Of a stretch of 64,000 nucleotides of DNA, positions 1 to 64,000 are shown piece after piece (the first letter of the stretch is position 1; each line of letters opens with the position of its first letter). The notes below the pieces were generated by a model. That model worked only from the letters and a program-made list of their open reading frames with translations. It had not been told where the DNA came from and made no database searches. The DNA lies in NCBI GenBank assembly GCA_965202585.1, contig OZ241834.1:11594001-11658000 (forward strand). Direction: 5' to 3'. Both the position numbers and the translations under genes were made by a program. The DNA comes from Thalia democratica (taxonomy: Eukaryota).

Positions 1-2048
1 AAATATATATTTTAATCGTAATTTATTACAAACTAATTTTCACAAATATAAAGATTATAATTTTATATTTCAGAACAAATATCAGTAAATATACACTTTA
101 TTTAGTTAAATAAATGTTATAAACTGTAAAACTTAATTCTAATTTTCATAAAATCCTTTTCTTATTTACACTTTTTAAATAAATGATTTTGCTTTTATTT
201 TGAGCAATGATAAACATCTGACTCGTTCTACAACAAACTAGCCTGTGTCAAGCTGACTTTAGAAGAAAAAATATAGCAACAATGATATTTTATTTAGTTA
301 TGGACCAAAGACTCCTAAAGGAAGCCTAAAATGGGACGAAATCCCCTTTAAGAATGCCTGCAAAATTTAAATTTAGTACAGATCCGGATCAACCTAGATT
401 TAATGAGTCTCTTTTTTATCTCTTCCTCTTAGTACAACCTCTTGCAAACAAAAAAAAACTTTCAATAATAATTGACAAAAAGTTTCTGTTTTTCTTAATC
501 TATCTGTTTTTCTGAATGTTTTTCTTTGGTATTGTGCTTATTAATGTTGTCCTTATAGCTTTGACTTAAAAAGTTATTGATAGTTATTTTCCTAATAAGT
601 AAAAGATACCATGCTGTTTATAAAGCTCAATGAATTTTCATGGCTTTTGCATGTTGCAGATATGTTAAAAATGTTCTTGAATTCAGTTTTAGTCCAAGCT
701 ACTTTCATCCCAAAGAGCAAGCTGGGAACTTTTTTTCCGAGCAACCGCAAAGCCATTGGTGCTTGAAGTAATAGTTTTTGTTGAACTATCTATTAACTGT
801 TGTACCTTTAATAAAATTTTCAATAAAATTAGATCAGCTTAACAACTTTAAAAGACTCCACTTTTTATATAAAAGAATTATATACTGCTTGTTATAGATT
901 AAAAGATAAATTACCTAATTGACACCTACAAATATTAATTTCTAATAAGTTTGATGTCTCTAACTTATCTATATGAACATAAGAAATCACTAAAAGGTTA
1001 TTGTGACAAAAACAATTTAAAACTGTTTATGCTAAAAAAAGAATATACTTTTGTCAAAAAGTAATGTTCAATTATACCCTTTAGTCTTTTAAGTAATAAA
1101 GCAATTTGATTCAACTTAAAAACTTATAAATTTAATTAATTTTACCAACTTTAATCTGATTCTTATTTAAGTAGAAACTTATTCTAAGATTTTTTACTGA
1201 ACCATTACTGAACTTTTTAACTATCAAACTGGCTAAATCATTTATCAGCATAACAATATAAATCTTTACTATATATATCTTTAAAATAATTTGTAATAAC
1301 TATAAAAGTTTTGATACTGCATACAACAAATCTAATACAAAACAAACTACATCTTAGAAGTTTTAAAAGTATGTAGTGTTTAAAATATTGAATAAATATC
1401 TTCAATTAAACTTTGAAAAATCAACCTTTTGAAATAAACTCCTTCTCAATTGAAAAATCTGGGGTGGTGTAATCTGTTTTAATTTAAGTTTTTTAGCTTC
1501 TGTTAGTTTTAATAACTTTAATAACTGGCAGTTTTTAAGCTTGAAAACTGTCCAATTTACTTTACTTTATAAAATATATAAAAATAAGCAATTTCCTTGT
1601 TCAGCAAAAATTATTTTAACTATACAGGGTAAACGAATAAGAAATTTTAAAATTTAAAAAATAAAAAGAAGTAACATTTTTAAGAATATGAAGGATTGCT
1701 ACTCTTTGAAGCAAAAAAAAAAATGTCCTGATAACCTTAAACTGCACAAGTCACCCTGAGTTTTTATGATCCTTAAAAAACTTTTCAAAATTATTGAAAT
1801 TTAACTTTAAAAAAAAATTGGTTATAAGATAACAAAATATTAAAAATCAATCAGTTAAATCTTATTTAAAATGTATTTAAAAAAATTGCTAAAACTACCC
1901 TGAGATTTATGTAGAAAATTGTACTGCCCTGATCCACCCTGTGTTTTAAAAGAAAATCAAAATACCCTGAGTTTCCCTAAATTTTTTTAGAATTTAAAAA
2001 TTTCGTATCTTTACCTGAGTACTCAGAGTGTGTGGCAACCCTGTATAT

Positions 2049-2696
2049 GGGAACAGGTCTAAATTGCACAAATATAAAATTGCATGAAGTTACTAAATTG
2101 AACAAGTGGACTAAATTGCACAAGAACAAAATTGCACGAAAGCACAAATTTGCACGAAGCCAAATTTGCACAAAGCCAAATTTGCACGAAGCCAAGTTTG
2201 CACGAGGGCAGAAAATTGCATGAGGGAACAAAATTGCACGAAGACGATTTTGCACCAAGGGTCAATTTTGCACCAGTTACATTTTTGCACGAGAGTAAAA
2301 AATAAAAAATATACAGAAAAAAAAAATTAAAAAAAAAAATACTGACCAAGGGTAAGGGTTAGGGGTAATAGTGATAGTATAAATAAAAATAACTAAGAAA
2401 AATTATGGTAAAAAAAAACAACAAAAAAATAAAATAACTTACCGACCGAGGGTAATAGTTAGGGGTAACAGTGATAATAAAAAAAGATATTATCAAAACG
2501 AAATATAATTTAAAAAAAAACCGTGCAAAATTGTCTGCTCGTGCAAAACTGTCTTAATGCAAAAGTGAACTTTTATGCAAAAGTATTTACTTGTAATTTT
2601 ATCTTCGTGCAAATTTATCCCCTCTTGCAAAAGTATCTTCGTGCAGTTTTGTCCCTTCGTGCAATTTTTTAGCTCGTGCAATTTAGACAGGTTTCC
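2049..2696. mobile_element. Foldback/MITE-type non-autonomous DNA element with arms built of TTGCACGA subrepeats
   Basis: Left end GGGAACAGGTCTAAATTGCAC matches the reverse complement of the right end (GGAAACCTGTCTAAATTGCAC). The arms are arrays of (A/T)TTGCACGA repeats in opposite orientation. The element is flanked by a direct repeat, (CC)TGTATAT, at 2040-2048 and 2695-2703. Confidence 0.85.
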
Positions 2697-4283
2697 TGTA
2701 TATAGCTAAATAAAAAAGTATTTACAAAAACAAAAATTATAGTTTTATCTATAACTTAAAGGGTGTAAGATGTTTTTATTAAAAATATATTTTTAGCATC
2801 AAGTTTAAAAACAACTTAGTTTTTGCTATACCCGAAGATAAAATTTTGCCTTTAACACCTACTTAAGAATAGCTTTGCTGAACGTATTTTATATCAAACC
2901 GTAATTAATTTTAAATATTAAAAAGTCATTATAAAACCAAAGTTTATGAGATTTCTTAATAAGACTAGACCAATATAACTCTAACTAAATTTAAATATGC
3001 TGTTTATTAGTTTCGCACAGGTATGGAACAACAAATTCACTTGAAAAGACTTTGATCAACAATCTGATTTAAGGAAATTTTATATTAGAATTAAAAAAAT
3101 ATTTCACATAATTGCAGAAGAAATACTAAGGAGATAACTACTTGTATAACTAATTACTAGTTAGAACAAAGAAGTTTCTAGGTTTTTTAGTAGGTTAGCA
3201 CAGTTTTTTCTGTTAATTATTAAAATGCATTTAATAGTAAGTTTAAATAAAAAAATTTAGAAGACTAAGTAAATGTCGATTAATGTGTTACAGGATTTGT
3301 AAAATATATGGTAAATAGATATAATACATAAAACTAATATTTATAATTTTGAAGTGACCGTTACTATTGACATTATTAGACTTTTTTTAATAACTAACTT
3401 AATCTGTAAACAGTTATCCATTAAGTAAGAAAACACTGCTTAAACTGTAATAAATTCTTTTAAATAAAATTTTAGTTATCGGTAGTTTAAAGATAATTAT
3501 ATTATACTTTATAGTATCCCTCAGTGAATTTTCGTTAGTTTTTCTTTAAAATGTGAACTTTTACTTCAATTACATTTAAGCATCAAATCTGTTTAGTCTT
3601 GAATGACCTAATTTAGAAAAGTCGAATGCAACTTAAAAAAAAGGTTTTAGCAATAAACTTAAGTATACCAAAAATAAATGATAACGAAACATAAAATAAC
3701 TTTAGTTAGACAAAATTTTTAGGAAAGTGTTGAAGTATCACTACATTAACGTCGTTAATGATTAGTTAAAATGACATGTTCAGTATCTAGTGAACTATAA
3801 AATCAAAAAATACAAAGTTAAATAATAGAATTTTTAGTATGTGTGAAAAGTGTTCCTTTAACACAAAAGGTCTTGACAAACATTTTTTTGGAGACAATAA
3901 TAACACTAATTCTATTTGAAAAAAGACAACGATGTGTTACCAAAATTTTTTTTTCAGGTCTGAAAAGTAAAAATATATGATAACGATAAATAACTCAATA
4001 AAAAGTGTAAAACATTTTTTATAAAAATATTTCTATAAATTTATAGAAATTAATACGCTAATTTAGCACTATTATTAACGTAAACAAAAATAAAAAACAT
4101 AAATAATCAAATTTATTTATACTTAAAAGTTGTTATAATACTATATTGTTTTATAAATGTTATATTGTATATAGTTTTAGATACTTATAGCAAAAACAGC
4201 TTATAGCAACAAAAATCTAAAATGGAATCTAACAAATAAAAATACGGTAAACATTAATACGCAAAAACGAAAACCAAAATTAC

Positions 4284-4630
4284 TTAAAGTTTTAAGATAT
4301 AATTTTCTAAAGTGCGGGCAGATGTAAAAAAAAAGTCTTGTGTTTTATTTAAACTGCATTTTTTGTTAGCTTGTGTAATTTCAATCTTTTCCAGGTTACA
4401 TGTTTTACAGATATTACTTATATTGTTTAATTCCCCAATCTTATGTATAACATTCCATTTAATTTCGTAGCATATGTCATTGTTTTTCAATTTCCAAATG
4501 TAGTTTCAAATCTCTGTTCTTTTGTTTCTTTCATTTTTTATATCACTAGTGTGCGCGTACCATCTCTTTTTATATATACCTCCCAAAGGTCCCAATTTTG
4601 GGTGAAATGTCGTTGTCTTTTGTAAGTAAA
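4284..4630 (-). mobile_element. Penelope-like retroelement remnant: GIY-YIG endonuclease C-terminal region
   Basis: Minus-strand translation KKRWYAHTSD...NYIWKLKNNDICYEIKWNVI...CKTCNLEKIEI...LNK fits the PLE endonuclease pattern KxRxxxH...YIWxLK...CxxCxxEK...LNK. It has one in-frame stop. Confidence 0.75.
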
Positions 4631-6318
4631 CTTATTATTATGAATAGCGTTTAACGTTAATATAAGAATTTCACAGTAAAAAACTGATTGAATCTGCTTT
4701 AGTATAACCTAATAAAAGTTTTATTCACATAGATTTTTTTTCAACAAACAACTAAGTGTATTTAAATCTTTGTAAATGACATCGAGAATTTTCAAATAGT
4801 AAATTTAACTTTCTAGTTTAAAAATGATGCATAATCATATTTTACTTAAGTAAGTATTTTCGAAAAGATAACTTTAGGTAACTTAATAAAAAAAAAAGAT
4901 AAAAGTAGGCTGTTTTTGGACTATTTAATTTATGTCGTATGATTTCACTATGAAAATACAACTTAAACATTAGTCTGAAATCTCCTAAACTGACAAGTAG
5001 TAGATAAAATCATTTTATAAATTTAATACTCATTAATTAAATATTTTTTGCAAAAAAAAAAAAAACACTAAAACATCTTTTAACATAGGTGAACTTTCAG
5101 ATTAAATAACGTTTGTATTAAATAATCTAAGCTTCTGCTTTTTTCTACTCCACATAGACTCAAAGAAACCATTCGAAATACGCCCCTGACTTTATACACA
5201 AAAACTTTAGCGAGTTTTCTTATTTTTGTAACTTCTTTTCGTAAAAGTTTTACTTAAATTTAAAAAAATATATTTAACTTTACTGTAGTAATTAGTAGTA
5301 AACTATACAGTTTATATTTCTTTAAATATATTCGTTTTTAAAAAATTAAATATATACTTTAAAAAATATTTATTTATATTATACCTTACTCGAAGTTTAA
5401 ATTGCAGCATATGGTAAAACATATACAAAATAAGCTTTATATCATACTGTTTTAAAGAATTTATCAGACAAGAAGGAAATTGCAGGCAGGATATTTACAA
5501 ATTGGAAAGATAGCACTCTTCCCTAAAATAGTATTACATTAAGTATTGTACATATTTTAACATTTTAGTTAAAAAAAACTGTTAGATGACATATACAATT
5601 ACAAAAAATATAAAAAAACTTTTAAAGATTTTCTTTTAATTAAAATTCTTATATACAGCTGTGCAAAATTTAAACTATCTGTCACAAAAATAGTTTACCT
5701 CTTTTACAAGAACTATAAAATACAAAAAAAAAATAGTGCTTAGATTAAGTTGCAAAATATAAAGTGCTACAAAAAAACAATTTACAAGGTTTTATTTAAG
5801 GTTGTTATAAGTAAAATATTTAATGTTCTGTTAACGTTAAAACTTACAAAGTGGTACTTATAGTTTGACACTGTTAAAAACTAATTAAATACATACAAAA
5901 TTTTTTAAACTTTAGCATTTACATTTTTACAAAATTCATTTACATACAGAATTATACATTTCATTTTGTTTTAGATTAACTTTGAAAAGTTTTCGAAGCC
6001 TCTTAACAAATAAAAGCTTTCATTTTTTATAAAAACTGTTCATTCAATGTACACTATAAAATTTTTTTTATAATATTACTGTAAGTAAACTATATTTTTA
6101 AAGTAAATAAGTGTTTCTATATGTAAAATGAAGCAAAAAAAAATCGTCAATTAATTACGAACTAACAAAACAGTACAAAAAACTTAATTTTAACTAGATA
6201 ATAGTAACAATGTTATTTAATTAATACATCAATCTATATAAATAGTTTAAAGTTTGTTTTCAAAAATTTAAAAATCATAAATGTAAAATACTAAGTAATT
6301 TAATATAAAAATCTAGAA

Positions 6319-9300
6319 CAGCGGTCGTAAAACTGCGGCCTGCGAGCCAACTGCGGCCATCAGAGGGTTATTCTGCGGCCAGCGATAATATTTTATTTTT
6401 AAATGGAATGCAGCCCGCTAGCATGTAAATGTGGCCCGCTGAGCAAAATGATGTTTTAAGTTTTTTTTTTTGGTAATTTGGTTTACTTTGAATATTGGTT
6501 ATAAGTCTCAGTATAACATTTTAAAGCATTTAACAGGTTTTACTGCTTAGGCTTAAAAATTGTGAAAACTACAGATTAGTACAGATTAGCATTTGACCTT
6601 TTTTTTTTTCTCTGTTTCATGAAAACTTTCTTCTTACAACCGCAAGTTAATATCTGAAAAAAAAGGTTAAAAAGTGCTTGGACCCGGTAAGTTAATTATA
6701 TAATACTTATATAGTAAACAAGTTAAATGCAAATGTATTCTATTGTGTACAAAAATAATGCACAATAAATAACTAAAATGTAATTTTTTTACGATTCAGG
6801 TATTTTGTAAAATATGTAAATTATACTTATTATTTTATATATTTTTTATCAACACAAAAGTAAATTATATACTTCAGTGCGCACAAAAACATTTAAAAAA
6901 CGTAATAGTAAGAAATAAGGTTTATTTTGTTTTGGTTTTGACACATTTTGATTTTTTAGAAGTTTTCTGTGCATCTTAAATTAATTCCTAAGCACACCAA
7001 AGTACGAAAATGCTTATTTTTGAACCAACTTTTTGTTAAATTCTAAAGTTAGGTAAAGTTTAGTTTATGTGCTATTAAATTCCTTTATATTATAAAATGT
7101 ATAAGTGTGTACAGACACGTTTGAACAATACTTTTGACATAAATTAAAGTAGTATTGTTCAGTTTATATTTCATTTTTCAAAAAATATTTTTAAGCAAAT
7201 TAAGTTTATTTCTATGCTTTGCATACTAATACATTACTAATACTAATGCTTTGCATACAAATGCTCTTTTTTGGAACTATCTATTTAATATATACTATAT
7301 TTTGAGATGATAAACTTATAAAGTCTATAATTTGTCAATCAAAATAGTTCAAACTTAAGCTTATAAGCAGCTTAACACTGCCACACACTCAGAATAATCT
7401 TGATAGTTTTAAGAATTTCAAATCTCAGGCAAATTTAGATTTTTTTTTTGTTAGTTTTTGGCTTAATTTTTTTTTATTCTAAAATATTAGGCAAATTTTT
7501 GGTCTCCCAGGCTGGCTTTTTTGCTTTAAAGAGTGGCAAACTTATGATGTACACTTTGTTAAATTTACAGTTTTGGATTTAATTTAAAGTTTTAAGTCTT
7601 GCAGATGCTATAATTTGATATATTATTTATATTAATTGTAATCCTATAATGTTCAAGTTTCATTTGCAATTGGAAAATTGCCAATACTTACTTAATTTAT
7701 TAAGCTTATTGTCTTCGTACACAATGCTTCCTTGTGTATTACTAAATAAAATTAGTTGATAAACAACATAAGTTCAAGATCTGGTTTTAAAACAAAATAA
7801 TATTACCATCATGTATTTAGCAATAATTGCAGTAGCAACATTGTTTGTGACAAAAATCTAAGATCAACAACCACTAAAATGTTTAATGCACTATTGCTTT
7901 TGAAATACCTATCGTTGTGCAATTTTTATTCAAATAGCAAAAATATATTTTTAGCAATTTTTTTTCGGTAGTTTGATTTAATTTGATTAATTTCGTTTTA
8001 AGTCGCTGTATAACAATAAAAAAATATAAAAGAGTTTACTGATTTGGCTTAAAAGTATGAAAAATATAAATTAGCATTCGACTACTATTTTTTCACAGTT
8101 TCATAATAACTTTCTTCTTACAACAGCAAGTTATTATCTGAAACAGAGAGTAAATAGTGCTCGGATTTAGTAAGTTATACATAATACTTATTTAATAAAT
8201 AAAATAAATGCAAATGTTTTCAATTACGTACTAGAGTAATGCACAGTAATTAACTAAAATTTCATTTCTTTACAAATTAAGTACTTAGTTTAATATTTAG
8301 TTTATACGTATGTTTCTCTTATAGATGTTTTATAACTACATGTTATACTTAAGTGTACATAAAAACACTAAAAATTACATAATAACAAAACTTAGGTTTA
8401 TTATATTTTGGTTTCGACACATTTTGATTTTTTAGAAGTTTTCTGTGCACTTTAAACTAGTTCTCATGTACACAAATGTACTCAGATGCTAATTTTTTGA
8501 ACCAATTTTTATTTAATACTTAGTTCGATTAAGTTAAGTTTAAAAATATTGTTTTACTATTATTATTTCTATAAGTATTATCTAAGTGTGTACAGACACA
8601 TTTAAATAATAATATAAAAAGCATAAACTTAAATAGTTTTTGTTAGGTATATATTTTCAGTTTTCAAAGAATATTTTTTGGCAGATTTTTGTTTCACTTG
8701 CAATTTTTTCGCGTTCTTAAATAAATTATAGTACTCATAATTAACAAAAAAAATCAATCAAGCTATTGTACGTATTAAACTTTGTTAAAAAATGTGCGCT
8801 ACACTTTAACAAAATACTTTTTTGTGAAGGTTTTATAGGATCTGAATTTATTTTTTGATAATTGAAGGTCAGAAAATCATGTGGAAAATTCGTCTGATAT
8901 GTTTTTAAATGCATACAAAAATTAAATACCTGTTTTTTGTTTGATGTTTCAAAGGTTTTGTAATTATTTTTAAAATCTGAAACCCCTACAGTCTTAAATT
9001 TGTTTCAAAAGTCATAATATTGTACTACATCTCATAATTTTTTTTTTTCCATTAATACAAAGTTAAATTTTTAAGTTGCGATGTAAGAAATACCAGAAAT
9101 GCTAATAATAGTATGAGGTTTTTATCTTTATAAGCAGTGTTATTTATATTTTACTTTTAAGAAAAGATACAATTTCATTTCTTAACTAATAGACTCGTTA
9201 TAACATCAAACAAATACTTAACAAAAGAACAAGCCAAAAGTAAACTAGGTCAACGTATTGACTTTTTGTTTTTCTACTATTTTTTGAAACTGTCGGTGAT

Positions 9301-12300
9301 AAAGTTTGTTTGACAAAATTGTGTTCACTACTTAAATCGTTAAATTAACAACTTTTTAAAGCTTGTTGTCTTCGCTCCTAATACCTCCTGGCTTAAACTA
9401 AATGAAGTTAATTGATAAACAACATAAGTCTAAGATCTGGTTTTAAACAAAATCATATTACCATCATGTATCTAGCAATAATTGCAGTAGCAACATTGTT
9501 TAAAAAACCTTAAAATTAACACTCATTATACTGGTGCATCGCACCTTTGCTATAAAAACTTCCTTATCAATTGTTGTGCTTTGCAGTGGAATTAAACCTA
9601 AAAACTCTTCTAAAATTTCAAAGTTAGTAAAAACACCTCTTATAAAAGTTTTCAGATGAGCAGTATCTGTTGTATCAATGCCCTCGTCTTAAGAGATTGG
9701 TTAACGTCCTAATTTGATTTTTATGGCTTTAAAACTTTAGACATCTTCTAAACACGAATTCTTGTTGTTATTGAAGAAATAAACAAAAAAATTTACTACC
9801 GCCAAAACATTTTCTTAAAAAAGTTTTCAATTTTAAACGGTATCTTGTTTAGAGTAAGTACTTTTGCTACTTTAAAACGTGCCTTAAAAATTTTTTTCAG
9901 ATGATTTTGTAATTACAAAAACATAATTATCTTTGTTGAAAATGACTTAGGTAATTTGTTTTTTCTATTTTATTTCTCGCAATAACTCCTAACTAACGCT
10001 TTTTTATTCTTATTGCTTGTTTTATATTTCACATTTACTCGTTTTAAACGCAATATTTTATAGGAGATAAATAATTGCTATAATGCTCAATAAAAAATAG
10101 TTTTTCTACTTCATTAACGGCTTAATGAATTTTATCGTTAAGTTAGAAATATTTAAGAAACTTAATTGTCTATTCAAGCTGACTTAAAATATATACTTTT
10201 AAATATATTTAATTAATAGTTGAAAAAATTTTTACCTCTTTATTTTGTGAACTTTACTCTATACATGGTTGCCAAACAAACAACCTAGTTTAAAAAATTG
10301 ATAAACTCAGACTAGATTAAACCTTTTTAAGACACGTTTTAAAACTCAGGTGTGTGTAAAAATTTTATATTTCAATAAATCTTAGAATTCTCATAACAGT
10401 TTTTATGACTGTAGTGTAGTTTATTATTTTTTCATCTAGCCTACTTACATAGTATGTACTTTTTTCATGATGATATTTTAGTTAAGTATTTAAGTTTGAT
10501 TAGTAGCAAGTTTTCAGCTTTTTCAACTTTTAATAAACTTAGACTGGTTTGATATAACTCATCATTTTTGCTTTTTAAGTAGCGACCATGTAAAATATTA
10601 ATTTATTATTTAATAAGTTATTTTATTAAAGTATTAATTTAAATTATACAAATAATTTAATTAACCATACAAATAGGTATAAATTTTATTTAGTTAAGTA
10701 ATTACTGAATTTTTAAAGAGTGAAAACTATTTGAAAGACAAAAATTATTTTCAAAAATTAATATTTAAAAAAATTGAAAAAGCGGTTCATTATATAAAAA
10801 ATGTATAAAAGAACCTCCCAAAAAATGTTTTTCAAGCTCGGTTTTCATAGAGTACTAGATTGTAAGTAAAAAAAAAAAGTTAAACTTGTTTAGTCTTTAA
10901 GACAGTACGTAATTTCTTAAGACTTAAGTATATTGGTCAATGTCAATTTACTTCGATAAATATGTATAATTCAAAAAGGAGTTTTATGTGTAGCTAAAAG
11001 TCACTTAAAATAATAAACTGAATAAAAGTAAAACTTTCTTTAGTGTGACTAAAACTAAAACCAAAAGATTGTTTAAAGGTCACTAAAACTGCGGCCCGCA
11101 AAGATTTTGGAAACTTGAAACTTGGCCCGCGAGCACCAACTGCCTGCCGACCCCTGATTTAGACTATAACTGTTTGCACAAGTTGAATTATTAACCAAAT
11201 GTTCTGCAATAGATGAACGTTTAGATACAATTAAAACCTTGACCGGTAAATCATCTTTCTTATCTGAAAAGCATAAATTCTCTACACTCTTAGGTACATG
11301 CTCTTAAATCATTTTCCTTAGATGTTAAATCTAAATAGGTTTAGAACTATTAAAACTTGTAGTAATGTTTTAGATTTGATTAAATTAGAAGCCATTTGTA
11401 TTTTGTTTAGGAAACCTGGTTTATGTAACCAAAAATATTTTGACTTTTGATACTGTTTCTTTATTTTTATAATACTTTATAAGGGTCGTTTTCATTATAT
11501 TTGTGTTTAGTCTTACTGTAGATCAATTATAACTTAAGTAAGCTTAAATGGTATTAAATGTTTCTAATTGCTTTTATCTTTTATTAATCTCTTAATTACT
11601 TTGTGATTATTTGGTTACTAAACAAGTTTGTAAAGTCTTACTACTTGTTAGCTTTGTACTCTAATGATGAGAATTGCTCGAAATATATTTTGTTTTAATA
11701 AAATTGTGTGTCTTGTATATCTTGTTGTATATAATTTTTCTAATCTAGTTACATATTATGTTCATTTTTGTAATGATAATAATCTAGTAGGTGTTAAAGC
11801 TTGATTAACAGCAAGTTTTTAGCTTTTTCTACTTTTAATAGACTTAGACTGGTTTGATGTAACTAAAAAATTTTTTCTTTTAGAGTGGCAACCATAAAAA
11901 GACTAATTACTAATTACTAATAAGGTATATTATTAAAGTATTTTAACACTTTAGCTATTAAATTTATGTTTTAGTTTTTTTTCCGATACAAAAAGCTATA
12001 AATTTGAGTTAGTTAAGTAATAAGTGAATTTTTTAAAGAGTGCAAATTATTTAAGATAAATTAATTATTTTCAACAATTAATATCTCAAAAAAAAAAGAA
12101 ACTGTGGTTGATAACGTAAAATTTTTTATAAAAATGACTTATAAATGTTTTCAATCTCAGTTTTTATAGAGAGTTAGGTTGAAAATAAAATAATAAACTT
12201 TAAAATGAATTTATTTTAAGTTTAAGATAATACATAGATTATTAAGACTTAAGTATATTATTCAATGTAAATTTAACACAATAAATATATATAATTTATT

Positions 12301-12526
12301 AGGCATTCTATGTGTAGCTAAAAGTCATTAAAAAAAATCTAAAAATAAAACATCTAGAAGTTGAGATCTTTTTATTAGGGTTCTAAAAATCAAAACATAT
12401 AACTTTTTTTATTGGGAATAAAACAAACAAAAAATATTTAAAAGCCACTAAAATGAAACCTGTGGCCCGCGAAGATTTTAAAGCTTTAAATTTGTCTCGC
12501 GAGCACCAACAGCCTGCCGAACCCTG
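6319..12526 (-). mobile_element. Decayed hAT (Charlie/Buster-like) DNA transposon complex with duplicated internal segments and duplicated right end
   Basis: Left TIR CAGCGGTCG...GCGGCC at 6319. Right TIRs ...GCCGACCCCTG (ends 11156) and ...GCCGAACCCTG (ends 12526). Flanks ATCTAGAA and ATCTAGAT match at 7/8 and fit the NTCTAGAN target preference of Charlie-type hATs. Transposase remnants lie inside. Confidence 0.8.
9400..9950 (-). pseudogene. hAT transposase fragment (GTF2IRD2/Buster-like DDE region)
   Basis: Minus strand reads *DEGIDTTDTAHLKTFIRGVFTNFEILEEFLGLIPLQSTT, matching the family motif LDESTDxxDxAQLxxFIRGV...EExLxLxPxxxTT. Upstream it reads FKVAKVL...IPF. There are several stops and frameshifts. 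Confidence 0.8.
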
Positions 12527-12754
12527 ATCTAGATAGGAAAATAACTGTTTTTTAGCCGGTTTACTAAAACAGATGATACATTTTTTCATAGGTTTCTTTA
12601 ACTTAAATTTTGCTGCGCTTTGTAGCATTAACCTTCGTTTTTTGTTTTACTACTTTTTTAAAACATAAGTTTTCGACCCTAGTTAAATACTTTAAAAACA
12701 AATTGGATTTTTGTATTGAAAATAAAAAAATAAAAGTGTTTTATGTAAACATTT

Positions 12755-12995
12755 TTGTCATAAAAAAATTGAAGAAATACTGGTGTATAATTAAAAGAAA
12801 TAATGTAATGTTTTAAATTAAGAAAAAAACCTTCCAGAGGTAAATAAGATTTAAGCTAATGTAATAGTTTTTGTTGTCACATTTGTTGTCATTAAAACAA
12901 ATTGAAGAAATACTGGTGTATAATTTAAAAAAATAATGTAATGCTTTAAATTAAGAAAAAAAAACCTTCTAGAAGTAAATAAGATTTAAGCTAAT
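12755..12995. repeat. Two-copy tandem duplication, period about 133 bp
   Basis: ATTGAAGAAATACTGGTGTATAAT...GTAAATAAGATTTAAGCTAAT occurs at about 12768 and 12901. Confidence 0.85.
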
Positions 12996-14075
12996 TATTT
13001 AATTATTTAATTAAAAATCCTCTGAAATCAGACGAAATTTGCAAAATTTTCCTCGAAGTTTACAAAATTACTAAATCTATTAAAAATTAGTATAGTATCA
13101 TTCATAAAACTGCAAAGTTTTTCTTTTAACATATTGAATAACTACCCTACTTGAACAAGCAGTTTTTGCTTGTTTTTTAGTACTAATGACCTGTGGCAAG
13201 GACACTTCCATAGTGAAAATGTGATATACACACAAACGTTTATTTTGCAGAAATTTAGAATCAGGAGGCTGAAGTTTCGCAGATATTTAAAATCAGATAT
13301 TCGCATTTTTGAACAGATATTCGCTATAAACAAGCTTTCGTAAAAAATTAATGTAGCTTACAGTTCTTATTCAATTTAGACGAAAAACATCTTAAACGAT
13401 TCGTCTTGCTTTGTAGTTATTAAATTTTTGGTTTAGACCGATTAAAATCATCAAAAAAAAAATATTTTGTGACAAAGTTCAACTAATATTTTTTTTGTTT
13501 ATTCTATATAAAAAAACTAAGTTTCGTAAAAAATTAATGGAGCTTACAATTCTTATCAAACTTAGACAAATAACATCTTAAACGATTCGTCTTACTTTGT
13601 AGTTTTTAAATTTTTTGTTTAGATTGAAAAAAATTCATAATTTTTTTTTTTTTGACCTCAAAGTTCAACTAATAGCTTTCTTTTTTATTCTATGTAAATC
13701 AATTAAAATAAGTTACGACCTAAAAACCAATCAATTTTTCCGTCGGTTTTCTTAACAAAAGTAAACACTCTTTCAATTTGACTTTTCAATTCTAGATTAT
13801 TTCAAAAAAATAATTCAAGCCATTTGTCTCGTTTAAAAATATCAAATACTTTTTCAGATTAAAGATAAACACAAAAACTTGTACCTATTTTTAATCAAAC
13901 TTTTTCTACCTCTTTTAAAAGTTGTGTTATACGCTTATACTTCTGCTATTTTAAACAATATATTTTAATTCATACGTCATAATTAACTGCTACTTATTGT
14001 GCAGTTCTCATAACTTAAAGTTTAACTAATTCAAAAATAAAAATACAATTTATTGCAAACTTGTTAGTCTTCAAT

Positions 14076-15003
14076 ATGCCTAAATCAAAAAGAAACAATC
14101 CTTCATTTACTTTCTATTTTAATGACTTGACTAAGCTAGTTAAAATAATGTTAAGTTTAAAGTTTAAACAAAGATATTTTAAAGATTGCTCACAAACATC
14201 TAAAGAAGCTATTAAAATATATATGAATAAAAACTATGTTCCAAGAAGGGAAATTGAAATGATCATGAGAGTTTGGAGGTGTAATACTGGAGGAGTTAAA
14301 GATATGTATGAGAAAATTCTAAATGGTTCGTTTGAAATCAAGTTAATTTTTCCAAGTATTACTAAAACAGTTTCCCGCATGCTTCCTTCAATAATGCATG
14401 TTTTTCAGACTCAAAACTATTTAGCACAAGAGACTGCAAAAGCTCTTAAAGTAAGTTGATTTAAATTTTAAGAATATTTTCCTCTGCACAACTAGTTTAA
14501 ATTTGATACTCACCACTCGTTTTTCAGATTCAAAACTACTCAGCACAAGAAACTTTAAAAGCTTTTGAAGTTAGTTTTTTAACTTTGTAAATATCGTTTA
14601 CAATATTATTAAAATACAGTTTTTTTTTCAGACTCAGAACTACTTATCAAAGGAAATTTTGAAAGCGCTTGAAGTTAATTAACTTTAGTTTAAATACTTA
14701 CAACTCTATAAATATATTGAATAACTTTTAAAAACTAGTATTTTTCAGACTCAGAAACTAACAAACCAAGAGCAAAGCTTAAAAGTAAGTTAGTTGTAAA
14801 TTATTCAATACTTGGTTGTTTATACATGTTATTTAAAAAAAAATTTCATACTAAGTGCCAACAATACCTAATGGAAACATAAAGTTTAGCAATACAGAGA
14901 AGAAATCGGATAAAAAAGAGTAGAAATTGGAAGTTCTATGTTAGCAGCTGAAGGTTTGTAACAATTGAAAAAGTATTTTAGCACAGAAACCAAACCAAAA
15001 TAA
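14076..15003 (+). CDS. Cargo gene of unknown function inside the foldback element, multi-exon, with a probably decayed last exon
   Basis: ORF MPKSKRNNPSF... starts at 14076. It is followed by AG/GT-bounded phase-0 mini-exons at 14409-14450, 14528-14569, 14632-14673 and 14749-14784, then a terminal segment (about 14856-15003) with stops and a homopolymer frameshift. No transposase motif is recognisable. Confidence 0.55.
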
Positions 15004-16174
15004 TGATGATTAATATTATGCAATTTCATTAACAGATAATAAAATGACGAACTGTTTAAGATGTTTTTTATTTGAAATGGATAAGAATAGTCAGCTAAAA
15101 GAAACTTAGTTGTTTAACAAAAGAAAATAACAATATTTTAGAATTATAAAAAATGTTTATATTTAATCAAACCAAAAATTTACTAGCTACAAAGCAAGAC
15201 GAATCGTTTAAGATGTTTTTTGTCTAAGTTTAATAAGAATTGTGAGCTCCATTAATTTTTTACGAAACTTAGTTGTTTTGTAAAGAATAAACAAGCAAAA
15301 TATTAGTTGAACTTTGCGGTCAAAAAATACATTTTTCTTATGACTTTATTCAATCTAAACCAAAAATTTAATATCTAAAAAGCAAGACGAATCGTTTAAG
15401 ATGCTTTTTGTCTAAATTGAATAAAAACTGTAAGCTCCATAATTTTTTTACGAAACTTAGTTGTTTATATAGAATAAACAAGAAAAATATTAATTGAACT
15501 TTGAGGTCACAAAATATAGTTTTTTTTTGATGAATTTTTCAATCTAAACCAAAAATGTAATATCTACAAAGTAAGACGAATCGTTTAAGATGTTTTTTGT
15601 CTAAGTTTGATAAGAATTGTAAGCTCCATTAACTTTTTACGAAACTTTGTTGCTTTGTATAGAATAAACAAGCAATAAATTAATTGAACTTTGAGGTCCA
15701 AAAAATATTTTTTTAAATGACTTTATTCAATCTAAACCAAAAATGTAATATCCACAAAGCAAGACGAATCGTTTAAGATGTTTTTGTCTAAGTTTAATAA
15801 GAATTGTAATCTCCATAAATGTTTTACGAAACTTAAATGTTTTGTATATAATAAACAAAAAAAATATTAGTTGAACTTTGAGGTCACAAAATATTTTTTT
15901 AATGATTTTAATCGGTCTAAACCAAAAATGTAATATTTACAAAGTAAGACGAATCGTTTAAGATGTTTTTTGTCAAAGTTTGATAAGAATTGTAAGCTCC
16001 ATTAATTTTTACGAAACTTGGTTGTTTTATATAGAATAAACAATAAAAAAAATTAGTTAAACTTTGAGGTCAAAAAAAAAATTTTTTTGATGAATTTTTC
16101 AATGTAAACCAAAAATGTAATAATTATAAAGCAAGACGAATCGTTTAAGATGTTTTTTGTCTAAGTTTAGAAAG

Positions 16175-16450
16175 AATTTTAAGTTCTTCTTCTTGTTTTG
16201 GTAGGAATTTTGATTTAAATCCAAAAGTTTCTATTTTTTCCTCATTTTCATACATACTTTCATTTTCTTCTTTGTTTGTACAGTAGAAAACTTTCAATCT
16301 AATTCGCCTGCAGAAGTTTCTTATCTTGTCAATTAGCTTAAGCTTGTATTCGTTTTGGCTGCATATAGGAATATTTTTTGTTGAATAATGGAAGTTGATT
16401 TTTTCAAAGTGTGCCATTATTAATAGTAAAATGTGTAGTTGGCTCAACAG
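16175..16450 (-). mobile_element. Penelope-like retroelement 5' ORF fragment interrupting the right TIR array
   Basis: INFHYSTKNIPICSQNEYKLKLIDKIRNFCRRIRLKVFY...ETFGFKS resembles the YSxKNIP...YxxxLIxK...RMRWKAxF...FGFKS N-terminus of PLE proteins (family recalled from memory, not searched). It breaks the 187-bp periodicity between 16135 and 16555. Confidence 0.65.
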
Positions 16451-18004
16451 AGATTTTCTGGGGCCTTGCTGTACTAGTAAATTTGACTATTACTATTTAA
16501 GATCCAAAAACCAAAAATTCCATCTAAACCAAAAATTTAATAACAACAAAGCAAGACGAATCGTTTAAGATGTTTTTCGTCTAAATTGAATAAGAACTGT
16601 AAGCTACATTATTTTTTTACTAAAGCTTGTTTATAGCGAATATCTGTTCAAAAATGCGAATATCTGATTTTGAATATCTGCGAAACTTCAGCCTCCCTTT
16701 AGAATCAATGTGTTTTTTGTTTGAGTAAATAACTAAGTTCTTTATAATTAAGCACTAAGTCTAGTATTTTTTGTAACAATTTTATGTGTATACTTTACCT
16801 CTTTATAATTTTTCTAAGTTGTTTTAATTTAAGAAATAAGTCATAAGAGAGGTATATGCCATGGTTAAGTTTACTTGTTTGTAATTTTTTGTAGAATAAC
16901 TGAAGTTTTTAAAATGAATAAGAGTAGATTTATTTGTTACACATTTTATACTAAATGATAAGAGGAAATATAAGATTGAAAGTTTTATATAGTTTCAAGT
17001 GTTTGATTAAGTATTTTAGAATAAGTTTAACTTTAGATTTTGATTTAGAAAAGTCAGGAAATTTAAGAAAATGTCAGGATTTTTTTTCAGCTTGATCTGT
17101 GGCAACCCTGTTTTACATACAGGAGTTGCACCACACTATGTCTTGTTTGAAGCTTTTTAAAAACTCAGATTAACACTTGTTAATTTGGAAACCTCAGCCA
17201 ATTTTTTTTTTCATAAACTCAAGCTAGCTTTATATTTTTTGAAATACTTAGCTACTTTTTTGTTGCATTTTTAATGATTTTGAGTTGATTCAAATATAAC
17301 CTTACTTTTAGTAAACTCTTGCTCTATTAATCTAATTCTCTTTAGTTTACAACAGGGATTCCAACAGAGTTTCCAGGGCAATTTTAAAATTTTGAGATTT
17401 ACACAAGACATTCTTGAGTGGCAGATGAAGAGCAAAATAAAAGAGCTCTTAGGTGTTTTAAATGGTAGTTTTTTTAGTAGTGTTGTTGGAGGGGCAATAG
17501 CTTTTTAATTTCTTTAGATGGAGCCATTTGAAAAAAAAGTTAGGAAGTTCTGGTTTACAACATTATTTATAATTTGTAGTCAAAAAGTTTTTGCTTTGCA
17601 TCAAATAATTCTTTATTTTTTAGTTATTAAATTAGTTTTAGTCCAACAGTAATGGTGCTACAAAATGATATAGATAGTAATTGATATTTGTAAGCATGTT
17701 TAGAACTATATAGTACATTAGTAATTTTTTTTATAACAAAATTTTTGGTAGTAAGGATGTACATGTCAAAAACTTATATACGACATTGTACTTGTTCCTT
17801 GAATAATTTTTTTATAGTACAAATGTTTATGATTGCTTTAAATAAGTTTTGTTTCTTAGGTCCTTTAGCGGAAAATTGTTTTAGAATTTTACATAAACAA
17901 TTTTTTAATTTAACATTTGAATTACATACAAAAAGACTTAAAATTTTTAAATTTAAAAAACCTTTTGTTTTTGATTTAAGTCAAAGACCATTAGATTAAG
18001 AATA

Positions 18005-19576
18005 ATGTCTGACGAAATGGATATGTGTAAAAAGAAATTTTTGGAAGCTGTCACTCAAGCTGAAGACAGAAAGAAGGAAGAACTGATCAAGTATGAAAAA
18101 GTTAAGCATGAATGCTTTATTGAAGAAACAATTTTAACTGTCAAAAAAGAGCTTAATGACAATGTTGTTGAATCAGAATCGTCAAGAGCAGCTTACAAGT
18201 ACAACCTTGATTACTTGGAAGAAGACAGCAATGAGTTTAAGCAACTGAAAAAATCAATAGAAATAGAAAATGGTAAATCATTTAACATTGCTGGTATTAC
18301 CACTTCTAACCCAGCATTAAAAATTTATAAAGTAAAAACAGGTGAAGAAGATACATCTGCCTGTTCTCAATTGTGGACGTTCTTTCTTCATGGAAGTCCG
18401 GGGTGTCACGTTGATAACATCCTTAAAGAAGGATTTAGACCGTCCCTGAATGGTACATATGGCCCAGGCATTTATATGTCGAACGATTACTTCGTGGCTA
18501 GCGACTACGGAAAGTGTTATGTGAACGACAAAGACGTCGTCAAAAAAACCGTTTATGTTTTTGTCAATAAAGTTGAATTGAACAAAGAATCAGAAGGAGC
18601 TGAAAGTGAACGTTTCGTTAAGTTTATCAGCCTAGATCATAATAAACAGTTGCTGTATGCAGATGACCTTTCAACAACAAAATATGACGCCGTAACCAAA
18701 CATTTAGCTATGAAGTTTTGTTTTTCTAGAGATAAACAACTCATTGTTGTAGCTCACAAAAGCTTGGTCACTCCAAACTATTTGATTGTAGTTCAAGAAA
18801 AAATAAGCAACCTAAGTGATATTTTGAAGGATTTGCTTTACAAATGCAACGTAAATGTTTCAAATAAAGATTGGGGCAAAGACAACAAAAAACCAACTGT
18901 TGAAAATTTATTTCACGAGATGAAGAAAGAGCTAGAGGCGAGTAAAATGGAAAATCACGAAGCCACTCTAAAGTACATTGAAAAAAAATTTGAACGAAGG
19001 GCAACTTCATTTAAACAACAGTTATCTTTAAACTTGGACACCTTGTTAAAAACTTTAGAGTTTGAAGAGAAAAATTTTAGAAATATAGAGTTTAAATATA
19101 AATCAGAAATCTTACACCATACCAATGATGACTACAAATTCATCATAAACTCAGCTGGAAACAAAACAGACAATATAATGAATATTTATAAAATTACAAA
19201 TAGAGATGGAAGTAAAGGTCAAAATAAACAAAAGTTTTACTTTGTAGGAGTCAAAGCTGACAAAATAAATGATGTTCTATTAAATTCCTTCACAGTTGAC
19301 AACACCGATTTTACTGATAAATCTGAAGTGAACAAAGCTAGCGACGACCTGCAAGCTGAATATAAAAAAGGGCTCAGCAATATTTTTGTTAGTAATGAGA
19401 TTAAAAAATACTCATTTGTGTTCTTCGGCACAAAGAAGCGTTCTAAACCTAACACTGAGCCACACAAGAGCTGTAAATTTGACAGTAATGATAACTATGT
19501 GACAAATGGCAAGTCTATTTTGTATTGTAGCTTTAGCGTCATAGTTCCTAGGTATCTAATTGTTTTTAAAGATTAA
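18005..19576 (+). CDS. Intronless PARP-like ADP-ribosyltransferase-fold protein, 523 aa, with two tandem ART-like domains
   Basis: Uninterrupted ORF. Domain 1: FFLHGS (H129), ILKEGF, YGPGIYMS, ASDY, VYVFV, and terminal IVV...PNYLIV. Domain 2 is a degenerate repeat: IYKIT...FYFVGVKADKINDVLLNSF...VPRYLIVF. Confidence 0.85.
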   Translation: MSDEMDMCKKKFLEAVTQAEDRKKEELIKYEKVKHECFIEETILTVKKELNDNVVESESSRAAYKYNLDYLEEDSNEFKQLKKSIEIENGKSFNIAGITTSNPALKIYKVKTGEEDTSACSQLWTFFLHGSPGCHVDNILKEGFRPSLNGTYGPGIYMSNDYFVASDYGKCYVNDKDVVKKTVYVFVNKVELNKESEGAESERFVKFISLDHNKQLLYADDLSTTKYDAVTKHLAMKFCFSRDKQLIVVAHKSLVTPNYLIVVQEKISNLSDILKDLLYKCNVNVSNKDWGKDNKKPTVENLFHEMKKELEASKMENHEATLKYIEKKFERRATSFKQQLSLNLDTLLKTLEFEEKNFRNIEFKYKSEILHHTNDDYKFIINSAGNKTDNIMNIYKITNRDGSKGQNKQKFYFVGVKADKINDVLLNSFTVDNTDFTDKSEVNKASDDLQAEYKKGLSNIFVSNEIKKYSFVFFGTKKRSKPNTEPHKSCKFDSNDNYVTNGKSILYCSFSVIVPRYLIVFKD

Positions 19577-19661
19577 TTAGTTTAATTTTATGTAAATAAG
19601 AATGAGTTTATTGTTGTAATAGTTTTCTGTATTATATTATTGAGTGAACTTTAAAATTTGA

Positions 19662-20476
19662 CATGCCAGCTACTAATTTAATACAGCTTTAGCTAAAACT
19701 TTTTTAAAGTTTTTGATTAAAAATGATAACTATATCTAAACTTTTGTTTAATTTAATTAATTTATTTTTTGGCAAACATTTTCTGTTAAACTATAAACAT
19801 TTATAATGCTTGTATAGATTTTTTTTGTTTGTGAGCATTCATGCCAGCTACTAATTTAATACAGCTTTAGCTAAAACTTTTTTAAAGTTTTTGATTAAAA
19901 ATGATAACTATATCTAAACTTTTGTTTAATTTAATTAATTTATTTTTTGGCAAACATTTTCTGTTAAACTATAAACATTTATAATGCTTGTATAGATTTT
20001 TTTTGTTTGTGAGCATTCATGCCAGCTACTAATTTAATACAGCTTTAGCTAAAACTTTTTTAAAGTTTTTGATTAAAAATGATAACTATATCTAAACTTT
20101 TGTTTAATTTAATTAATTTATTTTTTGGCAAACATTTTCTGTTAAACTATAAACATTTAAAATGCTTGTATAGATTTTTTTTGTTTGTGAGTAACCAATG
20201 TAATGTGTATTTTTTGGCAAACATTTTCTGTTAAACTATAAACATTTAAAATTCTTGTATAGATTTTTTTTGTTTGTGAGTAACCATGCCAGCTACTAAT
20301 TTAATACAGCTTTAGCTAAAACTTTTTTAAAGTTTTTGATTAAAAATGATAACTATATCTAAACTTTTGTTTAATTTAATTTATTTATTTTTTGGCAAAC
20401 ATTTTCTGTTAAACTATAAACATTTAAAATGCTTGTTTAGATTTTTTTTGTTTGTGAGTAACCAATGTAATGTGTA
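19662..20476. repeat. 178-bp tandem repeat array (about 4 full units plus 1 partial, near-identical)
   Basis: Unit start CATGCCAGCTACTAATTTAATACAGC at 19662, 19840, 20018 and 20285. A partial unit lies at about 20195-20285. Confidence 0.95.
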
Positions 20477-20622
20477 AATGTTTTCTGTAAAATATGTATT
20501 TTTGTTTGATTTGTCTGTAAAGAAATCAGTTGTATACAACATAGTTTTTTTAACTGCTGTTCAATTACTGTCAACGTATTTTGAACAAACTAGCTTGCAC
20601 TGGTTAAGTCGGACGAGTTGAC

Positions 20623-21117
20623 ATGACATTTTCTAAGATACCAGAAAAGGGTAAGTGGTACAGCGAGGCTTTTCTCAAGTTTAACAACGAAGATGATTTG
20701 TCACAATTTAGTGTTCCAAATTGCACAATCCGCGGCGTTCAAGTCAAAGTTGCTCGTGCAAATCTTGGTGTTTGCGAGCGCAAAAGCCCCGGTGAAAGTT
20801 TCAAAAGCAATTGTTCCAGCGTCAACAGTTTATTTTTTAGAAAGCAATCGGTTAACATGCTGATGGTTAGCAACCTTAAGCGCAGCACGAGCAGAGCTTT
20901 CGAAATAAAAAAGTACTTTTCGTGGTACGGCAGAGTTCAGAGCATCAGTTTGCATTTCGATTTGAAACTTAAAGAAGGTTTTGCTGTTGTCGAATTTGAC
21001 TGCGTTGTAAACAAAAGATCGGCCATCACCAGCTACAAAAACCCAGTCTTGTGCAAGAGCAAAGTGAGCATTGAGAAGCTGCCGTTCGATTCCAGATTCA
21101 GTAGAAATTCTACGTGA
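20623..21117 (+). CDS. RNA-recognition-motif (RRM) protein, probably 5'-truncated or pseudogenised
   Basis: One complete RRM (RNP2-like LMVSNL, YFSWYGRV, RNP1-like EGFAVVEF) is preceded by the second half of another RRM (AFLKF...TIRGVQVKV). Coding-like sequence continues out of frame to 21253. Confidence 0.6.
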   Translation: MTFSKIPEKGKWYSEAFLKFNNEDDLSQFSVPNCTIRGVQVKVARANLGVCERKSPGESFKSNCSSVNSLFFRKQSVNMLMVSNLKRSTSRAFEIKKYFSWYGRVQSISLHFDLKLKEGFAVVEFDCVVNKRSAITSYKNPVLCKSKVSIEKLPFDSRFSRNST

Positions 21118-22882
21118 AGTAGTATGTTGGCATCAAGCAAGCTTCGTCACTGAGCGTCACTTCGAATTTGCAGGTGGAAAGCCTGTTGATGTTTGTATCA
21201 ATCTAGACTCACTTCCAGTTAAGAAAGTATATTTCAAACGCACTTGGAATTGAATACTATTTTGTTGAAATTGATGACTAATTATTGTCATTTACTTTGT
21301 TTAAACTTATTATGTTGTTTATTAAATGCTTTTGTTTTAGTACATTTTTATGTTGAAATTATTTGTTTTGTTTCCGCAATTTTCTAATAAATTACAAAAA
21401 AAATCTTAATATATCTAATATAGTCGTTATTGTTAATCGTAGAAAATGAGCATTTGCTACTATTTAACCATCTTTATTATTATCTAATCCACCATCTTGT
21501 ACGTCTTGTACGTACAAAAAAAAGCTACTACTTGAATTATGTATCTTTCTGCTTGCTCAGTTAATTATAAAATACTGAATAGCGACAAAAGGTGATAAAA
21601 TTTAAAAAATGCAGACTTATGTTTCTAAATTATCGAATTTCAACAGGTAGAAAAATAATTGAATAAAAAAAAAATGTGTAAACTACAATAGGTTTTGTAC
21701 TACTAATTTAATAGATTAACTACTTAAATATTATTGAAAGTTCAAACAATATTAGCGAAAACTAAATCAAATATTCTTTTTTGTATGAAAGTGTAATTTA
21801 TTTTACACAAAATAGTATAAAAAGAATTCCATTTAAGTGTTGTGCTTAATGAAATACTACAAATTAAATAAAATGTTTAAAAAAAAAGTACAACAAATTT
21901 TTGTTGCTGTTGGAAAAATGAAACTTCATATTAGAATAAATAAACATTTTTTGAAAATACTCAGAAATTAATAAAACTTAGTTAACATTTACTAATAAAG
22001 TTTTTAGACTGATACGTTACTGCAAAATGCTATCAAATTTGCTTCGTCTAACAGGCCAATTTTATAAAATTAAATTTTTCTGTTGTAGCCAGAATCTGAG
22101 CAACCGTTGCTTAAAGAAAAACAATTAATCACATTACTTCTCTAACTGTAACAAAATTTAAGCATGTTTTAGTTATAATTGGCTATTTTGCGTGTTTGTT
22201 AAATGCTTTTTGAGGTTACAATAACTGAAAATGTTTCTTTCTTTGTAAGTTTTACTATCAGATTAAAGAGAACTGTACTTACTGTTGTTCATAGAAGAAA
22301 CATGTGTCACATAACTAGTAGCAGATTTAATTTATGTTATTGCTTAGCTTTCAGATTTTTTTGTTGGTCGTGTTATCAAAACGCATAGGTTTATTTAAAT
22401 CTTCTTTTCGGATATCCACCATCAAGTTGAAACTCATATAAACCCATTCCTGATGGGAAAGGGTGACGTGTTGAAGTTTAATTGGGTATTCTAGCATAGC
22501 CCACTTGAGGGTCAAGCTCCTTATGACATCATTATTTCTTTAATTTGTTCCAGTTTCATCGAAATCAAAGTCTCTAGAATCCATAACACTTAAATACTCG
22601 CCAGAAGACCCTTAGTGCTCGTTTTTTTTTTGTTTCACTGCTAAATTACCTCTAAATTGAACAGCATAACTAGTTTTACGACAGTTTTGTTGCTGCAATG
22701 TTTTTAACAGCTTTAAAGCTGTCTGAGTTAGCTGTTGTTAAATAATTACTCTTTTTTAATGTTTTGTTAGTTGATGAGTTGTTGGTGTTCTGTTGTTATT
22801 AGTTGTAGTTTTTTATGTTTTAACTATAGAGTTTAGAAAAAAAAATAGGACACAGTAATCTATCCACTAATAGGAGATTGAT

Positions 22883-23023
22883 AATTAATAATTTATTATT
22901 TTTGAGAAATTGCTCAGTTTACCGCAGAGCGGATTTTCAAATTTACTACAGTTTTACAATTTGAAAATCCGCTCTGCGGTGAAACTGAGTAATTTTATTC
23001 TCAAAAATAATAAATTATTAATT
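22883..23023. repeat. 141-bp near-perfect inverted repeat (MITE-like hairpin)
   Basis: 26-bp perfect outer arms and 23-bp perfect inner arms (22921-22943 / 22958-22980) around a 14-nt spacer. Confidence 0.9.
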
Positions 23024-25703
23024 TATTGATTCTTTATGTTCTATTATATTTTCAATAACTTTCGTCTGCACTGCCTTGATATTCTACATCACTTAAGCTG
23101 TTCAGAAGAAGCTAATAATGACAATAAAAGTTTTTAAACTTATAATGTTGTATACAGGAACTGTAAGCATTTTCTAATGAAAAGTTTCAATATGAGTGAA
23201 ATGTAAGTTGAGATGTTTTGAAATAAGTTTCAAAAAAACAAATATTAAATAAATACAAATATTTGAAAGATGCGTCACGATTGCATGGGTGTAGCATTTT
23301 ACACTGAGTATAAATTTCAATCAGATACTTCAAACTAAAATCATTGAAAATTCTGCACAGCAAACTTTTAAAATTTGTTTTTTGAAAAAAGATAAACTTA
23401 GGAAAAGGTTTAGATAAGATACAAGGTTTTTTGGCCATGACCGAAAGGTAGCAGCGAAAAGTCTCCGCGTTGATCAGTAGCGGGACAGCACCTGAGAATA
23501 GGCAGCGTGTAACAGCCCACTCAATAAGATTGGACCCATTTCTTTTTTGCAAATTAAGTTATCTTTTATATTTCGACTTTATTGTTTTTTATCGATCAAA
23601 AGCATCAATTTTCTTTTACTGTTTGATAAGTTTAGTATGTAGTTTGTACTTCAAACTTTAGATAAGCTTTATCTATGCATGTTTTAAATATCTAAATAAT
23701 AGATTCTGTATTTATTTATATCAAATTAAGAATTAATATATAACTTACTTAAATGTGTATTAATTAGATAACAACTGCAAAATTCTGTTAAATTTAACTA
23801 CGAGTTTAAATAAATATAACATAATATTTTTGTAAACAAATTAATTAACAAACTGTACTACAACTTTTTATTTTTTCACCAATGAGTTTTAATTTTAATT
23901 GTTACAACAACTATATCTAATTCTACATATTTTAGTAATTATACCTTTTTAAAATACGTTTGAGCTCAATGAGAGTTTTCTAAATTAGTTTTATTGACTT
24001 TGTTATCATAAAAGACTGACATATATTTTTCAGAATACATACTTAAATAACAGTTTAACTGCAATTTTCACAATAAAACTTAGAATGAAAATTAACGAAA
24101 AGAGTACAGTTTTATAAAGTAGTATTTTAATTAGTATAAGATGTTAAGTTTTAATAAATCTTATCGCTTATTAGCGCTTGAAAACTTATTAATGTTCTAC
24201 ATAATTTAAATAGATGTAAATTAAAGCACTTCTTAGAAAGGTCAAGTGGTAAATAGATAAAATAAAAAAGTTGTAAATATGTGTCAATTCTTTAACTTCT
24301 GTTTTCTTTTTATTAAAGCGCATTGTTAGTTTTAGTTTTGACTTGAGTGAACAATCTGATAGTCAAGGTTTATACTGAAAGTTTACAATTTTGCATTCTA
24401 TATATAACGTAGTATTATAGTATCGATTTTTTTAAATGACAAAAATAGCTTTTATTACATCTTTCTAGTTTATCTTAAATTGGTAAGTTGAAAAAAAAAC
24501 ATTTACATAAAATTTTTCAGTTTGTATGGTTTTTATTTAGCTTTGCAGCTTTTTTGTATATGTTTAGCTTACTTGTACAATTTTTAACTTCACATGCTAG
24601 ATTATTATAATTTTAATAAGTACTTATTTAAATATTTATTTATCTACCGTAAAAATGTTAGGTTTCTATGTAAAAATATTTTGTTAGTACATTAAGAAAG
24701 GTAAGAAAAAAAAGAAGAATATATTAACATTTTTAGACTTAGTCTTGCAATAGATAAAGTTTAATTTTCATGAACGAGTTACTCTGTATAACTTAAAGGT
24801 GAAGAAAAACTTTCAACTTCCTTCAATTATTTTTCTTTAAAGGTTAGATAACTAAAAATTGTTATTTTTTTCTTTGAAAGTTATAGCAATTTTTTTTTCT
24901 AAGTAAGATAAGAGTGCTTTAGGTATTACAAATCAGGGTTTTCGTACATTAATATAAAAAGGTTGTGATATTTAAATTAGATACAAAAATATTAAATTAC
25001 AGTTAACTGTCTACTAAGTATACACTTTGAACACAGCACAAAAGTGCGTATCAAAGCGGATGTGCTTACCTAGGAAATTTCGGTCTTAAAATAGCTACAT
25101 TAAAAAAAACCATATTGAAAACCACTGAAGTTTACAAATGAAAGCAAAATATTCAAAAACAGAAACTTTCATCATAGAAACAAAGCATATTTTTTATTTA
25201 TAATTATTAGAAGTCATTATTACTTATTTATTACACGTATTTATACAAAGTACTTATTTATGTATGTAGTTTGTACTAAACCCAATTTCATTATACTTAT
25301 ACTGTATTTCCTTGTATCTATAAAATTTTGCTTAGTATACATAGTTGTGTAACTACTAATTTCAAAAGAAACTATACATATGAAAAAAATGACCAAGCCT
25401 TTACTTAGTTGTGTTTATTCTTAAACTCTAACTTTGTGTTGAATTTTTTTTAAAGCAACAAAAAATGTTTGCTATACTCAAACGCCAATATATTTGACAG
25501 AAATGTTTTAAAAAGTATCTGGTTCTAAATAAATCTTGTTAGCAGTGTTCTTTAATTTCGTAAATATAACTTTTCAGATTTATAATACAATTATTGGATA
25601 TGTACACGTTAATTTCACTGTTCTTTATTTTAAGTTTGTATGACTTTTTAAGTATTTTAATTTGTATGTTATAATCATGGAGTAAGAAATTTTATAAGCA
25701 TGT

Positions 25704-25800
25704 GGTGTACAACTCGATAACCGAAAGGTTCCTTTGTACACCAGGACCTTAGACCAAACTTTTTGAGCCCTTTTTTTATTTTTCAATAAACAATTTATAC
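25704..25800 (+). repeat. Dispersed repeat family with a 5' ATAACCGAAAGGTT hairpin (copy A)
   Basis: Related copies occur at about 43364-43450, 52786-52860 (degenerate) and 58300-58351 (5'-truncated). Confidence 0.75.
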
Positions 25801-26010
25801 AAATTCAAATCAATCTTCATTATTCTCTTTAAAAGTATAAACTGTTACATATTTGTTTGAATTATCGTTTGTAAGTTCATAACTTATTCTTTGGTTCGTT
25901 TAGTTTAAAATTATTTTAATTTAATATAGTACAACTTATTTTTTAAATATATTAATGTTGTATTACTAGTTTAAGGTTGTTTTTTATTTCATTCCAAACA
26001 AATAAAAATA

Positions 26011-27064
26011 CGAGCGTGAACTTGGCTTGAATGGCTTTTTTTGTAATTTTTTTTTAACCAAACTTTAAAACCTATCATTTTCAATTTCTTTAATGCTAAC
26101 TTGGAACTTTTTTCTTATTCTAAAGAACGTTCTTTTGCTTAGCTTTTCACAATAACTTTCATCGAATTGGGGTTCTACTTTCGTAGTGGGTCCCATTTAA
26201 AAATTTAATGTTTTTTTTTTGCATTTTTTCACTTTGTAACGTTTTTATCTAAAACTATATTATTTTTTCAATTTTTTTTTAATAACATACGCTTAAATAA
26301 ATTTTTCACAAAAGTTCCAAACTTGCACAGTTTTATTTTTTTTACATGGTTTTATAGAAAAAGTATATTATTTTTCTAATAAGTTTTGTTTTAAAAGACT
26401 TATATAATTAAGTTTTATAACGTTATTATATTTTTTCCAAACTTATTAACATTTTTCAAATATATGACCCATTAAGTTTTACCAAAATTCTTAGCATTTG
26501 ATCAAGAAATCCCTCAAATTACGTAAACAAAAATTTATATAAAACTTGTATGGATCATGTATTTAAAAAAATAATAAGTAGGGAAAAATATAATAACGTT
26601 ATAAAACTTAATTATATAAGTCTGTTAAAAATAAAACTTTTTAGTTAAAAAATAATTTATTTTTGCTTTTAAACCATGTAAAAAAAATCTAAAACCGTGC
26701 AAATTTAGAACTTTTCTGAAAAATTTATTTAAGCATATGTTTAAAAATAAAAACTTGAAAAAAAAAAAAGTTAAAAAACTTAATTTTATAAGTATGTTAA
26801 TAATAAAAAAAAAAATTGGAGAAAAACGTTTAAAGATGAAAAAATGCAAAAAAAACATTAAATTTTTTAATGGGCCCCACTACGAAAGTAAAACCCCGAT
26901 TCGATAAAATTATTGTGAAAAGCTAAGCAAAAGAACGTTCTTTAGAATAAGAAAAAGTTTCAAGTTAGCATTAAAGAAATTAAAAATAATAGGTTTTTAA
27001 GTTCGGTTAATAAAATTAAAAATTAGGTATACGAAAAACGCTATTCGAGCCAAAGAAACGCTCG
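26011..27064. mobile_element. 1.05-kb Tc1/mariner-like foldback MITE with a TA target duplication
   Basis: Ends are TA|CGAGCG...CGCTCG|TA. Arms of about 430-480 bp are mutually inverted (for example CTACTTTCGTAGTGGG vs CCCACTACGAAAGTA) around a spacer of about 140 bp. Confidence 0.85.
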
Positions 27065-28103
27065 TAACAAAAATTGCATTTTGAACACAGCGTTTTACGA
27101 CTTAAAACTGCGCACCATACCGGCAGTTCGTACTTAGTTGGCAGGTTATTGTATTTGAAAAAAAGCTTATAACGACAAATTCTTAAAGATAAAGGTTTTT
27201 AACTAGTTTATCAGACATAATGTAAATAGTATTTTTTGAAGTTTGTTAAAGAAATAAATAAAATCAACTTTACTTTAAAAAGCTGTTTAAGTTTTGATTT
27301 AATTGTAGAAAAAATTTTTTAAGTGAGGTTTATGTTACTTAAGATTTAAAAAGATAATTTAACATTTATACTCATATGAATAGATAAGATTAAACACATT
27401 TATTAACACGTTATTAAAAGATAATGACTTATACATACTTCACAAAAGAAAAAATAAATATTTTTTTTTTGTAAAATAAAAAGGTTCTACCAAGTTTATA
27501 AACAAAGCTTAAGGTAAAAGTTCAAATTATAACGATTTGTTATTAAAAAAAAATCTGTTTAATAAAATTGAAACTTTACGAAAGTTCTAGGTTTTTTTCA
27601 AAACTTTTTAAACTGCAGGTTTTTCAAGGTTTTTTAGGTTGAAATGTCTAATTCCAGGTTTTTCCATTTTCCAAGTTTTTAGGTAACCCTGATAAAATGT
27701 ATTTGTGTACTATGATCTCGTATGATCTATTTAGGAATAAATTTGAGTTCCTTTTCTGTGTTTACAAAACTAAATTAACTGGTATCATGAGAATCTATAC
27801 TAATATAATTTTTCAAATTTTTTACTTTGAATTAGTAAGAAACGCTAAACTAGAAAACATAAATGAAGTTTTTGAAACATGTTGATTTATTTTAAGCATT
27901 CATCACTGAAAGCAAATATTTTAAATTTGAAACATCAACATAAAATTTTACTAATTGGTATTTTTTGACATCAGTCTGTTTTATTCACTGTACCAAACAA
28001 ATCTTTACTGCATCCCACTAAACAAGTCATTACAAATTTCTTAACCTCTTGTTTTGTGCATTGATATACTTAACATCTAGCTAATTTAACACACGACGTT
28101 CGA

Positions 28104-31100
28104 TTAAAACACGTCTAATAGAGGGAAATGAGCGAGTTTGGGAGTGGTGATGTCGGAGAGGTAGCAAGCAGTTCCTGCCCATCCTTCGAACAAGCTCAGC
28201 GGACAATCCGGAGTTCGAGATTCGGCTCGGAACTTTTGCGTGAACATGAACTCGGCGAATCTTCAAGATGAAAAAAACACGGTTATTTTCAAGTCTCTGA
28301 ACTTTGTGGGTTCTATCAGTTCTAAAAGACGTTCTTACCATAGTTTGCTATTTTATGAAACTTTGTTATCAGTAAGACTAAAACTTATATATAACATTGT
28401 CTTTTTCCAAACATACAAAAAGTTACTTATCCAACAACTCAATAAAATCAAACTTGTAAGCTCGATTGAGGTACTTGTGTTCCCCGGTGAGCCTGTACAT
28501 GAGCAGGTGAACGTAACCGCTTCCGGCAACACCGTGACAGATGCCAGGTCCCATTTTCAGCAGTCCCCTCCGCCACACTCCTTCCGACATTTGCCTGCAA
28601 ACTTGCACGTACTTGCGCTTGTTAAGCGAGAGGTGGGCACGAGCGTACATGTAGATTGCACCTTTAGAGAATTAGAAATTTTGATTTGCTTATAACTTGT
28701 TTCAAAAGCGTTAAGCGATTAATAGTTAATGGTAGTAATTAAATGATTGTTATAAATATCAAATATTTTTAAAGCACTTCGATCATTCGTTTTAGTCATT
28801 TTATAAGCTCTAAACTACGTTTTTTAATATTATGTCAGTAATTAGTTTCAATTGAAATGCATTTTCATACTTTTATAAGAAAAACATTACTTTTTTATAT
28901 AAGGAACTTAATCTTAAAACTACATTTTTAATTATTTTTAAAGACAGTAGTTTAAAAAGTATACAAGCACTAAACCAAAGTGGTTAAAGAATTTCTAATT
29001 TTTATTCTTATAAAAACCTGGTGAGCCGTGACACCAGTGGTAAAGCATTTTGCCGTTTTTGTTCAAAGCTCCTTCTAAATTAGTTGCAATGTTACTGTCG
29101 TGTATGCAATATCTACTGATAAAATCAATTGTCTTCACAATTTGTTCGATGTTCGCCTCATCAGCTTGTACGAACCGATCAACACTCAAAAGCGCCTGCA
29201 AGATTCCGCATATTCCGTGGCCTGCGCCTGTTTAATGTTGTATAAGTTTATCGTTTATTTTTACTATGAGTAGTAAAAGTACAGTATAAAAAAATTCTAC
29301 ACATTTTACAACATATTCTAAAAAAAATATATTCACACATCTTTAACAAACTGTAAAATTACTTGATCTAATTCGATAGTAACTTTATGTTAAAACAGTT
29401 CTGATCAATACAATAACAGTAGCAGTCGTAAGTACTTTTAGGTTATAATGAAACAATTTTTTAAATGTCAACTAGAAATCTCAAAACATTAATTTCTACA
29501 ACAAAACAGATTACAACATGCAAGCTACCAAGATACAAGGTTCCATGGTAAGCATACATTACTGGAACATCAAAATCAGAACTCAGGTTCAGTTGGGAGC
29601 GAAGTTGCCTTCCAGACTCCATTGTAACTTGACAGAGTTCCACCAGTTTTTGTGGGCTGACCACATTTTCACCCAGCTCTTTGTTCAGTAATATCGCTCC
29701 CATTATGTAACCGGCTCTATGGGTTTTTATGTAAAAATTTTAAGGTTTGAAAAAAAATACTCAAGTTATCTCGTATCATAAATCTTAGTTTTGGAATGAA
29801 AAGTAATAAATTAATAAAAAGTTCTAAACAGAATTTAAAAATATATAGATAAAAAACCTTCCTACAAAAAGTTCATCAGACCCATTTGGTAAGAATGAAA
29901 CTGACTTACAGTGTTCACCGAGACTTTTATAAACTTCTACCAATCTTCTACTTTCCTAAAAACATTATTTATAAATACAAAAAATAAGTTTAAAAACATA
30001 TATTTCAACGCCACATGACTATCCATTTCCTAAATTAAAATAGATAAGTTAAGAAAAACTTGTTGGTTTAAATCAATTTATAATAAATATTTGATGTTGA
30101 AAACTAATTAATAGTTATTAAAGCTTCCAACTATTTAAGCAAAAAAGCTGTTTATATTCACCAGACATTTGCCTGAGTCAGACTGAGTTAGTATACAACT
30201 GGAAAATATAAGCTACAAACTTATTGTAGCAGCAAATATTAACCTATAAAATTAAAAAAATTAACCTTAAATACTATAAAATTAAGAAAAACTTAAATAT
30301 AAAACTAGAATTAAATAAAAAACACAACATAACATTCTATACAAATTGCCTCAACGTCAATAAAGCTTTAATAACATTTTCCTTAGCTTTTAAATTAAAA
30401 CACACCTCTTCTTCTCCTAAATGTTTGTGAATGATGGCTGAGATAGCAATGATTCCTCCTTTACCAGTCAGAAAAGCAACTTTTCGTCTTTCGCTGTTAA
30501 TATATTGTGGTGTATATAATATAAGTAGAAAATATATGCTATACATTTTAATAAGTTTATGTAATAAAAATTATAACTGTACTACTGATACTTAAAAAAC
30601 TAATTAAAAATAATAAAAAGCAAACGTTGCAGATTAATAACCCATGTATTTGAAAACAAATTTTGCAACATTTTTGTAGTTTATATATTATTAACTAATT
30701 AGCCTTAACACTACTCTTCATAAATTTTTATATTTGTTTTACTATGTTTATTAAATAAACTTTCACATTTTGAAATAAACTATAATAATATAGGCTAAAG
30801 AGTTAATATTATTAGTCAAAAAAGTCCTATTATTTCTCGTAAATGTATATTATAAACCTTTACGACAAGTGAACTAAATGCAATATTCAAAACTAATTTA
30901 AGATTCAGACTATGTTCACAGAAGTGAAGGCTAACCAGTGTACATAGTAGTCAAATTTATTATTTTTGTGACTGTTAATATAATTTTTAATATATTGTTT
31001 ATGTTGGACTCAGGCATCAAAACCTGAGCCATTTAAACAGGACACACAATGAGAAAAATAAAATGCATTTATACTCAACAAAAAATAAACATAAACAAAC

Positions 31101-34100
31101 ATTAAACAAAGGTAAATTATAAAAAACTCTTTAATAAGTTAAAACTTATTTGCTTGATATAAAATACGATAACTTAGTACATTCAAACACATTTGTACAA
31201 AATTAAATAAAGTAAATTAATAGTTAGGGGGGTAGGGAAATAAAAGTAATTAATATTACAAATATAAAAATGAAGAAATCTCGTTAATTTAGATGGGATA
31301 AATACTATAAAAATTTTATGTATTTTTTCTGTATTATTTTTGTGGAAAGTTACTGAATCCTACTAATATATATACTACTTATACTAAATCTTTTTAGTTA
31401 TAAGCAAAAATGTTCCACCGTCTCACATGATACAACATCCTGTGATAACTTGTTCCACATAGTTTTTGCTCTGTTAAAAAATGAACCTTGCCACTGACTG
31501 TTGTTAAAATCGTGTTTAAATATTATTTTTCTATTATTTCATCTTAACTGATAATTATTAAGGGAAAAACTGAAAAATTGACTGAAAAAAATCTTGTAAT
31601 TGCCATTAATAATGTTTAAAAGCGTAAATAAATCAAATTACAATATTCTATATTCCATAGATTTCAATCCAAGTTTAGCCAATCTATCATTATACGATCT
31701 ATTAGATATGTTACAATGACTACATTAAAACGGATAAAAATTCTTTGCACAGACTCTAATTTGTTAACTTCTTTTTAAATAGGGTGACCAAATTTGTGTA
31801 TTGTATTGAAGCTTAGGACAAACGTATATTTTAAAAACTTTTTAATATTTAATAAGACAAAATTTGTGCAAAATTATTTAAACAATTTATGTGTTCGTTC
31901 CATTTTAAATTTTCAGAGATATATATTTCTAAATCATTAAAGTTTTAAACTATTGGTATTTTAGTGCTATTGATCAAAAGCTCAATCGGGTCAGACGGTT
32001 TGTTTTTCTTAATTGTTACAATTTTAAATTTTTTAGGCTTCAAATCGAGTTTTTTGTTTCTAGCCATTTGTAGATATTATCTAGAGTAGATTGTAAAGAG
32101 ATATTTGACTCACAAAAAACTTTTGTATCATCTGCAAATAAACTCATATCACTTTTAATATCAATTTTAGAACTAATATCAATAACGTAAATTTAATATA
32201 TTTATTTTGCAAGACTAAAACTAAAACAGACTCACTTAAAACTGGTTATATACTGGATCAAGGACCCTAATTACATAATCATAAAACTAAGTATCAATAT
32301 ACAGATCAACTTATTTAAATATTAATAGTAATTTTTTCATTAAAACAAAACGTAAACATTAGAAACGAAGAAACTAAATTTATAAAAAAAAAATTCCACG
32401 GAAAGACATATAAACTATAAGTTATAAATAAATTTATAGTATCATTTCTTTAAAAAATTGTAACTGACATTTATTGGAAAACTAAAGTTATTTGTAAAAA
32501 AGTTCTCCTTGCTGTATAAGTTTAAAAAATTATCATAAAAACACTAAGGTAAATATAAAATTTTATCTTTATTAGCATATATTTACCTTAACTAGATCAA
32601 TAAAAGCAAGTTGTTTTTTTAATGCATAGTAATTTAAATTCTATCTTTTCATGACAAATCAATACTTTTGTTTCTTATATAGTGCGTTCAATTTTAATTG
32701 AAATTTCTAAGTAAATTATTTCTTGTATAGTTTCACAATATTCTATGATAGGATTGGAAAACTTCTCTCGATGAACGAGATTGATGGTTACTGTTACAAC
32801 TATTAACTGGAATATAATAAAAGGTTAAAGATTGGCAGCGTACAATATGCAAGCCGGACATGGCCCACCAAGCAGAAACCTCTGTTATGTGACTTATTTA
32901 TTTTACTTGAAAACATCAAGTGTAAAACTAATAACATAGATTTTTTAATAATATCTGTGCTTTTTTAATGTGATGGTATTATATTTCTGTTCACAGTGTA
33001 GTACTTAAAAATTATTATTTAAACAAAGCTTGGGTTTAAAGACATTAAAAAAACTATTGTACAACTCTTAAACATTACACAGCCAACTTAAGTTTATCTT
33101 CTAATATGTCAGGCCATCAAAAGGATTTTCTGGTAAATCAACCTTATCGACCAGAAGTTTCCTACCCAAATTATAAGTTATAAAAAAAAAGTTAAGTCAA
33201 ACTATTATTAAGAGCTTTGAAAATGTTAAATTGACTGGATTGGTTGTATCTTGATTTGAAAAAGGCCCAGATTCAACTAGATCACAATAAAAAAAAATTT
33301 AAAAAAAAATTAAAAATCAGATCCAAATGGATCCTAATTTTTAGATGCAGTAGATCACCACTTAAACTAGCACTGAGATTAGTTAATAATTAAAAAATGT
33401 ACACAATTTTAAAACTCATTGAAAATTTGTATAAAAAAACATGGTAAAAGACTTAAAAATATGGCAGATATTTTTAAACATTAAAAAAGTAATGAACATA
33501 CATTTTAGATACACTTTGGAATAAAAATAGATTTTTAACATTATTTTGGAACAAGAGTCCGTAAGCTTTTAAGTAAATTTCAAAACTTATTTAAAAAAGT
33601 ATATACAAAATATGTTAAATTTTTTTTCAGGTAGTCTTGGTATAGGAAAGTTACAGTTATAAATTTACAAGCAAAGTTATAACTAAACTATCATTCATTA
33701 AGTACTAATTAGTATTCGACTACTAGATTCAAACGCTGGAAACTGCAAATCTGTCCATAACTTGCCAAGATCTGGATCTAATCAAAACTTTATTTGAAGT
33801 AACATTAGAATTAAAGTTACTGATCCAGCAAAGATTTGCTGGAATTAGAACTTTGATTTAAATTTATGTCCAATCAGACCAGGTGAGACAATTTTTTCAA
33901 ATTAAGATTCAACCTGAACTGAAAAAAAAAAATTGCAAATAAAACTTGGGTTCGATCTAGATCTTGGCAAATTATTACCAGGTCTAGCAGTATCTGTTGT
34001 TTAAACCCATTAGAAAACTAGTATTAATGTTTAAATAAAGCACATTTATTTATAATATTATAATAAGCTCAGTCTTTTTTTGCATTGTACACATGTTTTT

Positions 34101-36537
34101 TAAAATGGGCTGGAACTTTATTTATTGTTTATTACATAAAGGTACAGTACTAGTTGGTATCCTTTTTTAAGCCGCAATTTATAGAATAAAAAAGTCTTTC
34201 ATGAGCTCTTTTTTTAAACATTTACATACTTATATACATAGAAATAATATTTGAATGTTTTAAAAAGGGTAAAAATTTAATCCTGTATGCAAAATTTCAT
34301 ACATGTTTTTGTTAATTAGAGCTTTAAAAACAAACATTAACATTATAATCAAACTAATTTTGTTAAAAGTACTTTTCAGTTGTCTACTGTGTAGTACATT
34401 AAAAAAAGATTTTTTTAAATCTTATGCGCATACCTTATAACACTACCTTTATTTAAAAAATGTAAGCTATTTAGAACAATACCTTGTAGTATTTTGTTGC
34501 AGAAACAACATAACTTTTAGCTTTTTCTAGAAAACTTCTTTGTTCCTCCACAAAAATTAGATTTTTTGAAATGTGGTACAGCATGTATGCAATTCCACCA
34601 GTACCGACATACAAACCTAAAATAAAAAAATTAATTAAATACTTTTCATCAAGCATTAGGAAATTACAATAACTATAATTATTTGTTAAACAAAATTTTG
34701 AAGTCTGCTGTATTAAATGTTAAAATGTTTTTAAGATAAAAAAATATTGTACTTAACATATATAGTTTGTTGTTATTTTGAAGTTTTAATTTTTTTAACT
34801 TGTTATAAACTTGTTATAACTTGTTAAACTTGTTATAAATTACAAAAGTAGTTTACTGATTTTTTCTAATTTAAGTTAAATATTTACCAAGTAACTTAAT
34901 TATTTACTAAGCAAAAATTTGTATGGATTTTCATACATTATTCAACATCTCCATTAGATTTTACCTAGCTTGTCAAACAATAAAAACTCATTTTGATAAA
35001 CTATGAACTAAATACAGTCAGCAGCTAACTGTATACAAAACATGTAATTTTATGCAAATAAAATTCTAAAAACTTCAAAAATAAATAATAGGTTTTGTAC
35101 CTACCAAAAAACTTGTTGTAGTCAGGAAAAATTGACCACTACAAGTTTTTTAGTTAGAATTGAATGATTAGTTTCAATATTAGCAAAACCTAAGTCTTAG
35201 TCTGGAGCAGGGCAACTTAATTAAGTAGGGGACAAAAAAGCGGGATTTTGAGCAATAAAGTAATATCTAGTAAAATGCAACAATTAACTTATTATGCTAA
35301 ATATTCTAGGATTAAATTACCATAGCAAAATAAATTAAATTAACTTGAGAAATCTCAGTCTAGAACTTGTGTTCTGATGATCAAACTGGTAAGACTTTAA
35401 CATTATGAACAGTCACAGTTAGCATTAACTAAATTTCACAGTAATGTAGTTTTATGGAGTTTTAAACTGAATGTTAATATCTCAACAAGAATGTTTTTTT
35501 TTACAAAAAGTCCTTGGGGGTACAATATTTTCTTACAGTATTTGTTAACATTGGCTCCCATTTGAAACATTATGTAAACAATATAAGATACTTGTAATAG
35601 AACAAAAAAGTATTTTCTGAGAGATAATCAGTTTTGTAAAAAGTTTCTGATACAAACTACTCATTTTTAGCCTAATTTCTAATAAGTTTCAAATTTTTAT
35701 AAAATACTATGTCCTGCTACATTTTTAAAGCAGTTTAATTTAAAATTTAAGAAAAATTTACTATGAAATTTTAGAAAGCACATATAAAAAAAAATAACAC
35801 AAGTTAAAAAAAAAACACTTAATAAAACATTTTTAGTTATAATCTTGATAATCTGTTTTTTAAAGCTTTTTTATAGTATATAAAATATTAGACTGAGAAA
35901 GTTCGAAAATAATTGCTTGAAACTGTAGGAGATTAATTCTTAGCGAAATAGTCTTCTGTTTTCATGTTTTTAGTTGTTTCCTTCCATATAAAGTTTATTA
36001 AACACTTCGTCATTGACTTATTACATCTCAAAAGATTTTTGAAATTTTCAAAATTAGTAGTAATCAACTGGTAGCTTAGTTTTTTATATAAAAAATAAGA
36101 CAACTTTTAAAAAGTGTTTTACCCCCTATTACTTCAATGCAGTAATACATCACTAGTTATATAAAATTTTAAAAACTTTATAATAATTTTTCTGTACTAT
36201 TTTTCTAAATAGTTGCTGTATGTTTATCATTTTAAAGAAGTTAAAACAATATTATTTGGATAAAAGTACTTTATTACATATACTTTTTTCTTTTTTACTT
36301 ATTTTTTTCACTCAGGTTTGAGTACAAAAACAGAAGCAAGTAAAATTTACTCGATAAACATGTTACAAAGTCAACCAACTTACTTCCATCACTGTGCCTA
36401 CTTGGTTTGAACTCTTTCAAAATGTGATTGACTATTTCTTTTATTTTAGAAACCAGTTCGTCTTTTTCAATTTCAACCTTGTTTGGATTATCATCATAGT
36501 TATTATCAAAATAACGAGAACTACTTCTTTGACTCAT
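28104..36537 (-). CDS. LANCL3: LanC-like protein 3 homolog (eukaryotic LanCL, Zn-binding alpha/alpha-toroid)
   Basis: Exons: 36537-36384, 34616-34483, [one unlocated 3n+2-nt exon], 30493-30406, 29955-29858, 29716-29529, 29227-29018, 28661-28454, 28260-28104. All are GT-AG and phase-consistent except at that gap. Motifs: SLYVGTGGIAYMLYH, DELFVGRAGY, YLGAGHG, HWCHG, GPGICHGVAGSGY, SLFEGWAGT...HFPL. Confidence 0.93.
33757..33975. repeat. Degenerate short inverted-repeat element in a LanCL3 intron
   Basis: ATAACTTGCCAAGATCTGGATC is inverted at the other end as GATCTAGATCTTGGCAAATTAT. Confidence 0.6.
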
Positions 36538-37369
36538 TTTTAACTGGATACTATATTCAAAACTTAAACCTTTCAACGATGTATAAAAATATTATTTAAA
36601 ATTGAAAATACTAATGATTGTTAAAAAGTATTGTTACTCATATTTTTTACAAAGTTAGTAAAAATTGGCCTTCTAACCAAAAACATAACTTACTATCTCA
36701 CTTATGATGATTTTACAAGCAGTTTTATAAGTACGTATGCTTATCTTTTAAATTGCTATCAGGTCCAAAAAGTATAAATTATTGAAAAGGTATTTTATAG
36801 CAGATAAAAATAGTTGCAATACTTGAGACTTTTCAAAATTAATTAATTTAAAAAGAACTTATAGAACTAATAACTTGACTAAAGAACATTTTAAATATTA
36901 TTATTTTGTAAAAAATCATAAGCTTCTTAAAATATTTCTTTCTAAGATACTAAAAGTGAATAAAACTATTTGAAGCTTTTTATTAGTCTTTTTTAATGGA
37001 TATATTTTAATTAACTAAGTACCTACACCTTAGTTTATGATACATATCTATGTTAAGGAAGCTTCAATTTTATAAAAAGAATTATAAAACTAAGAATTTA
37101 TGACAAATGTTAGTTTAAGCAACACAAATGTTTTCAAAAAATGTTTTTGTAGTTGTTTAAATTATAGCTTATAATGTTATAGTTTATACAATGGCTTTGT
37201 TTCATTATCTTATTCTTGAAAACTGTATGTTAAAAAAAAGTACAGTTCTGTATTTTTAGCACTTTTTTCAAATTTCTTATATTTTCAACAAAATAAATAA
37301 ATATTAAAAAAAACATTAAAAATAGTTACATTGTTCTGCTGATTGTTGGATTTGAGCGAGGCCTTACAT

Positions 37370-37571
37370 CAGGGTTTCCAAAAATGGGCCAGTAGCTCAT
37401 AAGGTCATAGTTTGAAACTTACACTAGATATTCTGGAGTTGGTGATGAAAAGCTAAAAAAAAGTTTAAGGTGTTTATTACGGTAGTTTTTGAGTAATAGT
37501 GGTACAAGAGGGACATAGCATTTTTAATTTCTTCAAAGGGGGTCATTTGGAAATAAGTTTGGGAAACCCTG
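37370..37571. mobile_element. hAT-type MITE
   Basis: TIRs CAGGGTTTCCAAA...TTTGGGAAACCCTG. A related internal sequence occurs at about 17450-17555. No clear TSD. Confidence 0.7.
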
Positions 37572-38001
37572 ATCTTTAATATATTAGAGTTAATGGGAAA
37601 AGGCTTAAATTAATAGAATTAGACTAAACTGAAGAAAAACAGTTTCTTAATTTCAGTGAGTATGAATTAAATGGTGAGAGTATAGAAGTAGGACTGCCAC
37701 ATTTTTTAGTTTTTGGACCACTATTATTTTTGCTTTTTGTACAAATGATCTACAGACAACATCAGTTTTAAAGTATTAAAAATTGCAGATGTAAAATTGT
37801 TGTTCACTAGATTAAAATAAAATAACTAGAAAAAAGACAATGTATACCATAATTCTGAACAAGATAATTTTTTTAAATGGATAGCGGTTTACAGGCTTAA
37901 ACTAGTAATTAAATTAGCATGTTATCTCATTTAACAAAAAACTACCTTTAAAAAAAAAACAATATAGGTAATTCATACATAAAAAAAGTAAATAGTTATA
38001 A

Positions 38002-38409
38002 CAGGGTTGCCAAATGTTTTTGGAAAAATTTTCTGCAAGTTTTCAAAATTTCTTCCAGATTTTTAAAACTACATACTTTAGGGTCTATTTTTAGTATAAA
38101 TAAAAATGTATGGTGAAAAACTGTGTAAAATAGTATAACAACATTAAAACCATACCTTTAAGGTTTTTTTAATGTGTTTCTTTATAAATTTTTTTTTGAT
38201 GATGACAAAATACTATTAATAAAAAATATTTTTGAAGAAACCCAAATTTTACTACTTAACCTTTAGATTTTGTTTGTATATCCAAGTTTTTTAGTTATTT
38301 TTGTTTGAAATTCCAGGTTTTTTAGTGATTTTTGCTCAAAATTCCAAGTTTTTTCAAAATTTCTCAAATTCAAAATTTTTCAAGGATTCCAGGATGTTTG
38401 GCAATCCTG
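38002..38409. mobile_element. MITE with CAGGGTTGCCA termini
   Basis: CAGGGTTGCCAAA...TTTGGCAATCCTG, flanked by TTATAA on both sides. Related termini occur at 2034-2044, 17100-17110, 27680-27691 and 63415. Confidence 0.75.
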
Positions 38410-41056
38410 TTATAAGTAACTTGGGTATTACAATGAATAGTAACTTAAACTGGTCTGAAAAATAGTAAGTTTAAAGCTAAATTACTTAAATCAAAAGCTA
38501 CTATATAAAAAACATAAGGTATGGTTTACTATGCTGGAGTAGGGCTAATAAAGTTAAACTGAACGAGATTAACAGACTTATAAGCAGAACAATAAGATGC
38601 ATGCATTATAAAAACTTGAAAGAAAATGTTAAGAAAACGTTAAATGTTGAAAATGCAGAGTCACAAATGCAAATTTCAAGAGATTTAACTGATTTAATTG
38701 AGAACTTTTATAACTTAAAACTGTTTTTTTTTTAACTTTGTTTTCCAATTAATGAATAATTTGCTAACTTATTAGGCTTATTTTATTAAAAAATGTTGAT
38801 TCAGTCACACAGGTACTCATTGAAAATATGTTTGAGTATGACTTTTTATATTTGTTTGAGTTTTTATGCATAAATTCAAAAGAGAGATATTATAACTTAT
38901 TTTTAAAACTTATTTTACTAACATTAATAAAATATATAATCATTTAAGAAAATTTTCAGAACAAACTTTTTTTTGGAGTAAATAGTCTTTATGGTCTTAT
39001 GACATTATCTTATCTTTGATGTAAAATAGGGGATGAAATGCCAAGAAATTTAAAAGACCAAAACTATTTTCAGACATTTCAATATGGACTGAAAAATGTT
39101 TTACTTAAAAGTAAATAAGATAACTGTCATATTTAAATATTATATACTTTTACTTAGAATTATTTCATTGCTATAAGGTTTTGTACCCTCATTTTTCTTT
39201 AGACTAATTGCTGGTGGTCTCGTTGACTGGTTATAAGCAGAACTGAAATGGTCTAATTTGTTTTTTCTTTTAAAATATAACAGTGTGGTTTTATTTTTAA
39301 TGACAGTGTCATTAAAAAAGTAGTCTTATTATTGTAATTTATTTTAGTGAATTTTAAGTGTTATAAATATTTCAGTAGATAGAGATCCTAAAAATTGTGA
39401 AAACATCATTTTAAAAAGGGGAAGAAAAGTTTGAAATAGAAAAATCAAAATGTAAGAGAGGAGATGATGTGGTATCCATGGTAGATTATGGTCAAAATTA
39501 GCAGCTATGGGTTTGACAGGGTTCATGCGCCAAACTTTTCCATTTAGCCTGACTGAGAATAATTTAGCCTGACATTTTTTTAAATTAAGGAAAATCCCCT
39601 TTAGAAGTCATTTTAGGTATTGTGGGGTTTTGATTAGTACTATTGTAGTCTCTGACTTTAGCCAGCTTTATCTCATAAATACTTTGAGCTTTAAAAACCA
39701 GCAAAAAGCAACTCATAGCTTAGTTACAACTTATAAAATAAGACTAAATTTCGAAAAAGGTGATTGACCCTTAACATAACAAATTCAGTAATAATTTTTA
39801 AAATAAGTGTTAAATCTAATCTGTTACTCATGAAAAATTTTAATATATATTACTAAACACAATTGTTCAATTTAAATAAGCACTAAGTAAAAACATTATA
39901 ACAGAAGATTTATAATATAACAACGTACATTGTCTTGTTTTGTTAAAATTTAAAATGAAACACTTCTGCGAGTATTAAAATAAGTAAAAATGTTTATTAT
40001 AGTATTTTGACTAACACTTAAAATTGATACATAATTATAATCTTTAACTCTAAATAAATACAGTGATTCTGACGTCGTATCAGATTTAAAAAGCTTACAC
40101 TATAATTAAATAAAAAAACTTTAATGTTTTGTTCTTGTAAAGAAAAATAAATTGTACCTAAAATTTGTACTCCCACAAAACTTAGTACTTATATTTTAAA
40201 GCTAAATTTTAGTGTTGTGAATATCTCTAATAACTTTTAAACAAACAGTAAAATATTTGAATAAACTGCTAAGAGTTTTAATCTAAAAAGTATTTGGTAT
40301 AAAGCCTCTAAATTAGAAATTAAAATAGTTCAACCAACTAAGCTCTGAAAAAACATAGCTGATGTAAACAAATTCAAACAAACAGCTAAGTTGTTGATTT
40401 AAACTCTAATGTTTAACCTGTATTTATTTATGAATTTTCATAATTATGACTATATAATCTACTCAAAACAAAATAATGAAAATCATTATTTTTCTTTAGA
40501 GATTCAACAAAAGGTCTTGAGCATTCATATTTACAAATACTGACTGATTTTTTCTTTAATAACTAAATCTTTATTTAGAAATAAATTCACAATTCAATTT
40601 GATCCTAAAAAGATTTCTCAATTTTTTTTAATCAAAATTTTCATGCATTTGAACTGTTAAAAACTGAGATTCTCAATTTTTTAAATAAAAAAACTTATTT
40701 AGTTTGATGTTTTTTAACTTTTTTCAAAAAAAAAACAGATTTAGCCTGATGCACTAATTTATTTAAAAAAGATACATGTAAATAAATTAAATCTTAAAAT
40801 CTATGTTTTTATTATTAAAAAGTTATCTCAAAAAAATTTTCAAGCAAATGGTATGCAGCTCAGGAGCAAAAGGTTTTTCTCTTTAAACCAATCTATTGAC
40901 CATAGTTGTGGTTCAATTTTTTTTCTTTTTGATTAAAATATTTCTTAAAACACATATAAACTTTATTTTGTGATATTTTAAGTCAATGAATATGTAAACC
41001 ATGCATTTACCATTTTAATTACAAATTAACCATTATAGCATTTATGTACTGTTCAA

Positions 41057-41095
41057 AGTGGCTCCATGCTTTGAAGTTCAAAGCATGGAGCCACT
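41057..41095. repeat. Perfect 39-bp palindrome (19-bp arms, 1-nt centre)
   Basis: AGTGGCTCCATGCTTTGAA-G-TTCAAAGCATGGAGCCACT. Confidence 0.95.
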
Positions 41096-41999
41096 AATGG
41101 TGAAGTCCCTTAAAAGGTAAAAAATATTTCTGCTGGCTGCAGTGGTGCTTTTCAAATAAGAAGCTAGAATTAGATTAAGACTTAACAAAAAAAATTGAAT
41201 TCAGAGAAAATCCCAATCTAATACTTTTACGTGAGTAATCTTATTGAAAGATTAACCATTTTCAAAACACTTTTAAGCTAAAAATGCTCACTCACTTTAG
41301 TTACTTTTATTAGGAGCTGCCTTTACCAAAGAAGTTCTTTTAAAACTTTTTGGAATTTATTAAAAAAATAAACAGCCGACTCCTACTTTACCAATTAATT
41401 ATTTTATTAATTATAAAATACAATATATATTTAATTCAGGTCTTTATGATTTTATGTATGTCGCTGTAAATTAATTATCGGTCAGTACATTGTAAGCCTA
41501 GTAATAATTATGTTTTTTGTGTTTTGTTTTTTCTTTAAAGTTTAATTTTTTCCTTAAAGTTTAATTTTTCATTTTTTCACTTTTTGATTTTTACATTTGA
41601 ACTAAATCTGCTTACTAATTCTATATAACTTTGATTCAATCATTACTAACATTCAATACATAATATACATGTTACACCGAGTTTCTGTGACTTTTATTGC
41701 CTTCAGCGTCGTTAAGTTTTATTAAATTTTATTGATTTACTAACTAATGGTTAATATTTTATTTTTGTTCAAAATAGATTACATAAAAACAAAATTAATG
41801 TTCTTACGATACAAATTAAACAGTTTAAATAACCTCATTTACATTATAACGTAATTATTAGTTGTAACGAATGTATTTTTTTCGTTAGTTAACAACAGTA
41901 AATTTTGATTTAGTTATCTTTTCTATTAACGTAAGTTGTTTGTTTATATTATGTTTTGTTGTGTAATTTAGCTTACTTATTTATTTTAGACTTAATAAT

Positions 42000-42290
42000 T
42001 ACAAATATCATATAGTTTTATAACAGTCGGATTTAATATTTAGTATTTCACCTATTAATAACTATTATCTGTAGAATATATATTATTTTAATGAAAACAT
42101 ATATACACCTGCTTATTCTATGCTTCTATTCTCTCATTACAGTAATTATTTTTTTACAGAACCAAGTTGAAGTGTGTTGATTCGTTGACTCACAGAAACA
42201 TATGTTGGTAGAATAAAGGAAGATTACTGTATAATTTGTTTTTATTAAAAAAATATATAAATATGACTTTTTGTGTTTGTATTATTATGT
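42000..42290 (+). repeat. Dispersed repeat, second copy at about 52190-52430
   Basis: Shared segments CGGATTTAA...ACAGAACC(A/T)AGTT(G/A)AAGTGTGTT...ACTGTATAATTTGTTTTTATTAAAAAAA. Confidence 0.75.
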
Positions 42291-42411
42291 TTAAAAATAT
42301 ATGTTAAAATTCTATTCGCTTCAGCTACTGTTTTACTAAGACGTGTTGTATAAGTTATACGGCTCTTTTGAGTTTTTTAAGTTTTCTTTTGTCTTTCTCA
42401 TCACGTTATAC

Positions 42412-43127
42412 CAGGGACGTAGCTAGCTTAAAAAAGTTACGAATCTGCAAAAACAAAAACATTTGAAAAAATACGTCCTAGCAGGAACACAGCAACTTAA
42501 TTTACCTCTAATAATATTGAATTTAATCTGAAAATATGCAATTATGTTAATAGTTAATACATCAAAAATGGAATGTTGAAGTAAGAGTGGTAACTGTATA
42601 CAAGGCAATTTATTTTGCTCCACACCCCATATGACTCTTTATGTCATGTCACTTGTGTAAACCCAGAAAACATTCACTAAAAAAAATCACAATTTAACTC
42701 AAAAACATTAATATTATTTTCATTCAAACATTTAAACGTATAAAACCAAACATTTAACGTAGTCAATAGTTATGCAAACTTTTGTAACATAAAATTGTAT
42801 GATTTTAAATTTTGAAGCTACAGCTTCCAATAGATTCAATTTTTCATTTTTGTAGATTGTAGCTTTTTGATAAAACAAAACTTTAACGCGCTAAATGTTA
42901 CAATTTGGATGTATTTAATTCGTTCAATTTTTTTACGACACTAAAAATGCTAAAGAGTACATATATGTCAAAATTATCTCTCAGGAGTGCATAATCTAAG
43001 AATATAAATGAATACTAAAAGCTAAGAAAGCAGAGTCTTTTCAAGCTGAAACAAAACCAAGTTTTTTCGCACATAAGTATACGTTTCTGCAGTAGATTTG
43101 CAGAAACGTACCAAGCTACGTCGCGTG
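42412..43127. mobile_element. 716-bp non-autonomous hAT element with a perfect 8-bp TSD
   Basis: TIR CAGGGACGTAGCT...AGCTACGTCGCGTG. Identical flanks CGTTATAC at 42404-42411 and 43128-43135. Confidence 0.85.
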
Positions 43128-45090
43128 CGTTATACGTTGTATGAGTATTAAATATTAGTTTAGTAAAGTTTTGGACGCGAACTACATAAATTTTGTTTTT
43201 AAATAGTATAAGCATATTTTCTTTTGAATGGTATACTAAACGTCATTTTATTTATTTTAAAGTAAATTTAGTAATAGTTTTTTATAAACGATAAATGTTG
43301 GCATCTCATTTAAACTTTACTCTTATTACTCTTGTCATGGACAAGACGTAAAAGGGTATCCAAGTTGTTTGCAACACGATAACCGAAAGGTTTTATTGTG
43401 CACCAGGTCTTAGGACAAAATATTTAGAACGCTTTTTTGTAGTTCAATAAATAATAATGTCAATTTTTTTTTTTTAAATTTATATTTTAATTTTTTGTGT
43501 CTGGTAAAAAAGCGATATGTTATTTTTAATTTAATTGTAATACTTTTTTTTCTAGTGTTTAAATGTGTTAAAGATAGTCACAATAGAAGTTTCTAAAAAT
43601 ATAACTGCCTTGTTCTTATAGTACTTTCAGATTATATTTGATACCATTAATAAATTAATACTCACTTTAGTCACACAATTGATTTTTTCTGACAATATTA
43701 ACTTGTTTACTTTTAACAATTTCAATAAAATAGCTGAAATTGTGCTCAACTGACTCATAGTTTATAACATATCAAAAATAGTATATTATTTAGGTTCCTT
43801 AGTTTAAAATATACAATGGAAACTTTAAAACAACTTAATACAAAAGAGTTCTCCAAAAAATTTTTAGTTCAGCTTTATTCAAGTTGAGTTCTTTTTTTAA
43901 TCGCAATTGTAATCAATACGTGTAATAAAAAAAAAACTTCCTTAATTTATGTTAGTATTGAAATCACGGAAGTATCTTATTTGACTTGTAAAACACTTAT
44001 TTATAACCTAACATAAGTAAATTAATTAAATTAATTGTTTTATTGATAAGAAAGTTTATAACGTGACGATAGATGTTAAAAATTTTCTTTCTACATTTTA
44101 TATTGGTATATCATTATACTATTTACTATATATGACATATACCTGTAATATTCAACTCGTTTTTAGCTTGTCAAGCAACCTGTTTGAATGATAATGATGT
44201 TTTGAATATTTTTTTGATACATTGATTTGAAGTTATTGTTTACAGTTTTTAAAATTTGTCAAACATTAATTTTGTATTTTTCCAATGTGTACAGTGAAAA
44301 CAAGTAGGTTATCTAGTAAAAAAAAATCAAGTAGTTTCCTTAATCAATAATTAATTTTCTTCAAAAGTATTTCCTATAACTTTTTTGCAGCTATCTCTAC
44401 TGTATTAATATGTTTAAACATATAAGGACGCATGCAGTATTTACTTTCACAAAAGTAAAACAAAGTAGCGAAACTGCTTAAGATAAAAACTAACGAACTA
44501 AGCAATTTTTCTTACGCTGTTAGAGCATGTAAATTATATTACAATATTGTATACCATATTTATTTATAAGTAATTAAAAGTGATATTATTATATCTCTAT
44601 CTTTAACGGGTATAAATAGGTATAGCAACTTAATTTAGTTATAAAATAAACAACAAAAACAATTTATTACTTTCACAAACGAACGATTCAAAATGGTGCG
44701 CGACGCTTAAGTTTTCTACACATTAATCTTATACGAACTTCAATATCGATAAAGGTGGAAAATACAATATTTATGAACGTAGAAATCCTATCAAAATTGT
44801 TTCATATCGTACCACAGCTTACGTCTTCGGCCTCGAAGTCTCACGTAAGCTGTTTTATATCGTTTTCTAATTAAACTCTGCGGCTGCGCACTCCCAAGCC
44901 AACTATTTTGTATCGTAATGCCATTCACGTCTCCGGCCTCGAAGTCTCACGTGAAAAGCTGCAACTACTTCCACGAAGGAAGAGTCGCCCCGTTGAAGCG
45001 GCCTAGGTCCGCTCCGTAGGGTAGTTGAGGTATAATAACCTAATTTGTAGATGTGCTTCATCGTTTATATACATTTTTACTCTCTCTTTT

Positions 45091-45250
45091 GCAGGTGGCT
45101 TGACATGTTGACAGTTGCAGGTGGCTTGACTTGTTGACAGTTGCAGGTGGCTTGACATGTTGACAATTGCAGGTGTCTCGTTGCATGTTGGAAGCTGCAA
45201 GTGTTTCGGCATGTTGGAATGTGCATGTTGGAATCTGCAGGTGTCTCAGC
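45091..45250. repeat. 26-bp minisatellite (about 6 units, degenerating rightwards)
   Basis: Three near-identical copies of GCAGGTGGCTTGACATGTTGACAGTT, followed by diverged units. Confidence 0.9.
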
Positions 45251-47197
45251 ACGGTTTTAATAGCCAGCTTACATACTCACCTGTTTTTGCACACGGCAAT
45301 TAATGAATACTAAATTGTATTTATTTTGCCTTTGTCAATCAAAAAATTTTCAGTAGAATTTAAAATGTAAATTAGAGAACTGTTGTTATTATTTATTTGA
45401 AACTTGTCCTTTGAAAGGAATTTTTAATTAAAAAAGTTTTAAAATTTATTCTAATACATGCATCGACATATGGACAATTGAAGTAAAATAAGTATAATTT
45501 CACATAAATGTCCAACAACAATATTGAAACTAGTGACATTTAATTCTGATGATATCAATTGAAAGTTCATCAAGTTTGCGTCACAAATTGCAAACCTAAC
45601 TTAGATAAAAGTTCATTTGAGTTTAAAAACTTTTTACTAGTAACTGTTGTAAAACAATTATCAAAACTTATTTTACTTGTATACAGCTTTTTAGATTATG
45701 TAGTTTTACATTTCACTTTTACTATTTAAATAATTGTCATTCACATTTAAAATTACTCTCGTTTATAATTAATTATTTTTAAACCTTATGTTCGTTAATA
45801 TTAGTTTCGTTGACTAAATTTCAATAAGGTTTTTGTTTATGAATATAATAACTAATGTACTTTTATTTAAAATATCTTAATTACCGTTTTATTTTTATTA
45901 ACTTTAGTGTTGTAAACGTTTTCTTAATAAAATTTTTTAATAAACATTGGAAACAAATATATAAGGACAATGTATTTAAAACTAAATCTTAATTCAAAGG
46001 TACACAACCAAATAATAGATAAAAACTTGAACATTTTATTAAAAAAATTAAATTTAAAATTATAAATTTAGCTTTAATAAAAAAATTTTTGCTAATAAGT
46101 ATAAAAATATTAACACGTATAAGACTATAACATATGGAGCAATGTGAAAAGTTATGTAGTACAAAAGTAAACTTACACAGATTGTTATAAAAGTTCTTAA
46201 CGTAAATACCGAAAAAAGCGTATGTTGTAAATAAATTCTTGGCAAGTTGAATGCATGGAAATGACTTATTAATATTTTTTACTACTGTTATACAGCAAAA
46301 GATGTTATTAAAATACTAAGTCACATTATTTTGTTTTTTTGAGCGCAAAATACACAGAGCTTTAAATTAGTTGGTGTCGAAAATGCACGAAGGCTCTTTT
46401 TTGCACGAAGTAATTTTTGAAGGGAAGATAAAAAGTAACGCTGTGTAAAATTGACGTCTCTTCCAAAAGTGAATCTGTACGTTTTTTACCCAGCCCAGTT
46501 TCTTTAGTTTCTTTTTTTTAGTTAATTTTAAACGTATTTATTTGTTAAGCTGGGTAAAATCTACTTTTGTTTAAACAATACTTAAAGTTAGTACGTTTTT
46601 CTCGTTCCGATAGTTTATAATTGCTAATTAAGTAGAAAAATATAATTTTATACCCAAATGTGAGAATTATAAAAAAATGCAAAAACAACAGTACCACAAA
46701 CTATTCTTAAGGATCTAATCAACCTGCAAAACCGGTAGAGTATGAATTAATTTTTATTTTGCTTGTCTGTATAAAGGTTCAGTATAAATTAATTTAAAAG
46801 CTGCTGTTTGGCATTTAAGGAAGCAAGTGTTTTTTTTTGAATTTATTTATTTGTATCAAAGTTAACCTTTGTTTTCAGGAAAACAAACGTCGTTATTTGT
46901 GTAACACATAAGGAAATAAAAGAATACTTACTTATATTATATAAATGATTTTTAATATGTTTTTAGTCAGACAAAATAGATTCACTTAACTTTCAAAACC
47001 ATCTAGACACTTTTATTATATTGTGTTTAGAAGTTAACAATTAAGTTTACATGCTGAATTTATATTTATCTTTCATATTTTTTTAATTACTTTTGTTTTT
47101 AATTAATATTTTTTAAAATCAAGAAAAAAATAAGTTGTTTTTAATAAATAGACTAAATGAATTAATGGAGTTTTATACAATATTTTTTTTACAGCAA

Positions 47198-49586
47198 ATG
47201 AATATGAACAATTTATTTAACAAAATAATTTTATTATTATTGTCACTCTTTACATTTTCTTTAAGCAAAGAAAACAAAACAAAACAAATTTAACCATCGA
47301 ACTTTTTTCCTCATCTGATGATATCAAAGTAAATATTTCCGCTAGTAAACTATTCATTCAAAAACAACTTGATGTAACTGATATTATTGGAAGTTTTAGG
47401 TGTTGGGGACACAAGGCAAACTGCCCGTATGTTGACATAAACAAGGTTATTCCCCAAAACAGATCTTGTTGCAAAAACCTGACGCGGTTGTTCGAGTGCT
47501 CCTACGAGGACAAAACGCAGCTGTTGAGGTATTTGAACTTGCTCAAGTCGTGGAAGTGCACCGAGCAACTTGAACAAGAATGCAGATTGAAAACTTTTAG
47601 CTTCAATGAGCTTTCCGATAAAATGTACTCGTCAGTTTGTGACGTAGCAGAGTTCAATACAACATGCAACGTTTTAAATAAAAAGAAAACGCACTTTTAT
47701 GATGGAGGTTTATCAGATAAAAATGAAATTGTTACTGATCCTTGCGCGACAGTTGAAGAATTTTACAGGTTTGGTTCTGAAACGTTTGTGATTTTTTATA
47801 AATCGCTTCCTATGTGTCCAGTCATTTGGTGTGCGGTTCAAAATAAAAATTCAGTGTATTTTGAAATACCATTTTGGAAGTGTGGTCCTAAAAGGTAAAA
47901 TTTTTTTTCTTAATTATGTTCATATTGATTTCATAAATGTCTTAATGTTCAATACCTAACATTAATGTATATTAATAACTGTTAAAAAAATTAAACCAAA
48001 ATACATATTAAAAAAGTGCGCTGGTTAACTATTAGGCACATACTAAGCTTAATAAATATCAAAAAAGGTTATCATAACAATAACGCATATAAATTTTCTG
48101 TTACAAAATCTATTTATTGATTGTAAAACTTTAAGAAAACTTAAGTTATTAAAACAAATTTTAACTATATAAACTATTTAAAACTTTATTTATGATTTTT
48201 AAAGCTAAAAAAATTAGTTAATTATCTTAAAATTTCAGCTGTGAACTGTTGAACATCTTTATAGCAGCTTTTCCAACAACAATTGGAGCAACTTTAGTTT
48301 TGGTTAATACGCTCGCTATAGTTGTGATCTTCAAATACAAGTGTTTGCAGAACAGCCAATCACCTTACAAAGTTTTACTCGTATTTGCAGATATTTTGTT
48401 CGCGGTCATGATAACGTTCGCAACGTTGAACAATTTACTCTTTTTTTATGATTCTTCATTTGAAAAAACCGACTATTATGGCTAAAGCAATAAATTATCC
48501 TATTTTAAGTTCACTCCAAGTAGATCCTTTGGCAATTTTTGGTTCCTTCGAAATTTACTTTTTGTTGTTCTGCTAGTATCGCTCTACACACTTCTTGCTG
48601 CATCGGTCGATCGTCTTTTTGCTGTGTTTCGCCCGCTTAAATACCGCGCGATGAATGTTAAAAGGATATAAAAATTTGTTTGTGTTGCAGTTTGGGTTTT
48701 GTGCTTAGCTCTGGCGTGTTTGCCAATTATCAATGGATACGGATTTCAGGGTTATTTCAGAGTTCTTATAATTTCAGAGAAGGGTTGATCATGCCAATTC
48801 GATCATCAGACCACAAGTTTCGGTAGACTGAGACCGGTCTCAGTCTACCGAAACTTGTGGTCTGATGATCGAATTGGCATGATCAACCCTTTTGTTAAAT
48901 TTGAGCTTGTCTCACGGCAAACAGAAGTCCGGACTTGTTTTGCAGACTTTCGCCGATTTTTGTTGATAATTTCAGAGATTGAAAATAAATACACCTTTGG
49001 TGTGATCTACAGTTTACTTCTTGGTGTGCCTTTTGTTCTGATGTTAGCATCGAGTTTTACAACGTACTGTTACGTTAGAAAACATACCCACAACTCAAAG
49101 CAACTTTGTTCAATAAGAGATAAATCGAAAAATACCGAAAACCGATTGGCTAAAACTTTGACGCAAAGGTTGTAGCTTTTGGCTTTAAGACTCTACCATC
49201 GATCGCAACCTTGATGGTTGCAATTGTTTTACCGAATATAAACTTTAAAAAGCCGCGTTAGTTTAGCATACACGCTTTCAATGCGCTTGATTCGTTCGGA
49301 ACCGTAGCATACTTGTGCTTAACTTGCTCGACAATACTGAACTTTTTGATTTACAGCTTGAAGAACGATGTTTTTCGCAAATGTGTTGTTAAACTTATGG
49401 TGGATATATAAAAAAAATTTAAAACTTTTTTGTATAATTAACAGAATTTTTAGGTTGAGAAACACTGCAAGAACTACTTTTGTTAGAAATCTGCCTGAAA
49501 GTAGTGTTACAAAAACTACAACACTTCAAAAAGAGAACTTTGATTTAGCTTTACTAAACAGCGTTAACGGCTCATCCTTGACATAG
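47198..49586 (+). pseudogene. Rhodopsin-class (class A) GPCR pseudogene with signal peptide and Cys-rich N-terminal ectodomain
   Basis: Exon 1 (47198-47894) has a signal peptide MNMNNLFNKIILLLLSLFTFSLS, a frameshift at (AAAAC)3, and a Cys-rich domain. Exon 2 starts at 48239 and has seven hydrophobic segments with LxFAD, DRL.AV.RPLKY and LNFLIYS motifs. Stops at 48483 and 48669, an insertion at 48781, a frameshift near 49165 and further stops. Confidence 0.88.
48781..48965. mobile_element. 185-bp insertion with a 13-bp TSD containing a perfect 110-bp palindrome
   Basis: ATAATTTCAGAGA is duplicated at 48768-48780 and 48966-48978. Bases 48781-48890 are self-complementary about the centre 48835/48836. 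Confidence 0.93.
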
Positions 49587-52500
49587 ATTATTTTAGGGTT
49601 GAATAGTAAAGAAACTCTATATGAACAAAACACTATTTTGAAAAATAAAATAGAGTTATTTGGCTGAAGTTTATTTAAATTATGAAATTGTACATTTTTG
49701 ATAAACAAACTAACCAACATTCTCGTCAATAAGCAAAATAGAACATTTTATAACTTTACACTTATGATGTACTACTACTAGTTAAAATAGAAAATAGACT
49801 TATTTTAATCCATTTTTATAAGAAAAAAATTAAATGCTTTGAACTAACAGACTCGTATAATATAAAATAAATTTTTATCTGTTTTTTTTTTTGTTCATAA
49901 AAAATTGTACATCTCCTTTATTTGCAAGTTAAAAGAGATTTTGATTTTAATATAAAAAAAAAAATTTAACATTTACTTCTTTATATTTTTAGTGAAACAA
50001 TATTTTTATTAAGATCCGGCTAGAAGTAACAATTTTACTTTTTATTTTTTAGACATATAAATATATAATTAGTTCGAACTTAAGTTTATACATTAATGTG
50101 TCTTGTAGTTAATCTAAAAGTACGTCTTAAGTTTTTTTATAAAATCTTTTAAGTTTCTCACTGCTCTTTTATTTCCATACAGTTACTGGAAAAAGTTTTA
50201 AACAAAAAATTAGTTTATTTTTTTTTTGCATTTCGAAAAAGTATATGCGTTAAATAAACCACTTACATGAACAAAATGAACTTTACTAATAATATTTTTG
50301 ATTTCTAATTAATAGTTGATGGATCAAATAAAAAAGAATAAATTCTCTGCGAAGTTCAACAAACTGAAAAAAATCGCTATATATTTATTTTATTTTTTAG
50401 AAAAAACAAAAGATAACTCAAACATTCAAATTACCATTGTTGTTTAAATTTTTTGTTTATTCACTCATACTTTAAAAAATATACCTCTACTCTTTGACTT
50501 AAATAAGTTGTTTACGTATAGGTATGGTTAAAATTGTTTACAAATTTATAGTAGTTAAATTACCCATTATTTTAGCTATTTAGTTTGTACGGAAAAAAAC
50601 AAAATATATCTTATACCTAAAAAAACATTGGGCTAACAAAAGTTATTTTAAGTGGAGTATTTAAATTCTTTTTAAATCACTATGTATGTAGCAATATAGG
50701 AAGTATCCTTACATATAGTATCGTTGCAGTAAAAAACAATCGTTTTATAGTTTAGTTTTTAACAAAAACTTCAAGGAAATCAGTTGCAAGCCTTACTTAT
50801 AAGTCAAATAACAGCAAAATAATTTTTATCGTAATTCAAAGATTTTAAAAAGTTTGTAATCAGGTCATCAAGTTATTAAACGTTTTAAATCATCAAGAAA
50901 GTTGTTAAATGGTCTTTATCCAGTTATCTAGTTGTATAACAAAACTAACTTTAATTTAAAACATAACCCTTTTTTTAATATCACTTTTATCTAAGCGGTT
51001 AAGACTGGTTTAGTGTTTTTGTACTTTTTAAACAACTTAATATCCTTAATTCTCTGCGCACGTCATAATTTAGGTAAACGAGCAAAAAAGTTTGTACAAT
51101 AAAATTAAAACTTTGTGTAAAAACAAAGTAGTTTATCTGGCGTGTAAGCTGTTTATTGTTTTTGGTTAAATATTAAATAATTGACTTTATAACCGACATA
51201 TAATTGTAGGTATGTTTATAGTGTACTTCAAACCTACGCTAAAAACTATAGTAGATAAATAATAACGTTAACCTAACTAATAATGATGTCAAATAAATAC
51301 TAGGGTTACTCTAAATAAAACTAGGCATGACAGTGAACGAATTTTACTGTATTTTAGAAAAATTACAAACACTAACAAATATATATATAACTAATACAAT
51401 ATTAAAAGAAACTTTTAAATTGTAAATTAGAAATTACTTAGATGATACTAAAACATTTAAACACAATTTAAATCTAAAAGAGTAACATTTAGAGAATGTT
51501 TAAATTAGAATGAGAATTAAATGCTTCAACTTAAAATAAGAAAAGTAATCATGAGAAGAAAACATTCTTAGATACAATTTTTATATAGTACAAGAAAACA
51601 CTATGAATTTTTATTCTTAAATTACATGTTTACTGCAACAAAACTGTGGCACGACTCTCCCCACCACCCTCTAAGGCTGGTTTGTATAGCTCTGTTCTCA
51701 AATTTATTCAATAATACGTCAGGAGTTTGTTCTCTTATCTTAATTTTCTCCTTATCTTAGCTGTATCAAAATTTCATCAGTAATTGCACGCGTCTCATTC
51801 TGGGATTTCCCTTGAACACAAAACGGCTATCAAAGTACAATTTGTTGTCCCCTTTCAACTTATTACATTTAACTTTTTGAATTAAAGTTGTATGGATAAG
51901 CAAGACAACTTATAAACAACTATTTTTACGTTTTAATGAACAAGCAATAACAACCATACAACTTTGAATGATTTAACTAAAATGTTTTGTTTCTAAAAGA
52001 TCCATGTTTAACATGTTTGGGTAAGATGTGTAAGGGATAAGGGTATATAAAAAAAGTATAACTATTCAAAATATAAATTTAAGTGTTTCTTAACAAAAGA
52101 TTCTAGTATAAAAATTTCACTTTTGTGTATTTTAGTTTGCTTTAATTAATATAGACTTAACAATTAAAAATATTTAGTTTTATAATAATCGGATTTAACA
52201 TTAAGTATTTTACTTATTATTAACCATTACCCTCTAAAAATCTGTAGAAATTATTTTTATTTTGATGAACACATGTATACACCTACCTTAGCTTCTATTC
52301 TTTTTTTAGAGTATTTATATTTCTACAGAACCTAGTTAAAGTGTGTTAATCCGTTAACACACAGAAAAATATGTCGGTGCAATAAAAGAAGATACTGTAT
52401 AATTTGTTTTTATTAAAAAAAATTATAAACATTTAAACAACTTGATGAATCAGCAAATATTTAAATCAGATTGACCTTTAACTATAATTTCCCTTTCGTA

Positions 52501-53058
52501 CAAATTTAAATCTTGTTATTGTTTGTATTTGATTTTTTTGGACTTTAAGTATTATATGTAAAAATCCATAAGTATTAAAATCAACAATTATTTTTTAAGA
52601 AAAGTAAAAATGTTTTTATCTAACATAAAGTACCTGCATAATTAGTAAAAGTATATCCATATGTATGTGTTATAGCTTTTTTAAATAAAACATTCAAAAA
52701 CCTAACAGAAAGTATAGCTATGATTTTAAAAAATTCAAAATTAGCCATTAAGTAGTTGTCGAAAACTGAAAACTTGTCAACTAAGCATAACCGTAAGCTA
52801 CTTTATGCAACAGGTTGTAGGACCAAAAATTTTAGCGTTTTTTTATCGTTCAGTAAACTCTACAACAATTATTAAAATACAAAAAAAAAGGTTTTAAAAA
52901 ATAGGGTATACTTTCTATGTCATATAGTTGTTAAAATATTTGAAGTTAGACGCTACCGGATCCGAATCTGTTTTTCAAATTTATCCATAAAATTTAGAAA
53001 TTTCAAAACTTTAAAGGTCAACTAGACTTTATACAAATTTATTGTTAAACTTTTTATT

Positions 53059-53097
53059 GCGTTACGCCGTTTCCCTGCAGAGCAGTTCATCAGACGC
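53059..53097 (-). ncRNA. Minimal type-I hammerhead ribozyme-like motif (one core-adjacent mismatch)
   Basis: Minus strand: GCGU-CUGAUGA-A-CUGC-UCU-GCAG-G-GAAA-C-GGC-G-UA-ACGC. Stem I GCGU/ACGC, stem II CUGC/GCAG, short stem III, GUA cleavage triplet. Positions 10.1-11.1 are A-G instead of R-Y. Confidence 0.6.
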
Positions 53098-53620
53098 TAA
53101 AAAAAGCTTATTCAAATAGAATAAGACTAGACTTTATACTTATATTATTATCATTTTAAACATAAAAAAGATTGTAGGACACTTTTTTAGTAAACGGGTA
53201 AAATTTACTAGAAAACCTTTTGCGAGCTGGACATATTAATTAATCTTTTAACGCAAAATATTATTGAAATAATCTTTATTTAAGTAAGTATCACGTATAA
53301 ACAATCAATTTTTGAATATTTTGCACATTTAAAAAGCACATTTGCTTAAAAAAAGCTCAATGTTAGTTTCTGTGCACAAAATTGTTTCCAAGGCAAAAAA
53401 CACGTATCACGCCAAAAGTTTCTGCTTGGCGGGCTGGGTCCAGTCAACGGTTCGTTGAAATTTTAAGATTTTTAGTTCACTATCATATTTTTATTTTGGC
53501 TTTTATGAGCTTTAAAATTTTTTTGAAACTAAAAGTAAAACACGAAAAACTTTTGTCAATCATAACCCTAAAGTTTTTTTCAGTAAGTATAAAAATAGTT
53601 TATTTCAATTTAGCATTTAG

Positions 53621-53732
53621 CTAGTGATCTACCGGATAAATAAATTTCGGATCTGGCCGGATACCAGTTTTTTATTTTAAACTGAGATTTAACCGAAACT
53701 TGATCTAAATAAAAGATCCGGTAGATCACTAG
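53621..53732. mobile_element. 112-bp MITE with 17-bp perfect TIRs
   Basis: CTAGTGATCTACCGGAT...ATCCGGTAGATCACTAG. No matching TSD seen. Confidence 0.75.
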
Positions 53733-54984
53733 TTAAATATTAAACTAAAAATTGAAGCAGCATAAAAAAAAGATTAGAAAATAAAACTGTTGTATTAATA
53801 CAGACTTAAGGTGCACGACCATTCAAGTTCTTGTAATTCTAAGTTATGGTAAACAATCTTTTCTTATAAACTTTTCTAAACACGTTTTTTCATTAATGCA
53901 TTCTTAATTAGACCCTTTGGTACCTTTATAATTCTTTAAATTAAAATTGTTTTAGACACGGATTTAAAAACAATTTTCACCAATGTGTTGCTATTTTTGG
54001 TAAATATGATTTTTTTCATCTGTTAAATATGTTTTTTTTTCGTTATAATCTTGTTAATTAGACCTCCTAGTACTTTTTAATTGGTTTTTAATTAGTTATT
54101 TTATGATACTTAACCCTTTAAATTGTTTTTGAAGAATTTAAATTGTCGGAGTCTAAATTATTGCAGTTTGAACTGTCATGTAACCCATACTCAAGTAGTT
54201 TTTATTGCATGATTTATTAGCTCAATAAACTAATCTAGTGTTAATAGAAAATAATAATAAATCTCAAAAAAGAACTACTTAGAAGTACTTTAAACTTTTC
54301 TAACAGTAAATACCGTTACCATAAAGTATAAAAATGTACACAATACTTATTACAGTTTGAATACATCACTAATTTAATGAGTAATTAATCTAAAAAATAG
54401 TTTATATTAGATTATTAGATAATGTCTTCATTACCTTAATCGAAAAAACAGCAAAATAGTTAGGTAAGCTTTAGGTCGAAAAATAACTGTAAATCATACT
54501 AAAAAAGAGACTTTTAAATCATTTTTGTTTTAAGTTTAAATAGTTTTATTATAATTTTGTTACATTTTTAAACAAATAAATGTGTTTATTTTTTTTTGCT
54601 AAAACAACTATTGGATAAAAAATATATATTATAAATTAGTATTAGATTATAGGTTTTTAAAAATCGATAAACTTTGTCTAGAAAACTTTTAATTTTATCG
54701 TTAGATTAGCTTTATTTTTGGATTAGTTTATGTTATTTAGTTTATGTTGTAGATTAGTAAAACTGTATATCAATATAAATAGTAAGAAAAAAAGTAATAC
54801 ATAATATTTCTTTAAGACAATGTATCTGCTTAATTTTTCGCATCAAGTATACAACATTAGTATTGTTATTGAAATAAACATTTTATTTATTTTTCAAATC
54901 GTTTTTTGCACCACCTAAGTTAAAAACTTACCCTTTTAACAAACCGACTGTGTTTATTTTTAACTAACAGAGCAGTAAAAAAAA

Positions 54985-57900
54985 ATGAATGGAATATTTA
55001 AAAAGAACATCCCGTCCTACCCGTCTCTTACAGCTGAAGAGGAGAGTCCTAAGGATCCAAAAGGGTACCCTGAAGTATGCACCTACAGGGTCAAAAAGAA
55101 TAGAGGATTCCAACAAGGTTTGTGTGGCTTCTACTTCTTACTTGTGCTAAATATAAATTAAATATTTGTTTATGTTTAAAGAAATTTAAATTCCGTTTCT
55201 TGGTATTTTAAAGAGGTTTAGTTTTATACTTTTAATTAAAAATATAGACTAGATAAGAAAATTATTTACGCATATGAAGATGAAATTTTTTATATAGAAA
55301 ATATAAGTGTACTTTTATATACATAAAGTACTATGTTTCAAGCATATTTGCTTGAATAAATTTTGTGTTCAATTGCTATTAGTTGTAAAATGTATTTATT
55401 ATTTCGTTCTTTTCTAATACAATAATTAAGAAAATAACTGTTATTCAGACATGGTCCATCAAAGAAGGAGGGGACAGGAGATGAATTGCTATGACAACAG
55501 ATACCAAGGAGACCAATGTCGTTACCAAGGACAACATGAAAACAGGGTATCATTGTACCATAAACCTGGATACGAACGTCTACAAGTTAGTGACATATAT
55601 TGATTAAACTTTTGTACTTTATAATATTAAACTTTTTTTAATGTTAATCTAAGTTGAGTAGTTTTTTTTTCTTTTAAAACAATTTCAGATTAGTTAAGTT
55701 TATAAGTTAGTTAAAAAAAAAACCAAAAAAATCGAAAAAATATTAATCTAATGACTTAGTGTACAAAAAGACCTCTGGGTCATCGAGTCGTACATTATGA
55801 TAAAAGTATTTTTATTATTAAACAACAATAATAAAACTTGAGTAAAACTACAAAATTTAGTTATGGTTAAAAAATTAAATGTTAAATGCTTTTATAATTT
55901 TGTTTTTACGAAAATGACTTGAAAATATTATAAAACTGAAGAACTTATCAAAACTAGTTCTATTATATCGGCAGTCTTTTGTTATATATAATTGCAAGTT
56001 TTATTTCAAAAAAAAAGATTAATTGATAGCCCAAAAAAGTTAATAATGTTAAGAAATCAGTTTTATAAAGTATATAATTAATCTAAAAATATTCTGTTTA
56101 ATTTAAACTTTTACTATTCTGTTTTGCGTTTAAATTTTATCGGCCTCTAGGTTTTTGCGCTTTTATAGCTATATATTTTGTTTGTATTTTACTTGATGGC
56201 ATATTATTAATGATATAGCATTGTACTTTTGTGTTATAAAATATGACAAAATAATTTACAAAGGATAATTTTAAGCCAAAATAAAAAACTCAGGTATCAT
56301 TAATAGAATTTTATTAAATATTTAGAAGTTTATTTAGCAGTTTACCAATTTGGAATTAAAAGCAATTAGCATATTGATATCCCAGATTGCTTTTCCTGTA
56401 TGTTAAGTATTCAATAATACAAATAAAGTAATTTTTTCACAGTTGATTTTTCTATGTATTTCTATATGGTGAAACATGATGTTAAATAAGTTTTTTATTT
56501 CAGTGTTTTTTATTAAGTTGAAGTTGATTTATTGTTACTTACTCTTTAATTAACTATCAATTGCTAGCGCAATTGATTAACTGTAGTAGGCGTAAAAAAA
56601 TCAAATATTTAATTTAAAGTTGGGCGAAATTGATACCTAATTTTGGTTACCTGCTAAACTTCACTGACTCGAAATATGCAAACAAGAACGTTTCTTCACA
56701 ATGCGTAAAAATTTCACAGGTGTTGTTTGTTGGGTTGAAGAAATACTACTACCCCGGCGAAGACATAAACATCAGTTTCGAAGTTACGGACGTGGACGGA
56801 GTAATAGTGCGAGTTGACTGCTTCATTTGCCTGTACAGAGCCGATTACGATAAAGCGAAAAATAATCTGTTCAGTCATGCGTTCACCTACGACGATAGAA
56901 ATTACGGCTACGTTACCATTCCTTGTAAGTTTGTTATGATATTGTTAGCAGAAAAATTACTTTAATTAGTTTTATAAGAACAAGTAAAATTAAAAAAAAA
57001 TTTTTGACTGATTTTTTAAAAAAATTGAGCTTTTAATCTAAGTTAAACAAAATGATGTTGTAAATTGTTCGTTACTAATTAAAAACACATGTAAGTAAAT
57101 CAACTGTTTTTTACTGAAGTTTAAAAAAAAACTATATGCTATAAATAAAAAAGACCGAATAAACCCGCTTATTTGACCAGCCTGCAAGTTACCAAAGAAC
57201 GAAGGATACTATGTAGTGACGTTTCAGAGGAAGAAGACTGACAAGAACACTGGGATGCCGGTGCCTCCGGTGAGAAGTCCCAGTTTCTTCATAAGTGGTG
57301 AGGTGCCACTTGATAACAGGTGATTGAAATAACGTCGGTATTTATCAATAAAAAGTTTTTAAAATTGCTTTGGAGGCCGTCGATTTTAGTCTTAATATCT
57401 CTTTATAAACACGAGTTAGTCATTTCATTATTATGTTTAAGCTTATTAACAATAATTAGTACCAAGACATGCGTATTAATAACAACTTTTAAAATCAACT
57501 GTCATTATTATAACTATAAAGTTATATCTACAACTTGAACAGATTGAATTCGGACGGCATGTTTGTGAAGCTGTTTAACAAAAGAGAGAACGAAAAGGCA
57601 AGTGAGGTAATTTTGTAAGAATATTTTACATATTTCTTAAAAGTCTCATTACCTTACTTACTACTTGTATAAAAGCTAATTTGATTTCGTTACTCATTAA
57701 AAAAATTAAACAAATGATCAAAAAGAGCTTTATTGTCAGAACTTAAACACTTTTAAATTATCAATTAAGAAGCTAGTTAAAAATTAGCTATAAAATCCTA
57801 TGAACCATCTATTAAACAAACTGTTGTTACTCCACGTTTTGAATATTATTTGCTTATACATATACTAAACTAATTAATGAGCTTGTTAAATAGTTCTTAT

Positions 57901-60900
57901 AAAACTAAACTATCCAGCGCATAAAAAGTAATTCTAAAGAAATTGGTCCTGTATTGGGAAGATTGGAAGAACTGAACCCAGCATACCTAAAGTGTCTTGA
58001 AGAAAACAATGACAATGACGAGGTAGAAACTAAAAATGAAAAGGCATTACAGTACTTACAGTTACTTTTCATAAGTATTTTTACTTACATGCATACATTT
58101 TTTAACAAACTTATTTTGAAAGTTATGATATGAGCTTCAGTCTTTTCTCTGGTAATTATTATAAACACTTATTCAATAATAATGAATATATTATTGAATT
58201 ACTGAAACTCGAATTTTTGAAAAAAATTAAACCAATACTTATAGATAGACCTTAGATAGATAGACTTATAGACTTATAGACTTATAGATAGACTTAGATA
58301 GATCCTTAGACCAAACTTTTTAAGCGCTTTTTATTGTTCAATAAACAATAGCAGACCGTTATGCAAACTGCATAAGCAATTTGGATAAAATAAGAGAGTC
58401 AAGTGCAGTTTTTCCTTATACAAATGTCCAGGAATGTGCTGTATACAATCCAAATACTCTTGTAAGTAAATTATATGTTTTAGTTCAAACAATTAAGTTG
58501 TTTTGAAATGAATACTTTAGTCATTCAGAAGTTAATATTAAAGTTTTTGTTACACTAGATTTATTTCAGTTTGTTGATTTTAGGTAAGATTATTGATTAA
58601 AATGTTCAATAATATAAGAGCATTTGGTATTTTTATAACTAAATTAAAAAGTTAATTAAATGTAATTAAGTATCATATTCGCATTTAGAAACTAATTCAT
58701 ACAACAGAACAACAAGAGAATAGAAAAGCCGGTGAAAACAGTAATTTCTTGCTTACATCCAGAAGAATGGAAGCAGTTGGTTGATGATAAAATAATAAAA
58801 GTGTTAGATTCTGCGCTGAAAGGTATTATGTCTCACATTGATAGCAACACTCTTGTTGTCATGAACATTGTCAAAAAGTTTGTTTTATTTCCCTACTTTG
58901 TATGATGCTGTAATTTAGAAAACATAGTATTTTGTTACATACAAGTTTTAAGTAGGTTGAACATTCCACAGTTTAAATCTTTTTTTTACTCGTAAAATTA
59001 ATTTGTCAACTCAAGAAAAACATAAAGCTCTTGTTAAATTTTACAACAGTTAAAATTTACTCTAACAAACATTTTTAAAACTTTTGACAGCAAGGGGCAA
59101 CAAAAAGCAATAAAAACAATTTTCAAGTATAAAGATGATTTCATCAAAAGATCTAAAGCACAGGTATAATCTACTTACTAATTATCAACTTTTTGCATAC
59201 TTTAATATCTTTTAAATTGAGTAATCACTAAGTAGAGTTGATACAATACCAATTTTGCAATATATAAAACAAATACAATTTTTTATAAATTTAAATTAGG
59301 CGCAGTTTCTGAAGTTTATTCATTTACCAAAATTAATCTCAATACATAACCATACATGATTCTATAATAAAATAACAATTTCAGGTTCAAAACTCAACAC
59401 CAGGAATGGTTGTTATGGATTTCAATGAAGATGATGATGATGAATGTAAAGATGAAAGTTCAGTTATAAAAAATGCTTATAATTGTATGATGTTAGTTTG
59501 CTTGTATTAAAACATTATAGTTGCTTTAAGTATTTTAGCATTTTAAAATGTGTAATTATGTATTATTTCTATTGTTATTTGCCTGATTTTTTGTTAGTTA
59601 TTCTAGTAAAATTTTGACAAATGTTAGAAAGTACATCGTTAAGTAATAAAGAACAGTATATTGATAAATCAAAATGCTTTATCAAACATCTCGATAAAAA
59701 TCAAATTTTTGAATTAAAGAATAGTTTATACTTTTACTAGATGCTTATATGTTGCTTAAAGTGCTAAATTGAAAAATACATTGTAATATTTTTGTACAAG
59801 TACAGTACAATTGATGTAGCTTAAAAAGAAAAATTTCTAATAAGACTAACTTTTATAAACTATCGAACTTGACACTTACAGTGAAAACGATAGTAGCAGT
59901 TTCTTCGGATATAATCATGAGGACTCTGATAGCGACTCTGATGATGAGGATGTCCATCAGAGACGTGCTTGTGTAAATGCTATTTTGTGTTGCTGTTTTT
60001 TTTTGTATTGAATAAGAAACTAATATTTTAGAACTGTTTAAATTTTCTTAAACATACTTATTGAAGAGAAAAAGTTTTGGCGAAAGCTTTCTTATTTTAG
60101 ACTTTCAGAACAAATTAATGTAAAATATTGTAGTTTGTTTACTTAAAACATCGTATTAAGACTATGTTATCATTCATGATCATGATTTTATCAAACAGGG
60201 AGAGCAGTCTTGGAGAGATTTTAAGATCAAAAGATTACCAGGGTTGATTAAAGAAGGTGTTAAAAATGGCAGTATGAAAGGATATAGAGGACTTAAGAAC
60301 CTTGTTAAGAGGTTAGAAGATTTTTCAGTATAAAAAGTAACGTTTTAAGTGTTGCTAGAAATAATTGTTGTATACAACAGTTGTTGAAAACACTAACGTT
60401 AAGTAAATTACGAAACTAAGCTGTATGTAGAAATTTATCTATATAAAAACTTGCTTTTCATTTATTCAAAAATTACATTTAAAAAGTGTTTTATTTTTAT
60501 TTTTAATAATTAAGTTTTTTATTTCAGGCACATTAAAAATACAGCAAAACACGCAATTAATTCTGCTGTGGATATAAATAAAAATGATGGAAAAAGCTAC
60601 TGCGCTTCGTCAGAAAATAAAAAACCTTTTGACTGTTGCTACAAAGACTTGAAAGATTTTATGAGAACGTTTGTTGTTTAAAATAAAATATTTGTTAAAA
60701 ACTAATATCGGTTAAAAAAAAAGTTTTAAATTACTACATACAAAATAATAAACTTGGTTTATAAACGTATGGTTAAAAAAAAGACTTTCTCAGTTCGATA
60801 TTAAATTCCTTTTTATAACAATAGTATAAAGCTCAAAAAGTTTAAAGTAGTTTTATATTTAAAATTTTTAATAATTAGATAAAAACATTTGTTTAAAGTT

Positions 60901-61893
60901 AGTTGTAGAACGACATTGAAAACTATTAAAGTAACATAACTTCAACAGTGAAATTAAGGGATTATTGAAAGAGGCGTTGAATGAATGTGACTTGAAAGTT
61001 GAAAAAGAAAAAGAAATGAGAAAAGAAATGTTAGAGAGTGGGCCTCCTTTGAAGAGCTGGGTCTCAAGCGAGCGAGCTCATAGAGAGTTGGCAGCAAGAG
61101 CTGAGGAAGAAGCGCATAAAGAGTGGAAAGAATGGAACAAAGAAGAGGAGCAAAAAATTAAAAGAGGTTGAAAGTTTTAAGGTGTTATTTGCATAAAATT
61201 TACATTCATATAAATATATTAAACAAAGTAACTTTTAGTTGATTTATTTTTATATTTTATAACACTTTGAGTAGGTATTTTGAAGCGCTGAACTCTAAAG
61301 TTTATTCTTTATTGTTTTATTTAAGTTGCATAACTTTAACAGAAGAAGCATTAAGGAAGAAAATGCTGAATGAAGCAAGCGAGATGGAAATGAGAGCGAA
61401 AAAAGAACTGAAGGAGAGAAAAAGGAGGGAGGCGGAGAACTGCGAGCTGAAGATGGAATTGGAAATGAAAAGTGAGGAGATAGAAGCTGAAAAGAAAAAG
61501 CACTTCAGAGACTTGGAAAAACTGGGAGACGCGCTGAAGGTGCTTCAAATGAAGAAATCAGCGGCGGAGAAGGAAAAGAAAGAGAGGCTGAGAGAAGAAG
61601 CGGAGAACTCGGCGTTGAAGATGAAGCTTGATATGAAGGATGAGGAGATGGAGGTGCAGGAGGAAGAGCACAAGAAGGATCTGGAGGAACTTGGTAAGGC
61701 GTTGGAGAAGATGAAGGAGACGGGAAAGAATGAAGTGAAACTGGTAGATGATGTAGAAGATGGAGATTATGTTTACCGGAAGATGAAGATAAATGATAAA
61801 AATGATGATGCTGTTTATCAAGCTGTAAACAACAAAGAATTTGGCGGATTTTTTTCTAAAACAGTCAGTAGATTCCTGCATTTAAATACTTAA
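54985..61893 (+). CDS. SKICH-domain plus C-terminal coiled-coil protein (TAX1BP1/CALCOCO-like), about 801 aa
   Basis: Manual model: 54985-55117, 55449-55585, 56720-56924, 57181-57319, 57543-57606, 57918-58074, 58355-58461, 58708-58877, 59091-59163, 59385-59491, 59882-59972, 60199-60311, 60528-60668, 60949-61166, 61343-61893. The sum is 2406 nt, GT-AG and phase-consistent; the donor at 58074 is the least certain. SKICH-like segment: VLFVGLKKYYYPGEDI...FICLY...KLPKNEGYY...RSPSFFI. Confidence 0.72.
58245..58303. repeat. (ATAGACTT/ATAG)n microsatellite
   Basis: TTATAGATAGACCTTAGATAGATAGACTTATAGACTTATAGACTTATAGATAGACTTAGATAG. Confidence 0.9.
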
Positions 61894-62277
61894 ACATTAT
61901 GTATAATTATAAGTTTTCAGCTTCCCGTCTAAGTGAATTGGTTATCAAATATAGGAAGTTTGAATGTTTTGAAAAACATTAAATTTAAGACCAAAAATAT
62001 TTTTTTTAATATGTTTAGCTTAAAAAACAAATATACGACTCTTTTTTCTATTTTACAAACTTTCTTAGACACTGTTTTGAGATAAACCTTTTGTTTTTTA
62101 AACTTAAGTAAGTTTATATTAAAAATAATATATACAATTTAAAACATTATTTCGGTTAGTTTATTCTCCTTTTTAAATAACTATAAAGTATATAAACATC
62201 CTTTGAAAATATAAGAATAATAAAAACTTGTAGAAATCATTCTATTTTAGTAGTGCGAAATAGACAAGTAAGCTACT

Positions 62278-63273
62278 ATGTTAAGAGTAAGCAGCATTAC
62301 AATAGTTTATTTTTAGCAAAACAATGATGACTCTCTGTGGTTAAAGTATTTCAAAACAAGTAACAATCTGCTCAGCACCAAGCAGTCATTGCAGGAAAAT
62401 TTTGTAAAGTTAGTCGCTTGTTTAACTTTTTTGCATTGTATATATTTCAATTTTGCCAGAAATAATTGAAATTATTTTAAAAAAGTAATTGTTTGTTTTT
62501 TAATTATTTTTGAAATATTTTAAAACATATACAGCTTATTTATTCTGTTAATATTGTTTTAACAAGTTTAGTTTTTGACGTTTTAAAGTAGCTTAGCAAA
62601 TTATTTTTCGATTTAAGAATTTATTTTTTTGCTTAACAGTATATTGTAATCGAATAACTATAACTGTGTTTATAAAGTACTAGTGTACTAATTTACTTAT
62701 ACAGTTATTTTTTTCTTATTCGTTTCTAATTTTCATAGACGCGGCAATGCTCATGATAAGAAATTAAAAGAGTTGGAAAATGATTTCGTTCACGGAATGT
62801 CTAGAGAAGACTTTAAAGCGTTAGTTGTCGTTGTACAACAAGTATAAAAAAAGACAACTTTAATATTACATTATTTATTATCTATTTATATACATAACTT
62901 TAGGCATAAAAATTTGTTATATTGTAGGATATCTAATCTTTAAGTATTTTATAAACATTATTTTGCAGTTGGTCACACTTAAAACAAAACCGACAAGTTT
63001 TTGTAGATAATAATTATATTTCTTAACTTAAACCAGAACACAGTCAGAATGCTTTGTGGCTTTTTTTAATTAATTTTATAGTACTAAAACAACTTGTACA
63101 TTCAAAAAAAAAAGAATAGCTGTTAGATTTACTGTTTTTCTTTTTTAGTCAAAAGGATAAGGAAATGAGAAGATTCGCCAAGTTCAATCGTGACCACTTC
63201 CACTTAATGAGAAAGCTAAACAACCAGCTCACAATTTTAGAAGAACAAATGGGAAACATTGCGGGAATTGAGT
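62278..63273 (+). CDS. Putative small multi-exon helical/coiled-coil protein of unknown function
   Basis: Exon-like, AG/GT-bounded, stop-free blocks: 62317-62408 (QNNDDSLWLKYF...), 62739-62841 (RGNAHDKKLKELENDF...) and 63149-63273 (QKDKEMRRFAKF...MGNIAGIE*). The joins at the start and in the middle are unresolved. Confidence 0.45.
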
Positions 63274-64000
63274 GAACACAAAGCTAATTTTCTGTTTCTG
63301 TTCTGTTTAAATAAACAAGTGTTTAATACGATACCGTGTTCTGAAAAAAAATTGTAAAATAAAATATTTTACTCTAATAAGATTAAAAATTTAAAATAAC
63401 TTCAATGGTACACAGGGTTGCTACATAGTTAGGCCAACTTAGGTTACTTTAAAATATTGAAAGTATTAGGGTAATTTTTGCTAGTATGTCCGAATAAACA
63501 TATTTGCTTTAATTGGTGGTGTGAAAGTGCTTTTTTGTTTAATAAAATGACTGACTATCTAGCATGTGTTTAAATTTAAAAGCTTGTGTATAAAAGAAAG
63601 CAAAAAACTAGGTTGTTTAAAAATAGACAACTTAGGCATTAAAAAATGTTTATTTTGAAATGTTACTTAATAACTCTTCTTTCTAAATAAATATCGAAGT
63701 GAAACAAGCTCTTTCAGTACTTATTTTAATATTATCATTTTTAAAAGTTAAATTAAGTTTATGGTTAAATTCAATCTTTATAAAGTTATGAAATTTGTAT
63801 AATATTTTATATTTAATTATTAAGATATGAAATTCTTTAAGTATTTCAATCAATTATTAAAAAAAATGTTCAACTTTTAGCAAAACATACTGGAAAAATT
63901 CAACGTAAAATTATTTCAGCTTATTACAATTTTACCTTATTTAAAATTTTTGTGACCTATTTTTCAAGTATTTTCATGTCTGGTATTAGTATTGTTTATC

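Follow-up and report, generated by a model that had tools for sequence, protein, structure and literature searches.

A probable internally deleted Foldback-type transposon copy with a NOF-like, Mutator-type transposase ancestry

The segment at 13263-16697 of the window (by which we mean the whole 64,000-nt stretch of DNA analysed) is very probably an internally deleted, non-autonomous copy of a Foldback-type DNA transposon in the Mutator superfamily, derived from the NOF-like transposase lineage. The element probably belongs to a known kind, namely Foldback/Mutator and NOF-like. An earlier note on this DNA had proposed a Foldback transposon with satellite-built asymmetric TIRs that carries a non-transposase cargo gene. 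The first part is borne out by the inverted ends and the tandem arrays. The second part is not, because exon 1 and the micro-exons that make up the supposed cargo precede the zinc-finger and DDE exons in long copies of the family. The former "cargo" would be what two internal losses spared of the 5' part of the family's transposase gene.

The outcome is mainly one of clean-up, in that a candidate cargo gene is removed and the origin of the structure is accounted for. The analysis also gives a detailed picture of one Foldback family in the genome of an animal that is not an insect, with both end types, a series of deletion derivatives and a 9-bp TSD established from empty sites. The family's long copies tie Foldback arms to a Ulp1-bearing transposase that is probably NOF-like and of the Mutator type.

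Ends, arms and insertion site

The element spans 3.4 kb and lies in a high-copy repeat, of which both flanks are parts (Table 1). Its TSD, TTTAGAATC, is 9 bp long, because the matches of the left and right flanks overlap by exactly 9 bp at two uninterrupted copies of the repeat (C8:53984163-53984350 with C8:53984342-53984539, and C101:38090-38277 with C101:37893-38098). The TSD has 9 and not 10 bp, and the limits of the element are therefore those given above. The perfect TSD of 9-10 bp that had been read earlier holds at 9 bp, and the two empty sites remove the tenth base from it. This apparent tenth base is the element's own first base (A), which by chance equals the flank. TSDs of 9 bp also surround ten other family members.

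Table 1. Features of the element and its target site (positions in the window; a dot marks features without strand)
Feature	Positions	Strand	Basis or remark
Left TSD copy, TTTAGAATC	13254-13262	.	Direct reading and two paralogous empty sites
Left terminal domain, 65 nt, begins A-GGAGG-CTGAAGT	13263-13327	+	Conserved in >30 family ends
Left arm array, 2.0 copies of a 186-nt unit	13328-13698	+	TRF, 81% matches; direct-repeat family D7
5' internal unique region, upstream of exon 1, collinear with long copies	13699-14075	+	
Exon-1 open frame, 127 codons and stop	14076-14459	+	ORF list
Four micro-exon-like units (14409-14450, 14528-14569, 14632-14673, 14749-14784)	14409-14784	+	Pattern scan
Deletion 2 junction	14848-14865	.	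Imperfect microhomology, ~18 nt
3' subterminal unique region, in most family members	14866-15045	+	Genome search
Right arm array: degenerate inner unit (from ~15046) and 5.5 copies of a 187-nt unit	15046-16183	-	
Foreign insert, 319 bp: leader and first 78 codons of another transposon (5' end)	16184-16502	-	
Right terminal unit and terminal domain	16517-16697	-	GGAGG end type, same as left end
Right TSD copy, TTTAGAATC	16698-16706	.	Direct reading and two paralogous empty sites

The outer inverted repeats (13264-13437 and 16523-16696) are 98% complementary over 174 nt. The element has the long TIRs, built largely of tandem subrepeats and with arms of variable length, that characterize Foldback elements. 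Left and right arms hold 2 and about 7 units in the window element, 6 and 3 in the family member L061, and about 9 and 9 in the member L065. The window counts, in units of 186/187 nt, agree with the earlier estimate of about 2 left and 7-8 right units of 187 bp. The right array is inverted with respect to the left arm. Its core at 15160-16183 has a period of 187 with 5.5 copies and 85% matches (TRF), and comprises direct-repeat families D1-D4 and D6 as well as inverted pairs; the inverted pairs I1-I15 connect the left array to the right arm. The right terminal unit proper occupies 16517-16631. Differences in arm length among copies presumably arose through unequal exchange or slippage between 187-nt units.

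When the terminal 80 nt were used as a query against the genome, there were 213 first-look candidates, and the 40 that were scored had identities of 92-100%. The family has two end types, GGGAGG on the 5' side of the gene and AGTAAG on its 3' side. Both ends of the window element are of one and the same type.

The motif CAGATATTYR occurs three times in the left terminal domain (13280, 13294, 13314). All six matches of this motif in the 64-kb window fall inside the two terminal domains (0.73 would be expected by chance), and we regard these motifs as candidate transposase-binding sites. Mobility of the window copy would require a transposase from elsewhere that binds its ends. The target would be the 65-nt terminal domain, which holds three motifs of the CAGATATTCG type, and perhaps also the 187-nt subrepeats. 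Such a transposase would excise the element and insert it at a target cut with a 9-bp stagger, as presumably happened once here, inside another repeat.

The 319-bp transposon fragment in the right arm is the sole foreign DNA in the window element, and it is not present in the other family members that were read. It has a weak DUF2661 match in Pfam. Its source is a young, high-copy transposon: the fragment has at least 30 copies in the genome, with identities of 97-100%, and most of its full-length matches stop at one common position. Intact copies of that transposon carry an open frame, which measures 749-750 aa at more than 10 loci. In an alignment of 36 family ends, at least four variants are private to the two window ends. 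The right arm was probably remodelled later, by gaining the fragment and by homogenization of its outer 175 nt with the left end.

The interior and the long copies

Two long copies share the element's ends: L061, which belongs to this genome and measures 9.07 kb, and L067, on a 6-kb marine-metagenome contig. We compared the gene exon by exon, using single exons rather than a spliced product as queries. In L061, L062, L063 and L067, exon 1 and the micro-exons likewise lie at the interior's 5' end, with order and strand unchanged, and zinc-finger and DDE-transposase exons follow downstream on that strand. Ulp1-protease-like exons are present in L061 and L063, the two genome copies that extend that far. 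The exons of these four copies match, in order, residues 315-830 of P0006, a full-length transposase relative that was among the seven matches of a whole-library HMMER search with one 59-aa exon, and they also match relatives of P0006. Motifs in the aligned exons include DATG, DFSW, CAAH and AEIW. L061 has seven micro-exon-like units followed by the zinc-finger exon, and none of the seven contains an in-frame stop; in the pattern scan, six are 42-45 nt long, and the fourth has 40 nt, compared with 36 nt in the window. Judging from these sequences, full-length relatives would be about 9 kb long, with one multi-exon gene region on one strand. Its predicted order is exon 1, seven tandem 14-codon micro-exons, a beta-sheet zinc-finger exon, the DDE (RNase-H-like) core and a C-terminal Ulp1/C48 protease.

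The earlier proposal to look for an autonomous partner was answered in part. Long copies with the same ends do exist, but all three that were read in this genome are decayed: they contain stops, and in L062 and L063 the second aspartate has changed from D to G. The exons of L067 are open, and this copy is a partial metagenome contig. Further long copies in the genome (C5:48370546 and C6:54954842) are 78-79% diverged, and intact NOF-like open frames are also present.

Compared with L061, the window copy lacks two internal segments, so it is an ordinary, non-autonomous copy. Element positions 73-1123 align with L061 1084-2143 at 87% identity, and the 5' internal region is multi-copy in the genome. 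Deletion 1 removed L061 2143-3566 and left a junction at 14386/14390 with 3 nt of filler, which fuses exon 1 in frame to an intron end and the first micro-exon. In the interior, which had been described earlier as intron-containing, the pattern scan shows four units that have 42, 42, 42 and 36 nt, tttcag and gtaagt-like borders, and phase 0 throughout; they form direct-repeat family D5. Deletion 2 removed L061 4023-8672, and with it all zinc-finger, DDE and Ulp1 exons. The sequence at its junction aligns from both sides, to L061 4006-4023 and to L061 8657-8679, and this larger loss thus lies at a short microhomology. The 3' subterminal region (query positions 1159-1338) matches more than 15 loci at 80-94%, and L064 matches at 93%. 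Comparison with the core exons detected no transposase-core similarity in the window interior, in keeping with the earlier remark that it lacks a DDE motif.

The window copy's exact deletion form was found once in the genome, at this locus only, so nothing is being spread, and the idea of a cargo disseminated by a non-autonomous element is not supported. The earlier note had named, as telling against its proposal, a cargo that is single-copy and has no open frame in any other copy. The deletion form is indeed single-copy, but the exon-1 frame is open in L067 and in metagenome relatives as well as in the window; the other genome copies have 1-3 stops in it.

We also considered whether the frame made by the deletion, which joins exon 1 to the micro-exon region, might be expressed and act as an accessory or regulatory product of the element, e.g., as a shortened N-terminal transposase piece that dampens transposition, comparable to the KP repressor of P elements. 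Of the genome copies read, the window copy alone has a fully open 127-codon frame, which is preserved across the deletion junction. However, such a frame is unsurprising in 73%-AT DNA with few post-deletion mutations, and the form that carries it is single-copy. The dN/dS analysis that had been suggested was carried out: the ratio of 0.45-0.85 between subfamilies and the higher identity of exon 1 to L061 (93.8%, versus 87% for its surroundings) would suit a conserved product, but the ratio is about 1 against close copies (0.66-1.6). The retained piece lacks the zinc finger, and therefore no DNA-binding part was kept. RNA matches consist of a few diverged marine-metatranscriptome contigs over 13673-14296 and contigs of three runs whose kind is unknown; they give this reading no support and, with no splice joints among the matches listed, are uninformative either way. 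The reading of exon 1 as an element-encoded accessory protein went unsupported, because exon 1 belongs to the long, transposase-bearing copies. On this analysis, we consider a truncated-transposase regulator very unlikely, and the same applies to the broader proposal that the array of 14-codon micro-exons is an undescribed N-terminal module of NOF-like transposases, sized by unit duplication.

Affiliation of the transposase

Most Foldback elements are Mutator elements whose TSDs measure 8-10 bp and whose TIRs contain tandem repeats (PMC4079207, PMC3169594). In every clear case the TSD in this family has 9 bp, as is typical of Mutator elements, whose range is 8-11 bp. Alignment A1 of the transposase relatives, which include P0006, has conserved residues D499, D573, C620/H623 and E797, with a D-D-E spacing of 74/224. 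A word-indexed search with A1 gained one relative, and low-complexity words dominated it. The Pfam MULE model (PF10551) had no match at E <= 0.1 in P0006 or in the other members of A1, Pfam scans of exon 1, of 20 separate exon pieces and of all transposase relatives assigned no family to the core, and a sequence-profile search of the PDB gave no link to any solved transposase.

The AlphaFold model of P0006 is confident over residues 253-840, and its best match in the PDB is ISCth4, a transposase of the IS256 family (Foldseek E 1.9e-5; VIA Z 12.3, 239 aligned residues, rmsd 5.5); in VIA, the P element and Hermes follow at a small distance, with Z 10.6 and Z 10.5. Feature comparison in the ESM Atlas placed MULE clusters nearest (0.93 and 0.91). 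Among the structural matches there is a cluster with the automatic name "120.7 kDa protein in NOF-FB transposable element" (TM 0.69 over 303 residues), which carries C48 and PHD and has many PF10551 clusters beside it. The earlier comparison with FB-NOF seems apt at the level of the transposase.

Domains found in the transposase relatives are C48, OTU, UCH and PHD. P0014, P0015 and P0016 carry PF02902, and the Ulp-like exons of L063 align within the C48 domain of P0016. Ulp1 domains are known from Mutator transposons of hydra (PMC2836005). The relatives amount to a transposase group without a Pfam model for its core. This group is represented in molluscs and fishes as well as in this genome, its C-terminal protease domain can be C48, OTU or UCH interchangeably, and its description may help transposon annotators.

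It might be asked whether the family is instead a Galileo-like member of the P superfamily, which we judge to be very improbable. The D-D-E spacing of the P element is similar to the 74/224 found here, but P and Galileo make TSDs of 7-8 bp, in contrast to the 9 bp of every clear case in this family. The P-element transposase ranks high among the structural matches, with 236 aligned residues at VIA Z 10.6, the lowest rmsd (4.1) and a Foldseek TM of 0.34; however, ISCth4 outscores it, and the named nearest Atlas clusters are all MULE, ZSWIM or NOF, with none named P. In Galileo there is a precedent for Foldback-like arms on a P-type transposase (PMC3573991, PMC3688188). The N-terminal domain at issue in P0006, at residues 283-372, has a conserved C...Cx4C...H on a predicted beta-sheet of four to five strands rather than a THAP finger, and the Pfam scans of the transposase relatives gave no THAP match. 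Mutator transposases have an N-terminal DNA-binding zinc finger of the WRKY-GCM1/FLYWCH type, for which this domain is a candidate. Membership of the P superfamily, defined by a 7-8-bp TSD together with THAP, was rejected on both counts.

A Pack-MULE-like capture, in which the interior would be a host gene fragment within a non-autonomous element, is the least probable reading and highly so: Mutator-type elements do capture gene fragments (PMC8277862, PMC6431247) and the exon-1 peptide has no transposase domain recognizable by Pfam, but all long transposase-bearing copies hold exon 1 and the micro-exons at the same place, more diverged subfamily copies (72-81% identity) carry exon 1 too, the peptide has no relatives except copies of the same element among 5.8 billion clusters searched, and the lone foreign piece is the transposon fragment in the right arm. 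Both the earlier suggestion of a captured host gene and membership among Pack-MULEs were set aside, as long copies of the family are collinear with the interior, which has no relatives outside the element.

Comparison with known systems

As a probable internally deleted Foldback/Mutator copy, the window element recalls FB-NOF of Drosophila melanogaster (DNA/MULE-NOF in RepeatMasker). Both have long inverted arms of tandem subrepeats whose number varies by arm and by copy, both have 9-bp TSDs, and in both most copies are non-coding, while a large gene is present in a few long ones. In the Atlas, a structural neighbour of the transposase core is the cluster that bears, as its automatic name, that of the NOF-FB protein. 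Unlike in FB-NOF, the subrepeat here has 186-187 nt and an unrelated sequence, and many short introns divide the gene, which includes a micro-exon array.

Tetris of Drosophila virilis likewise has a variable number of arm repeats. In its TIRs, tandem repeats of about 220 bp lie between an outer and an inner domain, its TSDs have 8-10 bp, and it was placed in Mutator from its TIR layout and TSD length (PMC4079207). Tetris has no known copy with a transposase, in contrast to the long transposase-bearing copies of this family. The Tm1 Mutator/Foldback elements of root-knot nematodes (PMC3169594) also make 9-bp TSDs, have tandem repeats within composite TIRs and carry short motifs that differ between the two extreme ends (GGGAGG and AGTAAG in the present family), and they too include many deleted members and rare transposase-bearing ones. 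However, the subrepeats of Tm1 are about 14 bp long, and its transposase has 496 aa, is of the Phantom type with a recognizable MULE domain, and has no Ulp1. Finally, as far as their descriptions go, the MuDR-type elements of Hydra magnipapillata with Ulp1 or OTU (Repbase; PMC2836005; MuDR-6_HM, PMC6446971) and the KI-MULEs of plants resemble the family in that each combines a Mutator-type transposase with a C-terminal cysteine protease of the type that removes SUMO or ubiquitin.

Boundaries, arms and ends

The presence of a Foldback-type transposon in the window was confirmed. Its outermost 174 nt are 98% complementary, and inside these outer repeats each arm is built from 186/187-nt units in tandem, which supports the Foldback reading with tandem-repeat arms. 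The proposed count of about 2 left and 7-8 right units agrees with the 2.0 copies on the left and, on the right, the 5.5 copies plus a degenerate inner unit and a terminal one. The earlier note's perfect 9-10-bp target-site duplication (TSD) exists, but its length is corrected to 9 bp (TTTAGAATC), and the positions of its two copies define the element's extent (see table).

The element sits inside a very abundant repeat (flanks 13060-13262 and 16698-16900, 84-92% identity; at least 1469 and at least 2140 first-look candidates for the two flanks). Judged by sequence comparison, uninterrupted repeat copies on contigs C8 and C101 act as paralogous empty sites: at each, the matches to the two flanks overlap by exactly 9 bp, which fixes both the element boundaries and the 9-bp length. 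Under a 13-nt model of the ends, perfect 9-bp TSDs were found at the family loci L061, L020, L029 and L065, and 9-bp TSDs with one or two mismatches at L005, L010, L016, L018, L030 and L056. Directly upstream of the element is a tandem repeat with a 133-bp unit, present in 1.9 copies at 91% matches.

Each end begins with a 65-nt terminal domain in which the motif CAGATATTYR occurs three times; these six occurrences are the only ones in the 64-kb window, where 0.73 would be expected by chance. A search of the 802-Mb genome with the terminal 80 nt yielded 213 first-look candidates, of which 40 were scored, all 92-100% identical. Alignment of 36 family ends gave the 13-nt model, which distinguishes two types of end, G/A-GGAGG-CTGAAGT nearest the gene start and A-GTAAG-CTGAAGT opposite. 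Arm units differ widely among copies (6 vs 3 in L061, about 9 vs 9 in L065, 2 vs 7 in the window), and this points to unequal exchange among the 187-nt units, which would generate the differing arm lengths.

In most family members one end is of the GGAGG type and the other of the GTAAG type, whereas the window copy has GGAGG at both, and its two outer 175-nt stretches share at least four variants absent from every other copy (36 ends aligned). The right end thus probably arose by copying of, or conversion by, the left one. The right arm is also interrupted by a piece of a different, young transposon, namely its 5' end. Since the 187-nt array does not continue in register beyond this fragment, it is not a simple insertion. 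The foreign family is probably active; it has intact open frames of 749-750 aa at more than 10 loci, with an N-terminus that matches DUF2661 weakly (21.7 bits against a cut-off of 23).

Features of the window element and of related loci
Feature	Position	Strand	Remarks
TSD copies	13254-13262, 16698-16706		9 bp
Element	13263-16697
Outer inverted repeats	13264-13437, 16523-16696		174 nt
Left arm array	13328-13698		2.0 copies, 186/187-nt unit
Right arm array	15160-16183		5.5 copies, 186/187-nt unit
Degenerate inner unit, right arm	from ~15046
Extra unit adjoining right terminus	16517-16631
Foreign transposon fragment (5' end)	16184-16502	minus	at least 30 genomic copies at 97-100% identity
First deletion junction	14386/14390		3 nt filler
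Second deletion junction	14848-14865		imperfect microhomology, ~18 nt
133-bp tandem repeat	12749-12995
Empty site, C8	53984163-53984350 (left flank), 53984342-53984539 (right flank)
Empty site, C101	38090-38277 (left flank), 37893-38098 (right flank)
L063	C4:57162500-57172499
L062	C4:57193000-57202999
P0006-related uninterrupted frames	C2:55582151-55583953, C4:4935937-4937649, C1:53640121-53641638, C5:37442563-37444080, C8:20944631-20946043

The interior and its long relatives

The window interior (13700-15040) is multi-copy in the genome, and at several loci a gap of 1.4-2.1 kb separates its two halves. One such relative, L061, is a complete 9.07-kb family member with the same ends as the window copy. 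Element positions 1-1123 and 1127-1602 correspond to L061 267-2143 and 3566-4023, and the rest of the element to L061 from 8657 on; given these collinear matches with two gaps, the window copy corresponds to L061 with two internal segments missing. A genome search with the interior found the resulting junctions at no other locus. Such deletions resemble what interrupted gap repair after excision, or slippage, usually yields.

In the long copies, exon 1 is followed on one strand by a gap of 1.4-2.1 kb, the micro-exons, a zinc-finger exon, DDE exons and, in L061 and L063, Ulp1-like exons. The proposal that the interior is a non-transposase cargo gene is therefore unsupported, because what the window copy retains precedes transposase exons in the long copies. 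Seven micro-exon-like units are present in L061, measuring 42, 42, 42, 40, 42, 42 and 45 nt; all are flanked by tttcag and gtaagt-like sites and are free of in-frame stops. The first four remain in the window copy, where the fourth measures 36 nt. Their peptides are diverged yet follow one common pattern. That unit length and open frames are kept despite this divergence argues that the units are real exons, which would be spliced to exon 1 and the transposase exons.

A comparison of the exon-1 peptide with 5.8 billion protein clusters gave just four relatives, all short and from marine metagenome contigs that are themselves copies of this element. Nei-Gojobori dN/dS for exon 1, computed from small counts, is about 1 for closely related copies and 0.45-0.85 across subfamilies, as expected for a transposon gene constrained in its active lineage and decaying after insertion.

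The transposase of the long copies

We searched the long gene exon by exon. Single exon pieces gave no match in Pfam, and a 59-aa piece, compared with 1.84 billion representatives, led to P0006, an unnamed 892-aa protein of Mytilus coruscus. Residues 315-830 of P0006 align exon by exon, in order, with L061 4.6-6.9 kb and the corresponding parts of L062 and L063. Proteins related to P0006 are found in fishes, metagenome assemblies and elsewhere. Their alignment (A1) shows conservation of two aspartates, in LDATG and xDFSW, of a CxxH motif, and of a glutamate in VENWF, with a C...Cx4C...H pattern upstream of these; the long-copy exons contain YIDATG, EMDFSW, HLCAAH and YAEIW. The C-terminal domain is Peptidase_C48 (Ulp1) in some relatives and OTU, UCH or PHD in others, and the final exons of L063 align within the C48 domain of one of them, P0016. 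As a group, P0006-P0018 (Mytilus, loaches, metagenomes) have no Pfam model for their core, and their C-termini are interchangeable among C48, OTU and UCH protease domains, plus PHD fingers.

The earlier note proposed a search for an autonomous partner with the same terminal inverted repeat. L061 is a long, transposase-bearing copy with these ends, but each of the three long genomic copies read is decayed and carries in-frame stops, and in L062 and L063 the second aspartate is glycine. L067, a 6-kb contig (6036 bp) from a marine plankton metagenome (ENA ERZ907909, Tara Oceans PRJEB4352), is 90% identical to L061 1201-7283, with exon 1 and all transposase exons open and catalytic motifs intact. 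Its origin in a plankton sample means that this species, or a close relative with a less decayed copy, is marine. L062 and L063 are mirror images about 30 kb apart, with mirrored flanks AAAAAGAAGCAA and TTGCTTCTTTTT, and thus represent one large inverted duplication rather than separate insertion events.

Several intact P0006-related open frames occur elsewhere in the genome (760-1320 aa; listed set 763-1324 aa). The uninterrupted frames in the table, apparently without introns, may represent either active elements of the NOF-like transposase group or genes domesticated from it.

The window element gave no match to P0006-type transposase proteins and has no enzyme of its own. A full-length relative's transposase would move it, recognizing the terminal domain and perhaps also the subrepeats, and would cut the target with a 9-bp stagger on insertion.

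Superfamily placement

Built on A1, the AlphaFold model of P0006 has good confidence from residue 253 to 840. Among PDB structures Foldseek ranks ISCth4, a transposase of the IS256 family, first (E 1.9e-5), ahead of RAG1, Hermes and the P element; VIA-align gave Z 12.3 for ISCth4 (239 aligned, rmsd 5.5). IS256 is a bacterial relative of Mutator transposases. In the ESM Atlas, residues 440-840 matched MULE clusters by features (0.93 and 0.91) and, by structure, a cluster that bears the automatic name '120.7 kDa protein in NOF-FB transposable element' (TM 0.69, 303 residues), in which C48 and PHD are common; many PF10551 clusters rank after it. Together with the 9-bp TSD, these model-based matches would assign the family to Mutator and, within it, most likely to the NOF-like branch, which includes the original Drosophila Foldback element. 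Pfam scans of P0006 and its relatives gave no sequence-level match to PF10551, and for this reason we retain the P superfamily as an alternative, although an unlikely one; VIA-align gave Z 10.6 for the P element (236 aligned, rmsd 4.1) and Z 10.5 for Hermes.

Most Foldback elements have been assigned to Mutator (PMC4079207, PMC3169594), and Ulp1 or OTU domains are known in hydra Mutator transposons (PMC2836005, PMC6446971). The window family resembles Tetris, with its ~220-bp tandem repeats in the terminal inverted repeats and TSDs of 8-10 bp (PMC4079207), and Tm1, with 9-bp TSDs and non-identical extreme ends (PMC3169594).
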